NCBI GenBank assembly: GCA_028286685.1
Contig: JAQBRA010000004.1
Span: 120,300 to 184,299 of the forward strand
Source of the DNA: Candidatus Adlerbacteria bacterium
GTDB taxonomy: Bacteria > Patescibacteriota > Minisyncoccia > Phycocordibacterales > SBAW01
Reading direction: 5' to 3'
DNA: 64,000 bases
The notes beneath the pieces are model-generated. The model did no database searches. It was not told where the DNA came from and was given only the letters and a program-made list of their open reading frames with translations. Every line of letters starts with the position of its first letter. The first letter of the stretch is position 1. A program made the position numbers and the translations under genes. This document shows, piece after piece, positions 1-64,000 of this stretch.

Positions 1-38
1 GTGCATGGGAATATAGTACCGCCTCGCAGGCATAAAAA

Positions 39-72
39 GAACCCGCGCAAAAGCGCGGGTTCCTGCATTTTT
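39..72. terminator. Intrinsic terminator hairpin, GAACCCGCGC-AAAA-GCGCGGGTTC, followed by a T-run in minus sense and a weaker one in plus sense
   Basis: Perfect 10-bp inverted repeat at 39-62 followed by TTTTTT; lies downstream of the stop of the minus gene 86..460. Confidence 0.6.
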
Positions 73-85
73 TAGGCTCCAGCAG

Positions 86-460
86 TTAATTCTTCTGCGG
101 GGGATCGATCCAGGCAGCCCAAACGACTGCAGCATTCCGGCCGCCAATGACGGCAGAGTGCACTTCCCAACCCTTTTTCTGGAAGTGATGGTCTGCGGGA
201 CGATAGCGAGCTTCAGTGACGAGTTCTTCAAACTCAGCCGCCGCACGCTCGGCCGTCATGCGTGACGGGAGCCGTACCGCTTGTCCGTACGGGCCTTGGT
301 GGAGAATGCGACCGGAGCGATCATCGCCATGCACCGGCTCGAAATAAGTAAAGCGGCTCTCCGGGCCGGCGAGAACGGTTTTTAGGTATTCGGCCAGCGT
401 AGCGTAATCGCTGGTTTTCCCAATCACTTGGGTTTCTTTTGTCAGATCTGTGAGCTGCAC
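86..460 (-). CDS. Hypothetical protein (124 aa)
   Basis: Uninterrupted ORF followed by a terminator; no recognisable motif. Confidence 0.45.
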   Translation of the reverse strand: MQLTDLTKETQVIGKTSDYATLAEYLKTVLAGPESRFTYFEPVHGDDRSGRILHQGPYGQAVRLPSRMTAERAAAEFEELVTEARYRPADHHFQKKGWEVHSAVIGGRNAAVVWAAWIDPPQKN

Positions 461-783
461 GGCTATCTCCTATCTGCATATGGAAGAACGACTTGGCTTA
501 AGCTATATATTGAAATATAGGATACGTCAAGGGCATTGTGCAGCCCGGCTTCCACACACCGGCCAATACAAAAGTCACCCACGCAATTTATTTTCAGAAA
601 CAGAGTCGGGATGCCGAGAATCGAACTCGGATTTCGCCCACCCGAAGGGCGTATAATACCATTATAAGACATCCCGAAAACGCTCTACTACGCTCCAGAA
701 TATAGCAAGAAAAGCTCCCCTTTGCATCTATTCTATAAAAAGAAAGCGCCCCGCCGTAGCGGGACACTGTTGTTAGGGGAACA

Positions 784-1257
784 CTACGCATGCGTCCCGG
801 TTCCATTCTGCTTTAAGTCGGCAAACTTGGGCACTTGGAGCGGCCGCCAATTGGGTGGTATGGCATCCGGCAAGGACGTCGGTATGTTCCGATCCGGAAT
901 CTCGTAAGGGTCCTGGGGACGGAATTTAGACAGCATTGATGCCAGGAATTTCTGGACCTCTTTGTCCTTGTCGCCGCAGGCAAAGCAGCGCACCACGACC
1001 GTGCCGAACTCGGGCCACGTATGCACGTCGGCGCACGAGGCGCCGATGATTTGCACGGCAGTCACCCCTTCTCCGCCATCAGTAAACTTATGATGGGCGC
1101 CGGCAAGCGTAGGAATGCCGGCGTTTTGCAGGTATTCCTTTAATGATCTCGCGATAGCCCTCCCGCTTTTGAGCAACAGCAGGTCTCTGCAGTTGTAAAA
1201 ACCCCAGAGATGATCCCGTTCCGGGCGATCGGCGGTCGAGAACAAAGATGCAGCCAT
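784..1257 (-). CDS. S-adenosylmethionine decarboxylase proenzyme-like protein (SpeH family)
   Basis: Motif HKFTDGGEGVTAVQIIGASCADVHTWPEFG...CFACGD resembles the SpeH self-processing and pyruvoyl region (ESH.S.HTWPE...tCG). Confidence 0.55.
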   Translation of the reverse strand: MAASLFSTADRPERDHLWGFYNCRDLLLLKSGRAIARSLKEYLQNAGIPTLAGAHHKFTDGGEGVTAVQIIGASCADVHTWPEFGTVVVRCFACGDKDKEVQKFLASMLSKFRPQDPYEIPDRNIPTSLPDAIPPNWRPLQVPKFADLKQNGTGTHA

Positions 1258-1377
1258 TCCGTGATTCCCCTCGCTAAAGCAGAAGAAGATTGAACGAAAG
1301 AAAAGTCTGCGTTGCAGTATAAGACGCTGCGCTCAGATTGCAAGCTGGGGACGGCCAAAATCTGCTACCATAGGGCC

Positions 1378-1941
1378 ATGGATTCGCCTGCGCTCGTACT
1401 GCCCCCCTCGATCACGCTGGTCATCGCCCTCCTGGCAATCTTTCTCTCGTACCTGGTCGTCATCAAGTACACCGTGCGCAACAACTTTGCCCGTACCCGG
1501 CTTGGGATGACCTCGTTCTTTTTCTTTATCGTGGCAACGCTCTCCCTTTCCTTCTGGCAATACACGCTCCATACGCTCCCCTTTGCCGGGCCATTCTTTG
1601 CGCTCGGCGCCCTTATCGGCCACTTTGTCGGCGTGCGCGGCGCCGAGGAGCGCTTGAAGTCGGAAGGTCTCGCCCACTACCATGAGCACTTCGCCCACGT
1701 GCATGTGGGAGCGCTCAAGAACATGACTTGGTGGAGCGTCGTTAACTTCTACTCGGTCGCAGGAGCGCTCATGCTTATCAACTTGGTCGGCTTTAGTACC
1801 GTCATTGCCCGCAGCGAAGGGTTCGCTATTGCCACCAGCGCCGTGGGCGCATTCCTCCTGGGCACCATCGCACCCTACCTCGTTCACCTCTGGACTATCA
1901 GGGCGCAGCACCATCCCAACAGCACCACGAGCGACAGGTAA
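1378..1941 (+). CDS. Hypothetical polytopic membrane protein
   Basis: ATG at 1378 with several hydrophobic helices. It overlaps an antisense ORF 1333..1914, which I judge spurious. Confidence 0.45.
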   Translation: MDSPALVLPPSITLVIALLAIFLSYLVVIKYTVRNNFARTRLGMTSFFFFIVATLSLSFWQYTLHTLPFAGPFFALGALIGHFVGVRGAEERLKSEGLAHYHEHFAHVHVGALKNMTWWSVVNFYSVAGALMLINLVGFSTVIARSEGFAIATSAVGAFLLGTIAPYLVHLWTIRAQHHPNSTTSDR

Positions 1942-2588
1942 AACACCCAGCGCGCATATTTTTTCTGCTGTGCGCTGTAGCTGCCTTTCATAAACATCGG
2001 GATCTTTGCCGCGGCGTATTCTTCTCCCCTATATACGGCAATGGCTAGAAAGTGCGGGAGCTGCCAGAGGAATAAGAAAGCGAACATAAGCCATGCGGTG
2101 TAATCAATCACGCCCGCTGCGGCCGCATAGCCCACCAGGGGCGGCGTAGCGCCCGCTACAGCCCCTACAAAGAGGGCATAGGCGCTATGGTGCTTAAGAG
2201 GCGTATAGGCAAAGACGTACACTACAAAGCCAACCAGGGCCGCCAAGAGCACTGCGCCGTTAGTCGCATTCAGCAAAACCACGCCCAGCACAAGCAAGAC
2301 CGCGCTAAATATAAGCGCAGCCCGGGCAGAAATTCTCCCGCTCGGAAACGCGCGCTGCTTCGTGCGCTCCATGCGCGCGTCTATGTCGCGGTCGTAATAA
2401 TTATTAACAACGCACGCCGAGGCGATGACCAGCGCCAGGCCGCCAATCGCAGCGCCAAAGAGCATCCAGTTGATGCCGCTATGGCTGGCATAAATAAAAG
2501 CCGCCGCTGCCACCAGTATGTTGCCGTACACGATGCCGGGCTTGGTAAGCCGGTAGTACGTTTTAAGGGGGCCCTGGGTATCAGTCAT
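1884..2588 (-). CDS. cyoE: Protoheme IX farnesyltransferase (heme O synthase)
   Basis: Internal ATG at 2588 (MTDTQGPLKTYYRLTKPGIV..) overlaps the cyoD stop by 8 nt. UbiA-family polytopic protein, last gene of the cyo operon. Confidence 0.8.
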   Translation of the reverse strand: MTDTQGPLKTYYRLTKPGIVYGNILVAAAAFIYASHSGINWMLFGAAIGGLALVIASACVVNNYYDRDIDARMERTKQRAFPSGRISARAALIFSAVLLVLGVVLLNATNGAVLLAALVGFVVYVFAYTPLKHHSAYALFVGAVAGATPPLVGYAAAAGVIDYTAWLMFAFLFLWQLPHFLAIAVYRGEEYAAAKIPMFMKGSYSAQQKKYARWVFYLSLVVLLGWCCALIVQR

Positions 2589-2940
2589 TTGATGCTTCCG
2601 CACTGATAGTATTTTCAATAAACGGCAGCTGTGCTTGCTGCTCATGCCCCAGGTTCTGCATAATCCACAGCGTTCCTCCCACCAGTACCGCCGCAATAAA
2701 TACCGCAAAGCACAGCGCCATAACATTCCACCGCGGCTTTTCCTCATCGCCCACATGCAAAAAGAAATACAGCTGCACCAAAAGCTGGGTAAGCGCAAAG
2801 ATAACCAGTACCCAGGGCAGCTGGACATGCATTGAAGGACTGTGCTCTCCGGTTGTATGCAGCCACACGAACGCCGCAGGCACCAAAGTTAAGACCAGTG
2901 AGAGTGCAAATCCTATTATGTAGTGGGTTAGGGCGCGCAT
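2581..2940 (-). CDS. cyoD: Cytochrome o ubiquinol oxidase subunit IV
   Basis: 119 aa with 3 TM helices, positioned between cyoC and cyoE. Confidence 0.8.
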   Translation of the reverse strand: MRALTHYIIGFALSLVLTLVPAAFVWLHTTGEHSPSMHVQLPWVLVIFALTQLLVQLYFFLHVGDEEKPRWNVMALCFAVFIAAVLVGGTLWIMQNLGHEQQAQLPFIENTISAEASND

Positions 2941-3509
2941 TAGAGTGCTCCGAGCATATACACGATAGTAAAGATGAATATCCAGATGACGTCGAGGAAG
3001 TGCCAGAACAGCGCCAGGCAGGTCAGTTTGCGCAGCACGCCCTCAGTGAGGCCCTTAAAGGCGATGTGCGCCATAAGCACTACCATCCACAAGGACCCCA
3101 AGGCCACATGGAGCCCGTGCGTGCCCAACAGCGTAAAGAATGCGGAAAGGAACGCGCTCTTGTCGGGCCCTTGGCCCTCGCCAATGAGCGCAGCAAACTC
3201 ATGGACCTCCATCCCCAAGAAGCCAAGGCCCAAAGCCAGAGTTATAAGGAGCGCAGAAAGCGCCAGAGCGCGCTTGCCATGGCGCGCCGCCAAAAGCGCC
3301 AGGCCGATAGTAAAACTCGAGGCAAGCAGCAGCACCGACTCTACTGCTACAAACGGAATATCGACAATGTCTCCTATCCCGTAACCGCCAAATACCTGGC
3401 CCTGCAGCACTGCGTAGGTGGCAAAGAGCCCGGCAAACAGCACCGCATCGCTCATGAGATAGGCCCAGAAGCCGAAGGATACTTTGTCTGTAGTGTTGTG
3501 GTTGCTCAT
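2940..3509 (-). CDS. cyoC: Cytochrome o ubiquinol oxidase subunit III
   Basis: N-terminus [35 protein letters not shown] is typical of CyoC. Confidence 0.85.
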
Positions 3510-5419
3510 ACGGTTATTTTTTCCTCGATGTTCGTCTCAAACGACCGGGCAATAAGGCACGCGACGATCGCCGCTAGAGCAAGCGCCGCGAGCCACCAGA
3601 TGTGCCACACGGCCGCAAAGCCGAGCGCCAGGGCACATAGCGAAATAAGTACCCCCACAATAGTCTGCGTCGGCATTTCTATCTCGCCATGCGCCGGGCC
3701 TACCTCCATGCCGCCACCGTCCTCTTTATAGTTCCAGAACGCGTCGCGGCTATATATGTGCGGAATTGCGGCAAAGTTGTGCGCCGGAGGCGGCGAGGAC
3801 ACCGACCACTCCAGCGTGCGGCCGCCCCACGGGTCGTTGCCCGCCGGATTCTGCTTGCGGTCGCGGATGCTTACAAACAGCTGCAGGGCCTGCAGGAATA
3901 TTCCTGCGGCAATAATGCACAGCCCCACGGCCGCCACGATAAACAGCGGCTGCCACGAGGGATCGACCACATTAAGCCGGCGCGTGGCGCCCATGAGCCC
4001 CAGAGCATACAGCGGTACGAATGCGGTTAGGAATCCTATCAGCCAGCACCAGAACGCGTACTTGCCCAGGCGCTCGTTGAGCCTGAAGCCGAAGAGCTTG
4101 GGGAACCAGTAGGCAAAACCCGCAAAGAATCCGAACAGCACGCCGCCAATGATCATGTTGTGGAAGTGCGCCACCAAAAACAGCGAGTTGTGCACTTGAA
4201 AGTCGATGCCCGGAATAGACATCAAGACCCCGCTCATTCCACCGAGAATAAAGGTCGAGAGAAAGCCCATAAACCACAGCATCGGGGTCTCGAAGGTGAT
4301 GCGGCCGCGGAACATCGTAAAGAGCCAGTTGAACACCTTAACACCCGTCGGGATAGCAATGACCATGGTCATAATGCCGAAGAACGCGTTGACGTTGGCT
4401 GATGCGCCCATGGTAAAGAAGTGGTGCACCCATACCAAGAACGACAAGACCGCGATGCACATGGTCGCCACCACCATCGAGGTATAGCCAAAGAGCCTTT
4501 TGCGCGAGAATACCGGGACAATTTCGGAAAAGATGCCGAACGCCGGAAGTATCAGTATGTAGACCTCCGGGTGGCCCCACGCCCATATCAGGTTGACGTA
4601 CATCATGGCATTGCCGCCCAGCTCGGTCGTAAAGAAGTGCATGCCCAAGGTGCGATCTAGGCCCAAGAGCGCCAGAGTAACGGTGAGTATAGGGAAAGCA
4701 AAGACCACGAGGATCATCGAGGCCAGCGTGGTCCAGGCAAATATCGGCATGCGCATCATGGTCATGCCCGGCGCGCGCATTTTTATGATGGTCGCTATAA
4801 AGTTGATGCCGGCCAAAAGGGTGCCCACGCCCGCAATTTGCAGCGCCCATATGTAGTAGTCGACCCCCACCCCGGGGCTGTAGGCCAATTCCGAGAGCGG
4901 AGGGTATGCCAGCCAGCCGGTCGCGGCAAACTCCCCCACTACCAAAGAGAGGTTAATAAGCACCGCGCCCGCGACCGTAAGCCAGAACGAGAGCGAGTTA
5001 AGAAAGGGGTATGCCACGTCGCGCGCACCAATAAGTAGAGGGGTCGCCAGGTTTATAAGCGCAAACATAAACGGCATCGCCACAAAAAAGATCATGATGA
5101 CCCCGTGCGCGGTAAATATCTGGGCGTAATGGTCGGGGCTTAGGTAGCCCTCCGAGCCGGGCACCGCTATGGCCTGCTGCACGCGCATCATGGCAGCATC
5201 AACCGCTCCACGCAAAAGCATTACGCCCGCCAAAATAAAGTACATGACCGCGATCTTCTTGTGGTCTACGGTGGTCAGCCACTCGCGGTAAAACCACCCC
5301 CACAAACGGAAGTAGGTTAAAAGTGCCAGGGCACCCAATGCGCCGCCCACAATCATGAGCTGCGGGACCGTCTCAATGGGCCCGTGGAGGAATGCGCTTA
5401 AGGTAAGTTTTCCAAACAT
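3506..5419 (-). CDS. cyoB: Cytochrome o ubiquinol oxidase subunit I (heme-copper oxidase)
   Basis: 637 aa with N-terminus MFGKLTL...; carries heme-copper oxidase subunit I His ligands and the WFFGHPEVY-like motif WAWGHPEVY. Confidence 0.9.
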
Positions 5420-5421
5420 AG

Positions 5422-6225
5422 TTAGTGGGAGTGCCCCGTCGGATTGTGCGCGTCCATAAACTGCATAAGGACCGAATCAAACAAGCCGGGCGCTATGGCC
5501 GCATAAAACGTCTGTGGGACGCTAGAGCTCGGTTCTACCAATTCCTTATACTTCTCCCACGAGAGTGTCTCCGGAGAGGCCTTGATGCGGCCCACCCAGG
5601 CGTCAAACTCTTCGGGCGTTACGGCCCAAGCGGTAAACTTCATTGTAGCAAAGCCCTCGCCGCTGTAGTTGGCCGAGGCGCCCGCGTACGCGCCCGGCTC
5701 GGTGGCCATCAGATTAAGCGCGGTTACCATGCCAGTCATGGCGTATATCTGCCCGCCCAGCTGCGGTATCCAAAACGAGTTCATTGGCGCATCGGACGTA
5801 ATTCTAAACTCCACCGGCCTGTTTACCGGCATGTGCAGGTAGTTAACGGTCGCTATCCCCTGCTCTGGGTATATAAAGAGCCACTTCCAGTCCAGGGCCA
5901 CTACCTGGATTATCAGCGGGTCGCCGCCGGCCAGGGGTTTGGGCGGATGCAGCTCGTGCGTGCTGCCCCACGTAAGCGCGCCCAAGACCAGCACCACTTC
6001 TAAAGGGATAACCCACCACACCAGCTCCTCCATGCGGCCATGCTCCCAGTTGGGGCTGTATTTGGCTTTTTTGTTTGAGGCGCGGTACTTGTAGGCAAAG
6101 AAAAACAGCAGGAAGTAGACCGGGATGGCGACAATGAGCATGAAGCCCAGCGCCTGGAACATGAGGCCGCGCTCGGCGAGCGCTATGACGCCCTTGGGGT
6201 CTAGGACGGGGAACAACTCAAGCAT
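5422..6225 (-). CDS. cyoA: Cytochrome o ubiquinol oxidase subunit II
   Basis: 267 aa with two N-terminal TM helices and a cupredoxin-like C-terminus lacking the CuA ligands; first gene of the cyoABCDE block. Confidence 0.85.
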
Positions 6226-6312
6226 TCAGATATTGTAGCGCGGAAAGAGAAAAGGCCCCGCCACACTGAAGTGGCTAAGGGACCTTTGTTTACGCTACAG
6301 ATTACAGTTGAA

Positions 6313-6672
6313 TTAGCCCTTCCCCAACAACCATGCTTCCAGTTGCTGAGAAGTGTAACCATCCACGAAAGTGGTCACATGCCCATAGAAGCGGATTTCC
6401 TCTACGAGCTGCTCCTCGAATGTCGCCTTGCCTTTGACATCGAAGCGCGTAAGGGATTCCTCCCTTTCGCACTTCGGGCATTTCACCGAAAGCCACTGTC
6501 GGTATTTGAAGCCGCCGACCCACCAACCGCCCACATGGTCACGATGTATGAGGGGCTGATCAGTCAGCGTTCCCCCGCAGCCACACTTCTTGAGGGAGTT
6601 CGAATACCATTCAAGGGTTGGTTTCCAAAAAGGGTGCCGTTCCTTCTTCGCCTCTACCATTGTCATCTCCAA
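6313..6672 (-). CDS. Hypothetical Cys-rich (zinc-ribbon-like) protein
   Basis: KCGCGG and KCPKCE motifs. Sits upstream of the cyo operon on the same strand, with an AT-rich promoter-like region at 6673-6740. Confidence 0.35.
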   Translation of the reverse strand: MEMTMVEAKKERHPFWKPTLEWYSNSLKKCGCGGTLTDQPLIHRDHVGGWWVGGFKYRQWLSVKCPKCEREESLTRFDVKGKATFEEQLVEEIRFYGHVTTFVDGYTSQQLEAWLLGKG

Positions 6673-6834
6673 TGCAAATTAACTACTGAAATTAGTATAT
6701 AATACTATATATTATATGTCAAGTATAGCTGGGTGTACGGAACAAACTAGCACGGCTAATAAACCACTCGCACGGAGACTAGAACAAAGTCTCTCGCAAG
6801 AGCAGCTGAAATGCGCCTAAAAATCTATGGAAAG

Positions 6835-7200
6835 CTAAAGGCCCAAAGAGACCGCGACGATAAAGCACAGAGATGCGAGTACGGGAGAGGCGGCGACCTC
6901 TACGGGCAGCAGGCGCGAGACTTGCTTCATCCGGGCAAACACAAGAGCCTCCACGCCCACGCACACGCCCAAATAGAGCGCGATATGCATTACTAAAGAG
7001 CTTGCGAGCAGCGTTGGGGAAAGTACGGCCAAAGCCGTGCCGGTCAGGACCTCGAAGGCGGCAATGCCGCCGAGCCACAGCGCCGCGCGGGCGTAAGAAT
7101 CCTCGCGCTTACGGACGACCGAGTAAAGGGCGTAGCCGATAGCCACTAGCGTGGCTATCGTTGCAAGCAAATGGAGCGCCAATATGGCTTGGTACAACAT
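6835..7200 (-). CDS. Hypothetical membrane protein (121 aa, 4 TM)
   Basis: Hydrophobic ORF; last GC-rich gene before the AT-rich island. Confidence 0.4.
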   Translation of the reverse strand: MLYQAILALHLLATIATLVAIGYALYSVVRKREDSYARAALWLGGIAAFEVLTGTALAVLSPTLLASSLVMHIALYLGVCVGVEALVFARMKQVSRLLPVEVAASPVLASLCFIVAVSLGL

Positions 7201-7299
7201 TGGGTAATTGTAGCATTAGATGATATACAAACCCTTCTGTTCAGATTGTTGAAAGTCGCCTTAGCTTGGGAACTCTGCACCTAACTACCGTAGCCTTTA

Positions 7300-7524
7300 T
7301 TATCGGCTATCTAAAATTTGCCAGGTATTTTGAGTGTTGTTTTGAATTTCATTCAGGTAATCCTCAAAACTATTTATGATTCTAGTCGTACTACTATCAA
7401 CCATATCGGCAGTATAAAAAGTGTTGTCTTTTATTTCCCCGAGCCTGACGTAGCACATAATCAGCAGTATCAGGACGGCTATTTGGAACCAGAACTCCTT
7501 AAAAAAGGCCAGGGCTTTGCTCAT
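7300..7524 (-). CDS. Small hypothetical membrane protein within the AT-rich island
   Basis: 74-aa ORF with one TM helix; AT-rich codon usage matches the island. Confidence 0.3.
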   Translation of the reverse strand: MSKALAFFKEFWFQIAVLILLIMCYVRLGEIKDNTFYTADMVDSSTTRIINSFEDYLNEIQNNTQNTWQILDSR

Positions 7525-7572
7525 GGGCCGATTATACCCCAGAAATATAAACTGCTAAGAACACGAATAATC

Positions 7573-8175
7573 TCAAAGATTGCCGCAATGGTTCCTTAAT
7601 TCTTGTTGAAATTTATTATAGTCTTCAGATCTTCCCTTTAAAGAGCCAATATTGAACCCTTCGACTAACGAAGAATATATTTCCTCGTCCAAGACAGTGA
7701 AATCTATTTCTCCTAAATCTCTCTTTCCTGCAATTATCTTAAGTATCCTATCTTTTGGCTGCAAATTAGAATGAGGAAGTTCTTCATGCCCTGCCAGATT
7801 AAAATAATTAACAACGGAATCTTTTTCCTTTATAAAAAGGTCCTCAAAATGAGGCTCGACTACAAGTGTGGCCACAGGAATTCCTGGTATCAAACTTTCA
7901 TTAGAGCGAATCCAGGAACTTATCTCAGTTTTTCTTTCAGGATATGTATCGACATCAGAATGTACGATCAAAATATCTGGACGATCTCCTTGCATAAGGG
8001 TACTAACAGCAGCTGCAAGTTTTGGATATACAGACCCTTTCGTTTCATAAGGTTTCTTAAAATCAACACTAAAACTCAGAGGAAACTGAATCTCGAAGGA
8101 GGAAATCGTGCGTTCAACGAGTATCTCGAGAGGCCTCGAGTCCAACCTGCCTTCGCAAATAATGCCGATCAGCAT
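7573..8175 (-). CDS. TOPRIM-like nuclease-domain protein (DUF4276-like), partner of the upstream AAA_21 ATPase
   Basis: N-terminal IGIICEGRLD (conserved Glu) and HSDVDTY (DxD) resemble the TOPRIM catalytic motifs. Its start overlaps the stop of the ATPase gene (8175/8179), so the two are translationally coupled. Confidence 0.55.
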   Translation of the reverse strand: MLIGIICEGRLDSRPLEILVERTISSFEIQFPLSFSVDFKKPYETKGSVYPKLAAAVSTLMQGDRPDILIVHSDVDTYPERKTEISSWIRSNESLIPGIPVATLVVEPHFEDLFIKEKDSVVNYFNLAGHEELPHSNLQPKDRILKIIAGKRDLGEIDFTVLDEEIYSSLVEGFNIGSLKGRSEDYNKFQQELRNHCGNL

Positions 8176-8178
8176 AAA

Positions 8179-9297
8179 CTATTTTGAATACCGAGCTTGT
8201 AAGTACTCACTTAAGTCTCCGCCTTCTGCAAGTACTTTCGTGACTTGTGATATTTGCTCGGAATCTTTTAGACCAGTGAATCGACTACCTTTTATTGGAT
8301 CTTTTCCCACATAAATAACATCCTGCGGCCTAACTTTATTAATTATGGCGGTACTGTGAGTCGAGAAAACAAATTGTTTATTTGTTGTTCGAGAAATATT
8401 ATCAACAAAATTAATAATTTTTAGAATTCGTTCAGGATGTATGCCATTTTCTATTTCATCAAAGACAAAAGTGGAATAGTCATCACTAATAACCCCGGCG
8501 GCTAAATAGTAGAGTGTTCTTAAGTCTCCATGAGAAATAGCCTTAAACGACAATCTCCCTCGCATATTTTTTTCCGTAAATAATACAACATACTCATCAA
8601 TGCCTGCTAACTGAGTCGTGTTTGCGGGTGCAACAATATGCTCGAAAGAGTTCAAAGAAGGCAAGAGTTTTTTGGTCATTACCATAAACTTCTCATATTT
8701 CTCAGGAACCTTTGTTATCCTGTAAATTAAATCTTCAACCTTTTCAACCAGTACAGAAAGATCAATTACTGGTACATAAGTCTTACCTAATATCGATCGA
8801 ACTTTTTGAGCATCAGGATTTTTATACTGAGAAATTGCCGTTTGGTAATCACTAATAAGGAGAGGGATTGCTTTACTTTCAGAATTTAATAATTCACTAT
8901 TATTCCTAATAAAAACCTCCCGTGATTCTCCCGTAGGATCACTTGCAGTTAATTTCTCGTAAACAACTACCAGCTCTAGATTGTTGTCAGCTTTTTTTTG
9001 TGCAGAAACTCGAAACTCGTACACATATTCATTTTCATCACCATTAACAAGAGTGATTTTTATATCAAAAGTATCAGAGCTTGAGTTTCTGTAAAAAGCT
9101 TCTCCAGGTGTTTTAGTAAATTTTTTTACAGCATCATTAACATTGAGACTTGCAACTAGATCCTTTGTAAGCGAAATGGCCGTTATAAGATTGCTTTTCC
9201 CAACGCCATTATTGCCTACAATTATGGAAAATCGGTCAAGGTCAACTGACTCGTTTTCTATACTTTTGAAGTTCTTAATGTGGATGTTTTTTATCAT
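8179..9297 (-). CDS. AAA_21/ABC-type ATPase (OLD/PARIS AriA-like family)
   Basis: Walker A VGNNGVGKSNL, ABC-signature-like SHGDLRTL, Walker B FVFDEIENGIHP and H-loop FSTHS. Confidence 0.75.
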   Translation of the reverse strand: MIKNIHIKNFKSIENESVDLDRFSIIVGNNGVGKSNLITAISLTKDLVASLNVNDAVKKFTKTPGEAFYRNSSSDTFDIKITLVNGDENEYVYEFRVSAQKKADNNLELVVVYEKLTASDPTGESREVFIRNNSELLNSESKAIPLLISDYQTAISQYKNPDAQKVRSILGKTYVPVIDLSVLVEKVEDLIYRITKVPEKYEKFMVMTKKLLPSLNSFEHIVAPANTTQLAGIDEYVVLFTEKNMRGRLSFKAISHGDLRTLYYLAAGVISDDYSTFVFDEIENGIHPERILKIINFVDNISRTTNKQFVFSTHSTAIINKVRPQDVIYVGKDPIKGSRFTGLKDSEQISQVTKVLAEGGDLSEYLQARYSK

Positions 9298-9483
9298 TGA
9301 TGCCTGAAGTATACCTCAAAAGAGTATAAAGTCTTTATGAATAAACTTGTCTATACGCCTCGCGCTTTCCGGCCTCCACCATGTGGGTCACGGATAACTT
9401 TTCGCCGTCGCTACAAAGTTTCCGCTACCCCACCTCACGACCTCGCCTGCTGGCTCGGTAACGTTCCGGTTGTCCACCATACT

Positions 9484-9504
9484 GAAAAATCCGCCTCAAG
9501 GCGG
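9484..9504 (-). terminator. Intrinsic terminator downstream of tRNA-Ala
   Basis: Hairpin CCGCCTCAAGGCGG followed by ATTTTT in minus sense. Confidence 0.55.
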
Positions 9505-9516
9505 ATGTTTTCATGT

Positions 9517-9592
9517 TGGTGGACCCTACCGGGATCGAACCGGTCACCTCCTCATTGCAAATGAGGCGCTCTACCAGATGAGCTAAGGGCCC
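9517..9592 (-). tRNA. tRNA-Ala (anticodon TGC) with encoded CCA
   Basis: Minus-sense GGGCCCTTAGCTCATCTGGTAGAGCGCCTCATTTGCAATGAGGAGGTGACCGGTTCGATCCCGGTAGGGTCCACCA. Has the G3:U70 identity pair, anticodon loop TT-TGC-AA and T-loop GGTTCGATCC. Confidence 0.9.
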
Positions 9593-9740
9593 AAGCGAGG
9601 TCCCCAAAAACAAGCTCGCTTGTATTTGGGCCGAGCGCCGGGCCAGTAAGCTTTCGCTCAAGGACCCAAACGCTACCTATATAGATATAGCATAAAACCT
9701 TTCCGGCGTCTCTAGGGGCCATTTTGCTATACTGGGGCTC

Positions 9741-10202
9741 ATGCTTCAACTTATGCGCTCGGTGCGGGAGCTGCGCCAGTCTGGCCAGCTCCATAGGGCC
9801 CTTATTACCCGCCTGGTCATGTTCGCCGTTATCTCCCTTATTCTCCTGGGCTTTGTAGGCTTCCAGATAGCCCAAGGCACCGCCGACTGGCGCCTAGTTT
9901 TGCCGCTTGCCCTGGTCGGATTCGGCCTCGGGGTTACCGTATTTGCCCGCATGGGCAAGGCTGTATGGGACGAAGAAACCGAAATGGTTATCGCCACCAA
10001 AATGGATCGCTGGGGCTTCCTGGTTTTGGCGCTCTATATCGCCTTTGAAGTCGGCCTGCGCACCGAACTGCCCCGCCTTTTCCCTGCGGTTGCCAGCACG
10101 CTCCCGCTCCTTTTGGCGGCAATCTTTGGCACAATATTCGGCCGTTTTGTCGGCATGCTCCGGGAAATATTACGGGCGCACAAAGGACGAGAAAATTACT
10201 GA
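9741..10202 (+). CDS. Hypothetical membrane protein (153 aa)
   Basis: Four predicted TM segments; clean ORF on the plus strand. Confidence 0.45.
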   Translation: MLQLMRSVRELRQSGQLHRALITRLVMFAVISLILLGFVGFQIAQGTADWRLVLPLALVGFGLGVTVFARMGKAVWDEETEMVIATKMDRWGFLVLALYIAFEVGLRTELPRLFPAVASTLPLLLAAIFGTIFGRFVGMLREILRAHKGRENY

Positions 10203-10313
10203 TTTTATCGCCTTGTGCGAGCCGGAGCGATGTTTTGCACTGGCAAAACCGCGAGGCGGGGTCGAGCGCAGATTTGCTGACGAGCAAATCTGACGGGTGA
10301 CCACAAAGAACAA

Positions 10314-10652
10314 CTACTTCTTAAGCTCGTCGATTTTTGCCGCCAAAATAAAGTCGTTTTCGCTCAGGCCGCCTATGGCGTGGGTCATCAGTTCAATACT
10401 CAGGGTGTTGTAGGAAATGGTCAGGTCCGGATGATGACCCTCCTCCTCGGCCACAACGGCGATCTTGTTTACAAAATTTATCGTCTCGACGAAGTCCTTA
10501 AAGGTGTAAGTCGTCGCTAAAATGCGCCCACCGTCTATGAGCATCCACGACGGGTCAAGCTCCTTAAGGAGCTCTGCGGACTTCTCCGGTATTAGCGGGG
10601 CCACGCCGCCCTCGCACGGCTTGCACTTGCGCTTGTGGAGCTTTTCTTCCAT
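10314..10652 (-). CDS. phhB: Pterin-4-alpha-carbinolamine dehydratase
   Basis: EGHHPDL motif; 112 aa. Confidence 0.75.
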   Translation of the reverse strand: MEEKLHKRKCKPCEGGVAPLIPEKSAELLKELDPSWMLIDGGRILATTYTFKDFVETINFVNKIAVVAEEEGHHPDLTISYNTLSIELMTHAIGGLSENDFILAAKIDELKK

Positions 10653-10661
10653 ACGAATACC

Positions 10662-11678
10662 CTACGCCTTGCGCGGCGCGCGGGCAAGGCTGATAACGTG
10701 GTCTAAAAAGGCCGAAAGGCTCGACCCTACTGCCTTGAGCGCCTTAGGCAGGAGCGACTCGCTGGTAAGCCCCGGCAGCGTATTTACCTCCAAAAAGTAA
10801 ATACCGCGCTTGGAAATGATAAAGTCTGAGCGCGAGTAGTGCGAAAGGTTAAGTCCTTCGTGCACAGTCTTGGCGATCTGCTCCAGCTCCCCTTTTTCCT
10901 TGTCGGTAAAGTTGCCGGGCACGCGCTCGGTCGTTTCGCCGCTGTACTTGGCCTCGTAGTTAAAAAACGGCTGATGCGGCGGCGGCACTATCTCGACCGG
11001 CATAAGCGCATAGGTGCGCTCGTTCCTAAAGTCGTCTACGACGCCCACGGTGGCCTCGCGGCCGGGGATAAACTCCTCGATAAGGATGCGGGGCGAAACC
11101 GCTGCCGCACGCGCCAAGGCGTGCTCAAGCGCGTGATAGTTGTGGGCTACGTGCGTACCCACTGAGGAACCGCTCGAGACCGGCTTAATAATTGCCGGAT
11201 GCGGGAAGGAGCGGAACAGCCGCCGCGCCAAAGCGTCTATCTCCCCCTCTTTGGCGGGCTCCAACACCAGGCCGTGCGCCACTTTAACGCCCAGCTTCTG
11301 CACGGCCTCCTTGGTGTGCTGCTTGTTGAACGCAATGGAGGAGCTAAAGGCATTAGAGCCCGTGTAGGGCACGCCCAAGGCATCAAGCTGGCGCTGTACG
11401 CGGCCGTCCTCGCCGTACTCGCCGTGCATGGCGTTAAAGGCCACGTCGACGCCCTTCAGCGCCTTTTCCGGGTCCATAGCGACGCCGTGCACGTGCCACT
11501 CGCCGTCGCGCGAGATAAATATGTCGCGCGGCTCGTACTTGTCGCGGTCCAGGTGCTCCAGCACCGAAGCGCCCGACTTGAGCGACACCTCGTACTCGCC
11601 GGACGGCCCGCCGCGCAATACTCCGACAACCGTTCTCATGCCTTGAGTATATAACAAAAGGAAACGCCGCCGAAACAT
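10662..11678 (-). CDS. ddl: D-alanine--D-alanine ligase
   Basis: ATP-grasp motifs (HG.yGEDG, EEFI.GRE); the true start may be the internal MRTVVGVLRGG. Confidence 0.85.
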   Translation of the reverse strand: MFRRRFLLLYTQGMRTVVGVLRGGPSGEYEVSLKSGASVLEHLDRDKYEPRDIFISRDGEWHVHGVAMDPEKALKGVDVAFNAMHGEYGEDGRVQRQLDALGVPYTGSNAFSSSIAFNKQHTKEAVQKLGVKVAHGLVLEPAKEGEIDALARRLFRSFPHPAIIKPVSSGSSVGTHVAHNYHALEHALARAAAVSPRILIEEFIPGREATVGVVDDFRNERTYALMPVEIVPPPHQPFFNYEAKYSGETTERVPGNFTDKEKGELEQIAKTVHEGLNLSHYSRSDFIISKRGIYFLEVNTLPGLTSESLLPKALKAVGSSLSAFLDHVISLARAPRKA

Positions 11679-11711
11679 CGGCGGCGTTGAGCGATTTGTG
11701 CGTATGCAAAA

Positions 11712-12014
11712 CTAATAGCGGACTGGGTGGATATCAACCCCGCAAGCACAGTGGATCTTGCTTGCAAGCGTGTGCCTATTGCCACAATTGGGACAGCCTA
11801 CCCTGCCTTGCCAGCCCTCATACTGCACTTGTTTGACCGGCCGCGATACGGCTCGCCTCACGGGATCCGGCCGGCGCGGATGCGCCCGCGCAAACATACG
11901 ATTGCGGTACCCTTCGACGCCGCTGCGGCCGACGATATCGCCCGTGCTATTGCAGCGGAAGCGATTGCGGCTCAACGGAGTAAAAGTGGCTTCGTGTTGC
12001 CCTGGCTCACCCAC
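11712..12014 (-). CDS. Hypothetical small Cys-containing protein (weak call)
   Basis: CPNCGN...CACG zinc-ribbon-like motif. The ORF overlaps an equally long antisense ORF, so the call is ambiguous. Confidence 0.25.
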   Translation of the reverse strand: MGEPGQHEATFTPLSRNRFRCNSTGDIVGRSGVEGYRNRMFARAHPRRPDPVRRAVSRPVKQVQYEGWQGRVGCPNCGNRHTLASKIHCACGVDIHPVRY

Positions 12015-12080
12015 GGGACCCTCCTCGGTTGAATGAACAAATAAGCCTCGCCCGCAAAGATAGCACAGGCAGAATTATAG

Positions 12081-13334
12081 TTAAAGCAGGAGGCTCTTGC
12101 GAGTCTTTTTGCGATGATAGGAAATGGCAAAGCGGTGCGCCTCGGCGTTTGCCAGCAATATATCGCGCTCGCGGTCCTTTATGACGTCGCGGTCGCCTGC
12201 TATTGAGCGCGGCCGGTGCTTTTCGTCCTTAACGACGCCCACGACCGGGATCTTGATGCCGTACTGGTCCAGCACTTTCTGCGCGGCATTGATCTGGGCC
12301 TTGTGGCCGTCCACCACGATGAGCTTGGGCATAGGCCACTCGTCGTGCCCCAGGCGGCGCGACAACACCTCTTTAAGCGAGCCGGGGTCGTCCCCGCCCT
12401 TGGCCTCGCGCAGGATAAATTTGCGGTACTCCATTTTGTTGGGCAGGCCGCCCTCTACCACCGTCATGACGCCCACATGGCCCGAGCCGGCCAAGTGCGC
12501 GATATCGTACGCCTCGATGCGGCTGCCGCTCGCGGCATTACCGCTGCGGAATTCCTCTTTTATCAAAGACACGTCCTGGATGTGGGTCAGCGCAAAAAGC
12601 TGCTGGCGCAGGCGGGCAGCTTCCTCGAATTCCTCGTCTTTGGCAGCCCGCTTCATTTCCTTTTCCAAAGACTTAACCAAAACAGACTTCTTGCCCTGGA
12701 ACATCAAGACAATATGGCGGATCGTGCGGCGGTACTCGGCCTTATCCACTGCGCCGCTGCAAACGCCCGGACATAGGCCGATAGAAGCATCAAAACAGGG
12801 CTTGCAGACCTTCCCGGCCTTCTTGAGCTCCTCGCACGGCGTGCACTTGATGCGGTACGGGAATATCTTGCGCAGCAATTTCATGGCCTGCTGCAGCTGT
12901 ATGCCATGCGGGAACGGCCCGAAGGTGTGTGCACGGGTCTTTTCAGGGAATTCCGCTTCCAAATTCTTATTGCGCACCACTAAGACGCGCGGATAGTCCT
13001 CTTTGGTTATAACGACGTTATTAAAGCTCTTGTCGTCCTTAAGGTCGGTATTGTAGTAGGGCTTGTGGGTGCGAATAAGCGACGCTTCCAGCAGCAGCGC
13101 TTCTAAGACCGAGTCCACTGCGCGGAAATCTATAGAGGTCGCCTTCTCGAGCATCTCCACCAGCAAGGGTCCGCGGGTGTCTATAAGATCCTTGGCGAAG
13201 TAGCTGCGCACCCGGTCGCGCAGACTCGTGGCTTTGCCGATATAAAGCAGCTTCTTGTTGCGCCCCAAGAAGAAATAGACCCCCGGCGTGTCCGGAATTT
13301 TGCTGGCTTTTTTCTTATACTGCTCTAAATTCAT
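12081..13334 (-). CDS. uvrC: Excinuclease ABC subunit C (compact form; GIY-YIG, UvrBC-interaction and RNase H-like domains; no C-terminal HhH)
   Basis: N-terminal GIY-YIG motif PGVYFFLGRNKKLLYIGKATSLRDRV; 417 aa versus about 600 in the canonical protein. Confidence 0.85.
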   Translation of the reverse strand: MNLEQYKKKASKIPDTPGVYFFLGRNKKLLYIGKATSLRDRVRSYFAKDLIDTRGPLLVEMLEKATSIDFRAVDSVLEALLLEASLIRTHKPYYNTDLKDDKSFNNVVITKEDYPRVLVVRNKNLEAEFPEKTRAHTFGPFPHGIQLQQAMKLLRKIFPYRIKCTPCEELKKAGKVCKPCFDASIGLCPGVCSGAVDKAEYRRTIRHIVLMFQGKKSVLVKSLEKEMKRAAKDEEFEEAARLRQQLFALTHIQDVSLIKEEFRSGNAASGSRIEAYDIAHLAGSGHVGVMTVVEGGLPNKMEYRKFILREAKGGDDPGSLKEVLSRRLGHDEWPMPKLIVVDGHKAQINAAQKVLDQYGIKIPVVGVVKDEKHRPRSIAGDRDVIKDRERDILLANAEAHRFAISYHRKKTRKSLLL

Positions 13335-13397
13335 ATTGACATTGTATACTTACAGTGTTACATTGACAAGTAGTGAAGCAGTAGAGGGAGATGTTTT

Positions 13398-13577
13398 ATG
13401 GCGGAAGAAAAGCTCAAGACTGAACTGGTCAACACGCTCGACAACCTTGATGAAGATTCGCTCCTCACAAGAGATCAGCTCAAGGAGAATGTCGAAAAAC
13501 TCACCCCAGAGGCGGTGGAGAAAATCAGCAATGTACTGCAGCAGAGCGAAGGCATGCCAAAGAACAAAGAAAAATGA
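13398..13577 (+). CDS. Small acidic coiled-coil protein (59 aa), not present in the ORF track
   Basis: ATG at 13398 preceded by the SD GAGGGAG with 6-nt spacing. Encodes MAEEKLKTELVNTLDNLDEDSLL...KNKEK, ends in TGA and is followed by a strong terminator. Confidence 0.45.
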   Translation: MAEEKLKTELVNTLDNLDEDSLLTRDQLKENVEKLTPEAVEKISNVLQQSEGMPKNKEK

Positions 13578-13583
13578 CACAAA

Positions 13584-13617
13584 GGCCGGGAAGCTCCATG
13601 CTCTCCCGGCCTTTTTT
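13584..13617 (+). terminator. Intrinsic terminator, GGCCGGGAAGCTCCATGCTCTCCCGGCC plus TTTTTT
   Basis: 8-bp GC stem followed by a T-run directly after the small-protein stop; abuts the uvrA stop. Confidence 0.7.
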
Positions 13618-13619
13618 AT

Positions 13620-16220
13620 TTACCTGCCCTTCAATACCTTTTTGAGATACTTGCCGGTGTGCGAGTTTTTGTTATTGGCAACCTCCTCGGGCGTGCCTTT
13701 TGCAATCAGCTGGCCGCCGCCCTTCCCTCCTTCGGGGCCAAAGTCGAGCAAATAGTCGGACGCCTTGATGACATCCATGTTGTGCTCGATGAGCACCACC
13801 GAGTTGCCCGCGGCCACCAGCTTGTTAAGGATATCGATAAGCTTGCGCACGTCCTCGTAGTGGAGCCCGACCGTCGGCTCGTCCAGGAGATAAATGGTCT
13901 TTTGCAGGTGCGGGCGGTAAAGCTCCGAGGAAATCTTGACGCGCTGGGCCTCGCCGCCCGAAAGGGTCGTCGCGGACTGGCCGAGCTTGAGGTAGCCCAG
14001 GCCTACATCGTCCAAGGTCTTCAAGCGGTCGGAAATAGAAGGAATATCCTCGAAGAACTTCATCGCCTCCTCGATAGTCATTTCCAAGACGTCGTAGATG
14101 CTCTTTTTCTTGAATTTGACCTCCATGGTCTCCTTGGTAAAGCGCTTGCCGTTGCAGATGTCGCAGGTCACATATACCGTCGGCAAGAAGTGCATCTCCA
14201 CCGCAATGACGCCGTTGCCCTCGCAGGTCTCGCAGCGCCCGCCGCCCTTCTCCTGCTTTACGTTAAAGGAGAAGCGGTTCGCCTTCCAGCCGCGCGCGCG
14301 GGCCTCGCTGGTCTCGGCAAACAGCTCGCGGATAAAGGTAAAGGCGCCGGTGTAGGTTGCAGGGTTAGAGCGCGGGGTGCGGCCGATGGCCGACTGGTCG
14401 ATGAGTATCGCGCGGGAGAGATGCTCGGTGCCCTCGAAGCCCGCGGCGTTGTGCACCTGGTTTGAGCGGTAGCGCTTATCAAAGCGCGCCTTGAGGTTCT
14501 CGTGCACTATCTCGTAGAGGAAGGTCGACTTGCCCGAGCCCGAGACGCCGGTCACCGTTACCAGTCGGCCGAGCGGTATATCGACGGAGAGATTCTTGAT
14601 GTTAAATGCCTTGCCGCCTTTAACTTTAAGGAAGCCTTTATCCTTCTCGCGGCGCTCCTCGGGCAGCTCAATTACCGTCTCGCCGCGCAAGTAAGAAAGC
14701 GTTATCGAGCCGCTATCGTTCTTCTTGGCGGTCAGGAGCTTCTCGAGCCAGTCGGCCACCACCACGTTGCCGCCATGGACGCCAGCGCCCGGGCCGATGT
14801 CTACCAGGTAGTCTCCGGCGTAGATAGTGTCCTCATCGTGCTCAACGACAATAATAGTATTGCCCAGGTCGCGCAGGTTAAGCAGCGTCTTGATAAGGCG
14901 CTCGTTGTCGCGCTGGTGGAGGCCGATAGTCGGCTCATCGAGCACATACAAAGCGCCCACGAGGCCGGAGCCCAGCTGGCTCGCTAGGCGGATACGCTGC
15001 GCTTCCCCGCCCGAGAGCGTGTTGGCGCGGCGGTCGAGCGTCAGGTAATCAAGGCCCACATCGAGCATAAACTTCAGCCGCGCCGAAATTTCCTTGATGA
15101 CCGTTTTTGAAATTTCCTGGTCCTTTTTGGAGAGGTCGAGATTGTCGAAAAATTCGTACGCGTCTGCGATGGACGAATTGGTAATGTCCATGATGTTCTT
15201 GCGCACCGGATCCTTCTCCCGAGTATCTTCCAAGAAGACATTGAGCGCCTCGGGGCGCAGGCGCGCGCCATTGCAGACCGGGCACGGGTCGTCGCTGTAG
15301 ATATGCTTGGTGCCCAGGCCGTTGCAGGCCGGGCAGGCGCCGTACGGCGAGTTAAAGGAGAAGAGGCGTGGCTCTACCTCAGGGAAGGAAAATCCGTCGT
15401 AGGCGCACATGAACTTGGCCGATACCAGGCGCTCGCCGTGGGCGTCAACGACGCGCACCAAGCCCTCGGACTCCTGCAGCGCGCGCTCGACCGATTCGGA
15501 CAGGCGCTCGATAGCCGCCTTCTTGTCGGTTTTAAATTCGCTCACCAGTATTTCGTCCACCAAAGCATCGATATCGTGCTTCTTGTGGCGCGCCAGCTCT
15601 ACCCGCTCGCGCAGGTTGATTATCTTGCCGTCCACGCGGGCCTTTTCAAACCCTTTGCCGAGTAGGTCGTACAGCAGCTGGTAGTACTCGCCCTTGCGGC
15701 CGACCACCACCGGGGCGAAAATCGCTATCTTGTCGTCGTTAATATCGACACCCATGACTTTGCGCGCATTTTTAGGCGCCGCCTTGGTAACCCCTTCAAT
15801 AATGCTCTCGATAATTTCCTGGTTGCTGTGCTTTTTTATCTCGCGTCCGCAGATAAGGCAGTGCGGATGCCCGACGCGCGCGTAGAGGATGCGCAAGTAG
15901 TCATAGATTTCCGTAATAGTTGCAACCGTCGAGCGCGGATTGTTGGAGCGGCTCTTCTGGTCGATCGAGATAGCCGGGGAAAGGCCGGTTATCTCCTCGA
16001 CATCGGGCTTCTGCATCTGGCGGAGGAACTGGCGCGCGTACGCAGAAAGCGACTCGATATAGCGCCGCTGGCCTTCGGCAAAGATAGTATCGAACGCCAA
16101 GGACGATTTGCCCGAGCCCGAGAGGCCGGTAAAGACGACCATTTTGTCCCGCGGGATCTTAAGGTCGATGTTTTTAAGGTTGTGGGTCTTTGCCCCTTTG
16201 ATATGTATGAAATTTTCCAT
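13620..16220 (-). CDS. uvrA: Excinuclease ABC subunit A
   Basis: 866 aa; duplicated ABC ATPase modules with Walker A GLSGSGKSSL and GVSGSGKSTF, plus zinc-finger Cys clusters. Confidence 0.95.
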   Translation of the reverse strand: MENFIHIKGAKTHNLKNIDLKIPRDKMVVFTGLSGSGKSSLAFDTIFAEGQRRYIESLSAYARQFLRQMQKPDVEEITGLSPAISIDQKSRSNNPRSTVATITEIYDYLRILYARVGHPHCLICGREIKKHSNQEIIESIIEGVTKAAPKNARKVMGVDINDDKIAIFAPVVVGRKGEYYQLLYDLLGKGFEKARVDGKIINLRERVELARHKKHDIDALVDEILVSEFKTDKKAAIERLSESVERALQESEGLVRVVDAHGERLVSAKFMCAYDGFSFPEVEPRLFSFNSPYGACPACNGLGTKHIYSDDPCPVCNGARLRPEALNVFLEDTREKDPVRKNIMDITNSSIADAYEFFDNLDLSKKDQEISKTVIKEISARLKFMLDVGLDYLTLDRRANTLSGGEAQRIRLASQLGSGLVGALYVLDEPTIGLHQRDNERLIKTLLNLRDLGNTIIVVEHDEDTIYAGDYLVDIGPGAGVHGGNVVVADWLEKLLTAKKNDSGSITLSYLRGETVIELPEERREKDKGFLKVKGGKAFNIKNLSVDIPLGRLVTVTGVSGSGKSTFLYEIVHENLKARFDKRYRSNQVHNAAGFEGTEHLSRAILIDQSAIGRTPRSNPATYTGAFTFIRELFAETSEARARGWKANRFSFNVKQEKGGGRCETCEGNGVIAVEMHFLPTVYVTCDICNGKRFTKETMEVKFKKKSIYDVLEMTIEEAMKFFEDIPSISDRLKTLDDVGLGYLKLGQSATTLSGGEAQRVKISSELYRPHLQKTIYLLDEPTVGLHYEDVRKLIDILNKLVAAGNSVVLIEHNMDVIKASDYLLDFGPEGGKGGGQLIAKGTPEEVANNKNSHTGKYLKKVLKGR

Positions 16221-16375
16221 AGGTTTTATTGCTTTTGTAGCTTACCGTAGAGCTCCTAAGAGCGGTACACAAATAAGCCGGGGACGCACAACGCCCCCTT
16301 GCATAGTGCAGGGGGTGGCGTATGTGTATCCACACTCTACCATAACGGCACAAAAAATGGGACTATACTAGGCTC

Positions 16376-16564
16376 ATGAACAAAACATTCTTCATCAAGG
16401 TAGCGACCTGCATTTTTACCCTCGTAGGCTTGGTGCACTTGTATCGCGCGCTTAACGACCTGCCATTTGTCGTGGCAGGATGGGCCGTGCCAGTTGATTT
16501 GTCTTGGGCAGCGGGCGTCGTGCTGCTTTTGCTTGCATGGACCGGCTACCGCCACTGGAGATAA
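16376..16564 (+). CDS. Small hypothetical membrane protein (62 aa)
   Basis: Two hydrophobic helices, followed by a hairpin at 16600-16631. Confidence 0.3.
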   Translation: MNKTFFIKVATCIFTLVGLVHLYRALNDLPFVVAGWAVPVDLSWAAGVVLLLLAWTGYRHWR

Positions 16565-16626
16565 TAAATTAGGCAGCAAGAGAAATTAAAAGCGCCCGAC
16601 CGAAAGGAAGGGCGCTTTGTCGTTAG

Positions 16627-16713
16627 CTACCGCCTGGCGGTAGCGTCTCTTGTTGCGAGCGGAGCAAAAGTGAGAAACAGTAGCACCGCTGCTCCGAGAT
16701 ACACGGCCGTCAT
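16627..16713 (-). CDS. Candidate 28-aa hydrophobic micro-peptide (MTAVYLGAAVLLFLTFAPLATRDATARR)
   Basis: Strong SD AGGGGAGG 6 nt upstream of ATG 16713; minus-sense terminator hairpin (16600-16631) immediately downstream. Confidence 0.25.
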   Translation of the reverse strand: MTAVYLGAAVLLFLTFAPLATRDATARR

Positions 16714-16996
16714 TGAAACCTCCCCTGTTGCTGTGCCGCTTAAGCGTATCAGTACCCTGTCTTGCGTCCAGGAAAGTTATGCACCTTTCAGCGGATATAA
16801 AAAAGCCCCGGTGCTCTCAATCGTTAATTCATATCAAATGAAAAAACGACAAGCACTCGGGGCTCTTGCGCGGCGCGATTCGCACGCTGCGCACAGAAAC
16901 GGTAGCTCTTGGAAAGAACAAGTGAAGCGAAGTCGCACATTCCCAGCGGCACGGGGTGGTGGGGGGACAGGAACGCCGCGCCTCCGCTTCATTTTC

Positions 16997-17026
16997 TATA
17001 GTACTCCTTTCTTTGCTGTATGTCAA
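16997..17026 (-). promoter_or_regulatory. Sigma70-like promoter (TTGACA-17 nt-TACTAT) firing into the uvrB-uvrA intergenic region
   Basis: Minus-sense CTTGACATACAGCAAAGAAAGGAGTACTATAG starts just downstream of the uvrB stop. Confidence 0.45.
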
Positions 17027-17054
17027 GCAGTAGCACAAGAGTCCGCAAATCTCT

Positions 17055-19160
17055 TTATTTCCTAGGCTTTTTTGCCGCCTCTTTGGAATCGCGCTGGGCG
17101 CGCTTGACCTTGCCCGCCTCTTCCCCGCGCAGGGCCGAGCGCTTTGCAGGCGCGCCGTTAGTGATGGTGTACATCTCGTCGCGCAGTATCGCCGCGGTCT
17201 CAAAGTCGAGATTCTTGACCGCTTCGGCCATCTGCTCGCGCTTTTCGGCAATAAATTTGCGCGGGTCTTTCTTATACAGATCCTGGTCAACGTCCAGCAA
17301 TTGCTGCACGGCGCGGCCATGTTCCGTACGCAGCTCGTCGGTAATGTCCTTGATAGCCTTCTTGATAGTCGTGGGCGTGATGCCGTGCTTGGTGTTGTAG
17401 GCCACCTGTATCGCGCGGCGGCGGTTGGTCTCGCTAATGGCTTTCTTTAAGGACTCGGTTTCATTGTCGGCATACAAAATAACGCGGCCGCCCACATTGC
17501 GGGCCGCGCGGCCGATAGTCTGTATCAGCGAGGTCTCCGAGCGCAAAAAGCCCTCCTTGTCTGCGTCGAGTATGGCCACCAGCTCTACCTCCGGCAGGTC
17601 CAGGCCCTCGCGCAGCAGGTTAACGCCTACCAGTACGTCGTAAGTGCCCTTGCGCAGGTCGGTAAGGATCGTGATGCGGTCCAGGGTCTCGATGTCGCTA
17701 TGGAGGTAGGCTGCCTTGTAGCCGCGCTCCTTGAGGAACTCAGACAGGTCTTCGGACATTTTCTTGGTGAGGGTGGTAATAAGCACGCGCGCGCCGCGGT
17801 CTATGACTTTCGTCGCCTCATCCAAGACATCCTGCACCTGGCCGAGCGTGCTGCCGGTGCCGGTTACGGGGCGCACGACAATCTCCGGGTCGATAAGGCC
17901 GGTCGGGCGGATGATCTGCTCGACTACATTCTCGCCGCTTTTCTCTTTCTCGTATTTGCCGGGGGTGGCCGAGGTGTATATCACCTGCCCTACCCTTTCT
18001 TCAAACTCTTCGAACTTCAGGGGGCGGTTATCGATAGCGCTGGGCAAGCGGAAGCCGTAGTCGATAAGGTTTGTCTTGCGCGCGCGGTCGCCCTCGTACA
18101 TGCCGCCAATTTGCGAGACCGTTACGTGGCTCTCGTCGATAATAGTCAGAAAGTCGGGCGTGCCGTCCTTTTTGTGCGGGAAGTAGGCCAGCAAGGTGTA
18201 GGGCGGCTCGCCCGGCTTGCGACCGTCAAAGTGGCTCGAATAGTTCTCGATGCCGTTGCAGTAGCCCATCTCGCGGATGCGGGCCAGGTCGTAGTTGGTG
18301 CGGCGCTTCAGGCGCTCGGCCTCGAGCATCTTGCCCTGGCCCTCGAGCTTTGCCAGCTGGTCCTTAAGCTCGCTCTTGATGTGCTCGATTGCCTTCAGGC
18401 GCTCGTCCTCAGGGGTTACGTAGTGCTTGGCCGGAAATAAAAAGAGCGACGCGCCCGATTTGATCTCGCCGCGCGTGGTCGCATCTATAATGCGCACGTT
18501 GCCGATCTTATCGCCCTCGAAGTCCGCCTTGTATATCACCTTCTCGCCGGTGGGCATGATCTCTATAGAGTTGCCGAGCGCGCGGAACGTGCCCGGCTTG
18601 AGGTCGGCCGTGGTGCGCTCGAAGTAGATGTTTATCAGCTCGCGGATAAGCTCGGCCCGGGTCTTCTTGAGTCCGGCGCTAATTTCCAAGTGCACCTTGC
18701 GGTACTCATCCGGCGATCCTAGCGCGTAGATGCACGACACCGACGCCACAATAATGACGTCCTTGCGGGTAAGCAGGGCCTGGGTGCTGGCATGGCGCAG
18801 GCGGTCAATCTCCTCGTTGATCTGCGCCTCTTTCTCTATATAGGTGTCGCTGGTCGGGATGTAGGCCTCCGGCTGATAGTAGTCGTAGTAGGAAACAAAG
18901 TAGTGCACCGCCGCATCCGGAAAGAACTCGCGGTATTCCTGCGCCAGCTGCGCCGCCAGGGTCTTGTTGTGGGCAATGACGAGGGTCGGCTTGCCTATCT
19001 GCTCAATGACATTGGCGCCAGTAAAGGTCTTGCCCGAGCCAGTAACACCAAGCAGGGTCTGGTGCTTTTCTCCGCGCTTGATGCCGGCCACGAGGGATTC
19101 TATGGCCTTTGGCTGGTCGCCGGCAGGCTTGTGGGTAGATTTGATAGTAAAGACGGACAT
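17055..19160 (-). CDS. uvrB: Excinuclease ABC subunit B
   Basis: Likely start [20 protein letters not shown] at 19160. Helicase motifs GVTGSGKT and DESH; Lys-rich C-terminal tail. Confidence 0.95.
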
Positions 19161-19167
19161 ATAGACA

Positions 19168-19236
19168 CTATAACCGAGGATAGCGAGGAAACAATAAATC
19201 AAATTTATTGAATTCCGAGCGTCGCAGGGTATATGA
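19168..19236 (-). promoter_or_regulatory. Conserved upstream element copy A (uvrB leader/promoter), with internal hairpin CAATAAAT-CAA-ATTTATTG
   Basis: Shares CTATAACCGAGGATAGCGAGG and ATTCCGAGCG.CGCAGG.TATATG with the region upstream of tgt. Minus-sense TATAGT lies 6 nt before the uvrB ATG. Confidence 0.5.
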
Positions 19237-19276
19237 GACGTTTTACGTGCTCATATAGCAAATGCGGGCAAAAAAA

Positions 19277-19308
19277 GGCCGCCTGCGAGTTATGGGGTGC
19301 AAGCGGCC
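19277..19308 (-). terminator. Intrinsic terminator of tgt (hairpin GGCCGC...GCGGCC plus TTTTTTT in minus sense)
   Basis: Inverted repeat followed by a 7-nt T-run on the minus strand. Confidence 0.5.
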
Positions 19309-19353
19309 GCGGACCATTGCGGGCGGGGGCCCACGATCCGCACCGCAACCGTA

Positions 19354-20574
19354 TCATTTTGCCTGGTATTTTTCCAGGAAGCTGTCGCGATACTGCTCGA
19401 AGGTGCCGTCTAGAATACTCTCGCGGATCTTTTTCGTGAGCTGAGTTAAGAAGTAGATGTTGTGCTGCGAAGCCAGGACCAAGCCCAGCATTTCTTTGGT
19501 ACGGAAGAGGTGGTGCACGTAGGCGCGGCTGTAGTCGGTGCATGTCGGGCATTCGCAGCCCTCATCCAAGGGCCCCCAATCCTCCCGGTAAGCCGAGGCG
19601 GTAATCTGGTACTTCCCTGTTTTGGCATACACGCCGCCGGTGCGGCCGTTGCGCGTAGGCAAGACGCAGTCAAAGGTGTCGATGCCTGCAGCCACGCCAA
19701 TAAAAATATCCTCAGGCTCGCCGATGCCTAAAAGGTGGCGCGGCTTTTCTTTGGGCAGCTCAGCATTTACCTTCTCCAATATTCCCAATATGTCCCACTT
19801 GCTGAACGAGCCGCCGATGCCGTAGCCGTCAAAATCCATGCTTGCGAGCTCGCGCGCGCTTTCAAGCCGCAAATCCTCAAAGCGCCCGCCCTGCACGATG
19901 CCATAGAGGCCCTGTGCCTGGTTTGCTTTAATATTCTGGCGGTGCGCCTTAAGGCTGCGCAGCGCCCAGCGATGCGTGCGGTCCATCGCCTCTTTCTGGT
20001 ACTGATGCGGCTCGTTGGGCGCCGTGCATTCGTCGAAAGCGTAGATGATATCCGCGCCGAGCTTGTGCTGGATCTCAATGCTGCGCTCGGCCGTAAAGCG
20101 GTGCAGCGTGCCATCGACATGCGAGGTAAAGGAAACTCCTTCCTCGTCCACTATGGCCAGGCGGCCGTGGCTTGAGGCCAGCTCGGCGTCATAGACCGCA
20201 ATCGCGTCCTCCCGCGCCGCTTGCTCGGGCAGGAACTTGGATAGCTTGACCCCGAACGCCGCGCCCAGGGAAAATACCTGGAAGCCGCCCGAGTCGGTCA
20301 TGATCGGGCCTTTAAAATTCATAAACTTGTGTATGCCGCCCGCGCGGGCCACAAGATCCTCGCCGGGCGAGAGGTACAGGTGGTAGGTGTTGGCGATAAT
20401 CCCCTGTACGCCCAGCTTGCCCCAGTTAGCCTGGTCGACGCCCTTGGCGGTCGCCTTGGTAGCGACAATGGTAAAGGACGGCGTCTGAATGTCGCCGTGC
20501 GGGGTACTCAAAACTCCCGCCCTCGCCATGGAGTTCGGGAGTTCTTTCTCTATAGTGAAGTTAATGGGACGCAT
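19354..20574 (-). CDS. tgt: Queuine tRNA-ribosyltransferase
   Basis: 406 aa TIM-barrel tRNA-guanine transglycosylase with zinc-site motif CxCxxC...H (CECPTCTDYSRAYVHH). Confidence 0.9.
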   Translation of the reverse strand: MRPINFTIEKELPNSMARAGVLSTPHGDIQTPSFTIVATKATAKGVDQANWGKLGVQGIIANTYHLYLSPGEDLVARAGGIHKFMNFKGPIMTDSGGFQVFSLGAAFGVKLSKFLPEQAAREDAIAVYDAELASSHGRLAIVDEEGVSFTSHVDGTLHRFTAERSIEIQHKLGADIIYAFDECTAPNEPHQYQKEAMDRTHRWALRSLKAHRQNIKANQAQGLYGIVQGGRFEDLRLESARELASMDFDGYGIGGSFSKWDILGILEKVNAELPKEKPRHLLGIGEPEDIFIGVAAGIDTFDCVLPTRNGRTGGVYAKTGKYQITASAYREDWGPLDEGCECPTCTDYSRAYVHHLFRTKEMLGLVLASQHNIYFLTQLTKKIRESILDGTFEQYRDSFLEKYQAK

Positions 20575-20583
20575 GAATGATTA

Positions 20584-20647
20584 CTATAACCGAGGATAGC
20601 GAGGGGAGAAAGCTTGCTTTCTCATTCCGAGCGGCGCAGGTTATATG
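20584..20647 (-). promoter_or_regulatory. Conserved upstream element copy B (tgt leader/promoter), with internal hairpin GAGAAAGC-TT-GCTTTCTC
   Basis: Same flanking conserved blocks as copy A; the hairpin differs in sequence but keeps an 8-bp stem (covariation). Confidence 0.5.
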
Positions 20648-20665
20648 CTTGCATATATAAAAAAT

Positions 20666-20690
20666 GCGGGCCGCCCGATAGGGCGGCCCG
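20666..20690 (-). terminator. Intrinsic terminator (GGGCCGCCC-GATA-GGGCGGCCC plus TTTTTT in minus sense)
   Basis: Perfect 9-bp GC stem followed by a T-run, downstream of gene 20716..21096. Confidence 0.7.
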
Positions 20691-20715
20691 TTCTTGGAGG
20701 CGTTGAGCAAAAAGC

Positions 20716-21096
20716 TCAGTGCTCGTGCTGCAAACGAGCATGGAAGATAAGTGCGGCAGTGTCGCCATCGATTTCGTTGATGCCAACATTGCAGTCGCAG
20801 GCGAGCAGATGCACATCCGCATCAACCAGCGCCTCAATATCCAGCAGCCCGCCGATCGTTCCGTCGGTGGCAACGCCCGCCTCGCTCAGAGCGGCGGCGA
20901 TAGGTTCCAGGATCGTCCCTGCTATCGGCAAGGCTCGTACGTACGACTCGCCTTTTAATTCGATGTCGTGAAAGAGCCGGAATTTCCGGTCGGGATGCTC
21001 TTTGAAGAACTTCATCGCCGAGCGAAGCAGGTTGGCCCGCGACGGAATGGGAAGCGCGGCTGCCTCGAGAGCAGACACCTTCACTTGGTCGTTCAT
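20716..21096 (-). CDS. Hypothetical protein (126 aa)
   Basis: Clean ORF with a terminator; no confident motif. Confidence 0.45.
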   Translation of the reverse strand: MNDQVKVSALEAAALPIPSRANLLRSAMKFFKEHPDRKFRLFHDIELKGESYVRALPIAGTILEPIAAALSEAGVATDGTIGGLLDIEALVDADVHLLACDCNVGINEIDGDTAALIFHARLQHEH

Positions 21097-21210
21097 GGGA
21101 AAGAACTCCTCTAGGGTTTTGAGCTAGCATGCTGCCCTGCTCTTATGCCGACTATAACAAAACCCCGTCTTTTTACAACGGGATTTTGTATTCAGATATT
21201 TTTCTATTTT

Positions 21211-21732
21211 TTACTGCAAAGTGCCTTCCAAGTTAGGGACGCTCGGGCCCGGCGTGATACTGACCATCTCAACCTCGAAAATAAGAGTCGAGTTGCCCGG
21301 TATAGGGCCGTAGTCCTGGGCGCCGTACGCAAGGCCCGGAGGGACCAAGAGCAGGCGCTTGCCGCCAACCTGCATGCCCACGAGCCCCTGGTCCCAGCCC
21401 GGTATTACCTGTCCGGCACCCAAGGTAAAGCTGTACGGGGCCTTGCCGACCGAAGTGTCGAACACGGTGCCGTCTTGCAGGCGGCCGGTGTAGTTAACTG
21501 AAACCAAATCGCCCGGCGCGGCAGCGGGGCCGGTGCCCACCGTTTCATCCTGCATGAGGAGCTGCGAAGGGGCCTCTGCCTGCTGTGCCGGCTGCGGTGC
21601 GCTCGGCAACCCGAACGGAACGCCCAAGATAAAAAAGATGCCGACTACGATTAAGGTGACCGTAACGGCGATACTGACCTGCAAAGTGCGTTTAGACATA
21701 GGGCAACTATACCGCTCGACCAGCGGGACCAC
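21211..21732 (-). CDS. FKBP-type peptidyl-prolyl cis-trans isomerase with N-terminal signal/anchor
   Basis: FKBP core VSVNYTGRLQDGTVFDTS...GWDQGLVGMQVGGKRLLLVPPGLAYG. Confidence 0.85.
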   Translation of the reverse strand: MVPLVERYSCPMSKRTLQVSIAVTVTLIVVGIFFILGVPFGLPSAPQPAQQAEAPSQLLMQDETVGTGPAAAPGDLVSVNYTGRLQDGTVFDTSVGKAPYSFTLGAGQVIPGWDQGLVGMQVGGKRLLLVPPGLAYGAQDYGPIPGNSTLIFEVEMVSITPGPSVPNLEGTLQ

Positions 21733-21750
21733 AACCGATACTATGGGGAT

Positions 21751-22209
21751 ATGGAGATACCGTTTTACCGGCAGGAAAACGAGGGGTATTGCGGCCCGGC
21801 CGTGCTGCAGATGGCGCTGGCGGCATTAGGAACGGATTTAAGCCAGAAAGAGCTGGCGGAGGAGGCGTATACGCCGCTCAATGACCCGGACCACGGCACG
21901 GAAGTTGCGGACATGGTGCGCGTATTGGAGGCCCATGGCGCGCGCGTACAGGCGCAAAACGGAACGGCCTTGGCTGATGTTGCTGCAGCGCTCGAGGCGG
22001 GAAAGATAGCAGTGATCGCTTTTACCGAGCGGCACTACGGCTGGGGCCACTACTCCATAATTAAAAAAATCGACGCGACTCACGTGCACTTGCTGGACCC
22101 CGATGAGGACAGCGGCGGAGAGCCAATGGCCCGCGAAGAATTTGAATCTCGGTGGCAGGACCCTAAGCACACCAAGACGGACCACTGGGCGGCCTTTGTC
22201 GGCGCTTAG
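21751..22209 (+). CDS. Papain-like cysteine peptidase C39-like domain protein
   Basis: YCGPAVLQMAL motif with a downstream His; 152 aa. Confidence 0.6.
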   Translation: MEIPFYRQENEGYCGPAVLQMALAALGTDLSQKELAEEAYTPLNDPDHGTEVADMVRVLEAHGARVQAQNGTALADVAAALEAGKIAVIAFTERHYGWGHYSIIKKIDATHVHLLDPDEDSGGEPMAREEFESRWQDPKHTKTDHWAAFVGA

Positions 22210-22212
22210 TTC

Positions 22213-23205
22213 TTATTGATTCGGATGCTCCGGAAAGGCGATATTTGCCCGCTCTACTGCGGCAGCCTCTCCCACGTCTCCCTCGGAGGCGGACAGCGAA
22301 ACGCTGGCGCTCTGCGAAGTCATTGCAGGGAGGAATTTGCTATTGGCGCCCAGAAGCAGTACGACCGCCAGGGCGGCTGCAATGCCCGGCAGCAGGAGGT
22401 CGGTAGGCTGGACCTGGATGCGGATAAAGAAGGTAAGCGCCAAGACGGTGATAAGCACCGCGGCGATAGTAGCGAGTATCCATGATGCGGCCGGGCCGGA
22501 CTCGGTAAAGAGGTTTGCGGCAAAGCGCGTCGCAGACTGCATAAAAGATCCTGCGGGCGCGGGTCCTATTTCGGCGCCGGCTACGGGGTCGGTTGCCTCG
22601 GGCACGCTAGAAACCTGGGGACCGGCTGCGACTCCAGCCGCTGGCGAGGCAAAGAATTGCACGACGAAGGTCGCCATTTCCCCCTTGTACCGGCCTTCTG
22701 CGATACCGACGCCGATTTCCTGGTACTGCGCCTTAGCTATATTGGCGCGGTGCGTAGGCGACGCCATCCAGGCATCCACGACGTCTTTGGAGTCGTTAAA
22801 CCTGACCGCCAGATTTTCTCCCGCGTATACGTAGTTATAGCCTTGCCGCTCGAACCATACCCACGGCTGCTCGCCGCTCGGAGTCACGTGGCTAAAGTAT
22901 CCTTTGGACGCCATGTCTTGCGCCTTTGCCTGCGCTGCGGCGTTTAGGGTTTCGTTCTCGCGCAGTTCCCCGCGGCCCAGATCGGTGCGGGCTTCTTGGG
23001 TTATGCCGATAACGTCAGCGCGCACTACCGCCGCCAAAAATACATTGGGACCTTCTTTGAGCGCCGTGTGCCCGAGTATGACGCCCTCGCTTACGAGCGC
23101 CAAGCCTAAAAAGGCTACGAGCCAGTTGCGGCGCAGGATGTGCGGCCGGTGCGAGTTTCCGCGCCACGGCAAAAGATGGTTTTTAATGGTGCGCCAAAGC
23201 CGCAT
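22213..23205 (-). CDS. CAP/SCP (YkwD-like) domain membrane protein
   Basis: N-terminal TM helix, CAP core (GYFSHVTPSGEQPWVWFERQGYNY...SPTHRANI), then a hydrophobic C-terminus. Confidence 0.65.
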   Translation of the reverse strand: MRLWRTIKNHLLPWRGNSHRPHILRRNWLVAFLGLALVSEGVILGHTALKEGPNVFLAAVVRADVIGITQEARTDLGRGELRENETLNAAAQAKAQDMASKGYFSHVTPSGEQPWVWFERQGYNYVYAGENLAVRFNDSKDVVDAWMASPTHRANIAKAQYQEIGVGIAEGRYKGEMATFVVQFFASPAAGVAAGPQVSSVPEATDPVAGAEIGPAPAGSFMQSATRFAANLFTESGPAASWILATIAAVLITVLALTFFIRIQVQPTDLLLPGIAAALAVVLLLGANSKFLPAMTSQSASVSLSASEGDVGEAAAVERANIAFPEHPNQ

Positions 23206-23276
23206 TACTCCCCTATCATACAGGCAAAAGCCCCGCTTGTGCGGGGCTTTTATGCACAGAATATGGAGAACGGGGC

Positions 23277-26200
23277 TTAATTGATGACCGCAACAGGCTT
23301 CGGCGCGTTAAGCTCGGCGCAGGTGATCTGGTTTATCTTCCACTGGGTGAGCTTGTATACCCAGCCGGTAGGCTCGGAGAGACCCCAAGGAGCGAGCACT
23401 TCGTCTGCGTACTGGGACTGGAATTTCTTGACGACGGCGTCGGTCTCAACTCCAAAGAGGCCGGTTACCGCAACGGTCGTGTTCATGTGTGCGCCTAGGA
23501 AGGTCTGGAGAAGCTTTACCTCCTCCGTGTCGTTCTTGCCGCCCATGCGCATGAAGGTGTAGAGCAACGGGGTGCTGCACACAGGGCCGATCTCGGCGCC
23601 GAGAACTTCTCCTACGCGGCTCGTATTGCGGTTGCGGCTGCCATTGCTGCGATTGGTTGAAGTAGTTACAACAACCGGTGCTTCCTCTGCTGCAATATAG
23701 GTGCGCGAGAGCGTGCTGGCAGCGGCGTTCTGGTTGCCGCTAAGATCGGCAAACTTATGCTCCTGAACAGTCGCGGAGGAAACGCTGCCGGTCGGCGTCA
23801 TGATGAAGGTCCACACGGTTGGGCTTACGGCCGTAAAGTCGCTGATGATAGCGCTACTTGCATCGATGTCGCTCATCTCAAAACCGGTTACCGGCTCTGA
23901 AAAGGTGGCGGTAACGAAGGTCGAGGATTCGCTAGTCGGATTGGAGCTGGTGGCGCTCAAGACTACGGTCGGCACCGTGGTGTCCTGAGACTCAGGCGTT
24001 GCGTCGTACGTTACGGTGCACGGCGCGGTCCATTCGGACTTGTTGCCGTTAGCATCAACCGCACGGATCTTGATCGTGTAGAGGCCCTCCCCTTCGGTAA
24101 AGGCTCCCGTGCGAGACGTAACGGTCAGGCCAGTTTCAATGTACGGATTGAGATCGTTATGCAATCCCTGGGAGGTAACCCAGTACTCGTAGGTAACGGT
24201 GCCGGAGTCGTCGGTTGAGGCGCCCCAGTTGACCGTAACGGAGCTGCTGTTGGTAGTTGCGCCACAGGCAAGAGACGGCTCAGTGAGCGTAAGGGCGCCC
24301 GGCATGGTCGGATTTTCGTCTCCCGAGGAGGGGGTTGGCGAGGTCGTGAAGGAAAGGACGGAGCCCGGGTACCACGTACCGGCTACCTGTGCCCATGCGA
24401 CAAAGTGGTACTGCGTACTAGCGGCAAGGCCGGACAGTGCATGGCTGAATGATCCGCCAGCTGGTGCGGCGCCGACGCCGGTCGGATGGTATGACCATCC
24501 GGACGGGAGCTGGCCGCTCGGGTCAACTGCGGCAGTCATAGGACCTGCGGAGGAAGCGCCCCACCAAAAGGAAGTGTTGCTTGCGGCGATAGGGCCATTG
24601 GCTCCATTAAGTGTTGCGCCATTGATGCCTACCGGATTGGCGGCATTAGTAGTAGCCGACGGGACCGCGGTCTCACCGGTGATACTGAAGGACAGTACCG
24701 AGCCCGGGTACCAGACGCCGCCTACCTGCGACCAGGCGACAAAGTAGTAGGTCGTGCCGGATGCAAGACCCGAGAGCGAGTGGCTAAACGTTGCGGCGGG
24801 TGCCGCTGCACCAAGGCCAGTCGGATGGTACGCCCATCCAGACGGGAGTTGGCCGCTCGGATCTGCCGCCTGGGTAAATGGGCCGGCATTTGTCGTACCC
24901 CACCAGAACGAGGTGTTCCCGGCAGCAACCGAGTTATTGGTTGCATTGAGAGTCGCATCGGTGGCAGTAACGCCGCTTGCTGCATTAGTGGTTACGCCGG
25001 GAGTTGCCGGAGGAGGAGTAGGGGCTGTGTCGAGCTTGACGCTCCAGATCGTGCTCCAGGCGCTCCAGTTGCCCGCTACATCGCGCGCGCGGACCTGCCA
25101 GTACCATACGCCATCCGGTGCACCCGTGGAATGGATTGTAGGATCGAGCAGAGTGCCCGAGGTCCATATCCCGCCGCCTACCAATATATCGTTGGCATCA
25201 TGCGCCGAATCGAGCGATGAGTGGAACTCGTACGTAATGTTGCCCGGCTGGTCGTCGGTAGACTCCTGCCAAGTAAAGTCGAACTCGTTGGTGTTAAGCG
25301 TAGTGCCGTTTGCAGGGCTCGTAAGAACGGGAACGGACGGAGGCACCGTATCTGCGCTGTGGTAGGTTATCGGGCACGTATTGCTCCACGCCGAGGCATT
25401 GAACGATCCGTCGTCATTAAGATTGTTATTGTTGGCATCGTTAAATGCCATTACCTCGGTCAGGAAGGTGCCGCCGTCTTCGGCAGCGCCAAAGCTGAAC
25501 CAATTGCCCATGCTCGGGCCGGTAAAGACCATATTGCTGATGACATTCCAATTCGCGCCATTGTCGGCGCTGACGCGGCGGATGTATTTGATATTGGATC
25601 CTGCGACCGTAGTCCAGCGCTGGTTGAGCGAGTTGCGGCTTTCAAGGATAGAAACGCCGGAAGGGTTGCAAGCGAGACTTATCGGGTCGGACTCAAGGTT
25701 GGCTGCCTCACCCTCTACGTTCCATCCCAAGAGCGTAGGCTTCTGGATCTGAGTCGGCTCGAAGTTAAAGGTCTTGGTGGTAAGCGTGGAGCCGTTAAGG
25801 GCACCAAAGACGAACTTGTCGATGTTCTCGGTGTAGCCGTCTGCGTACGGCTCGCCTACGCGAACACCGAGGAACGAATCGCCATCGAGTATCTCAGCAT
25901 CGGGGTAATCAACGAGGATCTCATTCCAAGTCTTGAGGGTAGTGCCGGAGACGCCTGCCTCTGCCTGCGCGGTAGTCGGCCAGGTTGCGCCCGAGTAAGA
26001 CCACTTGGCGGAGCCGTTCTGTATTGCATCCCACTCATTCCAAGAGTTCTGCACGACTGCCCCATTGTTGGCCGGGACGAAGACCAGGCGGCGCTGCCAG
26101 ATATTAGAGCCGTCGAAGCTGACGTTGAAGTTGAGGTAGCCCGAGCGATTAGCGTCGCCGCCGTTACCTGCCGAAGGATTGTACGTGCTGTACTTGAGCG

Positions 26201-28007
26201 TCTTTATGGCCGAGAGCTGCACGCCGCCGAAGGCGTAGGTAGCGAGGTTGCGGCGCTCGGTTCCGGTAACGGAAACCTGTACGCTGCCGTCGCCCAAGCT
26301 GCCGGCAGGGCCGGAAACGAACGAGCCGAGCGCGTTGTTGATGGTGTCGTTCTCGTCGTTGTAGAAGAACCACTTGCCGGAATTATTATCGGCGGCGAGG
26401 AAGCGGTCAGTCTGCGTTTCGAGATCGGCAGCCCTAACTACAATCGTGCTGTTCTGGTTATTGATCGATGGTTGCGAAGTGGAAATATCGACATTATCGA
26501 TAAGGAAGCCCTTGCCCGAGGTTGCCGGAGCAGCCGTGCCTGCAGTGCGGAAGAGGAGCGAGTCTACCGTGCGGGTCGGATTATGCTCGTCGTTGCGGAA
26601 GTAATTCTCCCAGCTGGTGCCCGTGTGCTTAAGAGCGCCGTCGATGTAGATCTTGACGACATCGTTGTTGGTGCCATCGACAAAGTCCATGACGAACTTG
26701 ATCGTGTGGGCTGCGCGGGTGAGCGTAGCAACCGGCACGTCGACAAACGTCGCATCGTCGAAGAATACGTGGATGCCGTCTGTCTGATCCTCGAAGCGCA
26801 GGTAGCTCATGCGCGCGCCGTCGCCGCGGTCCGGAGAGACCGACATGACAAGGCCCGGCTGGTAAACGGCAGTTGCGACGCCGAGGTCAAACTGCGCCTC
26901 AAAGTGCGTTTTGCGGGTGCCGCCGGACTTGCCGCCGTTCTCAGCGCTCGTCTCTCCTGCCTCGTTGGCTACGGAGTACGAGTAGGTCTGGTCTGCAAAC
27001 GAGCCCGAGGTAACTGCATTGGAGATGCGGAGCGTCTTGCAGCCAAAGTCGGTGTAGCCGTAAGTATTAGTAACAACCGCCTGGTCGAACGGACCAGTGG
27101 ATGCCCAGCCGTGCTGGCCGTTAACCGAGCCCAAGGAGTAGCCGTCAAAAGTGGTGTCATCGGAAAGGTCGCACGCAGGCACCGGTACCGGCAAGAGCAC
27201 GGAGGCCACCTGCTTGCTTATGGTGCCATTGTTGCCTACGGAAACCTGCTGGTTGCTGTAGAGGGCACCAGTTATATTGTTATTGTTTCCTATTGCAATG
27301 CCGAAGGCATCAGAGACATTACTCTTGGTGGAATACACTGTGCCGCTCCAAGCAACATTAGCACCGGTGGTAAAGGTGCCTTTTGTTTCGAGGTAGAAGT
27401 CCTGTGCAGTGCCACCAATAAGCGAGAGAGTGTTGTTGTCACCAACTACGACATTGTCGTTTGCAAAGATAACTACATCGCCACTGGTTACCGTGAGATT
27501 GATATGGACATTTGCGTGAGTAGTGATGGTATTGAAGACATACGTACCGGCTGAAAGGTTGAGGGTAGTATTGTCGTTGAGGAGAAGATTGCGGTAGGTG
27601 CCCGGAGCCAGCGTGAGGGTGCCGTTTACGGATACGGTGCGGTCGCCGGAAACAGAAGAGCTTGCAGTAAAGGAGTTGGCGGCAGGAAGAGTGACGGCAG
27701 GAGCATTTTGCACAAGGCCGCCGGTTGTGGTATTTCCGCCGACCGTGGTGGTCAGGCCAGAGCGGACGCCAGAGAAGTGTCCGTTGGCACCCAGATCAAT
27801 CTTGCTATTGCCACCAGTAAGACCGCTGGATACATGCGCATTGTTGCCCAAGGCTGTATTCGCATTTGCCGCACTGCCGGCGCCAAACACTGCAAAATCA
27901 CTAAACGTCTCTCCTGCTGCAAAAGCAGTGAGCGAAAGAGCGAGAGCGATACTAATTGCTGCAAAAAACGCAACGCCCGCGCCCAACCATCCTTTATAAG
28001 TAGTCAT
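23277..28007 (-). CDS. Giant secreted cell-surface protein (1576 aa): signal peptide, beta-rich adhesin-like regions, tandem FN3-like repeats, C-terminal peptidoglycan-binding domain
   Basis: N-terminal signal peptide, long Thr/Ser/Gly/Asn-rich beta segments, two FN3-like repeats of about 113 aa, and a C-terminal PG_binding_1-like segment (LLQTFLGAH...GLFGVETDAVVKKFQ). Confidence 0.8.
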   Translation of the reverse strand: MTTYKGWLGAGVAFFAAISIALALSLTAFAAGETFSDFAVFGAGSAANANTALGNNAHVSSGLTGGNSKIDLGANGHFSGVRSGLTTTVGGNTTTGGLVQNAPAVTLPAANSFTASSSVSGDRTVSVNGTLTLAPGTYRNLLLNDNTTLNLSAGTYVFNTITTHANVHINLTVTSGDVVIFANDNVVVGDNNTLSLIGGTAQDFYLETKGTFTTGANVAWSGTVYSTKSNVSDAFGIAIGNNNNITGALYSNQQVSVGNNGTISKQVASVLLPVPVPACDLSDDTTFDGYSLGSVNGQHGWASTGPFDQAVVTNTYGYTDFGCKTLRISNAVTSGSFADQTYSYSVANEAGETSAENGGKSGGTRKTHFEAQFDLGVATAVYQPGLVMSVSPDRGDGARMSYLRFEDQTDGIHVFFDDATFVDVPVATLTRAAHTIKFVMDFVDGTNNDVVKIYIDGALKHTGTSWENYFRNDEHNPTRTVDSLLFRTAGTAAPATSGKGFLIDNVDISTSQPSINNQNSTIVVRAADLETQTDRFLAADNNSGKWFFYNDENDTINNALGSFVSGPAGSLGDGSVQVSVTGTERRNLATYAFGGVQLSAIKTLKYSTYNPSAGNGGDANRSGYLNFNVSFDGSNIWQRRLVFVPANNGAVVQNSWNEWDAIQNGSAKWSYSGATWPTTAQAEAGVSGTTLKTWNEILVDYPDAEILDGDSFLGVRVGEPYADGYTENIDKFVFGALNGSTLTTKTFNFEPTQIQKPTLLGWNVEGEAANLESDPISLACNPSGVSILESRNSLNQRWTTVAGSNIKYIRRVSADNGANWNVISNMVFTGPSMGNWFSFGAAEDGGTFLTEVMAFNDANNNNLNDDGSFNASAWSNTCPITYHSADTVPPSVPVLTSPANGTTLNTNEFDFTWQESTDDQPGNITYEFHSSLDSAHDANDILVGGGIWTSGTLLDPTIHSTGAPDGVWYWQVRARDVAGNWSAWSTIWSVKLDTAPTPPPATPGVTTNAASGVTATDATLNATNNSVAAGNTSFWWGTTNAGPFTQAADPSGQLPSGWAYHPTGLGAAAPAATFSHSLSGLASGTTYYFVAWSQVGGVWYPGSVLSFSITGETAVPSATTNAANPVGINGATLNGANGPIAASNTSFWWGASSAGPMTAAVDPSGQLPSGWSYHPTGVGAAPAGGSFSHALSGLAASTQYHFVAWAQVAGTWYPGSVLSFTTSPTPSSGDENPTMPGALTLTEPSLACGATTNSSSVTVNWGASTDDSGTVTYEYWVTSQGLHNDLNPYIETGLTVTSRTGAFTEGEGLYTIKIRAVDANGNKSEWTAPCTVTYDATPESQDTTVPTVVLSATSSNPTSESSTFVTATFSEPVTGFEMSDIDASSAIISDFTAVSPTVWTFIMTPTGSVSSATVQEHKFADLSGNQNAAASTLSRTYIAAEEAPVVVTTSTNRSNGSRNRNTSRVGEVLGAEIGPVCSTPLLYTFMRMGGKNDTEEVKLLQTFLGAHMNTTVAVTGLFGVETDAVVKKFQSQYADEVLAPWGLSEPTGWVYKLTQWKINQITCAELNAPKPVAVIN
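24361..25040. repeat. Intragenic tandem repeat (2 units, period about 339 nt) encoding duplicated FN3-like modules
   Basis: Units begin GAGCCCGGGTACCA at 24361 and 24700; the antisense ORFs share PVGWY.HPDGSWPLGS. Confidence 0.75.
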
Positions 28008-28226
28008 CTAAATAAATCCAAAGGTTTCCCTCTTTAAGCCCTTTATAAATGCCCTGAACTCCTCATCTAACTAGCGCATCTAGAATACAACACCCCTAGA
28101 ACAAGCGCCACTATAACTGAGATGCAGCCAGTGTCACAGAACTACATGAAAAGTACATGAAGCAGACAGGTAAGAAACCCCTGAAAAGACCGGGTGCCGG
28201 CAAAAATGGGTGATACAGTTTAGGGC

Positions 28227-29012
28227 ATGAGAAGCGCGACCGCTGCATTGGGCCTTTTACTGCTTCCCTCTTTGGCGTTTGGAGCCGGGTTTGCCAAGCA
28301 GTCCATATTTCTATCAAAAAGCTCGGTAACCGAGGGCGACACCGTGCTTATCCATGCGGTAGTCCAAAACGACCTCACGGCGAAATTCCCGGGCAACTTG
28401 GTTATAAAGGACGGCGAGACCAAAGTGGGCTCGGTGCCGGTCACGCTCGACCCGGGCGAGGCCCAGGCAGTCTCAGTTTCGTGGAAACCGAGTGCCGGCA
28501 GCCACAAGATTACGGCCGAGCTGCAGGACCAGGGCGGCACCGCTGTCGAGAGCGAGTCGGAGACCTTTGCGATTAAAGCAAAGCCCAAGCCGGTCGCTGC
28601 CACCAGCAGCAAGCCGAGCTCCCAGGCCGCCGCAGCGGTAGAGTCCTCGAGCGCCATACAAGAGCAGATAGGCAACCTCTCCCCCGCCGCAGAGGGTGTT
28701 GCAGCGCCGGTATTTAAGCTGGTGGATGGCAGCCGCGAGGCTATAGCCGATGTGCTCGACAGCCAGATAGCAAAGACCAAGCCCAAGGTAACCAAGATAC
28801 CGATGCCCATGCAGGGCGAGGTCGAGGGCGCCCAGACGGTTAAAACGCCCGACCCGCAGGGCTGGGCGTCGTCTATCTTCTTTACCGTCTACTTTTATAT
28901 ATTGACCGTGCTGCGGTTTGTCGTCGGCTCGGCTGGGGTCTTCTATCCCCTGCTTGCTATTGTGTTCTTCTTTACCCTGTGGCGCATGTATAGGAGATTC
29001 AGGAGGGTCTAG
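28227..29012 (+). CDS. Secreted/anchored hypothetical protein (signal peptide, beta domain, 2 C-terminal TM helices)
   Basis: Signal peptide MRSATAALGLLLLPSLAFGAG; Pro/Ser/Ala-rich linker; C-terminal hydrophobic helices. Confidence 0.55.
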   Translation: MRSATAALGLLLLPSLAFGAGFAKQSIFLSKSSVTEGDTVLIHAVVQNDLTAKFPGNLVIKDGETKVGSVPVTLDPGEAQAVSVSWKPSAGSHKITAELQDQGGTAVESESETFAIKAKPKPVAATSSKPSSQAAAAVESSSAIQEQIGNLSPAAEGVAAPVFKLVDGSREAIADVLDSQIAKTKPKVTKIPMPMQGEVEGAQTVKTPDPQGWASSIFFTVYFYILTVLRFVVGSAGVFYPLLAIVFFFTLWRMYRRFRRV

Positions 29013-29127
29013 AAAAAACAAGGTTGTCCGGAATGTTCGCAGGAGCGTCGGCGACGGAGATAGGAAAATTCATCAGCAGGGAATTTTCTGCGTTCCGGCA
29101 AACTTCGTTTTTACTAGGCCCTAATCT

Positions 29128-29862
29128 TTAGCGCACCAAGAACGTCGCGCGGGCGGTAACGGATACTTCCTTTTCTATAGTCGAGGTGTCGTAGCTGCCG
29201 TAATCCTCTACATTGGTCGAGTTGGGGGCCATAACCTGCACGACGCCGCTCGAGGAGGTCTTTATCTTGCCGACCGAGGAGCCGCCGCTCTTGGCGATTT
29301 CCTGCGCGCGAGTCTTGGCGTCCGTTATGGCCTCGCCCAGTAAGGAGACGCGCAGCTCCGGCAGCGTCGTTACGTAGTACTCGGGCTGGTGCGGGTTTAT
29401 AGAGTAGCCGCGGGTTATAAGGGCCGTAACGTTCTGGGCGAGTCCCTGCACCTTCTCGACATCTTCCGAAGTAATCGTAATGTCCTGATGCACGCGGTAG
29501 CGGATCGGACCCCCATTGTTCTGGTAGCTCCAATCCTGGTCGCCGGTGATGGTATTGGTGACAATCGCCTCCTCTGCTATTCCCTGGGTTTTAAAATAGG
29601 CCTTAAGCGCAGTAGCATCGTTGCCAACCTGGCCGTACGCCGCCTGCAAGCCTTCCTGCATGGCCGAGCGGTATACCTCTATGGTCCACTTGGCCTGGTC
29701 TGCCTTTATAGAGGTCTTAGCCGAGCCGGTAACGGAAATAGTGTCGTCGCTGCCGCGTGCCGCCACGAACGCAGAGGAAAATATGATGCCGGTAAGCACC
29801 AAAGCCCCGCCCACGACGAGCGCGGCGGCAACGGACGGACGGTCTATAAAGTCCTTGAACAT
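29128..29862 (-). CDS. SIMPL domain (DUF541) protein
   Basis: N-terminal TM helix plus a domain resembling the 26-kDa periplasmic immunogenic protein. Confidence 0.65.
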   Translation of the reverse strand: MFKDFIDRPSVAAALVVGGALVLTGIIFSSAFVAARGSDDTISVTGSAKTSIKADQAKWTIEVYRSAMQEGLQAAYGQVGNDATALKAYFKTQGIAEEAIVTNTITGDQDWSYQNNGGPIRYRVHQDITITSEDVEKVQGLAQNVTALITRGYSINPHQPEYYVTTLPELRVSLLGEAITDAKTRAQEIAKSGGSSVGKIKTSSSGVVQVMAPNSTNVEDYGSYDTSTIEKEVSVTARATFLVR

Positions 29863-29869
29863 AGCGTAA

Positions 29870-30304
29870 CTATACTCTCGGGGTGCGGTAGTGCAAAACG
29901 GAAGTTATGAACAGCGCCAGGGTAACCGTGGCTGATATGGCACAGAACTGGCACAAGGCGCCAATGAGCGTCAGCTGGATGTAGAAAATCGCCCATATAG
30001 AGTAGAGGACGCCAAAGCCGGTGTAAGCCAGGGCGCCCAGCCGCAAGCCGCGCGAGTTGGGGTCGATAGCCAGCAGCACCGAGAGCGCCAGCATGTAGCC
30101 GTAGTATGCCAGGCCGATGTAGGACCACGGCACGCCGAAGAATTTCGAGTACTCGCTGGTCAGTACTGTCTCGCAGCCACCGATGGCGCACGTGGGTATG
30201 AGGTTGAGGTACTGGAAATAGGAAAGGTAAAACACATCGCCCAAGCCGATAAGCGCGAGGGCTATCAGGATGAACGGGGCCAGCGGTGCACGGTTAGTAT
30301 CCAT
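29870..30304 (-). CDS. Vitamin K epoxide reductase (VKOR) family protein
   Basis: Polytopic protein with loop cysteines (CAIGGC) and active-site CQFC. Confidence 0.7.
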   Translation of the reverse strand: MDTNRAPLAPFILIALALIGLGDVFYLSYFQYLNLIPTCAIGGCETVLTSEYSKFFGVPWSYIGLAYYGYMLALSVLLAIDPNSRGLRLGALAYTGFGVLYSIWAIFYIQLTLIGALCQFCAISATVTLALFITSVLHYRTPRV

Positions 30305-30876
30305 TAGTTGAATCGTATCGTCGCGAGCAGATCCTGGAAGTCAGTCCTGATAGGGTCCGTGTCCTTCGCCCAGCCTGCCGTAAAGACGTACACCTGGCCG
30401 CCGCGCAGCAGTGCCACGGCATCGGTTTCGTACAGGCCCGAGTGGCGATAGGCCACTGCCGGCTCCCCGCCCACAACGACAGGCGTCAGCACTCCGTCGG
30501 AAGAAAGCGCGAAGTTAGACCGGCTATCGCTCCTTACCCAATCGGCAAGAGAAACTCCTTCGGCAATGGGGGCGCTCCACAGGGCAATGCTCGGCGGGCC
30601 CTCTCCGTTTTCCACGGGCTGGTAGCCCTCGGGCAAAAGGGCCACAACCTGGGCGCCGTCCTGGGCCAGGAGCTGCGTATCGTACCGGTCGGCCGCATAG
30701 TCAAACGACAAGCCGAAGCCGTTGGGCGCATAGGTTTCAATCTGCGCGCTTGGCGCGGCCGATACGCCGCCCGTGCCATCTAAGCGGCTTACCAGGTATT
30801 TAGAAAAGGCAAAATACGCACCACCCAAAATAACCGCGAGCACCAGCACTGTGATTATGAGGTTTCGGCTTGTCAT
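30304..30876 (-). CDS. Hypothetical membrane-anchored secreted protein
   Basis: N-terminal TM helix, then a soluble domain. Confidence 0.5.
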   Translation of the reverse strand: MTSRNLIITVLVLAVILGGAYFAFSKYLVSRLDGTGGVSAAPSAQIETYAPNGFGLSFDYAADRYDTQLLAQDGAQVVALLPEGYQPVENGEGPPSIALWSAPIAEGVSLADWVRSDSRSNFALSSDGVLTPVVVGGEPAVAYRHSGLYETDAVALLRGGQVYVFTAGWAKDTDPIRTDFQDLLATIRFN

Positions 30877-30884
30877 AAAGATAA

Positions 30885-31325
30885 TTATACAATATCACGC
30901 TCATCCTCCCTCCCCCGTACCTGATACTCATCATAGCCCATATAATGGGCGACCTCGTGCCATATCGTCTCGCGTATGGCGCGGCGCATGGCGACCTCGC
31001 CAGAAAGGCTGTATTTTGCCGCCAGCATTGCCGCTTCTTCCTCAAGCGGCAGCCGGTAGAGCGTAATAGTATCCGGCAAGGTCATCCCCTCGCCATAATG
31101 ATTGCCGCGCGCCGTGTGCGGTATGCCGCGATAGAGGCCCAGCAGTGTTTCGCCTTCGCCCAAGCCTTCTTCTTTCCGCGTGGCCTCATCCGGCTTGTCC
31201 TCGGCCAAGAACACCACATTTTTTATGAGGTGGTGGAATTTCTCCGGCACCGCGCTCGGAAACTCCTCTCCTATCAGTTTTTCAAATTCTTCGCGGGACA
31301 TGGAATAGGATGGGTAGCAAAACAA
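30885..31325 (-). CDS. Zincin-like metallopeptidase family protein (Zincin_1/DUF1025-like)
   Basis: C-terminal HEVAHYMG (HExxH) motif; about 140 aa. Confidence 0.6.
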   Translation of the reverse strand: MFCYPSYSMSREEFEKLIGEEFPSAVPEKFHHLIKNVVFLAEDKPDEATRKEEGLGEGETLLGLYRGIPHTARGNHYGEGMTLPDTITLYRLPLEEEAAMLAAKYSLSGEVAMRRAIRETIWHEVAHYMGYDEYQVRGREDERDIV

Positions 31326-31417
31326 GGTTGACGGAGTGTCTGTAGATTCGACGGAATCGAGGCTAGGGAATTTTCAGCAGAAAATTCGCCCACTCCGGCA
31401 AGCTTCGTTTTACTACC

Positions 31418-31957
31418 CTACTTTAACAAACTCTTAAACTTCGCCTGCACTTTATCGACCTTGGGTGCTATTACCAGCTGGCAGTAGCTCGCGCCTTTGT
31501 GGTTCTCGTAATACTTCTTGTGGTAATCCTCGGCGACGTAAAACTCTACCAAGGGCTCCACCGAGGTCGCGATGGGCGTCTCTCCGTACTTGAGGCTTAG
31601 GTTCTTTATATAGTGCTCGGCCATGTCCATCTGCCGCACGGTCGTATAGAAGACCGCCGGGCGGTACTGCGGGCCGATGTCATTACCTTGCCCGTCCTGC
31701 TGCGTCGGGTCATGGCTCTCGAAATAGACCTGCAAAAGCTCAGGAAATGCGATATCGTCCGGATTGTAAATTACCCGCGCCGACTCCACGTACGGCGTCA
31801 TGCCGGTTGAGACTTCTTCGTACGTTGGGCCACTCGAGCGCTTATGCACCGGCCCGGCATAGCCCGGATCAACACTCTCCACGCCTTTAATCATCCGGAA
31901 TACGGCCTCGGTGCACCAAAAGCACCCGCCGCCAAAGACTATTGTTTCGCTCTCCAT
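31418..31957 (-). CDS. msrA: Peptide-methionine (S)-S-oxide reductase
   Basis: GGGCFWCTEAVF active-site motif; start taken at MESETIV (31957). Confidence 0.9.
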   Translation of the reverse strand: MESETIVFGGGCFWCTEAVFRMIKGVESVDPGYAGPVHKRSSGPTYEEVSTGMTPYVESARVIYNPDDIAFPELLQVYFESHDPTQQDGQGNDIGPQYRPAVFYTTVRQMDMAEHYIKNLSLKYGETPIATSVEPLVEFYVAEDYHKKYYENHKGASYCQLVIAPKVDKVQAKFKSLLK

Positions 31958-32007
31958 ACTGTAATAGTATCCCACTAGACAATCCGCACCAAACAAGGAG
32001 ACGACAA

Positions 32008-32505
32008 ATGGAACCGGCCACTTCAGTAGCGCCCACTATCGCATGGGGCCTGCCCGCCCTGACGAAAAAACTGACCAGTCCGGAAGTTATTAGCGAAATC
32101 TGCGATACGATCTTTGCCGACCTGGCAAAGCTCCGCGACGAAGCCCGCCGTGTCGGCGCCGATACTATTGCAACTCGACACAACTACCCCGGCTCCAGCT
32201 TGCCCTATATCGCCCCGAGCGGCTGGGCCCGGCGGGATCGGAAAGAATGGTACCAAGGCTACTACATTGGCATAGGCCTGGATTGCAGCAAGACTTCCTC
32301 GCTCGGCTTTATGACTGGAAAAGTAGTCGATGAGCTCCGTAGGCGGCTGGAAGCCGCTCAAGAACAGTACTACCGCGAAGAACCCCGGGAAGTCCTAAGT
32401 ATCGGCGGCGCAGTCCATATCCAGGGCGAGATATTCCAAACCAAGGACGGGATCTTCCAGGTCGAGCATACCCATTCCTGGTATGTGAAAATCAGATACG
32501 ACTGA
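32008..32505 (+). CDS. Hypothetical protein (165 aa)
   Basis: ATG at 32008 preceded by SD AAGGAG at -8. Confidence 0.55.
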   Translation: MEPATSVAPTIAWGLPALTKKLTSPEVISEICDTIFADLAKLRDEARRVGADTIATRHNYPGSSLPYIAPSGWARRDRKEWYQGYYIGIGLDCSKTSSLGFMTGKVVDELRRRLEAAQEQYYREEPREVLSIGGAVHIQGEIFQTKDGIFQVEHTHSWYVKIRYD

Positions 32506-32549
32506 TGCGCAGTCCAAGAACTATAACCGCCGGGCTAGCCCGGCGGTTT

Positions 32550-33716
32550 TTATTTATCCTTCAAATACTTCTTCCCTTTCAGTTTCTCCGGCAGATAGCT
32601 TTCCTTGTCGTACAGCTTATAGCCCTTGTGGTAGCCGATATCCTTCATGAGCTTAGTTGGCGCATTGCGGACCCGCATGGGTATTGGCAGGCTGCCCAAC
32701 TTTTTAACATCATCTACCGCAGCAAAATAGGCGTCATAGCTCTTGCGCGACTTCTTAGACTCCGCCAGGTACGCCACGCCATGCGCCAGGTTTATGGCGC
32801 ACTCGGGGTAGCCTATCTTTTCGCATGCCTCAAACACGGCATTAGCGACCACCAAAGCGGTCGGCTGCGCCAAGCCGATATCCTCCGAGGCAAATACCAC
32901 CATGCGCCGCGCGATAAACAGCGGGTCCTCCCCCGCCTCCACCATCCGCGCCAGGTAATACAGCGCGGCATCGCCCTGGCTGGCGCGCATGCTTTTTATG
33001 AAGGCCGATATGGTGTTGTAGTGCTCCTCGCCCTTCTTGTCGTAGCGCAGGTGCGCCGACTGTATGGTTTCCTTAAGTGCATCGGTCGAGAGCTTGCCGT
33101 AGAGCTTGTGCGCGTTCTCGAGGACCGTAATGGCCTGGCGCGCATCGCCCTGCGCCATCTGCACCAGCCACTCCTTGGCTTCTTTGGCTATTTTTGCCTT
33201 TAGCTCTTTTGCGGCGCGATCGATAATACGGCCCATGTCCGCCTCGGTAAGCTCCTGCAGCACAAAGACGCGCGAGCGCGAAAGCAATGCTGAGATTATT
33301 TCAAACGAAGGGTTCTCAGTCGTAGCCCCCACCAAGGTTACGTCGCCGCGCTCGACAAATGGCAACAAGAAATCCTGCTGCGCCTTATTAAAGCGGTGTA
33401 TCTCGTCGATAAATAAAATCTTGGGCCGGTCAAAGCCGAGCGTCGGCTTGTTGCGGCGATTGTCGCCCAGCACGTTCTTGATATCCTCCTTGCCCGAGTC
33501 GACCGCCGACAGCTCAAAAAAATCCGCATCGAGCGCATTGGCGTACATGCGCGCCAGGGTTGTCTTACCGCTCCCGGGCGGCCCCCACAATATAAAGGAG
33601 AAGAGCTCCTTCTTGTCCATGGCCATGCGCAAGGGCTTTCCCGCGCCTACCAGATGCTCCTGCCCCCAGAATTCCTCGAGGCTCGTGGGGCGTATTTTGG
33701 ATGCCAGCGGTTCCAT
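32550..33716 (-). CDS. rarA: Replication-associated recombination protein A (AAA ATPase RarA/MgsA)
   Basis: Walker A GPPGSGKTT and Walker B LFIDEIHRFNK, with a MgsA C-terminal domain. Confidence 0.9.
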   Translation of the reverse strand: MEPLASKIRPTSLEEFWGQEHLVGAGKPLRMAMDKKELFSFILWGPPGSGKTTLARMYANALDADFFELSAVDSGKEDIKNVLGDNRRNKPTLGFDRPKILFIDEIHRFNKAQQDFLLPFVERGDVTLVGATTENPSFEIISALLSRSRVFVLQELTEADMGRIIDRAAKELKAKIAKEAKEWLVQMAQGDARQAITVLENAHKLYGKLSTDALKETIQSAHLRYDKKGEEHYNTISAFIKSMRASQGDAALYYLARMVEAGEDPLFIARRMVVFASEDIGLAQPTALVVANAVFEACEKIGYPECAINLAHGVAYLAESKKSRKSYDAYFAAVDDVKKLGSLPIPMRVRNAPTKLMKDIGYHKGYKLYDKESYLPEKLKGKKYLKDK

Positions 33717-33759
33717 AGCTTAAGTGTACTCTTTTGGCGCAGCGCGGGTACACAAGTCA

Positions 33760-33782
33760 AAAAGCCCCGATCGGGGCTTTTT
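33760..33782. terminator. Bidirectional intrinsic terminator, AAAAGCCCCGATCGGGGCTTTT
   Basis: Perfect hairpin flanked by A-run and T-run, between rarA and the KGG-protein gene. Confidence 0.7.
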
Positions 33783-33808
33783 GACGCCCAGGGACGCAGC
33801 GGTTGACA

Positions 33809-34114
33809 CTACTCTTCGCTGTCATTTTCGTCACCGGTGCGTCCGCCGCCGTGGCTATTCTGCCCGCCTACGCGGCCTGCGGCAACCGCCTTCTCCCTGT
33901 CGTTGGCGAAGTTGCCAGGGTTGTTGTCCTTGCCCTGCGACTTGCCGCCCTTAGAAGCGATAGCGCGGCGCTGCTCCTCGCTCATGCCGGCAAATCCGCG
34001 GCCGCCGCCCGATGAGCTTTGCTGCTCCATTTCGTCGAGCTCACCGGTAGGCTGTCCCTGCTCATCTTGTTCCTGTTGCATAAGCTTAGTTCGTTTAGCC
34101 TGGTAATCGCCCAC
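33809..34114 (-). CDS. KGG-repeat general stress protein (YciG/Con-10-like)
   Basis: GGRGFAGMSEEQRRAIASKGGKS and repeated KGG/GG motifs. Confidence 0.65.
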   Translation of the reverse strand: MGDYQAKRTKLMQQEQDEQGQPTGELDEMEQQSSSGGGRGFAGMSEEQRRAIASKGGKSQGKDNNPGNFANDREKAVAAGRVGGQNSHGGGRTGDENDSEE

Positions 34115-34303
34115 TAAGCCATGCTAGCGCAAGCCGCCTGAACAAGAGGTTAAGGGCGGGAGTATTGGATTTTGCAATTTTTGGATAAGAAAAACCGCCC
34201 CATAAGGAGCGGTAGAATACTCGGCTGCATGGCCATTCGCGGCCGGAGCAGAGCTATTGACGGTAAAGCCTTCTAGGTCCAACTCCTGCGCAGCCGAGCC
34301 TTA

Positions 34304-35983
34304 CTACTTTAACACTTGGGGAGTTTTGGGCAAATCGAGCTTGCCAAGCGCCTGCGAGTACGTGAGCCCCACCTTCTTGCCCGGATTAAATATATCGTGC
34401 GGGTCGAATATCTTCTTAATCTCTAGAAACAGCCCGTACATTTCGCGACCGAACATCTTCTCCACGTAGGGCGTGCGGATAAGCCCGTCGTTGTGCTCGC
34501 CGGATATGGAGCCGCTGTAGGAAATGACCAGGTCGTAGACCTTGTGCGAGAGCTCGTCTATTACGCGGGAGATAGTCGGGTCTTTGGGATCGATAAGCGG
34601 GATGATATGGAAATTGCCGTCGCCCACGTGCCCCGCGATAGTGTAGGTCAGCTGCGGATACTCGGCCATGAGCGCCTGCAGCTTCGGCAGGAACTCCGGC
34701 AAAGTCGCGGGCGGCACCACGAAGTCGTCTATGAAGGGCGCGGTGCGCTTGCCGCGGATTTTCTTGCGCAGCAGGTTGAAGCTCTCCCGGCGTACGGCCC
34801 AGTACTTGCGGGCCGCCTGCTCGGTCGCAGCCACCCGCACGGAAACGCGCGACTTGTTGTGCGCCACCTCGGCGGCAAGCTTCTGCGCCCGGCTCAGGGC
34901 CTCTTGCTGCGTGTCGCTCCTAAACTCCACCAGCAGCACCAGCTTGGGCACGCCGCCCGTCAGCGCCATCCACAGCTCGGGCAAAAACGAGAGGCCTATA
35001 GAGAAGAGTCCTGCCTTCATCTGCGAAGCAAGCTCGGGCAGGTATTTGATAGCAATGGAGAAGGTGTGGTCGTCGTACGACTCGAAGCTGTCGGGCTGAT
35101 ACTTGAGCACCTCCGGCACCAGCTCGCCCAACTGAGAGAGATCACTGACGAAAATAACCGCCATGGAGGAGTACGGCTTGGGGTGCACGAGGCCGAACTT
35201 TATTTTAGTGACAATGCCCAAGGTCCCCTGCGAGCCGACCATGAGCCGGGCAAGGTCCAGGGAGTTTTTGCCGTCGCCCATGTCCCACAGGGCATAGCCG
35301 GAGGAATTCTTTTCCACCTTGGGCTTATGGGCCTCTATGATTTTTGCATACGCCGGGTTGGATAGCAGCAGGGAAACCTGGCGGTACAGGTCGCCCTCAA
35401 AGCCGGGCTCCTGAAGCTTTTGCGCCAGTGCGTCGCCTTCCAATTTCTTAAGGCTGTGGACCTGCCCGTCGGCCAGCACGACCTCCAGTTCGCGCACATA
35501 GCGGGCGGTCTTGCCGTACTTGAGGTTCTTCTCGCCGCCGGAATTGTTGCCCACCATGCCGCCCACAGTATTGAGCTCGCGGCTGGCGGTATAGCTCGGG
35601 AGTTCCAGGTCTTTCTTCTTGGTCTCCTTATCAAAATCCCTGAAAAACATGCCGGGCTCGACTACCGCCTCTTCCCCTTCCAAAGACACTAATTTATTTA
35701 AATGAGCTACCGTATCGAGCACGATGGAGGTCGTCAGCGGGCCGCCGGACATGTCGGTCCCGGCCGCGCGCGGCGTGATATGCAGGTCGAGCTTGTGGTT
35801 TTCCTGCTTTTTGACCGCAACGTAGCGCACCAAGGACGCGACGTCGGCAGCATCCAAGGGACGGACCACCGCCTGCGGGGTCACCTTAAAGAGGCTCGCG
35901 TCGCGCGAGGCAACGTCGAGAGTAGCGGCGTCGTCGAGGACTTCGCCGCGCACGACTTTTTTGAGCTCCTGCGCCAATGACAT
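34304..35983 (-). CDS. FAD-linked oxidase (GlcD/D-lactate dehydrogenase-like, FAD_binding_4 + FAD-oxidase_C)
   Basis: Start at MSLAQELKK (35983). FAD-binding PCMH-type domain and a C-terminal GHVGDGNFH motif. Confidence 0.8.
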   Translation of the reverse strand: MSLAQELKKVVRGEVLDDAATLDVASRDASLFKVTPQAVVRPLDAADVASLVRYVAVKKQENHKLDLHITPRAAGTDMSGGPLTTSIVLDTVAHLNKLVSLEGEEAVVEPGMFFRDFDKETKKKDLELPSYTASRELNTVGGMVGNNSGGEKNLKYGKTARYVRELEVVLADGQVHSLKKLEGDALAQKLQEPGFEGDLYRQVSLLLSNPAYAKIIEAHKPKVEKNSSGYALWDMGDGKNSLDLARLMVGSQGTLGIVTKIKFGLVHPKPYSSMAVIFVSDLSQLGELVPEVLKYQPDSFESYDDHTFSIAIKYLPELASQMKAGLFSIGLSFLPELWMALTGGVPKLVLLVEFRSDTQQEALSRAQKLAAEVAHNKSRVSVRVAATEQAARKYWAVRRESFNLLRKKIRGKRTAPFIDDFVVPPATLPEFLPKLQALMAEYPQLTYTIAGHVGDGNFHIIPLIDPKDPTISRVIDELSHKVYDLVISYSGSISGEHNDGLIRTPYVEKMFGREMYGLFLEIKKIFDPHDIFNPGKKVGLTYSQALGKLDLPKTPQVLK

Positions 35984-36125
35984 TGTCTTAATTTTAGCAT
36001 GCAAAAAGCCCCGGGCTTTTGCCGGAGCTTTTGCTCTTCGCTCTGCTAGGCAATAGAAGCACGTTCGTCTTATATCGCCGTCACTCGCTCGGATACATAA
36101 AGTAGGACTTTTGCTCCTCGCTTCG

Positions 36126-36278
36126 CTAGGCGATTGGGTTGCGGCCCTGGATGAGCCGGATAAGCACCATGACGATAGCGATAACCAGAAGGATATGGAT
36201 GAATCCGTTGATGGTCGCGCCCGTGACAAGGCCCAGGAACCACAAAACAAGCAGGATGGCTGCGATGGTTACAAGCAT
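36126..36278 (-). CDS. lmo0937-family small membrane protein (50 aa), not in the ORF track
   Basis: MLVTIAAILLVLWFLGLVTGATINGFIHILLVIAIVMVLIRLIQGRNPIA closely matches the conserved lmo0937 family pattern. Confidence 0.65.
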   Translation of the reverse strand: MLVTIAAILLVLWFLGLVTGATINGFIHILLVIAIVMVLIRLIQGRNPIA

Positions 36279-36338
36279 ATGTGAAATGATTAAGGATTAA
36301 TGCGTTTACCCTACCATTCAAGCGCGACTAGCCTGTAG

Positions 36339-37616
36339 TCAGTATGAAGCACTGACGGACAAGAGCGCGGCGGCGGACCAGGCCTGGATGCGGCAGGCGC
36401 CACCCTGCCCGCTCGTATGGACATACTCCTTAAAGCCGTGCCGGTACCCAAAGAGCTCTATAGGGGTCTTGAAGTGCTCGTACGCGCGGCGCAGGGCCTC
36501 CCGCACGCGCCGCGCGTCCTCGCTAAAGCCGAAGTTTTGAAGCCCTTCGGCGAGCATTGCCGTATCGTGCGGCCATATCGACCCGTTGTGGTAGGACACC
36601 GGGTCAAAGCGCGGCGAGCGGCTGCTGAGCGTGCGGATGCCGGCCTGCGGCACGAACATATCGCGGCTCATGAGCCGGTTGCGCAGATGCGTCATATGCT
36701 CCTGGTCCAAAATAGCCTCGCCTTGGTAAGCCGCCCAAAGCACGTGCCCGACACTCGACCGTTCGGCAGTCAGGGGCATGCCTTTGCCGTCGAGCGCAAA
36801 AGCGAGGCTTGTCGAGCGCGGACCCTTGCGCACGAATGCCTCGTTAAATCTTTCCTTGAGATCCGCCGCGCGGGCGCGGTACCGGGCAGCCAGGGCACGG
36901 TCATCCTCGTTATCGAGCGCCCCGAAATAATCCGCCCATGCACGCAGCGCCGCCCATGCGTAGGCCTGCACCTCTACGGGAGCTATGGGATACGGCGGGC
37001 GCTCGGCCCGGTCTTCGTAAAAAACGGACTCCGTGCTGTCCATCCAGCTCTGCACCGACAACCCGCCGAATGTGCGTTCCGGATGGAGCGAGTAGTCCAA
37101 AAACCCGTCGCCGTTGCTGTCGCCCCACTCCAGTATCCAGGCAAGCCCGGCGCGGACATTGGGCAAAAGCGATATGACAAACGAGCGATCCTTCGAAAGC
37201 CTCGAATACTCCCCTACTGCCATCAGGAACAGCGGAGTCGAGTCGACGCTGTCATAATTGCGCATCTCTCCGGTGGGATAAATAAACCAGGGGCTCTCCG
37301 AAAGCGCAGTGAGATGCCCGTGATTGTCCGGCCGGAATTCGTGGATAATCTTGCCCGGCTGCTCGCCGCTTTCTATCTGGTGCGAGCGCCCCTGCAGGTT
37401 GCCGAGCGTGCGCAGCACCTTTTCCACGAGGTTCAGGAAGTACTCGTCATGCGTGCGCTCGTAGGCTTTGAGGAGCCCGAGCGCGGTTATGAGGGAGTCG
37501 CGGCCGAATATGCAGCCGTATGCCTCGCCGCGGCTCGAGGCCAATATGCCCTCGTCGGTCTCAAGCTCCCGTATCGATTTAAGCCCGAGCTCCCAAAGCG
37601 GGTCATTGTGCTGCAT
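36339..37616 (-). CDS. Six-hairpin glycoside hydrolase (amylo-alpha-1,6-glucosidase / GH63-like MGH-type)
   Basis: GDE_C-like (alpha/alpha)6 barrel signatures; 425 aa. Confidence 0.6.
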   Translation of the reverse strand: MQHNDPLWELGLKSIRELETDEGILASSRGEAYGCIFGRDSLITALGLLKAYERTHDEYFLNLVEKVLRTLGNLQGRSHQIESGEQPGKIIHEFRPDNHGHLTALSESPWFIYPTGEMRNYDSVDSTPLFLMAVGEYSRLSKDRSFVISLLPNVRAGLAWILEWGDSNGDGFLDYSLHPERTFGGLSVQSWMDSTESVFYEDRAERPPYPIAPVEVQAYAWAALRAWADYFGALDNEDDRALAARYRARAADLKERFNEAFVRKGPRSTSLAFALDGKGMPLTAERSSVGHVLWAAYQGEAILDQEHMTHLRNRLMSRDMFVPQAGIRTLSSRSPRFDPVSYHNGSIWPHDTAMLAEGLQNFGFSEDARRVREALRRAYEHFKTPIELFGYRHGFKEYVHTSGQGGACRIQAWSAAALLSVSASY

Positions 37617-37655
37617 AGGTTCATTTTCCCAAAAGAAACATGAAGGGCAAGGGTA

Positions 37656-38693
37656 TTAGCTGTCGGCCTCATCTCCGAGAAGCTTCCGGTATATCGCCTC
37701 GTATCCGTCCGCCATGCGGCTTACATTGAAATTTTGCAGGGCGTGCTCGCGGCATGCGGCGCGGCTTATGGTGCCTATGTTATGGAGCGCGTCTATCATC
37801 CCCTCCACGTCCTCGACCACGAAGCCGGTTACGCCGGTCTTGATTATTTCCGGTATGGCGCCCCGGTTAAAGGCAATGACCGGGCAACCGCAGGCCATGG
37901 CCTCGATCAGAGTAAGGCCGAACGGCTCGCGGAATACGACCGGATGCAAAAAGGCGCTCGCGCGCGACATAAGCCGGTTGCGCTCCTCTTCGTCTACCTC
38001 GCCCACCCACTTGATGCGCTCACTGAGCCGCGGCTCTATGTATTGCTTGAAGTACGGCAGGTCGATCGGCTCTACCTTGGCCGCGAGTATGAGCGGAATA
38101 TCCAAGACCTGGGCCACGTCGACCGCATACTGCACGCCCTTGTCCGCGGCAATGCGGCCGACATACAGCAAGTAGCCGTCGTGCTCGGCACTGAAGGGGT
38201 AGTGTTCCATGGACAGGCCGTGGTGCACCGTCCCCGCATGATTTATGTTGGGCAGCGGATAGAGCTGCGACTGCGATACGGTAACGATATTGGGTCCGCG
38301 CAGAAGCTCAAACAGCTTGCGGTTCTCGCCGGTAAAGGGTCCGTGCACGGTGGCCACGACCGGCGTTGTCGCCAGATTGGCGATCGGTATCGAAAGGGGC
38401 GCCATATGGTCGTGGATAATATCAAACTCGTCCTGCAGCTCGTAAGCCACGCCCATATGGAGCATGGTCAGGTCGTTGGTGCCGTACAGATCATTGAACT
38501 TTGCCTCGCGCAGCGCGCGCGGGTATACGCTTTCAAGCCGCGCCTGGGTCTGCGAGTCGCCCGAAGCGAAGAGCGTTACCTCATGGCCGCGGCGCACTAG
38601 CTCTTCGGTTAGGGCATGCACAACACGCTCAGTGCCGCCGTATTTCTTCGGCGGCACGCGCTCTGCCAGGGGGGCGATTTGGGCAATTTTCAT
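37656..38693 (-). CDS. Family 4 glycosyltransferase (GT4)
   Basis: MKIAQIAPLAERVPPKKYGGTERVV N-terminus and a C-terminal E-x7-E region. Confidence 0.8.
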   Translation of the reverse strand: MKIAQIAPLAERVPPKKYGGTERVVHALTEELVRRGHEVTLFASGDSQTQARLESVYPRALREAKFNDLYGTNDLTMLHMGVAYELQDEFDIIHDHMAPLSIPIANLATTPVVATVHGPFTGENRKLFELLRGPNIVTVSQSQLYPLPNINHAGTVHHGLSMEHYPFSAEHDGYLLYVGRIAADKGVQYAVDVAQVLDIPLILAAKVEPIDLPYFKQYIEPRLSERIKWVGEVDEEERNRLMSRASAFLHPVVFREPFGLTLIEAMACGCPVIAFNRGAIPEIIKTGVTGFVVEDVEGMIDALHNIGTISRAACREHALQNFNVSRMADGYEAIYRKLLGDEADS

Positions 38694-38743
38694 TGCCCAG
38701 TAAGAGTAACGGCTATGAATGAAGCGCTCCTGAAGGGGCCAGA

Positions 38744-39175
38744 TTACAGCTCGTTGCGCTGCACGAAAGCGCCGCGCGACACGACCGTGCCGTCAGGATT
38801 AAGCTGTACGTCGCCTTCCTTAAGCACCAGCTTGCCTCCCTCGCTAAAGATGCCCACCTCCTTGCCTACTCCCTCGCGCGCGCATATGACGCCCGAGACT
38901 TCGCCGGAAAGAAGCGGCGTCGTGGTGGCGCCCACAAGCGCGCAGGTGCCACGGTAGCCGCCCACCTCTACGTCAACGCCCGCCACCGTAAGGAACACAC
39001 GGGTCGTGGTGCCTTGGCTGTCCGGATCGATCCCCTGATCCACCAGCTTCCACTGGAGCTGCTCGACTACGATCGGGTCCACCTTCTGGGCATTGAGATG
39101 GCTAACCAGCATCCATGCGCCCAAAACGGCTGCGAGCACCAAGAGCACGACTACCGCGTATTTTTTATCCATCAT
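38744..39175 (-). CDS. Hypothetical secreted protein
   Basis: Signal/anchor MMDKKYAVVVLLVLAAVLGAWMLV. Confidence 0.5.
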   Translation of the reverse strand: MMDKKYAVVVLLVLAAVLGAWMLVSHLNAQKVDPIVVEQLQWKLVDQGIDPDSQGTTTRVFLTVAGVDVEVGGYRGTCALVGATTTPLLSGEVSGVICAREGVGKEVGIFSEGGKLVLKEGDVQLNPDGTVVSRGAFVQRNEL

Positions 39176-39194
39176 ATAGTGCTAGTATACCAAA

Positions 39195-39878
39195 ATGCGT
39201 ATAAACAAGTACCTCGCCGATCAGGGCCTGTGCACCCGCCGGGAGGCCGACCGCTACATAGCCCAGGGCCTGGTCTACATAAACGGCACCAGGGCCGAAT
39301 TGGGCTCCCAAGTCCAAGAAGGCGATACCGTGGAGACGCGGCTGCCGGAAATGCATTACCGCTACTATGCCTACAACAAGCCCAAGGGCGTCGTTACCCA
39401 CTCGCCCCAGGACGGGCAGAAAGGCATCCAAGACGTTGCGGGCCTGTCCGGCGTCTCCCCTATGGGCCGGCTCGACAAGGAATCCCATGGCCTCATAATT
39501 TTGACCGACGACGGCCGCATCACCGAGCGGCTTTTGGGCCCCGACCGCGCGCACGAAAAAGAGTACATGGTGGAAACCCGCGAGCACCTGCCGCCGAGCT
39601 TTAAGAAGCGCATGGAGCAGGGCGTCAACATAGAAGGCTACACGACCAAGCCCGCCAAAGTTAAGCTCTTAAGCGACACCAAATTCTCTATTATTCTTAC
39701 CGAAGGCAAGAAGCACCAGATACGCCGCATGTGCGCCGCGTGGGGCTATACCATAGCCGACCTCAAACGCACCCGGGTCATGAATGTAAAATTGCACCCG
39801 CTGCAGTCCGGCCAATTCCGCGCCATCAAGGGCCTAGAGCTCAAGGAGTTTTTGCAGTCGTTGGGTCTTTCCAACTAA
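39195..39878 (+). CDS. rluF: Pseudouridine synthase (RsuA/RluF family) with S4 domain
   Basis: S4 motif MRINKYLADQGLCTRREADRYI and catalytic Asp in GRLDKESHGLIILTDDG. Confidence 0.85.
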   Translation: MRINKYLADQGLCTRREADRYIAQGLVYINGTRAELGSQVQEGDTVETRLPEMHYRYYAYNKPKGVVTHSPQDGQKGIQDVAGLSGVSPMGRLDKESHGLIILTDDGRITERLLGPDRAHEKEYMVETREHLPPSFKKRMEQGVNIEGYTTKPAKVKLLSDTKFSIILTEGKKHQIRRMCAAWGYTIADLKRTRVMNVKLHPLQSGQFRAIKGLELKEFLQSLGLSN

Positions 39879-41138
39879 TCACGCGCTGCTGCCCGCAACA
39901 TAGCCGGTGGTCCAGCACAGCTGCAGGCTGTAGCCGCCCGAGGGCCGATCTATATTGATCATGTCGCCTATGATAAAGAGGCCGGCTACCTTGCGCGACT
40001 CCATAGTTTTAAAATTGATCTCTTCCGGCACTACCCCGCCGGAGGACACGACCGCCTTATCCTTACCCAAGAGGCCCTTCACCTTGAGCGGGACCGACTT
40101 GATAAGCTCGATGAGCTTGATGCGCTCCTCGTGCCGGACGCTGTGGTTAGGCGTGTCGCCCGATATGCCTGCAATCTCGAGGACCGCCGGCACCAATGCG
40201 GACGGGATAAGCTTGCCGAGGGCATTCTTTAATTTCTTGTTGCTCTCGGCAATCAAGAGCGCCTGCAGCTTTTCCTTGAGCATCGCATAATCGAGCGCAG
40301 GCAGGAGGTCGAGCATGATAGTCACTTCCCCGTATTGCAGCAGCTCGCCCACATCGCGGCTCATGTTAAGGACCGTAGGGCCGCTTACGCCCACGTGGGT
40401 AAATAGGAGCTTTCCTTTCTGCATCTGCTGCTTTACCCCGTCCTGATACACTGTGAGCTTTATGTCGGGGAGCGTCACGCCGGCAATCTTTTTAGCCCAC
40501 CCGTCATGAAGGGCAAGCGGCACCAGCGCTGCATTATTATCGACCACCTTGTGACCCAAGCTTCTAAGCCAGGCAAAGCCTTCGCCGGTCGAGCCCGTCT
40601 CGGGCCGCGAGGTGCCGCCCGTGGCAACAATGCAGGAGCGGGCCGCTACCCACGAGTTGTCGCTCAATCGCACCTGCAGGAGCCCGCTGGCACGGTCTTG
40701 CACTATGCCCGACACCGGCTTGCCCTGCACCACCTCGACGCCCCCCTTCTTTACGTAAGCGTTCAATACGTCCCACACCGATTGGGCCCTGTTGGATACG
40801 GGAAACATCCGCCCCTCGGCCTCCTCGCGGACCATGAGCTTCCGGTCGCTAAAAAATTTCAGCGCGTCTACGACGCCAAACTGCGAAAATGCCGAATATA
40901 AAAATTGCTCGGCGCCCTTGTATTTGGGCAGCAAAGTCCTGGGGTCCGGCTTGTGGTTGGTGATATTGCAGCGCCCGCCGCCGGTAATAAGCAGCTTCTT
41001 GCCGAGCGACTGGTTCTTCTCCAGCAGCAAAACCGTGCGGCCCCGCTCGGCGGCCCGGCCCGCCGCGAGCATGCCGGAGGCACCCCCTCCCACGACTACC
41101 ACGTCCCAAATAGCTCCTGTAGTGAGTTTTTGCTTCAT
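39879..41138 (-). CDS. NAD(P)/FAD-dependent oxidoreductase (HI0933/BaiN family)
   Basis: N-terminal GxGxxG (VVVGGGASGMLAAGRAAERG) and HI0933-like length. Confidence 0.8.
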   Translation of the reverse strand: MKQKLTTGAIWDVVVVGGGASGMLAAGRAAERGRTVLLLEKNQSLGKKLLITGGGRCNITNHKPDPRTLLPKYKGAEQFLYSAFSQFGVVDALKFFSDRKLMVREEAEGRMFPVSNRAQSVWDVLNAYVKKGGVEVVQGKPVSGIVQDRASGLLQVRLSDNSWVAARSCIVATGGTSRPETGSTGEGFAWLRSLGHKVVDNNAALVPLALHDGWAKKIAGVTLPDIKLTVYQDGVKQQMQKGKLLFTHVGVSGPTVLNMSRDVGELLQYGEVTIMLDLLPALDYAMLKEKLQALLIAESNKKLKNALGKLIPSALVPAVLEIAGISGDTPNHSVRHEERIKLIELIKSVPLKVKGLLGKDKAVVSSGGVVPEEINFKTMESRKVAGLFIIGDMINIDRPSGGYSLQLCWTTGYVAGSSA

Positions 41139-41377
41139 TAAAATGAATATGAAAATACCGGCGCAAGGCCGGTAGGTTCATTAGGCTGCGGCCTCCTCGG
41201 ACGGGGCTGCGGTCTCCTCTGCGGGGGTGGCCTCTACGACCTCCTCTGCCGGCATCTCTGCGGGCTTGTTTTCATCTTCCATATATAGTTGAAAGTTATC
41301 TTGCGGATAAAGCGACCGAGCCTCTAGCCTAGCACATCGAAGCCATAAGCGGTACCTAGGGCTTCATGCCTCCTACA

Positions 41378-41410
41378 TACAGCAAAATCGCCCCGGTTTC
41401 CCGGGGCGAT
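41378..41410 (-). terminator. Intrinsic terminator of cspA (AAAATCGCCCCGG-GAAA-CCGGGGCGATTTT)
   Basis: Hairpin plus T-run in minus sense right after the csp stop. Confidence 0.65.
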
Positions 41411-41420
41411 TTTGAGCGCG

Positions 41421-41618
41421 CTAGGCGCGGCTTACGTTGACGGCGTTAGGTCCCTTAGGGCCCTCCGCTACCTCAAAGTTCACCGTATCGCCCTGGCGAA
41501 GCTCGTCGAAGGTTACTCCGACAAGGTCCTTAGAGTGAAAGAAGAGATCCTTGGCCTCGCCCTCGCGGGAGATAAAGCCAAAGCCGCGGTCCGTCAATGT
41601 TTTTATAGTTCCAGTCAT
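41421..41618 (-). CDS. cspA: Cold-shock protein (CspA family)
   Basis: MTGTIKTLTDRGFGFISREGEAKDLFFH RNP motifs. Long 5'-UTR with TATACT about 60 nt upstream. Confidence 0.9.
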   Translation of the reverse strand: MTGTIKTLTDRGFGFISREGEAKDLFFHSKDLVGVTFDELRQGDTVNFEVAEGPKGPNAVNVSRA

Positions 41619-41726
41619 GTTTTTTGTTGTTGTTGTTCTCGAAACTCCGACCCTTGTTTCTTAATCACCAGTATACCACACCCCTTCCTAATCTCCTAAG
41701 GGTCTTGGGTGGGGATAGGATATGCC

Positions 41727-41969
41727 CTACTTTGTCCTGACCAGGGCCAGCTTTTGCGCCCTGGTCCACGACTTAATCTCGGCCTCCCGGCGCGATGCAG
41801 TGCTCCGATTGAGCTTGCGCTCCGTATAGACGATTTTGCCCGCGCGCCTGGCGCGCGTGTACTTGGCGCCCCGTCCAGCCTTATGCTCGGCAAGCCGGCG
41901 CGCCACATCGGTCGTAATGCCAGTATAGAGGCTCTTGTCCGCGCACTCTACTATATAAACAAAGTACAT
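41727..41969 (-). CDS. GIY-YIG nuclease family protein (80 aa)
   Basis: YFVYIVECADKSLYTGITTDVARRLAEH. Confidence 0.85.
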   Translation of the reverse strand: MYFVYIVECADKSLYTGITTDVARRLAEHKAGRGAKYTRARRAGKIVYTERKLNRSTASRREAEIKSWTRAQKLALVRTK

Positions 41970-41972
41970 GGC

Positions 41973-42599
41973 TTAGGAAATCGGTATCTGCTCGCCCAGG
42001 AATTTAGGGATCCGGTGCACGATTAAGTCGAGCACTGCCTTGACCCGGGCCAGGGACTCGCGCACCTGGTTGCGCGGCAAGAGATGCACGTTGTCGGCCC
42101 GCAGGCCTACCGCATCTATGCCCAAGGTCCGGGCAATAAAGATCGATCGCGGCAGATGGAAGGACTGTGTGGCAATGACAGCCGACTCTACCTTGAATAT
42201 CTCGTGCGCCCGGTACATCGTGCTGTAGGTATCGAAGCCCGCATGGTCAAGGTAGATGTCTTCCTCGGGCACGCCCCGGCTCAAGAGGTATTTGCGCGCC
42301 GGGTCCACCTCGTTGTGCTCGACCGTGCTGTTGTCGCCCGAAACGAGAATCTTCTGCGCTTTGCCCGCCTGATACAAAGCCACGGCCGCATTGGCGCGGT
42401 CCATGAATACTGCCGAGAGGGCGCCGCTGCGCAAAATTGCGGCACCAGGAACGATGGCAACCGTCCGCTCGGGCACCGAGCCCACATCGGCGTACATATG
42501 GCGCTGCTCGCCCCAGACCATGCCGGCATTAATAACGGCAGTGCAGACCGCAACCGCCGCTGCGGCCGCCGTAACCCAAAAAAGTAACCGCTTAAGCAT
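41973..42599 (-). CDS. YdcF/SanA-like DUF218 protein
   Basis: N-terminal TM helix and DUF218 core (ILVSGDNS...). Confidence 0.65.
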   Translation of the reverse strand: MLKRLLFWVTAAAAAVAVCTAVINAGMVWGEQRHMYADVGSVPERTVAIVPGAAILRSGALSAVFMDRANAAVALYQAGKAQKILVSGDNSTVEHNEVDPARKYLLSRGVPEEDIYLDHAGFDTYSTMYRAHEIFKVESAVIATQSFHLPRSIFIARTLGIDAVGLRADNVHLLPRNQVRESLARVKAVLDLIVHRIPKFLGEQIPIS

Positions 42600-43111
42600 T
42601 AGGCTTGGTCGTATGCGTTCTGAAGCGCCTGCATGTCCAGCTTCTTCATCGGCATGAAAGCGTTGATGACTGCCTGCGACTTCTTAGGATCAGGGTCGGT
42701 CATAAGCTTGCCCATAAGGTCCCCCGGCGTTATCTGCCAGGAAAGCCCGAACTTGTCCTTGCACCAGCCGCATTGCTCGTTTTCAGGATGCGCGGAGAGC
42801 TTGGACCAGAAGTAGTCTATCTCTTCCTGGGTCTTGCAGTCGACCAGGAGCGACACCGCCTCGTTGAACTTGAATACCGGTCCGCCGTCGAGCCCCATAA
42901 AGCGCTGGCCCGCCAGCTCGAACACGCCGGTAAGCACTTTGCCTTCCATGCCGGCCATAGGGCCCTCGGTTATACCGCCCGGATAGCGCGTCATGCTCAG
43001 CACCTTTGACTCGCTCTCCTTGCCCGGCGCACCGTTAAATACGTCTACATAAAAAGTAATGGCTTCCTCGGCGCTCTTATCAAACCACAAATGCGGGGTG
43101 ATTTTTTGCAT
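42599..43111 (-). CDS. VOC/PhnB-like glyoxalase-superfamily protein
   Basis: MQKITPHLWFDKSAEEAITFYVDVF is PhnB-like. Confidence 0.7.
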   Translation of the reverse strand: MQKITPHLWFDKSAEEAITFYVDVFNGAPGKESESKVLSMTRYPGGITEGPMAGMEGKVLTGVFELAGQRFMGLDGGPVFKFNEAVSLLVDCKTQEEIDYFWSKLSAHPENEQCGWCKDKFGLSWQITPGDLMGKLMTDPDPKKSQAVINAFMPMKKLDMQALQNAYDQA

Positions 43112-43164
43112 GCCTTTATTATACCCGAAGCAAGGGAGAGAGATAAAGTGCGGCCTTTTAAGCG

Positions 43165-43608
43165 CTACTCGTGGTGATACTTGCCGCCGGACAGTATTGA
43201 GGAGGCGCGATAGAGCTGCTCGGCCACCATGAGCCGCACCAGCATATGCGGAAACACCAGGGATGAAAGCTTGAGCGTTGTCTCGGCGCGCGTGGCAACT
43301 TTATCGCTCACGCCGAACGCCCCGCCAATAATGACTACCAGCCGCTTGCTGCCTGCCTGCATCTGCTTGTCCAGAAGTCTTGCCAGGCCCGGGGTATCGA
43401 TATCGCGGCCGCGCTCGTCTAAAAGCACCACGCAGTCGCCGTCTTTAAGGAGCTTCAGTATCGCGGCGCCCTCGGTTTCCTTGTCGCTTGCGCGCGGGTG
43501 GGCCCACTCGAGGGGAAAGCTCTTGGAAAGCCGCTTCTGGTATTCGGCAATGCCGTCGGCAACCATCGCGTCATGCGCCTTGCCGGGCGAGATAATGAGG
43601 ACTTTCAT
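43165..43608 (-). CDS. rlmH: 23S rRNA (pseudouridine1915-N3)-methyltransferase
   Basis: SPOUT fold, 147 aa, VVLLDERG...IIGGAFG motif. Confidence 0.8.
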   Translation of the reverse strand: MKVLIISPGKAHDAMVADGIAEYQKRLSKSFPLEWAHPRASDKETEGAAILKLLKDGDCVVLLDERGRDIDTPGLARLLDKQMQAGSKRLVVIIGGAFGVSDKVATRAETTLKLSSLVFPHMLVRLMVAEQLYRASSILSGGKYHHE

Positions 43609-43614
43609 GGGCTG

Positions 43615-44652
43615 CTAGGCCGAGGCGCGCGCGTAAATGGAGAGGAGTGCCAGGAAAAGGCTCGAGCAGAGCGGCCCCAGGAAAAGTCCCGCGGGCCCGA
43701 ACAAGGCGACTCCGCCAAGCACGGAAAAGAGAACCATGAGCGGATGCAGGCGGGCGCGGTTACCGACCAGCTTCGGGCCCAGGAAATTATCGATAAGCCC
43801 CACGGCAAGGACCGCCCACAGCAAGAGCCCTAGGGCCGGCCCCAGGGCGCCAGTAATAAGCAAATATAGAGCTGCAGGAACCAAGACGAGCGCCGTGCCC
43901 AAGCCCGGCACCAGGGCGGCCAGGCCCGCTGCAAGCCCCCAGAGGACCGGGCTCGGGACGCCGAACAGGTACAGCCCTAGGCCCGAGAGCGCTCCCTGCA
44001 AGAACGCCAGCGTCAGGTTGCCCTTTACTATCCCGCCTACGGCCTGCTCGAGGCGGTCGAGAATAGTGTTGTCATCGCTGTCAGTAAGAGGACTGAGACT
44101 TATGAGCCTGGCTCGCAGATCCGCTCCGTCGCGCAGCATGTAAAAGAGCGCAATGAGGAATATAAAAAGACTGAAGAGGGTCTGGGTCAGGCCGGAAAAC
44201 AGCGCGCCGCCATTAGCCACTATCCACGACACGGCTCCCTTTGCGTACGTGTCGACCGAACTGGCCAGTACGCCGGAAAATCGCTCGGTGCCGGGGATAT
44301 AGCGCTCGGCGAGCGCCTGACCGTATGCCACGACTTGGTTGAAATACGTCGTTCCGCTTCCATCTGAAAGCGTTGTGGCAAGCTGCCGCGCCTCTTCAAC
44401 AATCCTGACGCCAATCAGCGCGAGGGGGACCATCACGCACACCAATGCGAGCAGTATCGTGATGAGGGCTGCGCTTGCGGGCCAGCCCTTTATCTTCCTC
44501 AGCAGAAAGAGGTAGACCGGCCGCAGCACGACGGCAAAAATAGCCGCAAGCGAAAGCGGCACCAAAAAGGGCTTGAATATCAGAAAGACCAGCACGGCGG
44601 CACCCACCAGGATGCTTAAGAGAAAGTAGGGCCGGATGGCGTCTGCGTTCAT
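43615..44652 (-). CDS. AI-2E family transporter (PerM/UPF0118)
   Basis: 345 aa with about 8 TM helices and the typical family length and topology. Confidence 0.75.
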   Translation of the reverse strand: MNADAIRPYFLLSILVGAAVLVFLIFKPFLVPLSLAAIFAVVLRPVYLFLLRKIKGWPASAALITILLALVCVMVPLALIGVRIVEEARQLATTLSDGSGTTYFNQVVAYGQALAERYIPGTERFSGVLASSVDTYAKGAVSWIVANGGALFSGLTQTLFSLFIFLIALFYMLRDGADLRARLISLSPLTDSDDNTILDRLEQAVGGIVKGNLTLAFLQGALSGLGLYLFGVPSPVLWGLAAGLAALVPGLGTALVLVPAALYLLITGALGPALGLLLWAVLAVGLIDNFLGPKLVGNRARLHPLMVLFSVLGGVALFGPAGLFLGPLCSSLFLALLSIYARASA

Positions 44653-44671
44653 AGCGTGCAGTATATACCAA

Positions 44672-45031
44672 TTAGATAACCCTGCGATCTTCTATCGCAC
44701 CCTGCTCAATCTCCGCGATAGCCTCGGGCGTCGGAGCAGTTTTGCGGGCAAAGTGCGTAAGCTCCTTTTGCTTGCTGAGCTCATCCTCGAGCCGGGCATT
44801 TTCCTTCCTGAGCTTGCGGTACTTAAAATAGCCGCTGACGCTCTCCGGAAGCACTATAAGAAAGGCGATGAGTATGCCGGCAAACGTAGCCACGAGCAGG
44901 ATTAATGAGAGAGATCCCTCAAGCTGCCAGTTAAAGAAGGAAACCGTCACCAAAGCGGCATTTTGCAGCGCGAAAATAACTACTAACCCCCCGAGTAAAA
45001 TGCCGACTACAAAAAATATGAATACAAACAT
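44672..45031 (-). CDS. LapA-family (DUF1049) membrane protein
   Basis: N-terminal TM helices (IFALQN), then a coiled-coil KENARLEDEL. Confidence 0.65.
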   Translation of the reverse strand: MFVFIFFVVGILLGGLVVIFALQNAALVTVSFFNWQLEGSLSLILLVATFAGILIAFLIVLPESVSGYFKYRKLRKENARLEDELSKQKELTHFARKTAPTPEAIAEIEQGAIEDRRVI

Positions 45032-45051
45032 AGCATTACTATACCCTATCG

Positions 45052-45267
45052 CTATAAATACCTGCTTATCTCCTCAGCGGCCTCCTGTGCCACCTCCTGG
45101 TCCTGGTCCCGCACGAGCCCCTGCTGCATTTTAAGCAGCACCCCGTGTATTTCCTCGACGCTGTACCCTTTTGCCCGCAGAAGTTCCGCCTCTTTTAAAA
45201 GCACATTGTCCTCCGGAGTGCTTTTCCGGAGCGCCGCGTCGAATAGTTTTGAAAATGGATGCGCCAT
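45052..45267 (-). CDS. Hypothetical small protein (71 aa)
   Basis: Internal ATG at 45267 (MAHPFSKLF...); the longer upstream extension is Arg-rich and low-complexity. Confidence 0.3.
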   Translation of the reverse strand: MAHPFSKLFDAALRKSTPEDNVLLKEAELLRAKGYSVEEIHGVLLKMQQGLVRDQDQEVAQEAAEEISRYL

Positions 45268-45280
45268 GCGGCTTGGCCTT

Positions 45281-46027
45281 TTATTGTACCTGCAGGTAGT
45301 AGTCGGTGCTACCGTAGAGCGTATAGTCGTAGCCTTCCTGGCTTGCCGGCGCGGCATACACTTTTGCGGTCGAGCCGATTTCCTTTTCAACATCACCGAT
45401 CGATTCTACGCCCTTAAGCGTGCCCAGAGGCGGAGGACTGATGCGCATGCCGGAGGCCACTATTACCTTCTTGCCATCGACGGTTATCGAGCATACCCCG
45501 TCAAAAAAGCACGAGGTATCCACGGCCGATATTTTGCCGGTAAAGGTTACTGCCGCTTGCGGCTTGGTGCCCAAGTCAGCCTCCACAGAGGCCCGGGTCT
45601 TGGGGCCAAAGTAGCCCACTGCCGGAGTTATGCCGCGCGCAGCCTGGTATTCAGCAAGCGCGGCGCGGGTAAGCGGCCCGAAGTAGCCGGTTGCACCCAC
45701 TGCCGCAAGCGCCTGCGCCGAGGCGCCCGCCTTCTGCGAAATCAGGTGCTGCTGCAGCCACACTACGTCCTCGCTGCGCATGCCTGCCCAGAGGTCCTGC
45801 TGCGGCACTGGGGTGGTTTCTGTTTTGCATTCGCCCTCGTACAAGAGCGTCGCCTGGTCCGCGCCCAGCATGCAGGAGTTGCCGTAGGTTTTGGCGGTGC
45901 CGTCTTGGCTTTGGCCGCACACCGGCGCGTACTGCATGGTGCACATAGTAGGCTCGGCCGCAGTGGCAATCTGGAAAGATACGGCAAACAGCAGCACGGG
46001 CATGAGGGCAAAAATTAGTTTTTTCAT
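45281..46027 (-). CDS. Secreted Kazal-type protease-inhibitor domain plus peptidoglycan-binding domain protein
   Basis: Signal peptide; Kazal motif CTMQYAPVCG...TYGNSCMLGADQATLLYEGEC; PG_binding_1-like WLQQHL...GYFGP...GYFGPKT. Confidence 0.65.
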   Translation of the reverse strand: MKKLIFALMPVLLFAVSFQIATAAEPTMCTMQYAPVCGQSQDGTAKTYGNSCMLGADQATLLYEGECKTETTPVPQQDLWAGMRSEDVVWLQQHLISQKAGASAQALAAVGATGYFGPLTRAALAEYQAARGITPAVGYFGPKTRASVEADLGTKPQAAVTFTGKISAVDTSCFFDGVCSITVDGKKVIVASGMRISPPPLGTLKGVESIGDVEKEIGSTAKVYAAPASQEGYDYTLYGSTDYYLQVQ

Positions 46028-46141
46028 ATGCTTTTGTTCTGTACAGATTATGACGTCCCGCTTGGCACCCTCTTACACCTTACGATTAAAAAGCACCCCC
46101 TCAGGGGCTTTTCAAAACGGCCGGACCCGTACGCGGCTGCC

Positions 46142-46441
46142 CTAGTTTCCGGAAAATCCGGGGATATTGAAGATGCCGACAGCAAGGTCTGCCCAGATGA
46201 TAAGAAGTGCTGCCAGGAATACTCCGCCCAAGATCAGCCGGTTCCTGGCGCTTCCAACCTTCCTGGCAGCAAACTCATAGGCAAGGCCGGTCCCGAGCAG
46301 GAGGATGCCGATCGTTATGAAATCGGTTAGATCCCAATCCACTTCATGGGTAAACTGCATCGCTATCAAAGGTACTGCCAAGATGGCCGCGGTCCCGAGT
46401 ACGATGCCCATAATTCTTTTATTTTCCATAGATAGTCTCAT
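46142..46441 (-). CDS. Hypothetical membrane protein (99 aa)
   Basis: Three TM helices. Confidence 0.5.
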   Translation of the reverse strand: MRLSMENKRIMGIVLGTAAILAVPLIAMQFTHEVDWDLTDFITIGILLLGTGLAYEFAARKVGSARNRLILGGVFLAALLIIWADLAVGIFNIPGFSGN

Positions 46442-46538
46442 GTGTTTCTATAATCCCCTCCTTCGGGTGCGCTTATATAACCGCCGGCCCTGGAGGAAAG
46501 TTACCTGATTGAAAAAAGCAGCGCGTACGAACTGATGC

Positions 46539-47084
46539 CTACTTGCTTAGCAGTTCCAGCAATTTAGTCGTGGTATTCCAGTTGCGGATAGTCATAGACT
46601 TGTAGGGCAGCGTCCCGACGATTTTACTAAGCCGGCTTTTGGTCCGCAGGGAGCTAAGCCGCTGCGAATAAATCACGCCAGTGCCCGGCCACACCGAATC
46701 CACCCCTTCCTTGGGGCTGAATACGGCCATGGCCGGGGTAACAGCAATGTCCATGAGAAAGATCGCGTCGCTGTGGTATTTCTTGGGCTGCTCGCCGAAG
46801 CCTTTGGGCTTTTTGTCGACCATGGCCTTAAGCTGGCGGCGGCTCAGTACCAGGACCTTAATAAGCGCGCTGTCGAGCTTAAAGGCCTTGGGCAGGACTT
46901 TCTCTATCTTATCTTTTATAAAATCGGGCTTTTTGTCGGACTTCAATAGTACGTTGCCGCTGGCGATATAGGTCGAGACATCAGAAAAGCCCATTTCTTC
47001 CAGGCACTTCCTCAATGCCGCCATTGATACCTTATTTTTCCCGCCGACATTGATGCCGCGCAGAAGCACTGCGTACGTATTCAT
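46539..47084 (-). CDS. DUF1697 domain protein
   Basis: MNTYAVLLRGINVGGKNKVSMAALRKCLEEMGF is characteristic of DUF1697. Confidence 0.75.
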   Translation of the reverse strand: MNTYAVLLRGINVGGKNKVSMAALRKCLEEMGFSDVSTYIASGNVLLKSDKKPDFIKDKIEKVLPKAFKLDSALIKVLVLSRRQLKAMVDKKPKGFGEQPKKYHSDAIFLMDIAVTPAMAVFSPKEGVDSVWPGTGVIYSQRLSSLRTKSRLSKIVGTLPYKSMTIRNWNTTTKLLELLSK

Positions 47085-47390
47085 TTATTTTGATTTTTTA
47101 GAACGCCTGTCGAGCACCGCCCGAATCGAGGGGCTTACCGGCTTATCCGCCCGGTGGATGCAGCCTATCCAGCAGCACGGCCGGCGCATGCCGGAGCCAA
47201 GCTTCGAGGTCGCCTTCCTTATCCTAATATCTCTGGTTTCCGCCTTTTTGCCGGATATAACCCAACATATCCACTCTTGGCGCGCCAAGGGCGTAATGCT
47301 TTCCCACACGGCATGCGCCGCCTTGTTTGAGGCAACGGCCTGGCGCAGATCTGCGGGCATGGCGTGCATGCCTCTAGTGTACCAAAGCAA
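47085..47390 (-). CDS. YdeI/OmpD-associated family protein
   Basis: QEWICWVISGKKAETRDIRIRKA motif. Confidence 0.65.
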   Translation of the reverse strand: MLWYTRGMHAMPADLRQAVASNKAAHAVWESITPLARQEWICWVISGKKAETRDIRIRKATSKLGSGMRRPCCWIGCIHRADKPVSPSIRAVLDRRSKKSK

Positions 47391-47430
47391 TGCCCAGCCT
47401 TCAGCAATTCCAGCAGCCTTGTTGCCGGCC

Positions 47431-47790
47431 TTATTGCTTCCGCAAAATCTTCTCCATTGCCCTTCCCTTTGCCAACTCGTCGATCAGCTTGTCCAAGTAG
47501 CGAATTCCCTGCATGGTCGGCTCCTTGATGTCTTCCACTCGGACGCCACACACCACGCCGCTGATCAGAGTCCGCGACGGATTGAGCTTGGGAGCTTCCG
47601 CAAGAAAGGTTTCGAAGTCCGTCTGTTTTTTCAGGTGCGCTTTTAACCCTTCCTGGCTGTATCCTGTCAGCCAGCGGATGACTTCATCGACTTCTTTTTT
47701 CGTGCGTCCTTTTTTCTCTGCCTTGGCCACATACAGCGGATAGACGCTTGCGAAGCTCATTCTATAGATCCGATGGCTTGTAGTATTCAT
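47431..47790 (-). CDS. DUF2200 family protein; the left-most gene carrying the array repeat (degenerate copy 0) upstream
   Basis: [44 protein letters not shown]. Confidence 0.65.
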
Positions 47791-47798
47791 GGTAAGTA

Positions 47799-47825
47799 GC
47801 GGGTATCCGGGACAATGCTAGAACC
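47799..47825. repeat. Array repeat copy 0 (degenerate, about 21 of 28 matches): GCGGGTATCCGGGACAATGCTAGAACC
   Basis: Aligns to the consensus GCTGGGTGTATGGGACGATGTTGGAACC; lies 9 nt upstream of the DUF2200 ATG. Confidence 0.6.
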
Positions 47826-47829
47826 TTAC

Positions 47830-48300
47830 TTAGATGCTATCGGATTTTATATCCACGGCTTTTTGCAAAATCCGTTCAAGCACTGACGCCGCAGCGGCGG
47901 TTATGGCAGAGGCGATAATTATAAGAAGGCTTATGGCAACGCCGCCCGCGATATCGTCGCCAGGCCGAACTACAAGCAGGTAGGCCAGTGGCGCCGCGAC
48001 GAAACCGATAAGGGCTAGCGCACAGTATTTCATAGTCCGCAGGGCTTTCAGCGACGATTGCGAGAATACCTCATTCCGCCCCGCGAGCCCCAAGAGCTTG
48101 AATGCTTGGTAGAGCGCGATGAAAAAAGCGATAGACGCCGTATATGCATACGCCAAGAACAGATCGTTGAAGTAGATCTCAAAGAGCGTGGCATGCGCAT
48201 TCCTGCCCTCAAGGTGGGGTTCCCAAAGCATAAAGGCAAGAACGCCGATGCCGATGAGCATAACGACCACTTGAAGAAATAGTGATGGGATCCTTTTCAT
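47830..48300 (-). CDS. Cassette gene: hypothetical 4-TM membrane protein (possibly DUF2975-like)
   Basis: Flanked by repeat copies 0 and 1. Confidence 0.5.
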   Translation of the reverse strand: MKRIPSLFLQVVVMLIGIGVLAFMLWEPHLEGRNAHATLFEIYFNDLFLAYAYTASIAFFIALYQAFKLLGLAGRNEVFSQSSLKALRTMKYCALALIGFVAAPLAYLLVVRPGDDIAGGVAISLLIIIASAITAAAASVLERILQKAVDIKSDSI

Positions 48301-48368
48301 GGCCGGTTCTTATAAATTTTCATCCAAAGCATTCCTACTTAGAACTTTCCTTGCTCTTAAGAAGTAAC

Positions 48369-48398
48369 CCGCTGGGTGTATGGAACGATGTTGGAACC
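48369..48398. repeat. Array repeat copy 1: CGCTGGGTGTATGGAACGATGTTGGAACC
   Basis: One mismatch to the consensus. Confidence 0.9.
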
Positions 48399-48408
48399 TC
48401 CTTAAGTT

Positions 48409-48837
48409 CTATTTATTTGCATTGAACTCCACAATCCACTCAATACCGTATTTATCTCTAAACATACCGGCATATGTTCCCCAAGGACTTTCCCCGATTG
48501 CCCCTTCTACTTGTCCTCCAATAGAAAGACCATTAAATATTTTTTCCGCTTCTTCTTTGTTGTCTGCATTTAGATGGATTTTACTCCTATTTTCATTTTC
48601 ACTTACTTTTCCCATAACTTCAGGAACATCGTTTCCTATTAGCATATTTCCGCCGCCAATAGGCAAAGTAATCAGCATGATTTTGTTCTCCTCTATATCT
48701 CTAACCGGGAATTCAGGACTCGCAAGATCTTTGAAACGAATCACCTTTGTAAAATCTCCGCCAAAAACAGATTTATAAAAAGTAAACGCTTCTTCGGCAT
48801 TACCATTAAAATTAATCCAAGGGTTTATTGCTGTCAT
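48409..48837 (-). CDS. Cassette gene: VOC/PhnB-like glyoxalase-superfamily protein (paralogue class of 42599..43111)
   Basis: MTAINPWINFNGNAEEAFTFYKSVFGG. The -10 box TATAAT (48844-48849) lies 6 nt upstream of the ATG, suggesting a leaderless transcript. Confidence 0.7.
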   Translation of the reverse strand: MTAINPWINFNGNAEEAFTFYKSVFGGDFTKVIRFKDLASPEFPVRDIEENKIMLITLPIGGGNMLIGNDVPEVMGKVSENENRSKIHLNADNKEEAEKIFNGLSIGGQVEGAIGESPWGTYAGMFRDKYGIEWIVEFNANK

Positions 48838-48880
48838 AGTGAAATTATATACTTGAGACCTTGGTCACACAACATACTCT

Positions 48881-48970
48881 GAATTTGCTGGGTGCACGGG
48901 CGACCTGATTTTTAACGAACAGAGCGAGTATAAAAATGGAAGTACTCTTGTGGTAACGATGTTGGAACCA
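48881..48970. repeat. Array repeat copy 2, split at its centre: left half GAATTTGCTGGGTGCACGGG, then a 54-nt unrelated insert, then right half ACGATGTTGGAACC
   Basis: The two halves map exactly to positions 1-14 and 15-28 of the consensus. Confidence 0.8.
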
Positions 48971-49037
48971 TTGTAGCAAAAGAAGAAGCGGCTACCCCAT
49001 AGGATAGCCGCCTGCTGAAATGACCGGGGTCAGAGCC

Positions 49038-49619
49038 TTAGCCAGTAATAACCCGACAAATGCGGCCGACAAATCCGAGCTTCTTGCCTCGTCTTTGAAA
49101 CTGGAGGAGATCAGTGCGTGGAATGTCGTAAGCATATCTTGCCCGAGCCATGGCAATTTCCTGGTCTGGATAGAGGCTAACCCAGGTGCGACGCTGAATT
49201 TTCTCGGTTTCTTCGAATACGGCCTTGCCGTCTTGGACTACCCCAACAGGAAGAAAGTCCGTCTCGAACAAGGTGATCTCACGGCGAGTAGTCTCGGAAC
49301 CGATATCTTCGTCGAAGTAGAGCTTGCCGAATCTCATCGACGTATCCCACTCGTGGAATCGGTCGACACATGTCGCCTCTAGACCCGGAAGCAGGCTGTC
49401 CATGAATGCCTGCAACTCAGGACCGGTATAAATACCCTGATTGGGCGCGACAATGAAGTCGACGGTGTGAGTCCAAAAGCCATCGCGGTGTGGAAAATGA
49501 TTCAGCTCGTTGACCGCGACGATCTGGATATTCGTGTTGCCTTGGAGAGCAGCACGGACGGAAGCAAGCTTAGACATGCAAGAAGCGTCCTTTGGCGCTG
49601 GTTGAACAACTATACGCAA
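49038..49619 (-). CDS. Cassette gene: hypothetical protein (193 aa; TTG start at 49619 or ATG MSKLASV at 49580)
   Basis: Flanked by repeat copies 2 and 3, with a terminator-like hairpin GCGGCTACCCCATAGGATAGCCGC downstream. Confidence 0.55.
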   Translation of the reverse strand: MRIVVQPAPKDASCMSKLASVRAALQGNTNIQIVAVNELNHFPHRDGFWTHTVDFIVAPNQGIYTGPELQAFMDSLLPGLEATCVDRFHEWDTSMRFGKLYFDEDIGSETTRREITLFETDFLPVGVVQDGKAVFEETEKIQRRTWVSLYPDQEIAMARARYAYDIPRTDLLQFQRRGKKLGFVGRICRVITG

Positions 49620-49646
49620 ATTACAACAAATTATCTAAAAAGTCGA

Positions 49647-49673
49647 GCTGGGTGTTTGGGACGATGTTGGAAT
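49647..49673. repeat. Array repeat copy 3: GCTGGGTGTTTGGGACGATGTTGGAATC
   Basis: Two mismatches to the consensus. Confidence 0.9.
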
Positions 49674-49675
49674 CT

Positions 49676-50074
49676 TTATTGAGTAGGAATGCCCCTTTTA
49701 GCCAAGTCCTCTATGGACTCAAATTCCAGATAATTCTGGGTCAATTCCTCTCCTGCTTGTATATCCCGAGCCGCTACCAAGTAAGCATCTGCGTGAGCCG
49801 AATCCTGCGTAACCGTTGCCTCGTAGGAGTGATTGATGAAATGCGATACATCAAAGTCGACATGCCACTTTTGGCTAGGCTCATCAAAGAATCCCCACCA
49901 CTGAACTTCATGCTTCTCTTTCTCATCCAAAGAGTCGAACTGCTCTTGAGTAAGGTTCACGTCGAGCAAGGGACTCGCGGTATAAATGAGCGTGCCTTTA
50001 GAAATATTTTGGTTGGCAAAAAGTCCGACACCATGATGCTCTGATTTATCGAGATTGTACTTGATATGAATCAT
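49676..50074 (-). CDS. Cassette gene: small SET-domain protein (132 aa)
   Basis: GVGLFANQNISKGTLIY, NHSYEAT (NHSCxPN-like) and GEELTQNY (post-SET-like) motifs. Confidence 0.65.
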   Translation of the reverse strand: MIHIKYNLDKSEHHGVGLFANQNISKGTLIYTASPLLDVNLTQEQFDSLDEKEKHEVQWWGFFDEPSQKWHVDFDVSHFINHSYEATVTQDSAHADAYLVAARDIQAGEELTQNYLEFESIEDLAKRGIPTQ

Positions 50075-50100
50075 GCCGATACAGTATCACAAAAAGACTG

Positions 50101-50128
50101 GCTGGGTGTATGGGACGATGTTGGAACC
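50101..50128. repeat. Array repeat copy 4 (perfect consensus) with an 80-nt conserved extension carrying terminator hairpin GCCGCCC...GGGCGGC
   Basis: The extension is homologous to the one after copy 9 at 53646-53710. Confidence 0.9.
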
Positions 50129-50209
50129 ATTCTGACACATGAATATGGAAAAGAAAATGCCGCCCAAGTATAGCCGGGGCGGCTCGGTATCGTATAATTT
50201 TTAGGTCGA

Positions 50210-50617
50210 TCAGTTCACTCTACGACTTGTCTGGTGCAAGTCATAGAATCGATAAAGAGCCGGACATGGAAACGGCGCGGACGAAGTACCCCAGACCTGC
50301 TCCCCTTTTTCCTCCATCTCGCGCAGGACTTCCGCCCCGCGATCGAGATCGTTGGTGTTTAAGAGAAAATTGATATGGTATTCCCCCGCTTCGCTCCCAA
50401 TTTGGGTTCGAAACAGCACCCCCGAGCGTGCGCCGACCATATGGGTATCCCATGCCGTCTCAATAATTCCGTCGCAGACATCACTGACAATATGCATACG
50501 TTCCCATTTCTTTAGGTAGAGATCACATGCAGCCATCTTAAGCGCCGCTCGCACTTGGTCGGTAATCATACCTGGACCCTTTTCGACCATGAGGCAAGTC
50601 CAAGAGTCGTTGGACAT
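50210..50617 (-). CDS. Cassette gene: hypothetical protein, possibly SRPBCC/Bet v1-like (135 aa)
   Basis: ATG MSNDSWTCLMVEKGP at 50617; fold call is weak. Confidence 0.5.
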   Translation of the reverse strand: MSNDSWTCLMVEKGPGMITDQVRAALKMAACDLYLKKWERMHIVSDVCDGIIETAWDTHMVGARSGVLFRTQIGSEAGEYHINFLLNTNDLDRGAEVLREMEEKGEQVWGTSSAPFPCPALYRFYDLHQTSRRVN

Positions 50618-50685
50618 CGTCAGTCTCCCGATTTGTTCCTGATGCAGCTGAAAAGATAATACAACAAAGTATATCAAAAGCAATA

Positions 50686-50713
50686 GCTGGGTGTATGGGA
50701 CGATGTTGGAACC
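50686..50713. repeat. Array repeat copy 5 (perfect consensus)
   Basis: GCTGGGTGTATGGGACGATGTTGGAACC. Confidence 0.9.
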
Positions 50714-50760
50714 TTATTAACAGAAATCGCCTAACAAAGTCAGGCGACTCTGCTAGGCGG

Positions 50761-51039
50761 TTAAATGATTGGGACTTGGCCCTCGTCAGGACATTCCGGG
50801 ACGAGCTTTTCGTCCAAGAGATAAAGTTTACCGCTAAGCCAGTCGCCGCTGGCATAGCTTTCATACATCCGGTCGTATTCGGACCGAACAGTAACATCGC
50901 CTGCGATTTTCCAGACCCCGTTTTCTGGAATCACAACGAGCCGCTTTCCGGCAGGCGTATATGGTGGAGTTTCGCTCAGATGACCCTGAACAAGAACCCC
51001 TTTTGCCTCGACGGCTTTCACTCCGTAATAAGTGCCCAC
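50761..51039 (-). CDS. Cassette gene: hypothetical protein (92 aa, GTG start with SD GGAGA)
   Basis: SD CAGGAGAAAGAA immediately precedes GTG 51039. Confidence 0.5.
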   Translation of the reverse strand: MGTYYGVKAVEAKGVLVQGHLSETPPYTPAGKRLVVIPENGVWKIAGDVTVRSEYDRMYESYASGDWLSGKLYLLDEKLVPECPDEGQVPII

Positions 51040-51108
51040 TTCTTTCTCCTGATGTTCTAGTGCGATTAACTTTTATAAAAATACATGAATTACAGAACAT
51101 GTCAATAG

Positions 51109-51135
51109 TTTGGTGTGTGGGACGATGTTGGAACC
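51109..51135. repeat. Array repeat copy 6: TTTGGTGTGTGGGACGATGTTGGAACC
   Basis: Left arm diverged; the shared tail CTATTTTGA overlaps the stop of the next gene. Confidence 0.85.
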
Positions 51136-51401
51136 TATTTTGATTTTAAAACAACAATGTAAGTCCCTATCCATGAACCCAAGGCCAAAGGAAGAATGTA
51201 CAAGTAATTTTGCACATAACTTAGAACTCCAACCGCAATAAGAAAGTGCATTAGTGCGCCTACCGTAGCAGACTTAAAAGGTTGCTTCTCAGCTATTGCG
51301 AGTGTGTAATAAGCATACATACCATCTACCAAAATGTAGGCGAAGAAAACAACGAGAGCGGAAAGCGGATTAAAGGTCTGCCAAAGATCAAAAAAGTTCA
51401 T
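51135..51401 (-). CDS. Cassette gene: small 3-TM membrane protein (88 aa)
   Basis: Repeat copy 7 ends 6 nt upstream of its ATG; probably co-transcribed with 51435..51845. Confidence 0.55.
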   Translation of the reverse strand: MNFFDLWQTFNPLSALVVFFAYILVDGMYAYYTLAIAEKQPFKSATVGALMHFLIAVGVLSYVQNYLYILPLALGSWIGTYIVVLKSK

Positions 51402-51407
51402 AAATTT

Positions 51408-51435
51408 GCTGGGTGTATGGGACGATGTTGGAACC
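51408..51435. repeat. Array repeat copy 7 (perfect consensus)
   Basis: The TAG stop of the upstream cassette overlaps the repeat end (GGAACCTATTTTGA). Confidence 0.9.
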
Positions 51436-51845
51436 TATTTTGAGGCTAGATAGGCCTCTATCTTGGCCACGTCTATCAAATCCTTCTCTCTAGCATAAAC
51501 CTCCTTAACCAGTTTTACATCTCGCAAGCCTGCAAACGGCACTCCGTCAATTAGTTCGGAATTCTTTTTCAGCCGCTCAAAAGTCATTTCTGCAATGCCA
51601 CCAACATTTGGATACAGCTCAATAGTCCCCTCGTCATTGGCTACACCCGCCTCCTCTGTCGGGATAATTCTCGGATGATGGTGCCAACCCTCTTTGTTGC
51701 GATACTCATCTAGAAGTTTGGGAGAAACAACAATATCGATATCATTTGTTTCTTTTAACCCGCGCGCTGCTAACGCCGCACCTCCAATTACTACGTACTC
51801 GTCAACTGGAAAGTTATGCTTTTTTATTTCTGAAAAGATATCCAT
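51435..51845 (-). CDS. Cassette gene: minimal nucleotidyltransferase (pol-beta superfamily) fold protein
   Basis: VVIGGAALAARGLKETNDIDIVV matches the G[SG]-x9-13-[DE]h[DE]h MNT signature. Confidence 0.6.
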   Translation of the reverse strand: MDIFSEIKKHNFPVDEYVVIGGAALAARGLKETNDIDIVVSPKLLDEYRNKEGWHHHPRIIPTEEAGVANDEGTIELYPNVGGIAEMTFERLKKNSELIDGVPFAGLRDVKLVKEVYAREKDLIDVAKIEAYLASK

Positions 51846-51864
51846 AATTTACTTAACTTAATTA

Positions 51865-51892
51865 GCTGGGTGTATGGGACGATGTTGGAACC
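51865..51892. repeat. Array repeat copy 8 (perfect consensus)
   Basis: GCTGGGTGTATGGGACGATGTTGGAACC. Confidence 0.9.
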
Positions 51893-51949
51893 TTTTTAGT
51901 TAATGGCACCTGACGCTAAAATCCTTTTCAGTACAGCCAATAATAAAAG

Positions 51950-53542
51950 CTATTTTATTGAAGCAATGAATGCCTTTGTTTTTGGTCCGAAGTATCCCAA
52001 AGAAGGAGTGATTCCATTTGTTTTTTGAAACTTAGCAAGTGCTGCTCGAGTAAGCGCGCCAAAGAAATCCGTTTCATTTCCTGCAGACCCAATTCCTGAA
52101 AGTGCCACGGGAGATTCGTGTCCGTTCAAAAACTCTTGGAGCGCTTTCACGTCGTCTCCCGAGAAGCCTGTTTTAAGATCACGCGTAAAAGAAACGGGCT
52201 GCACATCTCCAGATTGAAATACTTGCGGAAAGTTTTTCATCAAGTCTTCTGCTTTTTGAGTTTCACTCATTGCAATAAGATTTTTTACTCGACTCTGAAC
52301 TGAACTTCCATGGCTCGATCGGTGGTGTGGTTCAGGAGTTGGGGTTGCCGTAGGAGTGACCGTAAGAGTTGTCGGTGGAGGAAGAGGCTGATCCGATGTT
52401 AAGGAAAAGAGTACACCATTATTGTTGACTCCACCAAACTCAGTAACGCCATAAATCACATCGCTACTACTTCTGAATAATGTAGCATCAGCATTTTTAC
52501 CATCGGTACCATCAAAGTTATGCAGTACGGTATAGGTGCCAGAGTCAGCTGGATCAAAGGAGAAGACGACACCTTTGCTATTAGTGCCTCCCGAAAATGT
52601 GATTCCATAAAATACACCACCAATCTCAAGAAGAGAACCTTGTGAACTGTATCCCTCAGCAGTATCAAAGTTATAAAGCACGGTATACGTGCCCGAGCCA
52701 GCAGGATCATAGGAGAAGATGACGCCTTTGTTATTGGTCCCTCCTGCGCCTGTCATTCCATAAAATTTTCCACCGTATGCAACAAGAGAATTACCTCCCA
52801 CGCCATTCCCTTCAGTACCGTTAAAATTATGCAGCACGGTATACGTGCCGGAACCTGCAGGATCGTAAGAAAAGATAGTGCCTTGGTTAGATAATCCCCC
52901 AGTGCCTTCCCCATAAAAAACGCCATCCGACAGAATCATCGAACCATAATAAGGTCCCCCTCCTTCAGTACCATTAAAATTATGTAGCACAGTAAAGGTA
53001 CCCGAGCCAGCGGGATTGTAGGAATAGATGACACCGCGGCTATCAGGTCCTCCACTTAGAGTAGTTCCATACAGAACTCCATCCTTCTCTAGAAGAGCGC
53101 CTTGGGGAATTGCGCCATGGGTATCATCAAAGCTATGCAGCACCGTGAAAGTGCTTGAATCTGCAGGATCAATAGAATAGAGAACGCCTTTATTGTTTGT
53201 TCCTCCACCGTCCGTTACACCATAAAAAATACCATTGTATTCGAACAATGTTCCAGAAGGATTCCCTCCCTCAGTACCATTAAAATTATAAAGCACGGTG
53301 TAGGTGCCAGAGCCTGCGGGGTCATAGGAGTAGATGACGCCTTTGCTATTTGCTCCCCCCGCATATCCTACTCCATAAATAATTCCATCTTTTTCAATTA
53401 AAAAATCATACGGGTCTGTACCGGTTAGGGAACTAAAATCATACAGTTTTAAATAGGCAAAGGCAGCGAAGGCGGTATGCGCAGATACTAAAAAGGTGCT
53501 TACGAAGATGAAAAACGAGACTATATAAAAAGATAACTTCAT
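51950..53542 (-). CDS. Cassette gene: secreted protein with Gloeo_Verruco-type beta-propeller repeats and a C-terminal peptidoglycan-binding domain
   Basis: Signal peptide; at least 9 repeats of G..YTVLHNFNGTEGG.P.G.L....G.FYG.T..GG..N.GVIFSYDPA; C-terminal PG_binding_1-like (LQEFLNGH...GYFGPKTKAFI). Confidence 0.75.
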   Translation of the reverse strand: MKLSFYIVSFFIFVSTFLVSAHTAFAAFAYLKLYDFSSLTGTDPYDFLIEKDGIIYGVGYAGGANSKGVIYSYDPAGSGTYTVLYNFNGTEGGNPSGTLFEYNGIFYGVTDGGGTNNKGVLYSIDPADSSTFTVLHSFDDTHGAIPQGALLEKDGVLYGTTLSGGPDSRGVIYSYNPAGSGTFTVLHNFNGTEGGGPYYGSMILSDGVFYGEGTGGLSNQGTIFSYDPAGSGTYTVLHNFNGTEGNGVGGNSLVAYGGKFYGMTGAGGTNNKGVIFSYDPAGSGTYTVLYNFDTAEGYSSQGSLLEIGGVFYGITFSGGTNSKGVVFSFDPADSGTYTVLHNFDGTDGKNADATLFRSSSDVIYGVTEFGGVNNNGVLFSLTSDQPLPPPTTLTVTPTATPTPEPHHRSSHGSSVQSRVKNLIAMSETQKAEDLMKNFPQVFQSGDVQPVSFTRDLKTGFSGDDVKALQEFLNGHESPVALSGIGSAGNETDFFGALTRAALAKFQKTNGITPSLGYFGPKTKAFIASIK

Positions 53543-53617
53543 ACCAAAATTGAATCAACCTAAATCCTTCAGATGAAGTATATATCACTTTTCGAAGCGA
53601 TTTTACGCTTAAAATTT

Positions 53618-53645
53618 GCTGGGTGTATGGGACGATGTTGGAACC
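53618..53645. repeat. Array repeat copy 9 (perfect consensus) with a conserved 65-nt extension
   Basis: The extension ATTTTGACACACCAATTTAGAAAAGAAAATGCCGCCC... parallels the one after copy 4. Confidence 0.9.
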
Positions 53646-53716
53646 ATTTTGACACACCAATTTAGAAAAGAAAATGCCGCCCTATAGTCCGGAGCGACTT
53701 GCCGCTAGTTTAAAAA

Positions 53717-54040
53717 TTAAATGTGGAAAGAAAGGGCAAGAATAGCAGATTCGCCATTTTCTGTTCGCCGCCAATTCACAAAGGCAGTACTCTCAACTAC
53801 TTTTGAATAAAGTTCTGGGTATTTCTCTTTTAAATCTTTAGCGTTATCTAATTGTAACGTTACGATTTCTCCTCCTTTTACTTGTACCTTGTTCATCTCA
53901 GTATCTAGGCTAGACATGCAGTCAATCCAAGCATTCATATTTCTTCCGTAGTAGTCAGGGAAGCCAAAAACTTCGTAAAACGTATCGTGCAAAGTCTCTT
54001 CGCTGACAATTTTGCCGGCATCAATTATTACTGTTTTCAT
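53717..54040 (-). CDS. Cassette gene: barstar-like (barnase-inhibitor family) immunity protein
   Basis: MKTVIIDAGKI...LHDTFYEVFGFPDYYGRNMNAWIDCM. A perfect TATAAT (54048-54053) lies 1 nt before an upstream in-frame ATG, so the mRNA probably starts at MKTV (leaderless). The longer ORF N-terminus is just the repeat read in frame. Confidence 0.65.
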   Translation of the reverse strand: MKTVIIDAGKIVSEETLHDTFYEVFGFPDYYGRNMNAWIDCMSSLDTEMNKVQVKGGEIVTLQLDNAKDLKEKYPELYSKVVESTAFVNWRRTENGESAILALSFHI

Positions 54041-54089
54041 GTCCATGATTATACTACGTGTCTCGGTCGCGATAATCTCGAGTGAATTT

Positions 54090-54117
54090 GCTGGGTGTAT
54101 GGGACGATGTTGGAACC
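54090..54117. repeat. Array repeat copy 10 (perfect consensus) with extension carrying hairpin GCGGCTCC-TAATTTG-GGGAGCCGC
   Basis: The extension is homologous to the one after copy 2 (48971-49015). In minus sense the hairpin plus TTCTTCTTTT forms a terminator. Confidence 0.9.
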
Positions 54118-54184
54118 ATTGTAGCAAAAGAAGAAGCGGCTCCTAATTTGGGGAGCCGCTGTATATAAGTCGGAAAATATTTGT

Positions 54185-54559
54185 TCAACCAGGAGTAGAA
54201 GTCCGGACTTCTTCCATAATTACGGAAACCTGTGCGGCAAATTCCGTAGGAAATACTTCCGCAACAAGACTAGGAATATCTCTGCGGATGAATATTTCAA
54301 CTGTCGGAACACGGTCGACTGCATGGTGCTTGATCATCTGACCGTCGCGGTCTTTGCCACACTTTAGATTACTGAAAGCAAGTTCGATTTCCATCAAGAA
54401 TTGAGACGGACAAATCGTATCGCCGCGCAGTTGCGTAGAAAGAAAGTCTGCGAATTCATGTGAGTAGTTACCCACAACACTTTTTGGCCAAAATGCGGAG
54501 AGTTTTTCTTTGATCGGTTCGAGGGGAAGATCAATTTCGTCTTTGGGATCAAGTATCAT
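54185..54559 (-). CDS. Cassette gene (tRNA-proximal): hypothetical protein (124 aa)
   Basis: ATG MILDPKD at 54559 preceded by SD AGAGGAG; the track start at 54586 is a TTG. Confidence 0.5.
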   Translation of the reverse strand: MILDPKDEIDLPLEPIKEKLSAFWPKSVVGNYSHEFADFLSTQLRGDTICPSQFLMEIELAFSNLKCGKDRDGQMIKHHAVDRVPTVEIFIRRDIPSLVAEVFPTEFAAQVSVIMEEVRTSTPG

Positions 54560-54783
54560 TACATGCTCCTCTTTGTTGAAGTCCAAAAATCACATTACAA
54601 CAAAGTATTTGAAAAGTCACTAGCGGGGAAACATGGTTCGGTCAGGCGTTCAAAAGTTGTCGTCACAACTTTTGCCGCACGACCCTGCCTCGCTCCCGCC
54701 TGTGCTCGCGCGGGTCCCGCACTACTTCGAGTACTTCCATTTTCTAAAGCGGAGTACCCCTAAGAAAATTAGGTCGCTCCGGC

Positions 54784-54830
54784 TTTCGAATCCATGCCGC
54801 GAAGCATCCCATGCTTCGCTTCTCCCAGCT
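54784..54830 (+). other. Inverted partial copy of the tRNA-Gln 3' half (TTCGAATCCATG / TCTCCCAGCT) interrupted by a 24-nt perfect palindrome
   Basis: 12 plus 10 nt are identical to the tRNA-Gln T-arm and acceptor 3' strand. The copy is in opposite orientation and sits 18 nt from the tRNA 3' end. Confidence 0.7.
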
Positions 54831-54848
54831 TCATTACTACGTATTTAG

Positions 54849-54919
54849 CTGGGAGACATGGATTCGAACCATGATTCACGGCTTCAAAGGCCGCTGTCCT
54901 ACCATTAGACGATCTCCCA
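54849..54919 (-). tRNA. tRNA-Gln (anticodon TTG), no encoded CCA
   Basis: Minus-sense TGGGAGATCGTCTAATGGTAGGACAGCGGCCTTTGAAGCCGTGAATCATGGTTCGAATCCATGTCTCCCAG. Has a 7-bp acceptor stem, anticodon loop CT-TTG-AA and T-loop GGTTCGAATCC. Confidence 0.85.
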
Positions 54920-54993
54920 ATACCGCTTGAGAATAGCGCATTTCATGGCATAAAAAAAGCGCCCCGCATCTGCGGGGCGCCCGGGCTTTTGCC

Positions 54994-55824
54994 TTACTGA
55001 GGAAACAGCTCGCTAAGCCGAGTGACCAGGACATAGTTTTTGGTTACCAAGGCCATATCCCTGTCGTCTCGGTAGCCCTGCTTGCTCACATCCTCGCCGC
55101 GATACGTGAGCCGGTGCGAATCGTTATCGATGACGTCGGCAACGAGAATTTTCTTGTCCCTCGTGATGCCGACCTCCATCTTAAAGTCGTCCAGCTCGGC
55201 TTCCACATGGGCCCATGCTTCCTTAAGCGCCACACCCACTTTTTCGGCAAGCTTGTAGATTTCCACCACTTGCTCGTCGCTGAGCTCCAGGTCGTCGATG
55301 GCGATCGTCAGAAGGGGCTCCTGTTCCGCCAAAGGCTTATTGGGCAAGAAGGCGTCCAGAAGCCCTGGGTCCGAATTAAGGACCAGGAGCGGGTCATCGC
55401 AAGGAATGTCGACGCCTCTCCACTTCTGCCCCGAAGTTTTCAGAAAGAGCTCGACTACCGGCCGATCGAATGCCTGCTCCGGCGGCGTGCTCGGATTCCG
55501 CTTGCGGTACGAACTCTTCTCCCTTGCCCGCCACCGCACAACAATCTCGAGCGGCACCATGCGGCAATACGGAGCCACAAACGAATCCGGACCGTCTTGG
55601 CTGATGAAAGCCACGGGGATCCCGCGGCGCTTCAGAAGCTCAAAGGTATTGGCGGCAAGCCGGTTCGAAAGCTTTCCCTTGCCGGGCATGACGTGCCGCT
55701 TCTTTCCGTCCAGTGCCGTAATGGCATCCAAGGAAACGACACGGCACGTATCCGGCTCATCGACAAACTGCAGGATTTGCTTGGTCTTTCCTCTAGCAAC
55801 AAGCCGTGTAGCACCTTGGCTCAT
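54994..55824 (-). CDS. purC: Phosphoribosylaminoimidazole-succinocarboxamide synthase
   Basis: SAICAR synthetase family pattern and length (276 aa). Confidence 0.8.
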   Translation of the reverse strand: MSQGATRLVARGKTKQILQFVDEPDTCRVVSLDAITALDGKKRHVMPGKGKLSNRLAANTFELLKRRGIPVAFISQDGPDSFVAPYCRMVPLEIVVRWRAREKSSYRKRNPSTPPEQAFDRPVVELFLKTSGQKWRGVDIPCDDPLLVLNSDPGLLDAFLPNKPLAEQEPLLTIAIDDLELSDEQVVEIYKLAEKVGVALKEAWAHVEAELDDFKMEVGITRDKKILVADVIDNDSHRLTYRGEDVSKQGYRDDRDMALVTKNYVLVTRLSELFPQ

Positions 55825-55868
55825 GGAAGCCTCCTTCAGCGGGTTATAGTGAAGTATCCGCGACTACT

Positions 55869-56924
55869 CTAGGACAAAACCCGATAAAGCGCAAGCTCCA
55901 GCGGGATCTGCGGCAAGGGTGCGCGCTGGGTTTCCAAAAGCGCGGTAATAAGCTCCGCGAGCAGGGTCGAGTTTATCGCCACACCCTCTTTGCCTGCGAG
56001 CTCCTTGAGCAGTTTCAGGTCATCTTCGCCAAATTGGCCCGCAAGCTCTGCCTCCATTTTTGGGGCAAAGCGCAGGAGTAAGATGCCGCGCACCTTGGCT
56101 ATGGCAAGCAGTACGAAAGTCCTAGGCTCCGAGCCAGCGGCAACCGCCTTATGAAAGGCCCCAATGGCCCCTTCGATATCCTTTCCGGCCAGTGCCTGCA
56201 AGAAATCATTAACCGTTTGCGACGATGGCGCGCCCACTACTTTTGCAACCTCTTCCTCAGTAAGCTTCTCATCCGCGGAAATAGTCAGGACTTTCTGCAG
56301 AATGCCGAGCGTGTCGCGGAACGAGCCCTCACCCATAAGCGCCACCAGTTCGGCCCCGGCCGGAGTCATAGTCGTCCCCTCTTTTTTAGCGACATCCAAG
56401 ACAAGCGCCTTGAGCGTCTCGTGCGACGGCTTTTTGAAATTAAAGACCTGGCAGCGCGAGATGATGGTTTCAGGCACGCGATCGAGCTCGGTCGTCGCCA
56501 AGACGAACACGGCATGGCTCGGCGGCTCCTCCAGGGTCTTTAAGAGCGCTCCCCAGGCGTCCTTGGTAAGCGCGTGCGCTTCGTCGATTATGTAGAACTT
56601 GTACTGCGAGGCGAATGGCAAAGTAGACACGCCTTCGCGCAGCTCGCGTATCTCGTCGATGCCGCGGTTGCTCGCCGCATCCATCTCATAAATATCCTGA
56701 TTGTCAGTGCCCAAGGCCCCTGCCAAAATGCGCGCCATGGAGGTCTTGCCGGTTCCGCGCCCGCCCGCAAACAGGTAAGCATGGGCTATTTTGCCGTTTT
56801 TAACTGCTGCCTCCAAGACCGACACCACATGCTCCTGCCCGCGCACTGCCGCAAAGGTTCCCGGGCGATAGGTACGGTACAGGGCCATCGGCGCCCTCCC
56901 TTCAGTTTCAGCCTTTTTTGCCAT
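55869..56924 (-). CDS. dnaX: DNA polymerase III subunit gamma/tau (compact, 351 aa)
   Basis: Walker A GGRGTGKTS, Walker B IIDEAH, sensor motifs; no tau C-terminal extension. Confidence 0.85.
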   Translation of the reverse strand: MAKKAETEGRAPMALYRTYRPGTFAAVRGQEHVVSVLEAAVKNGKIAHAYLFAGGRGTGKTSMARILAGALGTDNQDIYEMDAASNRGIDEIRELREGVSTLPFASQYKFYIIDEAHALTKDAWGALLKTLEEPPSHAVFVLATTELDRVPETIISRCQVFNFKKPSHETLKALVLDVAKKEGTTMTPAGAELVALMGEGSFRDTLGILQKVLTISADEKLTEEEVAKVVGAPSSQTVNDFLQALAGKDIEGAIGAFHKAVAAGSEPRTFVLLAIAKVRGILLLRFAPKMEAELAGQFGEDDLKLLKELAGKEGVAINSTLLAELITALLETQRAPLPQIPLELALYRVLS

Positions 56925-57048
56925 TGCTACCAGTATACCTAAAAGCGGCCCCTATCCGTAATTAAAAAGAACCATGAAGGCACAAAACAACACCATTGCA
57001 TCAACATGTAAAGTCGCTTAGTATACCGAAGGAAGTGTGGGGAGAGCA

Positions 57049-57543
57049 ATGAAAGACTTCGAGCAGCAGTTAGCACAACACTACGGGTATCTTCGGAGGT
57101 TTGCGTATAATTTTGTCAGCACTCGGGAGGAGGCAGACGACCTGGTCCAAGACACCTTTGTGGCAGCCTTGGAAAGCCAGAGCTTCAGAGGGGAAAGTTT
57201 GTTACAAACTTGGTTGTCAGCCATCCTCAAATTCAAGGCACTTTCGTATCTGCGGCAAAAGAGCAGGCGCCAAAAGACAGTAGTTGACGGATTGGAGTAT
57301 GAGAGCGCGACAGAAACCGTTCCCATCCATGCACGTCAATTCGACTCTATGGCCCTGAAAGAGGTTCTCAACAAGATAAAAGATCTCCCTCCCTTGCAAA
57401 GCGAGGCAATCATACACACAAGGGTCTTTGGGTTCCCCGGGATCGAATTCGCCGACATGATCGGCATCCCTCGAGATACAGTAAAAACGAGGGTGCACTA
57501 TGGCATGAAGAACCTCCACAAGGAGGAGAGTATATCCAGTTAG
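57049..57543 (+). CDS. RNA polymerase sigma-70 factor, ECF subfamily
   Basis: Region 2 DLVQDTFVAAL and region 4 HTH (DTVKTRVHYGMKNL); ATG at 57049 with SD GGGGAGAG. Confidence 0.8.
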   Translation: MKDFEQQLAQHYGYLRRFAYNFVSTREEADDLVQDTFVAALESQSFRGESLLQTWLSAILKFKALSYLRQKSRRQKTVVDGLEYESATETVPIHARQFDSMALKEVLNKIKDLPPLQSEAIIHTRVFGFPGIEFADMIGIPRDTVKTRVHYGMKNLHKEESISS

Positions 57544-57566
57544 TAGGTAGCCAGTAGCGTAAGTAA

Positions 57567-57600
57567 CACCGCACGACCAACATTGTGCGGTGTTTTTATT
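57567..57600 (+). terminator. Intrinsic terminator after the sigma gene (CACCGCAC...GTGCGGTG plus TTTTTATTT)
   Basis: 8-bp stem followed by a T-run. Confidence 0.7.
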
Positions 57601-57630
57601 TGTCTTAAAGACACTTAGTGCCCGGTATAT

Positions 57631-57661
57631 AAAAAATGGCCTCGTCCTTTCGGACGAGGCC
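57631..57661 (-). terminator. Intrinsic terminator after the ParB-like gene (GGCCTCGTCC-TTTC-GGACGAGGCC plus T-run in minus sense)
   Basis: Perfect 10-bp stem. Confidence 0.7.
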
Positions 57662-57671
57662 TCGTAGCGTC

Positions 57672-58880
57672 TCAGCTCGCTTTCTTTTTTCCGTTAGTAT
57701 TCATAAGTTCCAGAACCTCAGGCCGGGTCGGTTTCTTAAGGCTACGGATACGGTCCAAGATACCGAGTATCCGTTCAAGGTGTTTAGCCGAAGTCTCAAA
57801 TTTCCGAATCACTTCCTCCACTTCCTCACGAGAGGCATTTTCAAAGATTCGCCGGAACTCTAGCTCGTCCCAATCAACAACCAAGCTGCCTTGCACCGCA
57901 CTTGAGAGCGACGCAAGCACTTCTTTACGCTTAACCGGATGAAAGCGCTCAACCGGCCGGCCGCCGCTAGAATTGCCTGATTTCAACTGGAGCTTGTGTT
58001 CCCGGATGAACTCGATGGCACGATCAGCACTGAGATCGCGCTTAGTGATGATCGCAAGGAGATAGCGCTGCATCATAAACCTCAACTCGCGCTCTCCGGT
58101 TTTTGAGAGATCATCCGGAATGCCGGCCTCAGACTTAGGAGCGTACGATTTGTGCAAGTGGCACAAGTCACCCAGCTCTTCTGCAGTCGGCGCCGGAATA
58201 CCACCAAGCTTGCCGCCCACGCTGATACTCAAGCGCTTGCGCCGGGGCAGTTCCGGATCCAAGAACTTCTGGATTTCCGGCGATAGCTTCGTAAGGTTCA
58301 TACGGTCGTAGAGCTGGGGCGCCGCGTATCCGAATGCCTTGCATAAGTCGTCGACTTTCCAGCCAAGCTTCTGCAGGTCAACGATCTCATATCCCTCTTC
58401 AAGGGGCGTAAGGTCGTCCTGGCCCTTGTTAAGAAGCGACATATCCAAGCGGTGAGTCTTTTCACTCTGATAGACGCGGACCATGATCGGCACCGCCCCT
58501 ACTTGCTTTGCCAGCGCCGCTTCGCGGCGGCGATGGCCGCCCACTGCGATGAAGTAGCAGTTGGCAAATTCAAGGGCTACCTTCGCCCACGGAGCCAGAT
58601 GCCTTGGAGTAAGCACGAGCGCTTGGCGTACACCGTTTGCCCCTACGCTTTCCTCAAGCTCTGCGCGCCGAGCCGGATTCATCGTCTTGCGCGGATTTTT
58701 TGGATCGGGCGCAATATGCACCGGATCCACAAAGCCGCTCTCATTAGATTTAGGCCACCACTCAAGCGGAGTATCTGACACCTCTACCGTATCGCCGCCC
58801 GGGAGCATTACCTCTCTAAGCGTTGACTGAGCCTTTTGAAGCATAGGAAGTCTCCCCTGTCTGAGGTGAAAATTGCGCAA
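57672..58880 (-). CDS. ParB/Srx-like N-terminal domain protein (402 aa), orphan with no adjacent parA
   Basis: ParB-N motif region VLTPRHLAPWAKVALEFANCYFIAVGGHRRREAA. Confidence 0.6.
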   Translation of the reverse strand: MRNFHLRQGRLPMLQKAQSTLREVMLPGGDTVEVSDTPLEWWPKSNESGFVDPVHIAPDPKNPRKTMNPARRAELEESVGANGVRQALVLTPRHLAPWAKVALEFANCYFIAVGGHRRREAALAKQVGAVPIMVRVYQSEKTHRLDMSLLNKGQDDLTPLEEGYEIVDLQKLGWKVDDLCKAFGYAAPQLYDRMNLTKLSPEIQKFLDPELPRRKRLSISVGGKLGGIPAPTAEELGDLCHLHKSYAPKSEAGIPDDLSKTGERELRFMMQRYLLAIITKRDLSADRAIEFIREHKLQLKSGNSSGGRPVERFHPVKRKEVLASLSSAVQGSLVVDWDELEFRRIFENASREEVEEVIRKFETSAKHLERILGILDRIRSLKKPTRPEVLELMNTNGKKKAS

Positions 58881-58989
58881 TGCCGCATACTGCAGCGTAC
58901 TTCTTTGCCTACTATAGGCGAAGACTCGCCGGAGCGGAAGTGGACAAGAAAAGGCCGCGGCACCTGCCGCGGCCTTTTCAAAAGATATA

Positions 58990-59391
58990 TTATTTCGCTT
59001 TCTTTGCTACCTTTTTTGCGCTCTTTTTAACCGCGGCAACCTTGCGCTTTGCGGCCGGCTTTTGGACCTGTATGTAGGCCCAGCCGGACTTGAGATCCTT
59101 AAGGAGTTTTGCCGCCTCGGCGCCGCCCGCGCCCGCAGCCTTGCCGTAGCGCTTAACGACCTCGTCAACAATTGCCATATAGGTCTCCTTGTCGACTTCC
59201 TTGAGATTCTCTACCGCATCCATAACCTCGGCGCGCGCCTTGAGCATCCAGCTCTTAGCGAGCTTGCGGTGCTTGGCGGCGTCCTTGGCGCCATACAACC
59301 AGTATGCGCCCGCTGCCGCTGCTGCAGTTGCCGCAGCCAAACCTGCTACCGCTACAGTGGTCTTCGCATCAATGCCGGATTTTTTTGCCAT
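58990..59391 (-). CDS. Hypothetical protein with Ala-rich TM helix and Lys-rich histone-H1-like tail
   Basis: C-terminus KPAAKRKVAAVKKSAKKVAKKAK. Confidence 0.5.
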   Translation of the reverse strand: MAKKSGIDAKTTVAVAGLAAATAAAAAGAYWLYGAKDAAKHRKLAKSWMLKARAEVMDAVENLKEVDKETYMAIVDEVVKRYGKAAGAGGAEAAKLLKDLKSGWAYIQVQKPAAKRKVAAVKKSAKKVAKKAK

Positions 59392-59416
59392 GTATGTTCT
59401 TTAGATTATAAGAAAA

Positions 59417-59749
59417 CTATTCTTCGCTTCCTCCCATTCCGCGCATGTCCTCGACGCGCACCCGCGAAACTCTGGGCTTTTTGCGCGCCGGCGGATTAAA
59501 TCGCGCAGCGGCAAGCCCCAGCAGTATATCCCATATCGAACCCAAGCGGCTGCTGCCGGCCCTGATAGTCTCGCGCAGCTCCGCCAAGTCCCCCGCTGCC
59601 GCCTCGCCCGCCTCATGCAGGCGCCGGGTGATCGCATTGAGTTCGCGCAGGAGGAGGACGAGGTACCATGCCACCGCGCCGATACCGGCCGCAATGATCA
59701 TAAGGGCCACGGCGACGAGCCCGATAAATACCATAAGCAGGGTTTCCAT
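59417..59749 (-). CDS. Hypothetical membrane protein (DUF948-like; N-terminal TM plus coiled coil)
   Basis: METLLMVFIGLVAVALMIIAAGIGAVAWYLVLL. Confidence 0.45.
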   Translation of the reverse strand: METLLMVFIGLVAVALMIIAAGIGAVAWYLVLLLRELNAITRRLHEAGEAAAGDLAELRETIRAGSSRLGSIWDILLGLAAARFNPPARKKPRVSRVRVEDMRGMGGSEE

Positions 59750-59799
59750 TGCGTCAGTGTACTACAAAGGCTTGCGGGCGCCTCTGTGGATACAGTCGC

Positions 59800-60786
<987 letters not shown>

Positions 60787-60824
60787 CTCGACACTGTATC
60801 CTGCTTTCTTGCTTGTGCAAAGCG

Positions 60825-61622
60825 CTAGCGCGCGCGGTAGTAGAGCTTGTCGCCGAAACGCAGGTCGAGATATTCAAAGTCAGCCAAACTGCGGCCCACA
60901 AACGGCTCGGCCACAAGCGCCAGCTCGAACCGCTCAAACACGTCGCCGCCGGCGTCATGGAGCGCAAATTTAAGAACGAAGCCGCTTTCAAACATTGCCT
61001 CCGCATCGCCCTGCGCATCGACCGAAACGCTTTGTACCGGGCCGGCCTCCGGCCTTTGCGAGAGCGCATCCACAAGCGCAAACAGCGACTCGAACGTTTC
61101 CGGCTCCAAATATTGCCGCGGCAGCGACTCTCCTGCAGCCAAGCCTCGGTACGACACAAACCCTCCCGCCTCCCCTGCGGGCGCGTACGCAACGCCGCCC
61201 TGGTCCATCAGGAAGCAGGACTCTGCCTGGCACCACAGGGCCTTAGGCTCGCGCTCGGCAACATCGGCGGCTATCGAGTGGAAGGTTACCGCATGCACGT
61301 CGGCGGTCCGCAGCTCCGGATACTCGGCCAAAAGCCCTGCGGCAATTTCGGGCTTAGGGTATAGGAATATGTTGCGCTTGGGGAACAAGTACAGGTATTG
61401 GCCGGCAATGGCCCGTTCTACGTAAGCCGCCACGGTGCTTGTAGCCAAGGTGCGCGTGCCGGTAACCTCAACCTCCCTTATCTGCAAAAACGGCAGGTAC
61501 GACGCCCCGACCAGGAGGATCATGAGCAAAAATAAAAAGCCGGCTGCGACAATCGCCAGGCGCGCGCGGCGCCGCTTGCGCCGCGCGCGCAATCTCGAAT
61601 GGGGCAACTCGACTCGGGACAT
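60825..61622 (-). CDS. FtsQ/DivIB-type cell-division protein (POTRA domain)
   Basis: Arg-rich N-terminus, single TM helix, POTRA-like IREVEVTGTRTLATSTVAAYVE. Confidence 0.6.
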   Translation of the reverse strand: MSRVELPHSRLRARRKRRRARLAIVAAGFLFLLMILLVGASYLPFLQIREVEVTGTRTLATSTVAAYVERAIAGQYLYLFPKRNIFLYPKPEIAAGLLAEYPELRTADVHAVTFHSIAADVAEREPKALWCQAESCFLMDQGGVAYAPAGEAGGFVSYRGLAAGESLPRQYLEPETFESLFALVDALSQRPEAGPVQSVSVDAQGDAEAMFESGFVLKFALHDAGGDVFERFELALVAEPFVGRSLADFEYLDLRFGDKLYYRAR

Positions 61623-61666
61623 TCCCCCAGTATAAACGAAACAAAGCGCCAGCTGGGCGCCTTTGC

Positions 61667-62974
61667 TTAAATTATGACTTTTTCCATCTTCTCGCGGCCG
61701 CCCAGGTACGGGCGCAGCGCCTCGGGGATCGTAACCGAGCCGTCGGCCTGCTGGTAGTTTTCCAAAATGGCAATGAGCGTGCGCCCTATGGCGTACGCCG
61801 TGGCATCGTTCATGTGCACGGGCTCTGAAGTGCCGTCCTGACGCTTTATTTTAGTATTGAGCCGGCGCGCCTGGTAGCCGCCCATGTAGTCGGAGGTCTG
61901 CGTCTCACGATAAGTATTCTGGCCCGGCATCCAGGAATTGATATCAAACTGGCGATGATCGGGGCCTCCCATGTCTCCGGTGCAGATAAGCAGCACCTGG
62001 TACGGAATCCCGAGAAGCTGCATGAGCCTTTCTTGCACGCCGACAAACAGCTCCTGCTCGGCCAGGCCGTCTTCGGGCTTCGCAAACGATTCCATCTCGA
62101 GCTTATCGAACTGGTGCTGGCGCAAGATGCCGCGCGTGTCCTTGCCCGCCGCACCCGCCTCGCGCCTAAACGCAGTCGAGTAGCCGATGTAGCGTATCGG
62201 CAGCCGCTCCTCGGCGATGGCCTCGTCCATATGCAAGGGGCCCATGGTGTGCTCGGCGCTGCCCACAAAGACAAGGTCGTCCTTTTCGTAATAATAGCGC
62301 TCGTCTATGGGGTCGAGCCGCGCCATGCGGTTCATCACTTGCGAGCGCATCATGACCGGCGGCAGCACGGGGATAAAAGGCTTGTCGCTTACGGAAAGGC
62401 CTTTCTCTTGTATTATTTTCGCCAGCTCCTCGCGCGAAGTAAGCACCGACATGGCAAGCTGCACGAGCGCGAACTGCATAAGCGCCAAGTCGCCCTTAAG
62501 GTAGGTAAACCGGGCGCCCGAAACCTCGGCCGCCTTCTCGCTGTCGATGACTCCCAGATCGCGGCCTATGTCCCAATGCGCCTTGGGCTCGAAATTAAAT
62601 TGGGGCTTCTCTCCCCACTCGCGCACGACCACGTTGCCCGACTCGTCGGGGCCTACCGGCGTATCTGCTGAAGGAATATTCGGTATCTTTATTAAAATCG
62701 AAACCAGCTCCTTCTCAATCTGCTGGTACTTATCTTCGGCCGCACGAAGCTCCTCTTTAAGATTCTTGCCGGCCTCGGCATCGCGCGCCGCCTGGGCCTC
62801 ATTGCGCTTGCGGTTAATATCGGACACCTCGCCGGCCGCCGCCTTGCGCTCCTCGGCAAGCTGCAAAAGACGATCGAGGTCTATGCCCTCCTTGTTCTTA
62901 TTCTTTATCGCCGTGCGGACCAGGTCCGGGTTCTCCCGTATAAACTGCAAATCGAGCATAGCCCAAGCATACAA
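61667..62974 (-). CDS. serS: Serine--tRNA ligase
   Basis: N-terminal coiled coil plus class II motifs (FRRE, GQNTYRETQ..., GRTLIAILENYQ). Confidence 0.9.
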   Translation of the reverse strand: MYAWAMLDLQFIRENPDLVRTAIKNKNKEGIDLDRLLQLAEERKAAAGEVSDINRKRNEAQAARDAEAGKNLKEELRAAEDKYQQIEKELVSILIKIPNIPSADTPVGPDESGNVVVREWGEKPQFNFEPKAHWDIGRDLGVIDSEKAAEVSGARFTYLKGDLALMQFALVQLAMSVLTSREELAKIIQEKGLSVSDKPFIPVLPPVMMRSQVMNRMARLDPIDERYYYEKDDLVFVGSAEHTMGPLHMDEAIAEERLPIRYIGYSTAFRREAGAAGKDTRGILRQHQFDKLEMESFAKPEDGLAEQELFVGVQERLMQLLGIPYQVLLICTGDMGGPDHRQFDINSWMPGQNTYRETQTSDYMGGYQARRLNTKIKRQDGTSEPVHMNDATAYAIGRTLIAILENYQQADGSVTIPEALRPYLGGREKMEKVII

Positions 62975-63028
62975 CGTCTTTTATATGTTGATAAGAGCGT
63001 GAAAAGTTCATAGTAAAATGAGGGCCAC

Positions 63029-63898
63029 ATGGAGTTCCCTATCCGCCAACTTTTGCCGGAGGAGTTTCCGCCGCTTATGGAAGAAATGCCCGAGCGCGAT
63101 CGGCCGCATTCCTTATATATTCGCGGGTCCATGCCGCCCAGGGAGCACTCCTTTTTATGCGTGGTGGGATCGCGGGCAACTTCTCCGTATGGCCGCCGCA
63201 TGTGCGCCACGCTTATCGCGGGCCTGGCGCGCTATCCGGTGGCGATAATATCGGGCATGGCTTTGGGTATCGATGCCGAGGCGCACAAGGCGGCGCTCGA
63301 TGTCGGGCTCCCTACCGTAGCCGTACTCCCCTCCTCGCTCGACGAGCGGAGCATCTACCCCTCGACCAACAAAGCGCTGGCCCAGCGGATACTTAGCTTA
63401 GGCGGGGCCCTTATTTCAGAAACCAAGGACCCTTACAAGGCGGCGATACACGACTTTCCCAAGCGCAATCGCCTAGTGGCCGGCATGTCGCGCGCGGCGC
63501 TTATTGTCGAGGCGGGAGAAAAGTCAGGCACGCTTATTACGGCGCGCTTGGCGCTCGACTATAACCGCGAAGTGCTGGCCATACCCCATGAGCTCGGACG
63601 CGCTTCGGGCGAGGGCGCCAACCGGCTCATACGCGAGGGCGCCACGCTGGTGCGCAATGCCGATGACATCCTGCAAGCTCTAGGCCTTAAGCTCTTGGAC
63701 AACCCAGAGCAACTGCCGCTCCCCGCCGACCTGACCCTCCCTGAGTCCGCGATACTTGCGGCCCTTGTGGAGCCTATGGAAAAAGACGACCTAATAGAAC
63801 AAGCAGAGCTCTCCGCGCAAGAAGCAAACATCGCGCTCTCCTCATTATTATTGCGTGGGCTGATTACGGAGCGGCTGGGGAAAATTGAACGGAGCTAA
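63029..63898 (+). CDS. dprA: DNA-processing protein DprA (Smf)
   Basis: Rossmann-like DprA core VVGSRATSPYG...AIISGMALGIDAEAHKAAL. Confidence 0.85.
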   Translation: MEFPIRQLLPEEFPPLMEEMPERDRPHSLYIRGSMPPREHSFLCVVGSRATSPYGRRMCATLIAGLARYPVAIISGMALGIDAEAHKAALDVGLPTVAVLPSSLDERSIYPSTNKALAQRILSLGGALISETKDPYKAAIHDFPKRNRLVAGMSRAALIVEAGEKSGTLITARLALDYNREVLAIPHELGRASGEGANRLIREGATLVRNADDILQALGLKLLDNPEQLPLPADLTLPESAILAALVEPMEKDDLIEQAELSAQEANIALSSLLLRGLITERLGKIERS

Positions 63899-63965
63899 AG
63901 CGTCTTGCCAGTTACACTTTTTATAGTAAAGTTTTAACAGATCTCCACCAAAGAAAGGAAGTGCA

Positions 63966-64000
63966 ATGGACCGTCCGCTCTTGGTCAAACTGCTGGCAGA
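63966..64000 (+). CDS. 5' end of a further plus-strand gene (truncated by the window edge)
   Basis: SD AAAGGAAG 6 nt before ATG 63966. Confidence 0.3.
   Translation, partial: MDRPLLVKLLA

Follow-up and report, generated by a model that had tools for sequence, protein, structure and literature searches.

The window analysed here, a stretch of 64 kb, contains an array of ten 28-bp repeats in the same orientation with single ORFs between them, located directly downstream of a tRNA-Gln(UUG) gene (Table 1). The G+C content of the array is 0.445, versus 0.57-0.585 in the flanks. Further copies of the repeat are found in split form at 48890-48972 and in degenerate form at 47800-47826. The spacing between a repeat and the following gene may be very short, and the next ORF can begin 6 nt after the repeat.

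One of the cassettes, with a G+C content of 0.40 versus 0.57 in the flanks, carries the gene with which this work is mainly concerned, an ORF on the minus strand that contains the motif FYEVFGFPDYYGRNMNAWIDCM and encodes a barstar-family protein. The ORF ends with the stop codon TAA (53717-53719) and has two potential in-frame starts, at 54046 (MDMKTV...) and 54040 (MKTV...). A longer ORF (53717..54127) reads through the preceding repeat, and its N-terminal extension MLQWFQHRPIHPA is the 28-mer read in frame. The sequence-only reading, which was made before the present analysis, had explained the extension LQWFQHRPIHPA of the ORF track in the same way, as repeat and not as protein, and correctly so. 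The stretch between the stop codon and the closing repeat has only a weak predicted fold (z = -0.44). When the flanks of the repeats at 50101 and 53618 are aligned, this stretch is seen to share sequence with the terminator module that precedes the former.

Table 1. Features of the barstar cassette and of the array to which it belongs.
Feature	Position	Strand	Evidence or remark
Barstar-family ORF, 107 aa from the second ATG (MKTV...), stop included	53717..54040	minus	Pfam, PDB alignment, homologue starts, AlphaFold, Foldseek
In-frame upstream ATG-GAC ('MD' of the 109-aa GenBank call), probably untranslated	54041..54046	minus	1 nt after the -10 box
Perfect -10 hexamer TATAAT, predicted leaderless promoter	54048..54053	minus	7 nt before ATG 54040
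Cassette leader between repeat and -10 box, AAATTCACTCGAGATTATCGCGACCGAGACACGTAG, 36 nt	54054..54089	minus	degenerate copy of the hairpin motif
28-mer (coding strand GGTTCCAACATCGTCCCATACACCCAGC), left boundary of the barstar cassette	54090..54117	minus	cassette junction directly after CCCAGC
28-mer closing the 3' end of the barstar cassette	53618..53645	minus	sequence
3' untranslated stretch of the barstar cassette, ~70 nt	53646..53716	minus	decayed copy of the terminator module
TATAAT of the VOC/glyoxalase cassette (48409-48837)	48844..48849	minus	6 nt before ATG 48837
Cassette array, ten 28-mers in the same orientation, single ORFs between	48371..54119	minus	sequence; low G+C
tRNA-Gln(UUG), anchor of the array	54848..54919	minus	ARAGORN and Rfam

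The other cargo of the array is varied. Pfam identifies a SET-domain protein of 132 aa (E = 9e-14) and a VOC protein of 142 aa (matches to Glyoxalase and 3-dmu-9_3-mt), and a protein of 530 aa combines PG_binding_1 (Pfam) with seven Gloeo_Verruco repeats (NCBIfam TIGR03803, E = 2.8e-76). The SET and PG-binding beta-propeller proteins had been named in the sequence-only reading and are upheld. For its putative nucleotidyltransferase the only match is a sub-threshold one to DUF6036 (E = 0.003, 17.9 bits versus a cut-off of 23.6). The barstar is the only immunity-like ORF among the ten cassettes of the window, and no recombinase domain was found by Pfam among about 50 window ORFs.

The barstar-family protein and its subfamily

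The protein matches the Pfam family Barstar (PF01337) with E = 5.3e-15 and 55.6 bits, versus a cut-off of 23.4. In a phmmer search of PDB sequences barstar was the only match, with residues 3-45 of the query aligned to residues 1-43 of barstar. An AlphaFold model, calculated with an alignment of 69 sequences, has a pLDDT of 92.2 and a pTM of 0.83, and when this model was compared with the PDB by Foldseek, a check that the sequence-only reading had proposed, the best 23 matches were all barstar chains (probability 1.0, target-normalised TM 0.58-0.76). The gene encodes a barstar-family protein, as had been read from the sequence, and the fold predicted for it is the alpha/beta fold of barstar. 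NCBIfam and PADLOC scans gave no match to it. An identical protein of 109 aa is already present in GenBank as 'barnase inhibitor [Candidatus Adlerbacteria bacterium]', on a contig of 192 kb, which assigns the window to Patescibacteria/CPR.

In the 69 homologues, the invariant or nearly invariant columns of the helix-2 region are H, G, F, P, Y, G, N, M, A, W, I, D, C, and M. The most conserved stretch, FGFPx(Y/F)YGRNMNAWIDCM(S), overlies the barnase-binding loop and helix 2 of barstar. The equivalent of Asp39 of barstar is D42 (in the numbering of the 109-aa ORF) and is invariant in the subfamily alignment, while the equivalent of Asp35 is an Asn (N38) in this protein and in at least 90% of the subfamily. 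The signature of the Imm-Barstar family is a DxxxD motif on helix 2, formed by Asp35 and Asp39 of barstar (PMC3482391). Because the Asp35 equivalent is Asn across the subfamily, this signature is only half kept. The ORF in the window is intact and retains all the invariant residues of the subfamily.

The absence of a barnase or other RNase toxin gene from the window, which had also been noted from the sequence, was confirmed by two approaches. Pfam scans of about 50 window ORFs found no ribonuclease or toxin domain, the 1576-aa surface protein having no RNase domain either; and when seed sequences of barnase, binase, RNase Sa, and RNase T1 were run against the six reading frames by tblastn and HMM, only noise resulted (best E 0.13). 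The adjacent ORF of 124 aa (54185-54559) was considered as a toxin partner and rejected: it is an acidic ORFan whose sole database match is itself, and it has no match in Pfam, NCBIfam, or PADLOC.

The stand-alone state of the gene is shared by its relatives. The subfamily of about 110 aa comprises 746 cluster representatives at E ≤ 1e-3 and 232 at E ≤ 1e-10, most of the representatives among the matches listed being single-domain proteins of about 100-120 aa, and its members are 45-55% identical across phyla. About ten neighbourhoods of homologues were inspected, in Patescibacteria, Shewanella, Planctomycetia, and other metagenomic contigs, and none has a recognised RNase family beside the barstar gene. 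The homologous genes follow or overlap DUF2283, 23S_rRNA_IVP, or Peptidase_M20 genes, or stand alone; for example, in two loci (L020 and L021) the gene lies in a DUF2283 operon without repeats. Ten longer fusion proteins were scanned, and these carry DUF7638/7639, Glyoxalase, Cys_rich_CPCC, or HEAT domains and in no case a nuclease domain. The 'orphan' state is a habit of the subfamily, and is no mark of a lost toxin or of an immunity reservoir.

Because no RNase partner was identified, the inhibitor function is assigned by homology alone. Fast-evolving immunity proteins are usually far less conserved than this subfamily, and this conservation, combined with the diversity of its operon partners, would also be compatible with another binding partner.

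Promoter and translation start

The sequence-only reading had placed a perfect TATAAT 1 nt before the first ATG and 7 nt before MKTV. These spacings are exact: the hexamer, read on the minus strand from 54053 to 54048, is separated from the first ATG by a single C. The TATAAT that it had reported 6 nt before the start of the VOC cassette is likewise present. Residue 1 of PDB barstar aligns to residue 3 of the ORF, which is the second Met, and the three closest homologues (67-74% identity) begin at this Met without the 'MD' residues. Because both barstar and the closest homologues begin there, the true start of the gene is most likely the second ATG at 54040, and it is most likely this ATG, and not the first, that the TATAAT promoter would serve.

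Leaderless 'group C' bacteria are recognised in the literature by a Pribnow box that lies 6-8 nt ahead of the start codon (PMC6028130). The sequence upstream of the barstar start, cgagacacgtagTATAATcatggac, contains no GGAG, GAGG, or AGGA, i.e. no Shine-Dalgarno (SD) sequence. In the window as a whole, hexamers resembling a -10 box (at least 5/6 matches, with A2 and T6) were counted before 65 non-overlapping ORFs of at least 100 aa. Such a hexamer lies 6 nt before the ATG in 10 of these genes, 7 nt before it in 5, 8 nt in 2, and 9 nt in 2, against a background of about 0.4 genes per position; 15-19 of the 65 genes are thus spaced like the barstar gene. The genes with a -10 box at the leaderless spacing include dnaX, a UvrC-like gene, FKBP, and an AI-2E transporter. 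The perfect TATAAT occurs 12 times on the minus strand of the window, and in five of these cases the ATG of a long ORF follows after 6-7 nt. The -10 hexamers are not accompanied by a -35 consensus; the sequence immediately before them merely tends to G.

The same pattern is seen in 23 other Patescibacteria loci with 192 genes, in which the -10 hexamers peak at a gap of 6 nt (25 genes), with 7 genes at a gap of 7 nt, versus about one per position. In the barstar homologues of L023, L057, and L058 the TATAAT lies 6, 6, and 8 nt before the ATG. Leaderless expression of the barstar gene is therefore a well-supported prediction from spacing and sequence context. The leaderless mRNA of the sequence-only reading is retained in so far as the spacing fits; its attachment to the first ATG and to the cassettes is not. 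The predicted leaderless arrangement is the norm for the first genes of this genome and for Patescibacteria loci generally, and is nothing specific to the cassette. Within the same array, an SD-like purine run precedes the start codon in the cassettes of 124, 92, 135, and 179 aa, two or more of which also show a promoter-like pair further upstream. Because the pattern is genome-wide and other cassettes of the array are SD-like, the predicted leaderless expression is no property of the array.

The predicted leaderless architecture of Patescibacteria loci bears on the calling of gene starts and on the design of expression constructs in a group that became genetically tractable only recently.

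The 28-bp repeat and the exchange of cassettes

The repeat was compared in 104 distinct copies from 43 Patescibacteria loci, in which positions 2-18, 20-21, and 24-28 are almost invariant. Its alignment with the 3' end of tRNA-Gln (GGTTCGAATCCATGTCTCCCAGC) is better than those of all 5000 shuffles. In about half of 40 cassettes, the repeat begins between -2 and +4 nt from the stop codon. In nine folds of single-strand DNA, the 28-mer is either unpaired or paired marginally and inconsistently, with no recurring hairpin.

Several known kinds of element were considered for the repeat and rejected. An attC-type hairpin is not seen in the nine folds, a separate terminator hairpin being present in some cassettes only. 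Rfam, both at the gathering score and at E ≤ 1, matched the tRNA alone, so that no known RNA family was recognised in the repeat. A dif/Xer-like or other dyad-symmetric core was dismissed by eye, as the 28-mer has no inverted arms. In a CRISPR array the spacers would correspond here to whole genes of 0.3-1.7 kb, and there are no cas genes. As for a phage attP, the single match in viral_contigs is taken as due to chance, because it lies within a coding region and lacks the flanking GG and CAGC.

In a scan of one genome per species, the core of the repeat was found in 19 loci, all of which belong to CPR/Patescibacteria or to unclassified MAGs except for one (L016), binned as Gammaproteobacteria, whose sequence is identical to part of a tRNA-Gln locus (L042). 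A tRNA-Gln gene lies upstream on the same strand in 10 of the 19 loci, and is also found in further metagenome loci. Three of the loci (L001, L005, and L013) share the order dus-like gene, dnaX, tRNA-Gln, and array. Another 23 loci came from a scan of metagenomes, and in these as many as 11 copies of the repeat occur within 6 kb. Among 30 cassette ORFs of other arrays are HAD (3), NUDIX (2), cytidine deaminase, serine hydrolase, APH, SET, PNPOx, HTH, receiver, and PEP-utiliser domains. Barstar is absent from the 42 other array loci of the two scans.

Comparisons between genomes indicate where cassettes begin and end. Two of the syntenic loci, L001 and L005, align at 77% identity as far as the tRNA 3' end, past which they are unrelated. 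One cassette follows the tRNA (...TCTCCCAGC) in L005 and a 28-mer (...CACCCAGC) in L048, and the identity of the two copies begins at the first base past CCCAGC. L035 and L044 have one cassette in common from repeat to repeat, and in the pairs L006/L008 and L017/L044 the flanks are in common while the number of cassettes differs. The cassette junction is shown by these between-genome comparisons; the mechanism of insertion we infer.

Judged by sequence, barstar cassettes do recur in 28-mer arrays. In L057, a barstar 71% identical to that of the window follows a 28-mer with 3 mismatches, a leader hairpin ACTCGTGCTGGGTTATCGCGCACGAGAC, and a TATAAT 6 nt before the ATG; this copy has an in-frame stop at a conserved Pro codon. 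In L058, a tRNA-Gln(CUG) gene and two 28-mers precede a barstar of 72% identity. The 28-mer is absent from the homologue loci L020-L026, although in L023 the barstar gene is flanked by degenerate, tRNA-like copies. A hairpin motif, ACTCGTGnnnGGTTATCGCGCACGAGAC, directly follows ...CCAGCCA in L002, L019, L023, and L057, and the leader of the window cassette (54089-54054) is a degenerate copy of it.

In one locus (L049), tRNA-Gln and the first cassette are separated by an element of 12 kb with genes for a large serine recombinase (Resolvase and Recombinase domains) and a Prim-Pol primase. This element ends in a tRNA-3'-like sequence, GACCGAACCCTATCCCCCAGC. A homologous recombinase is encoded in L002 (E = 1e-47). 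The serine recombinase of these elements, which occupy the same tRNA-Gln site, is a candidate for the recombinase of the arrays, as a lead and not a demonstration.

In the window, the stretch from 54590 to 54847 is an odd, G+C-rich, non-coding sequence in which the tRNA 3' end recurs in inverted form, interrupted by a hairpin. Its last part is GACCGAACCATGTTTCCCCGC, which resembles the end of the L049 element.

A literature search found no report of leaderless genes in Patescibacteria, no paper with the sequence of the repeat, and nothing linking Patescibacteria with cassette arrays, tRNA-Gln, or serine recombinases; such absence is no proof of novelty.

Role of the gene and comparison with known systems

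The region 53618-54089 on the minus strand is probably a self-contained, horizontally acquired cassette whose single gene is a leaderless, stand-alone barstar, likely guarding against an RNase that is not co-encoded. The gene would have entered the array that follows tRNA-Gln as a mobile unit, with the 28-bp repeat, similar to the tRNA-Gln 3' end, as its boundary. From a -10-only promoter (TATAAT, 54053-54048), the predicted first base of the transcript is the A of ATG 54040 or a base next to it, and because of this predicted start the mRNA would have neither a 5' leader nor a Shine-Dalgarno sequence. The protein may bind and plug the active site of an RNase of the barnase/N1-T1 type or of a related BECR fold, which would come from neighbouring or host cells or be encoded elsewhere in the genome. 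Neither the gene nor its relatives lie beside a recognised RNase, and therefore protection from a non-co-encoded RNase is its most likely role.

Three other explanations bear on this reading. The protein might serve self-immunity in trans, protecting its producer from a secreted barnase-like or BECR RNase encoded outside the window, e.g. as the C-terminal domain of a large surface protein. Barnase-barstar pairs are canonical, Imm-Barstar is specifically tied to barnase-like toxins (PMC3482391), and the 64 kb of the window are only part of a contig that is at least 192 kb long. This explanation is nevertheless unlikely, considering that no RNase domain was found in the window, the large surface protein included, that no recognised toxin accompanies the homologues in the neighbourhoods examined, and that a mobile cassette of low G+C is an improbable guardian against a resident toxin. 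It is also conceivable, if doubtful, that this NxxxD subfamily of the barstar fold (about 110 aa) binds a partner that is no toxin, such as a housekeeping nuclease or another enzyme, and is no immunity protein at all. The unusually high conservation across phyla (232 representatives at E ≤ 1e-10, with invariant columns), the loss of the first Asp of DxxxD, the overlap with upstream Peptidase_M20, DUF2283, or 23S_rRNA_IVP genes, and the fusions to Glyoxalase, HEAT, CPCC, and DUF7638/7639 but never to nucleases count in its favour. Against it, the most conserved stretch coincides with the barnase-binding helix and keeps the key contact Asp39, and the fold match is specific to barstar.

That the cassette is a silent passenger, an unexpressed or decaying hitch-hiker whose TATAAT is a chance hexamer in A+T-rich DNA, appears highly improbable. 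Although the homologous cassette of L057 has an in-frame stop, and the perfect TATAAT is found 12 times on the minus strand of the window, the ORF of the window is intact with all its invariant residues, five of those 12 hexamers sit 6-7 nt before a long-ORF ATG, and the same spacing is conserved in three homologous cassettes.

Beyond the favoured reading of a cassette-borne, leaderless barstar, there is an about even chance that the gene is the cargo of an undescribed, integron-like gene-capture system of Patescibacteria, in which it would act as a mobile, self-expressed defence unit. In such a system, single-gene cassettes, several of them apparently with their own promoter signals, would be inserted serially directly 3' of tRNA-Gln. 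Each would end in a 28-bp site, GGTTCCAACATCGTCCCAnACACCCAGC, mimicking the 3' end of tRNA-Gln, with the crossover at or next to the common CCCAGC. The recombinase would be encoded elsewhere, the candidate being the large serine recombinase of the L049/L002 elements, and the barstar cassette would circulate among these episymbiotic bacteria.

The barstar gene itself adds little, being another stand-alone homologue that is apparently expressed like most first genes here. The unusual results are the cassette system anchored at tRNA-Gln and the predicted leaderless architecture across the lineage. If the array is a site-specific gene-capture platform, it would be an analogue of the integron in a quarter of bacterial diversity, and would provide a concrete route of gene flow in the reduced genomes of Patescibacteria.

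In its sequence family, predicted fold, N-terminus, and helix-2 segment with the Asp39 equivalent, the protein is like the barstar of Bacillus amyloliquefaciens and Imm-Barstar. It differs from the Bacillus barstar in having no adjacent barnase, in the Asn at the Asp35 position, in its greater length (by about 17 residues, the part after helix 2 being extended), and in belonging to a tightly conserved stand-alone subfamily. The first genes of the 'group C' bacteria (Actinobacteria, Deinococcus) likewise have a Pribnow box 6-8 nt before their starts and no SD sequence; the lineage here is Patescibacteria, and the starts are predicted from sequence alone.

In its cargo the array is like an integron. 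As with integron cassettes, each unit holds a single ORF, all units point the same way, and each is closed by a conserved site that starts at the stop codon or just behind it; the array cassettes are exchanged between genomes at a conserved site and carry small accessory enzymes. In contrast to integrons, the site is an unpaired 28-bp sequence without an attC hairpin (R''-L''/L'-R') or an Rfam match, there is no IntI in the window, the 3' end of tRNA-Gln takes the place of attI/Pc as the platform, and several cassettes appear to carry promoter signals of their own.

The orphan immunity genes and acquired interbacterial defence (AID) clusters of Bacteroidales likewise offer a toxin-less gene of the immunity type on a mobile, repeat-bounded gene array. 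AID clusters consist mostly of immunity genes and have a tyrosine recombinase. Here, however, only one of the ten window cassettes is immunity-like, other arrays carry small enzymes, and no recombinase was found in the window. The suggestion of the sequence-only reading that the array is a reservoir of immunity modules, as in polymorphic-toxin immunity islands, is not supported by this composition or by the stand-alone habit of the subfamily. The cargo of the array is integron-like, and the array is no polymorphic-toxin immunity island.

With tRNA-linked genomic islands that grow by tandem accretion, the array has in common its position immediately 3' of a tRNA gene, direct repeats that resemble the tRNA 3' end, and the presence of a serine-recombinase element at the same tRNA in L049 and L002. 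In contrast to such islands, its units are single genes of 0.3-1.7 kb without an integrase of their own, and its repeat is not a copy of the tRNA end but a distinct 28-mer conserved across Patescibacteria classes.

Boundary repeats of the cassette array

The 28-mer GGTTCCAACATCGTCCCAnACACCCAGC is the terminal sequence of every cassette in the tRNA-Gln-anchored array of single-gene cassettes, and 104 distinct copies of it are found in 43 Patescibacteria loci. One cassette exhibits two attachments: in one genome it adjoins the tRNA 3' end, in another a 28-mer, with the joint directly after CCCAGC. No published account of a tRNA-Gln-anchored 28-mer cassette array was found in a literature search. 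The positions of the array and of the other features are listed in the table.

Features of the window and of loci from other genomes or metagenomes (L-numbers)
Feature	Location	Remark
Array of single-gene cassettes	window 47800-54919; loci L001-L019, L028-L050, L057, L058	anchored at tRNA-Gln
First cassette past the tRNA	window 54185-54559	acidic 124-aa protein
Non-coding stretch	window 54590-54847	between tRNA-Gln and first cassette
Shared module	window 49620-49645, 50655-50685, 54590-54615	
Split 28-mer	window 48890-48972	just upstream of VOC cassette
Degenerate 28-mer	window 47800-47826	in region 46142-48300
Second low-G+C islet (~0.40)	window 7573-9297	adjoins tRNA-Ala 9517-9592
12-kb element	L049 217-12232	inserted between tRNA-Gln and first 28-mer
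Recombinase homologue	L002 7150-8000	
Barstar cassette	L057 2104-2525	within another array

The acidic protein of the first cassette has itself as its sole match among 5.8 billion sequences, and family searches for it gave no match. About 20 nt past each of the 28-mers at 49647 and 50686, and likewise past the tRNA-like end at about 54620, comes a shared module that reads (A/C)TTTGTTGTAAT or TTTGTTGTATTAT. The cassettes that follow it show an SD-like run ahead of their starts, and the module looks like a conserved promoter piece travelling with the boundary site.

The window also has a split and a degenerate copy of the repeat. About 57 nt lie between the two halves of the split 28-mer, GGTTCCAACATCGT on the left and CACCCAGC on the right, and the structure could be either an insertion into the repeat or a recombination scar. 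Small accessory genes with a higher G+C content (DUF2975, DUF2200, OmdA/YdeI, and DUF1697) lie beyond the degenerate copy and may be old cassettes with decayed repeats. An OmdA gene is also carried by the L057 array.

Elements beside tRNA genes

The G+C-rich non-coding stretch contains a hairpin-split inverted copy of the tRNA 3' end, AGCTGGGAGA[AGCGAAGCATGGGATGCTTCGCGG]CATGGATTCGAA, and terminates in the tRNA-3'-like GACCGAACCATGTTTCCCCGC. Pieces resembling this stretch are present in L002 and where the L049 element ends, and it is possibly the relic of an integrative element. Besides ThiF/JAB-like genes, the L049 element encodes a Prim-Pol primase and a large serine recombinase, and a homologous recombinase is encoded in L002. 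In L049, moreover, a second tRNA-Gln-like sequence, riddled with insertions, adjoins the true tRNA.

The islet by tRNA-Ala contains a gene for an AbiLi/AAA_21-type ATPase (PADLOC AbiLi, E = 8e-33) and one for a 200-aa partner without known family, and together they resemble a defence module of two genes beside a tRNA.

Start signals and barstar relatives

About one quarter of the genes in the window, including dnaX, a uvrC-like gene, and FKBP, have a -10-like hexamer 6-7 nt ahead of the first ATG, and a peak of such hexamers at the same distance is also seen in 23 other Patescibacteria loci (L001-L023). This pattern points to leaderless transcription as a lineage-wide trait of Patescibacteria, of which a literature search found no report.

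The barstar cassette of L057 is a homologue of that in the window. It is a pseudogene, because its FGFP motif has an in-frame TAA in place of the conserved Pro codon. Members of this stand-alone barstar subfamily are also found fused to Glyoxalase/VOC, Cys_rich_CPCC, DUF7638/DUF7639, and HEAT domains (fusion proteins P0125, P0113, P0174, P0140, and P0132), and these domains may hint at the real partners of the subfamily.
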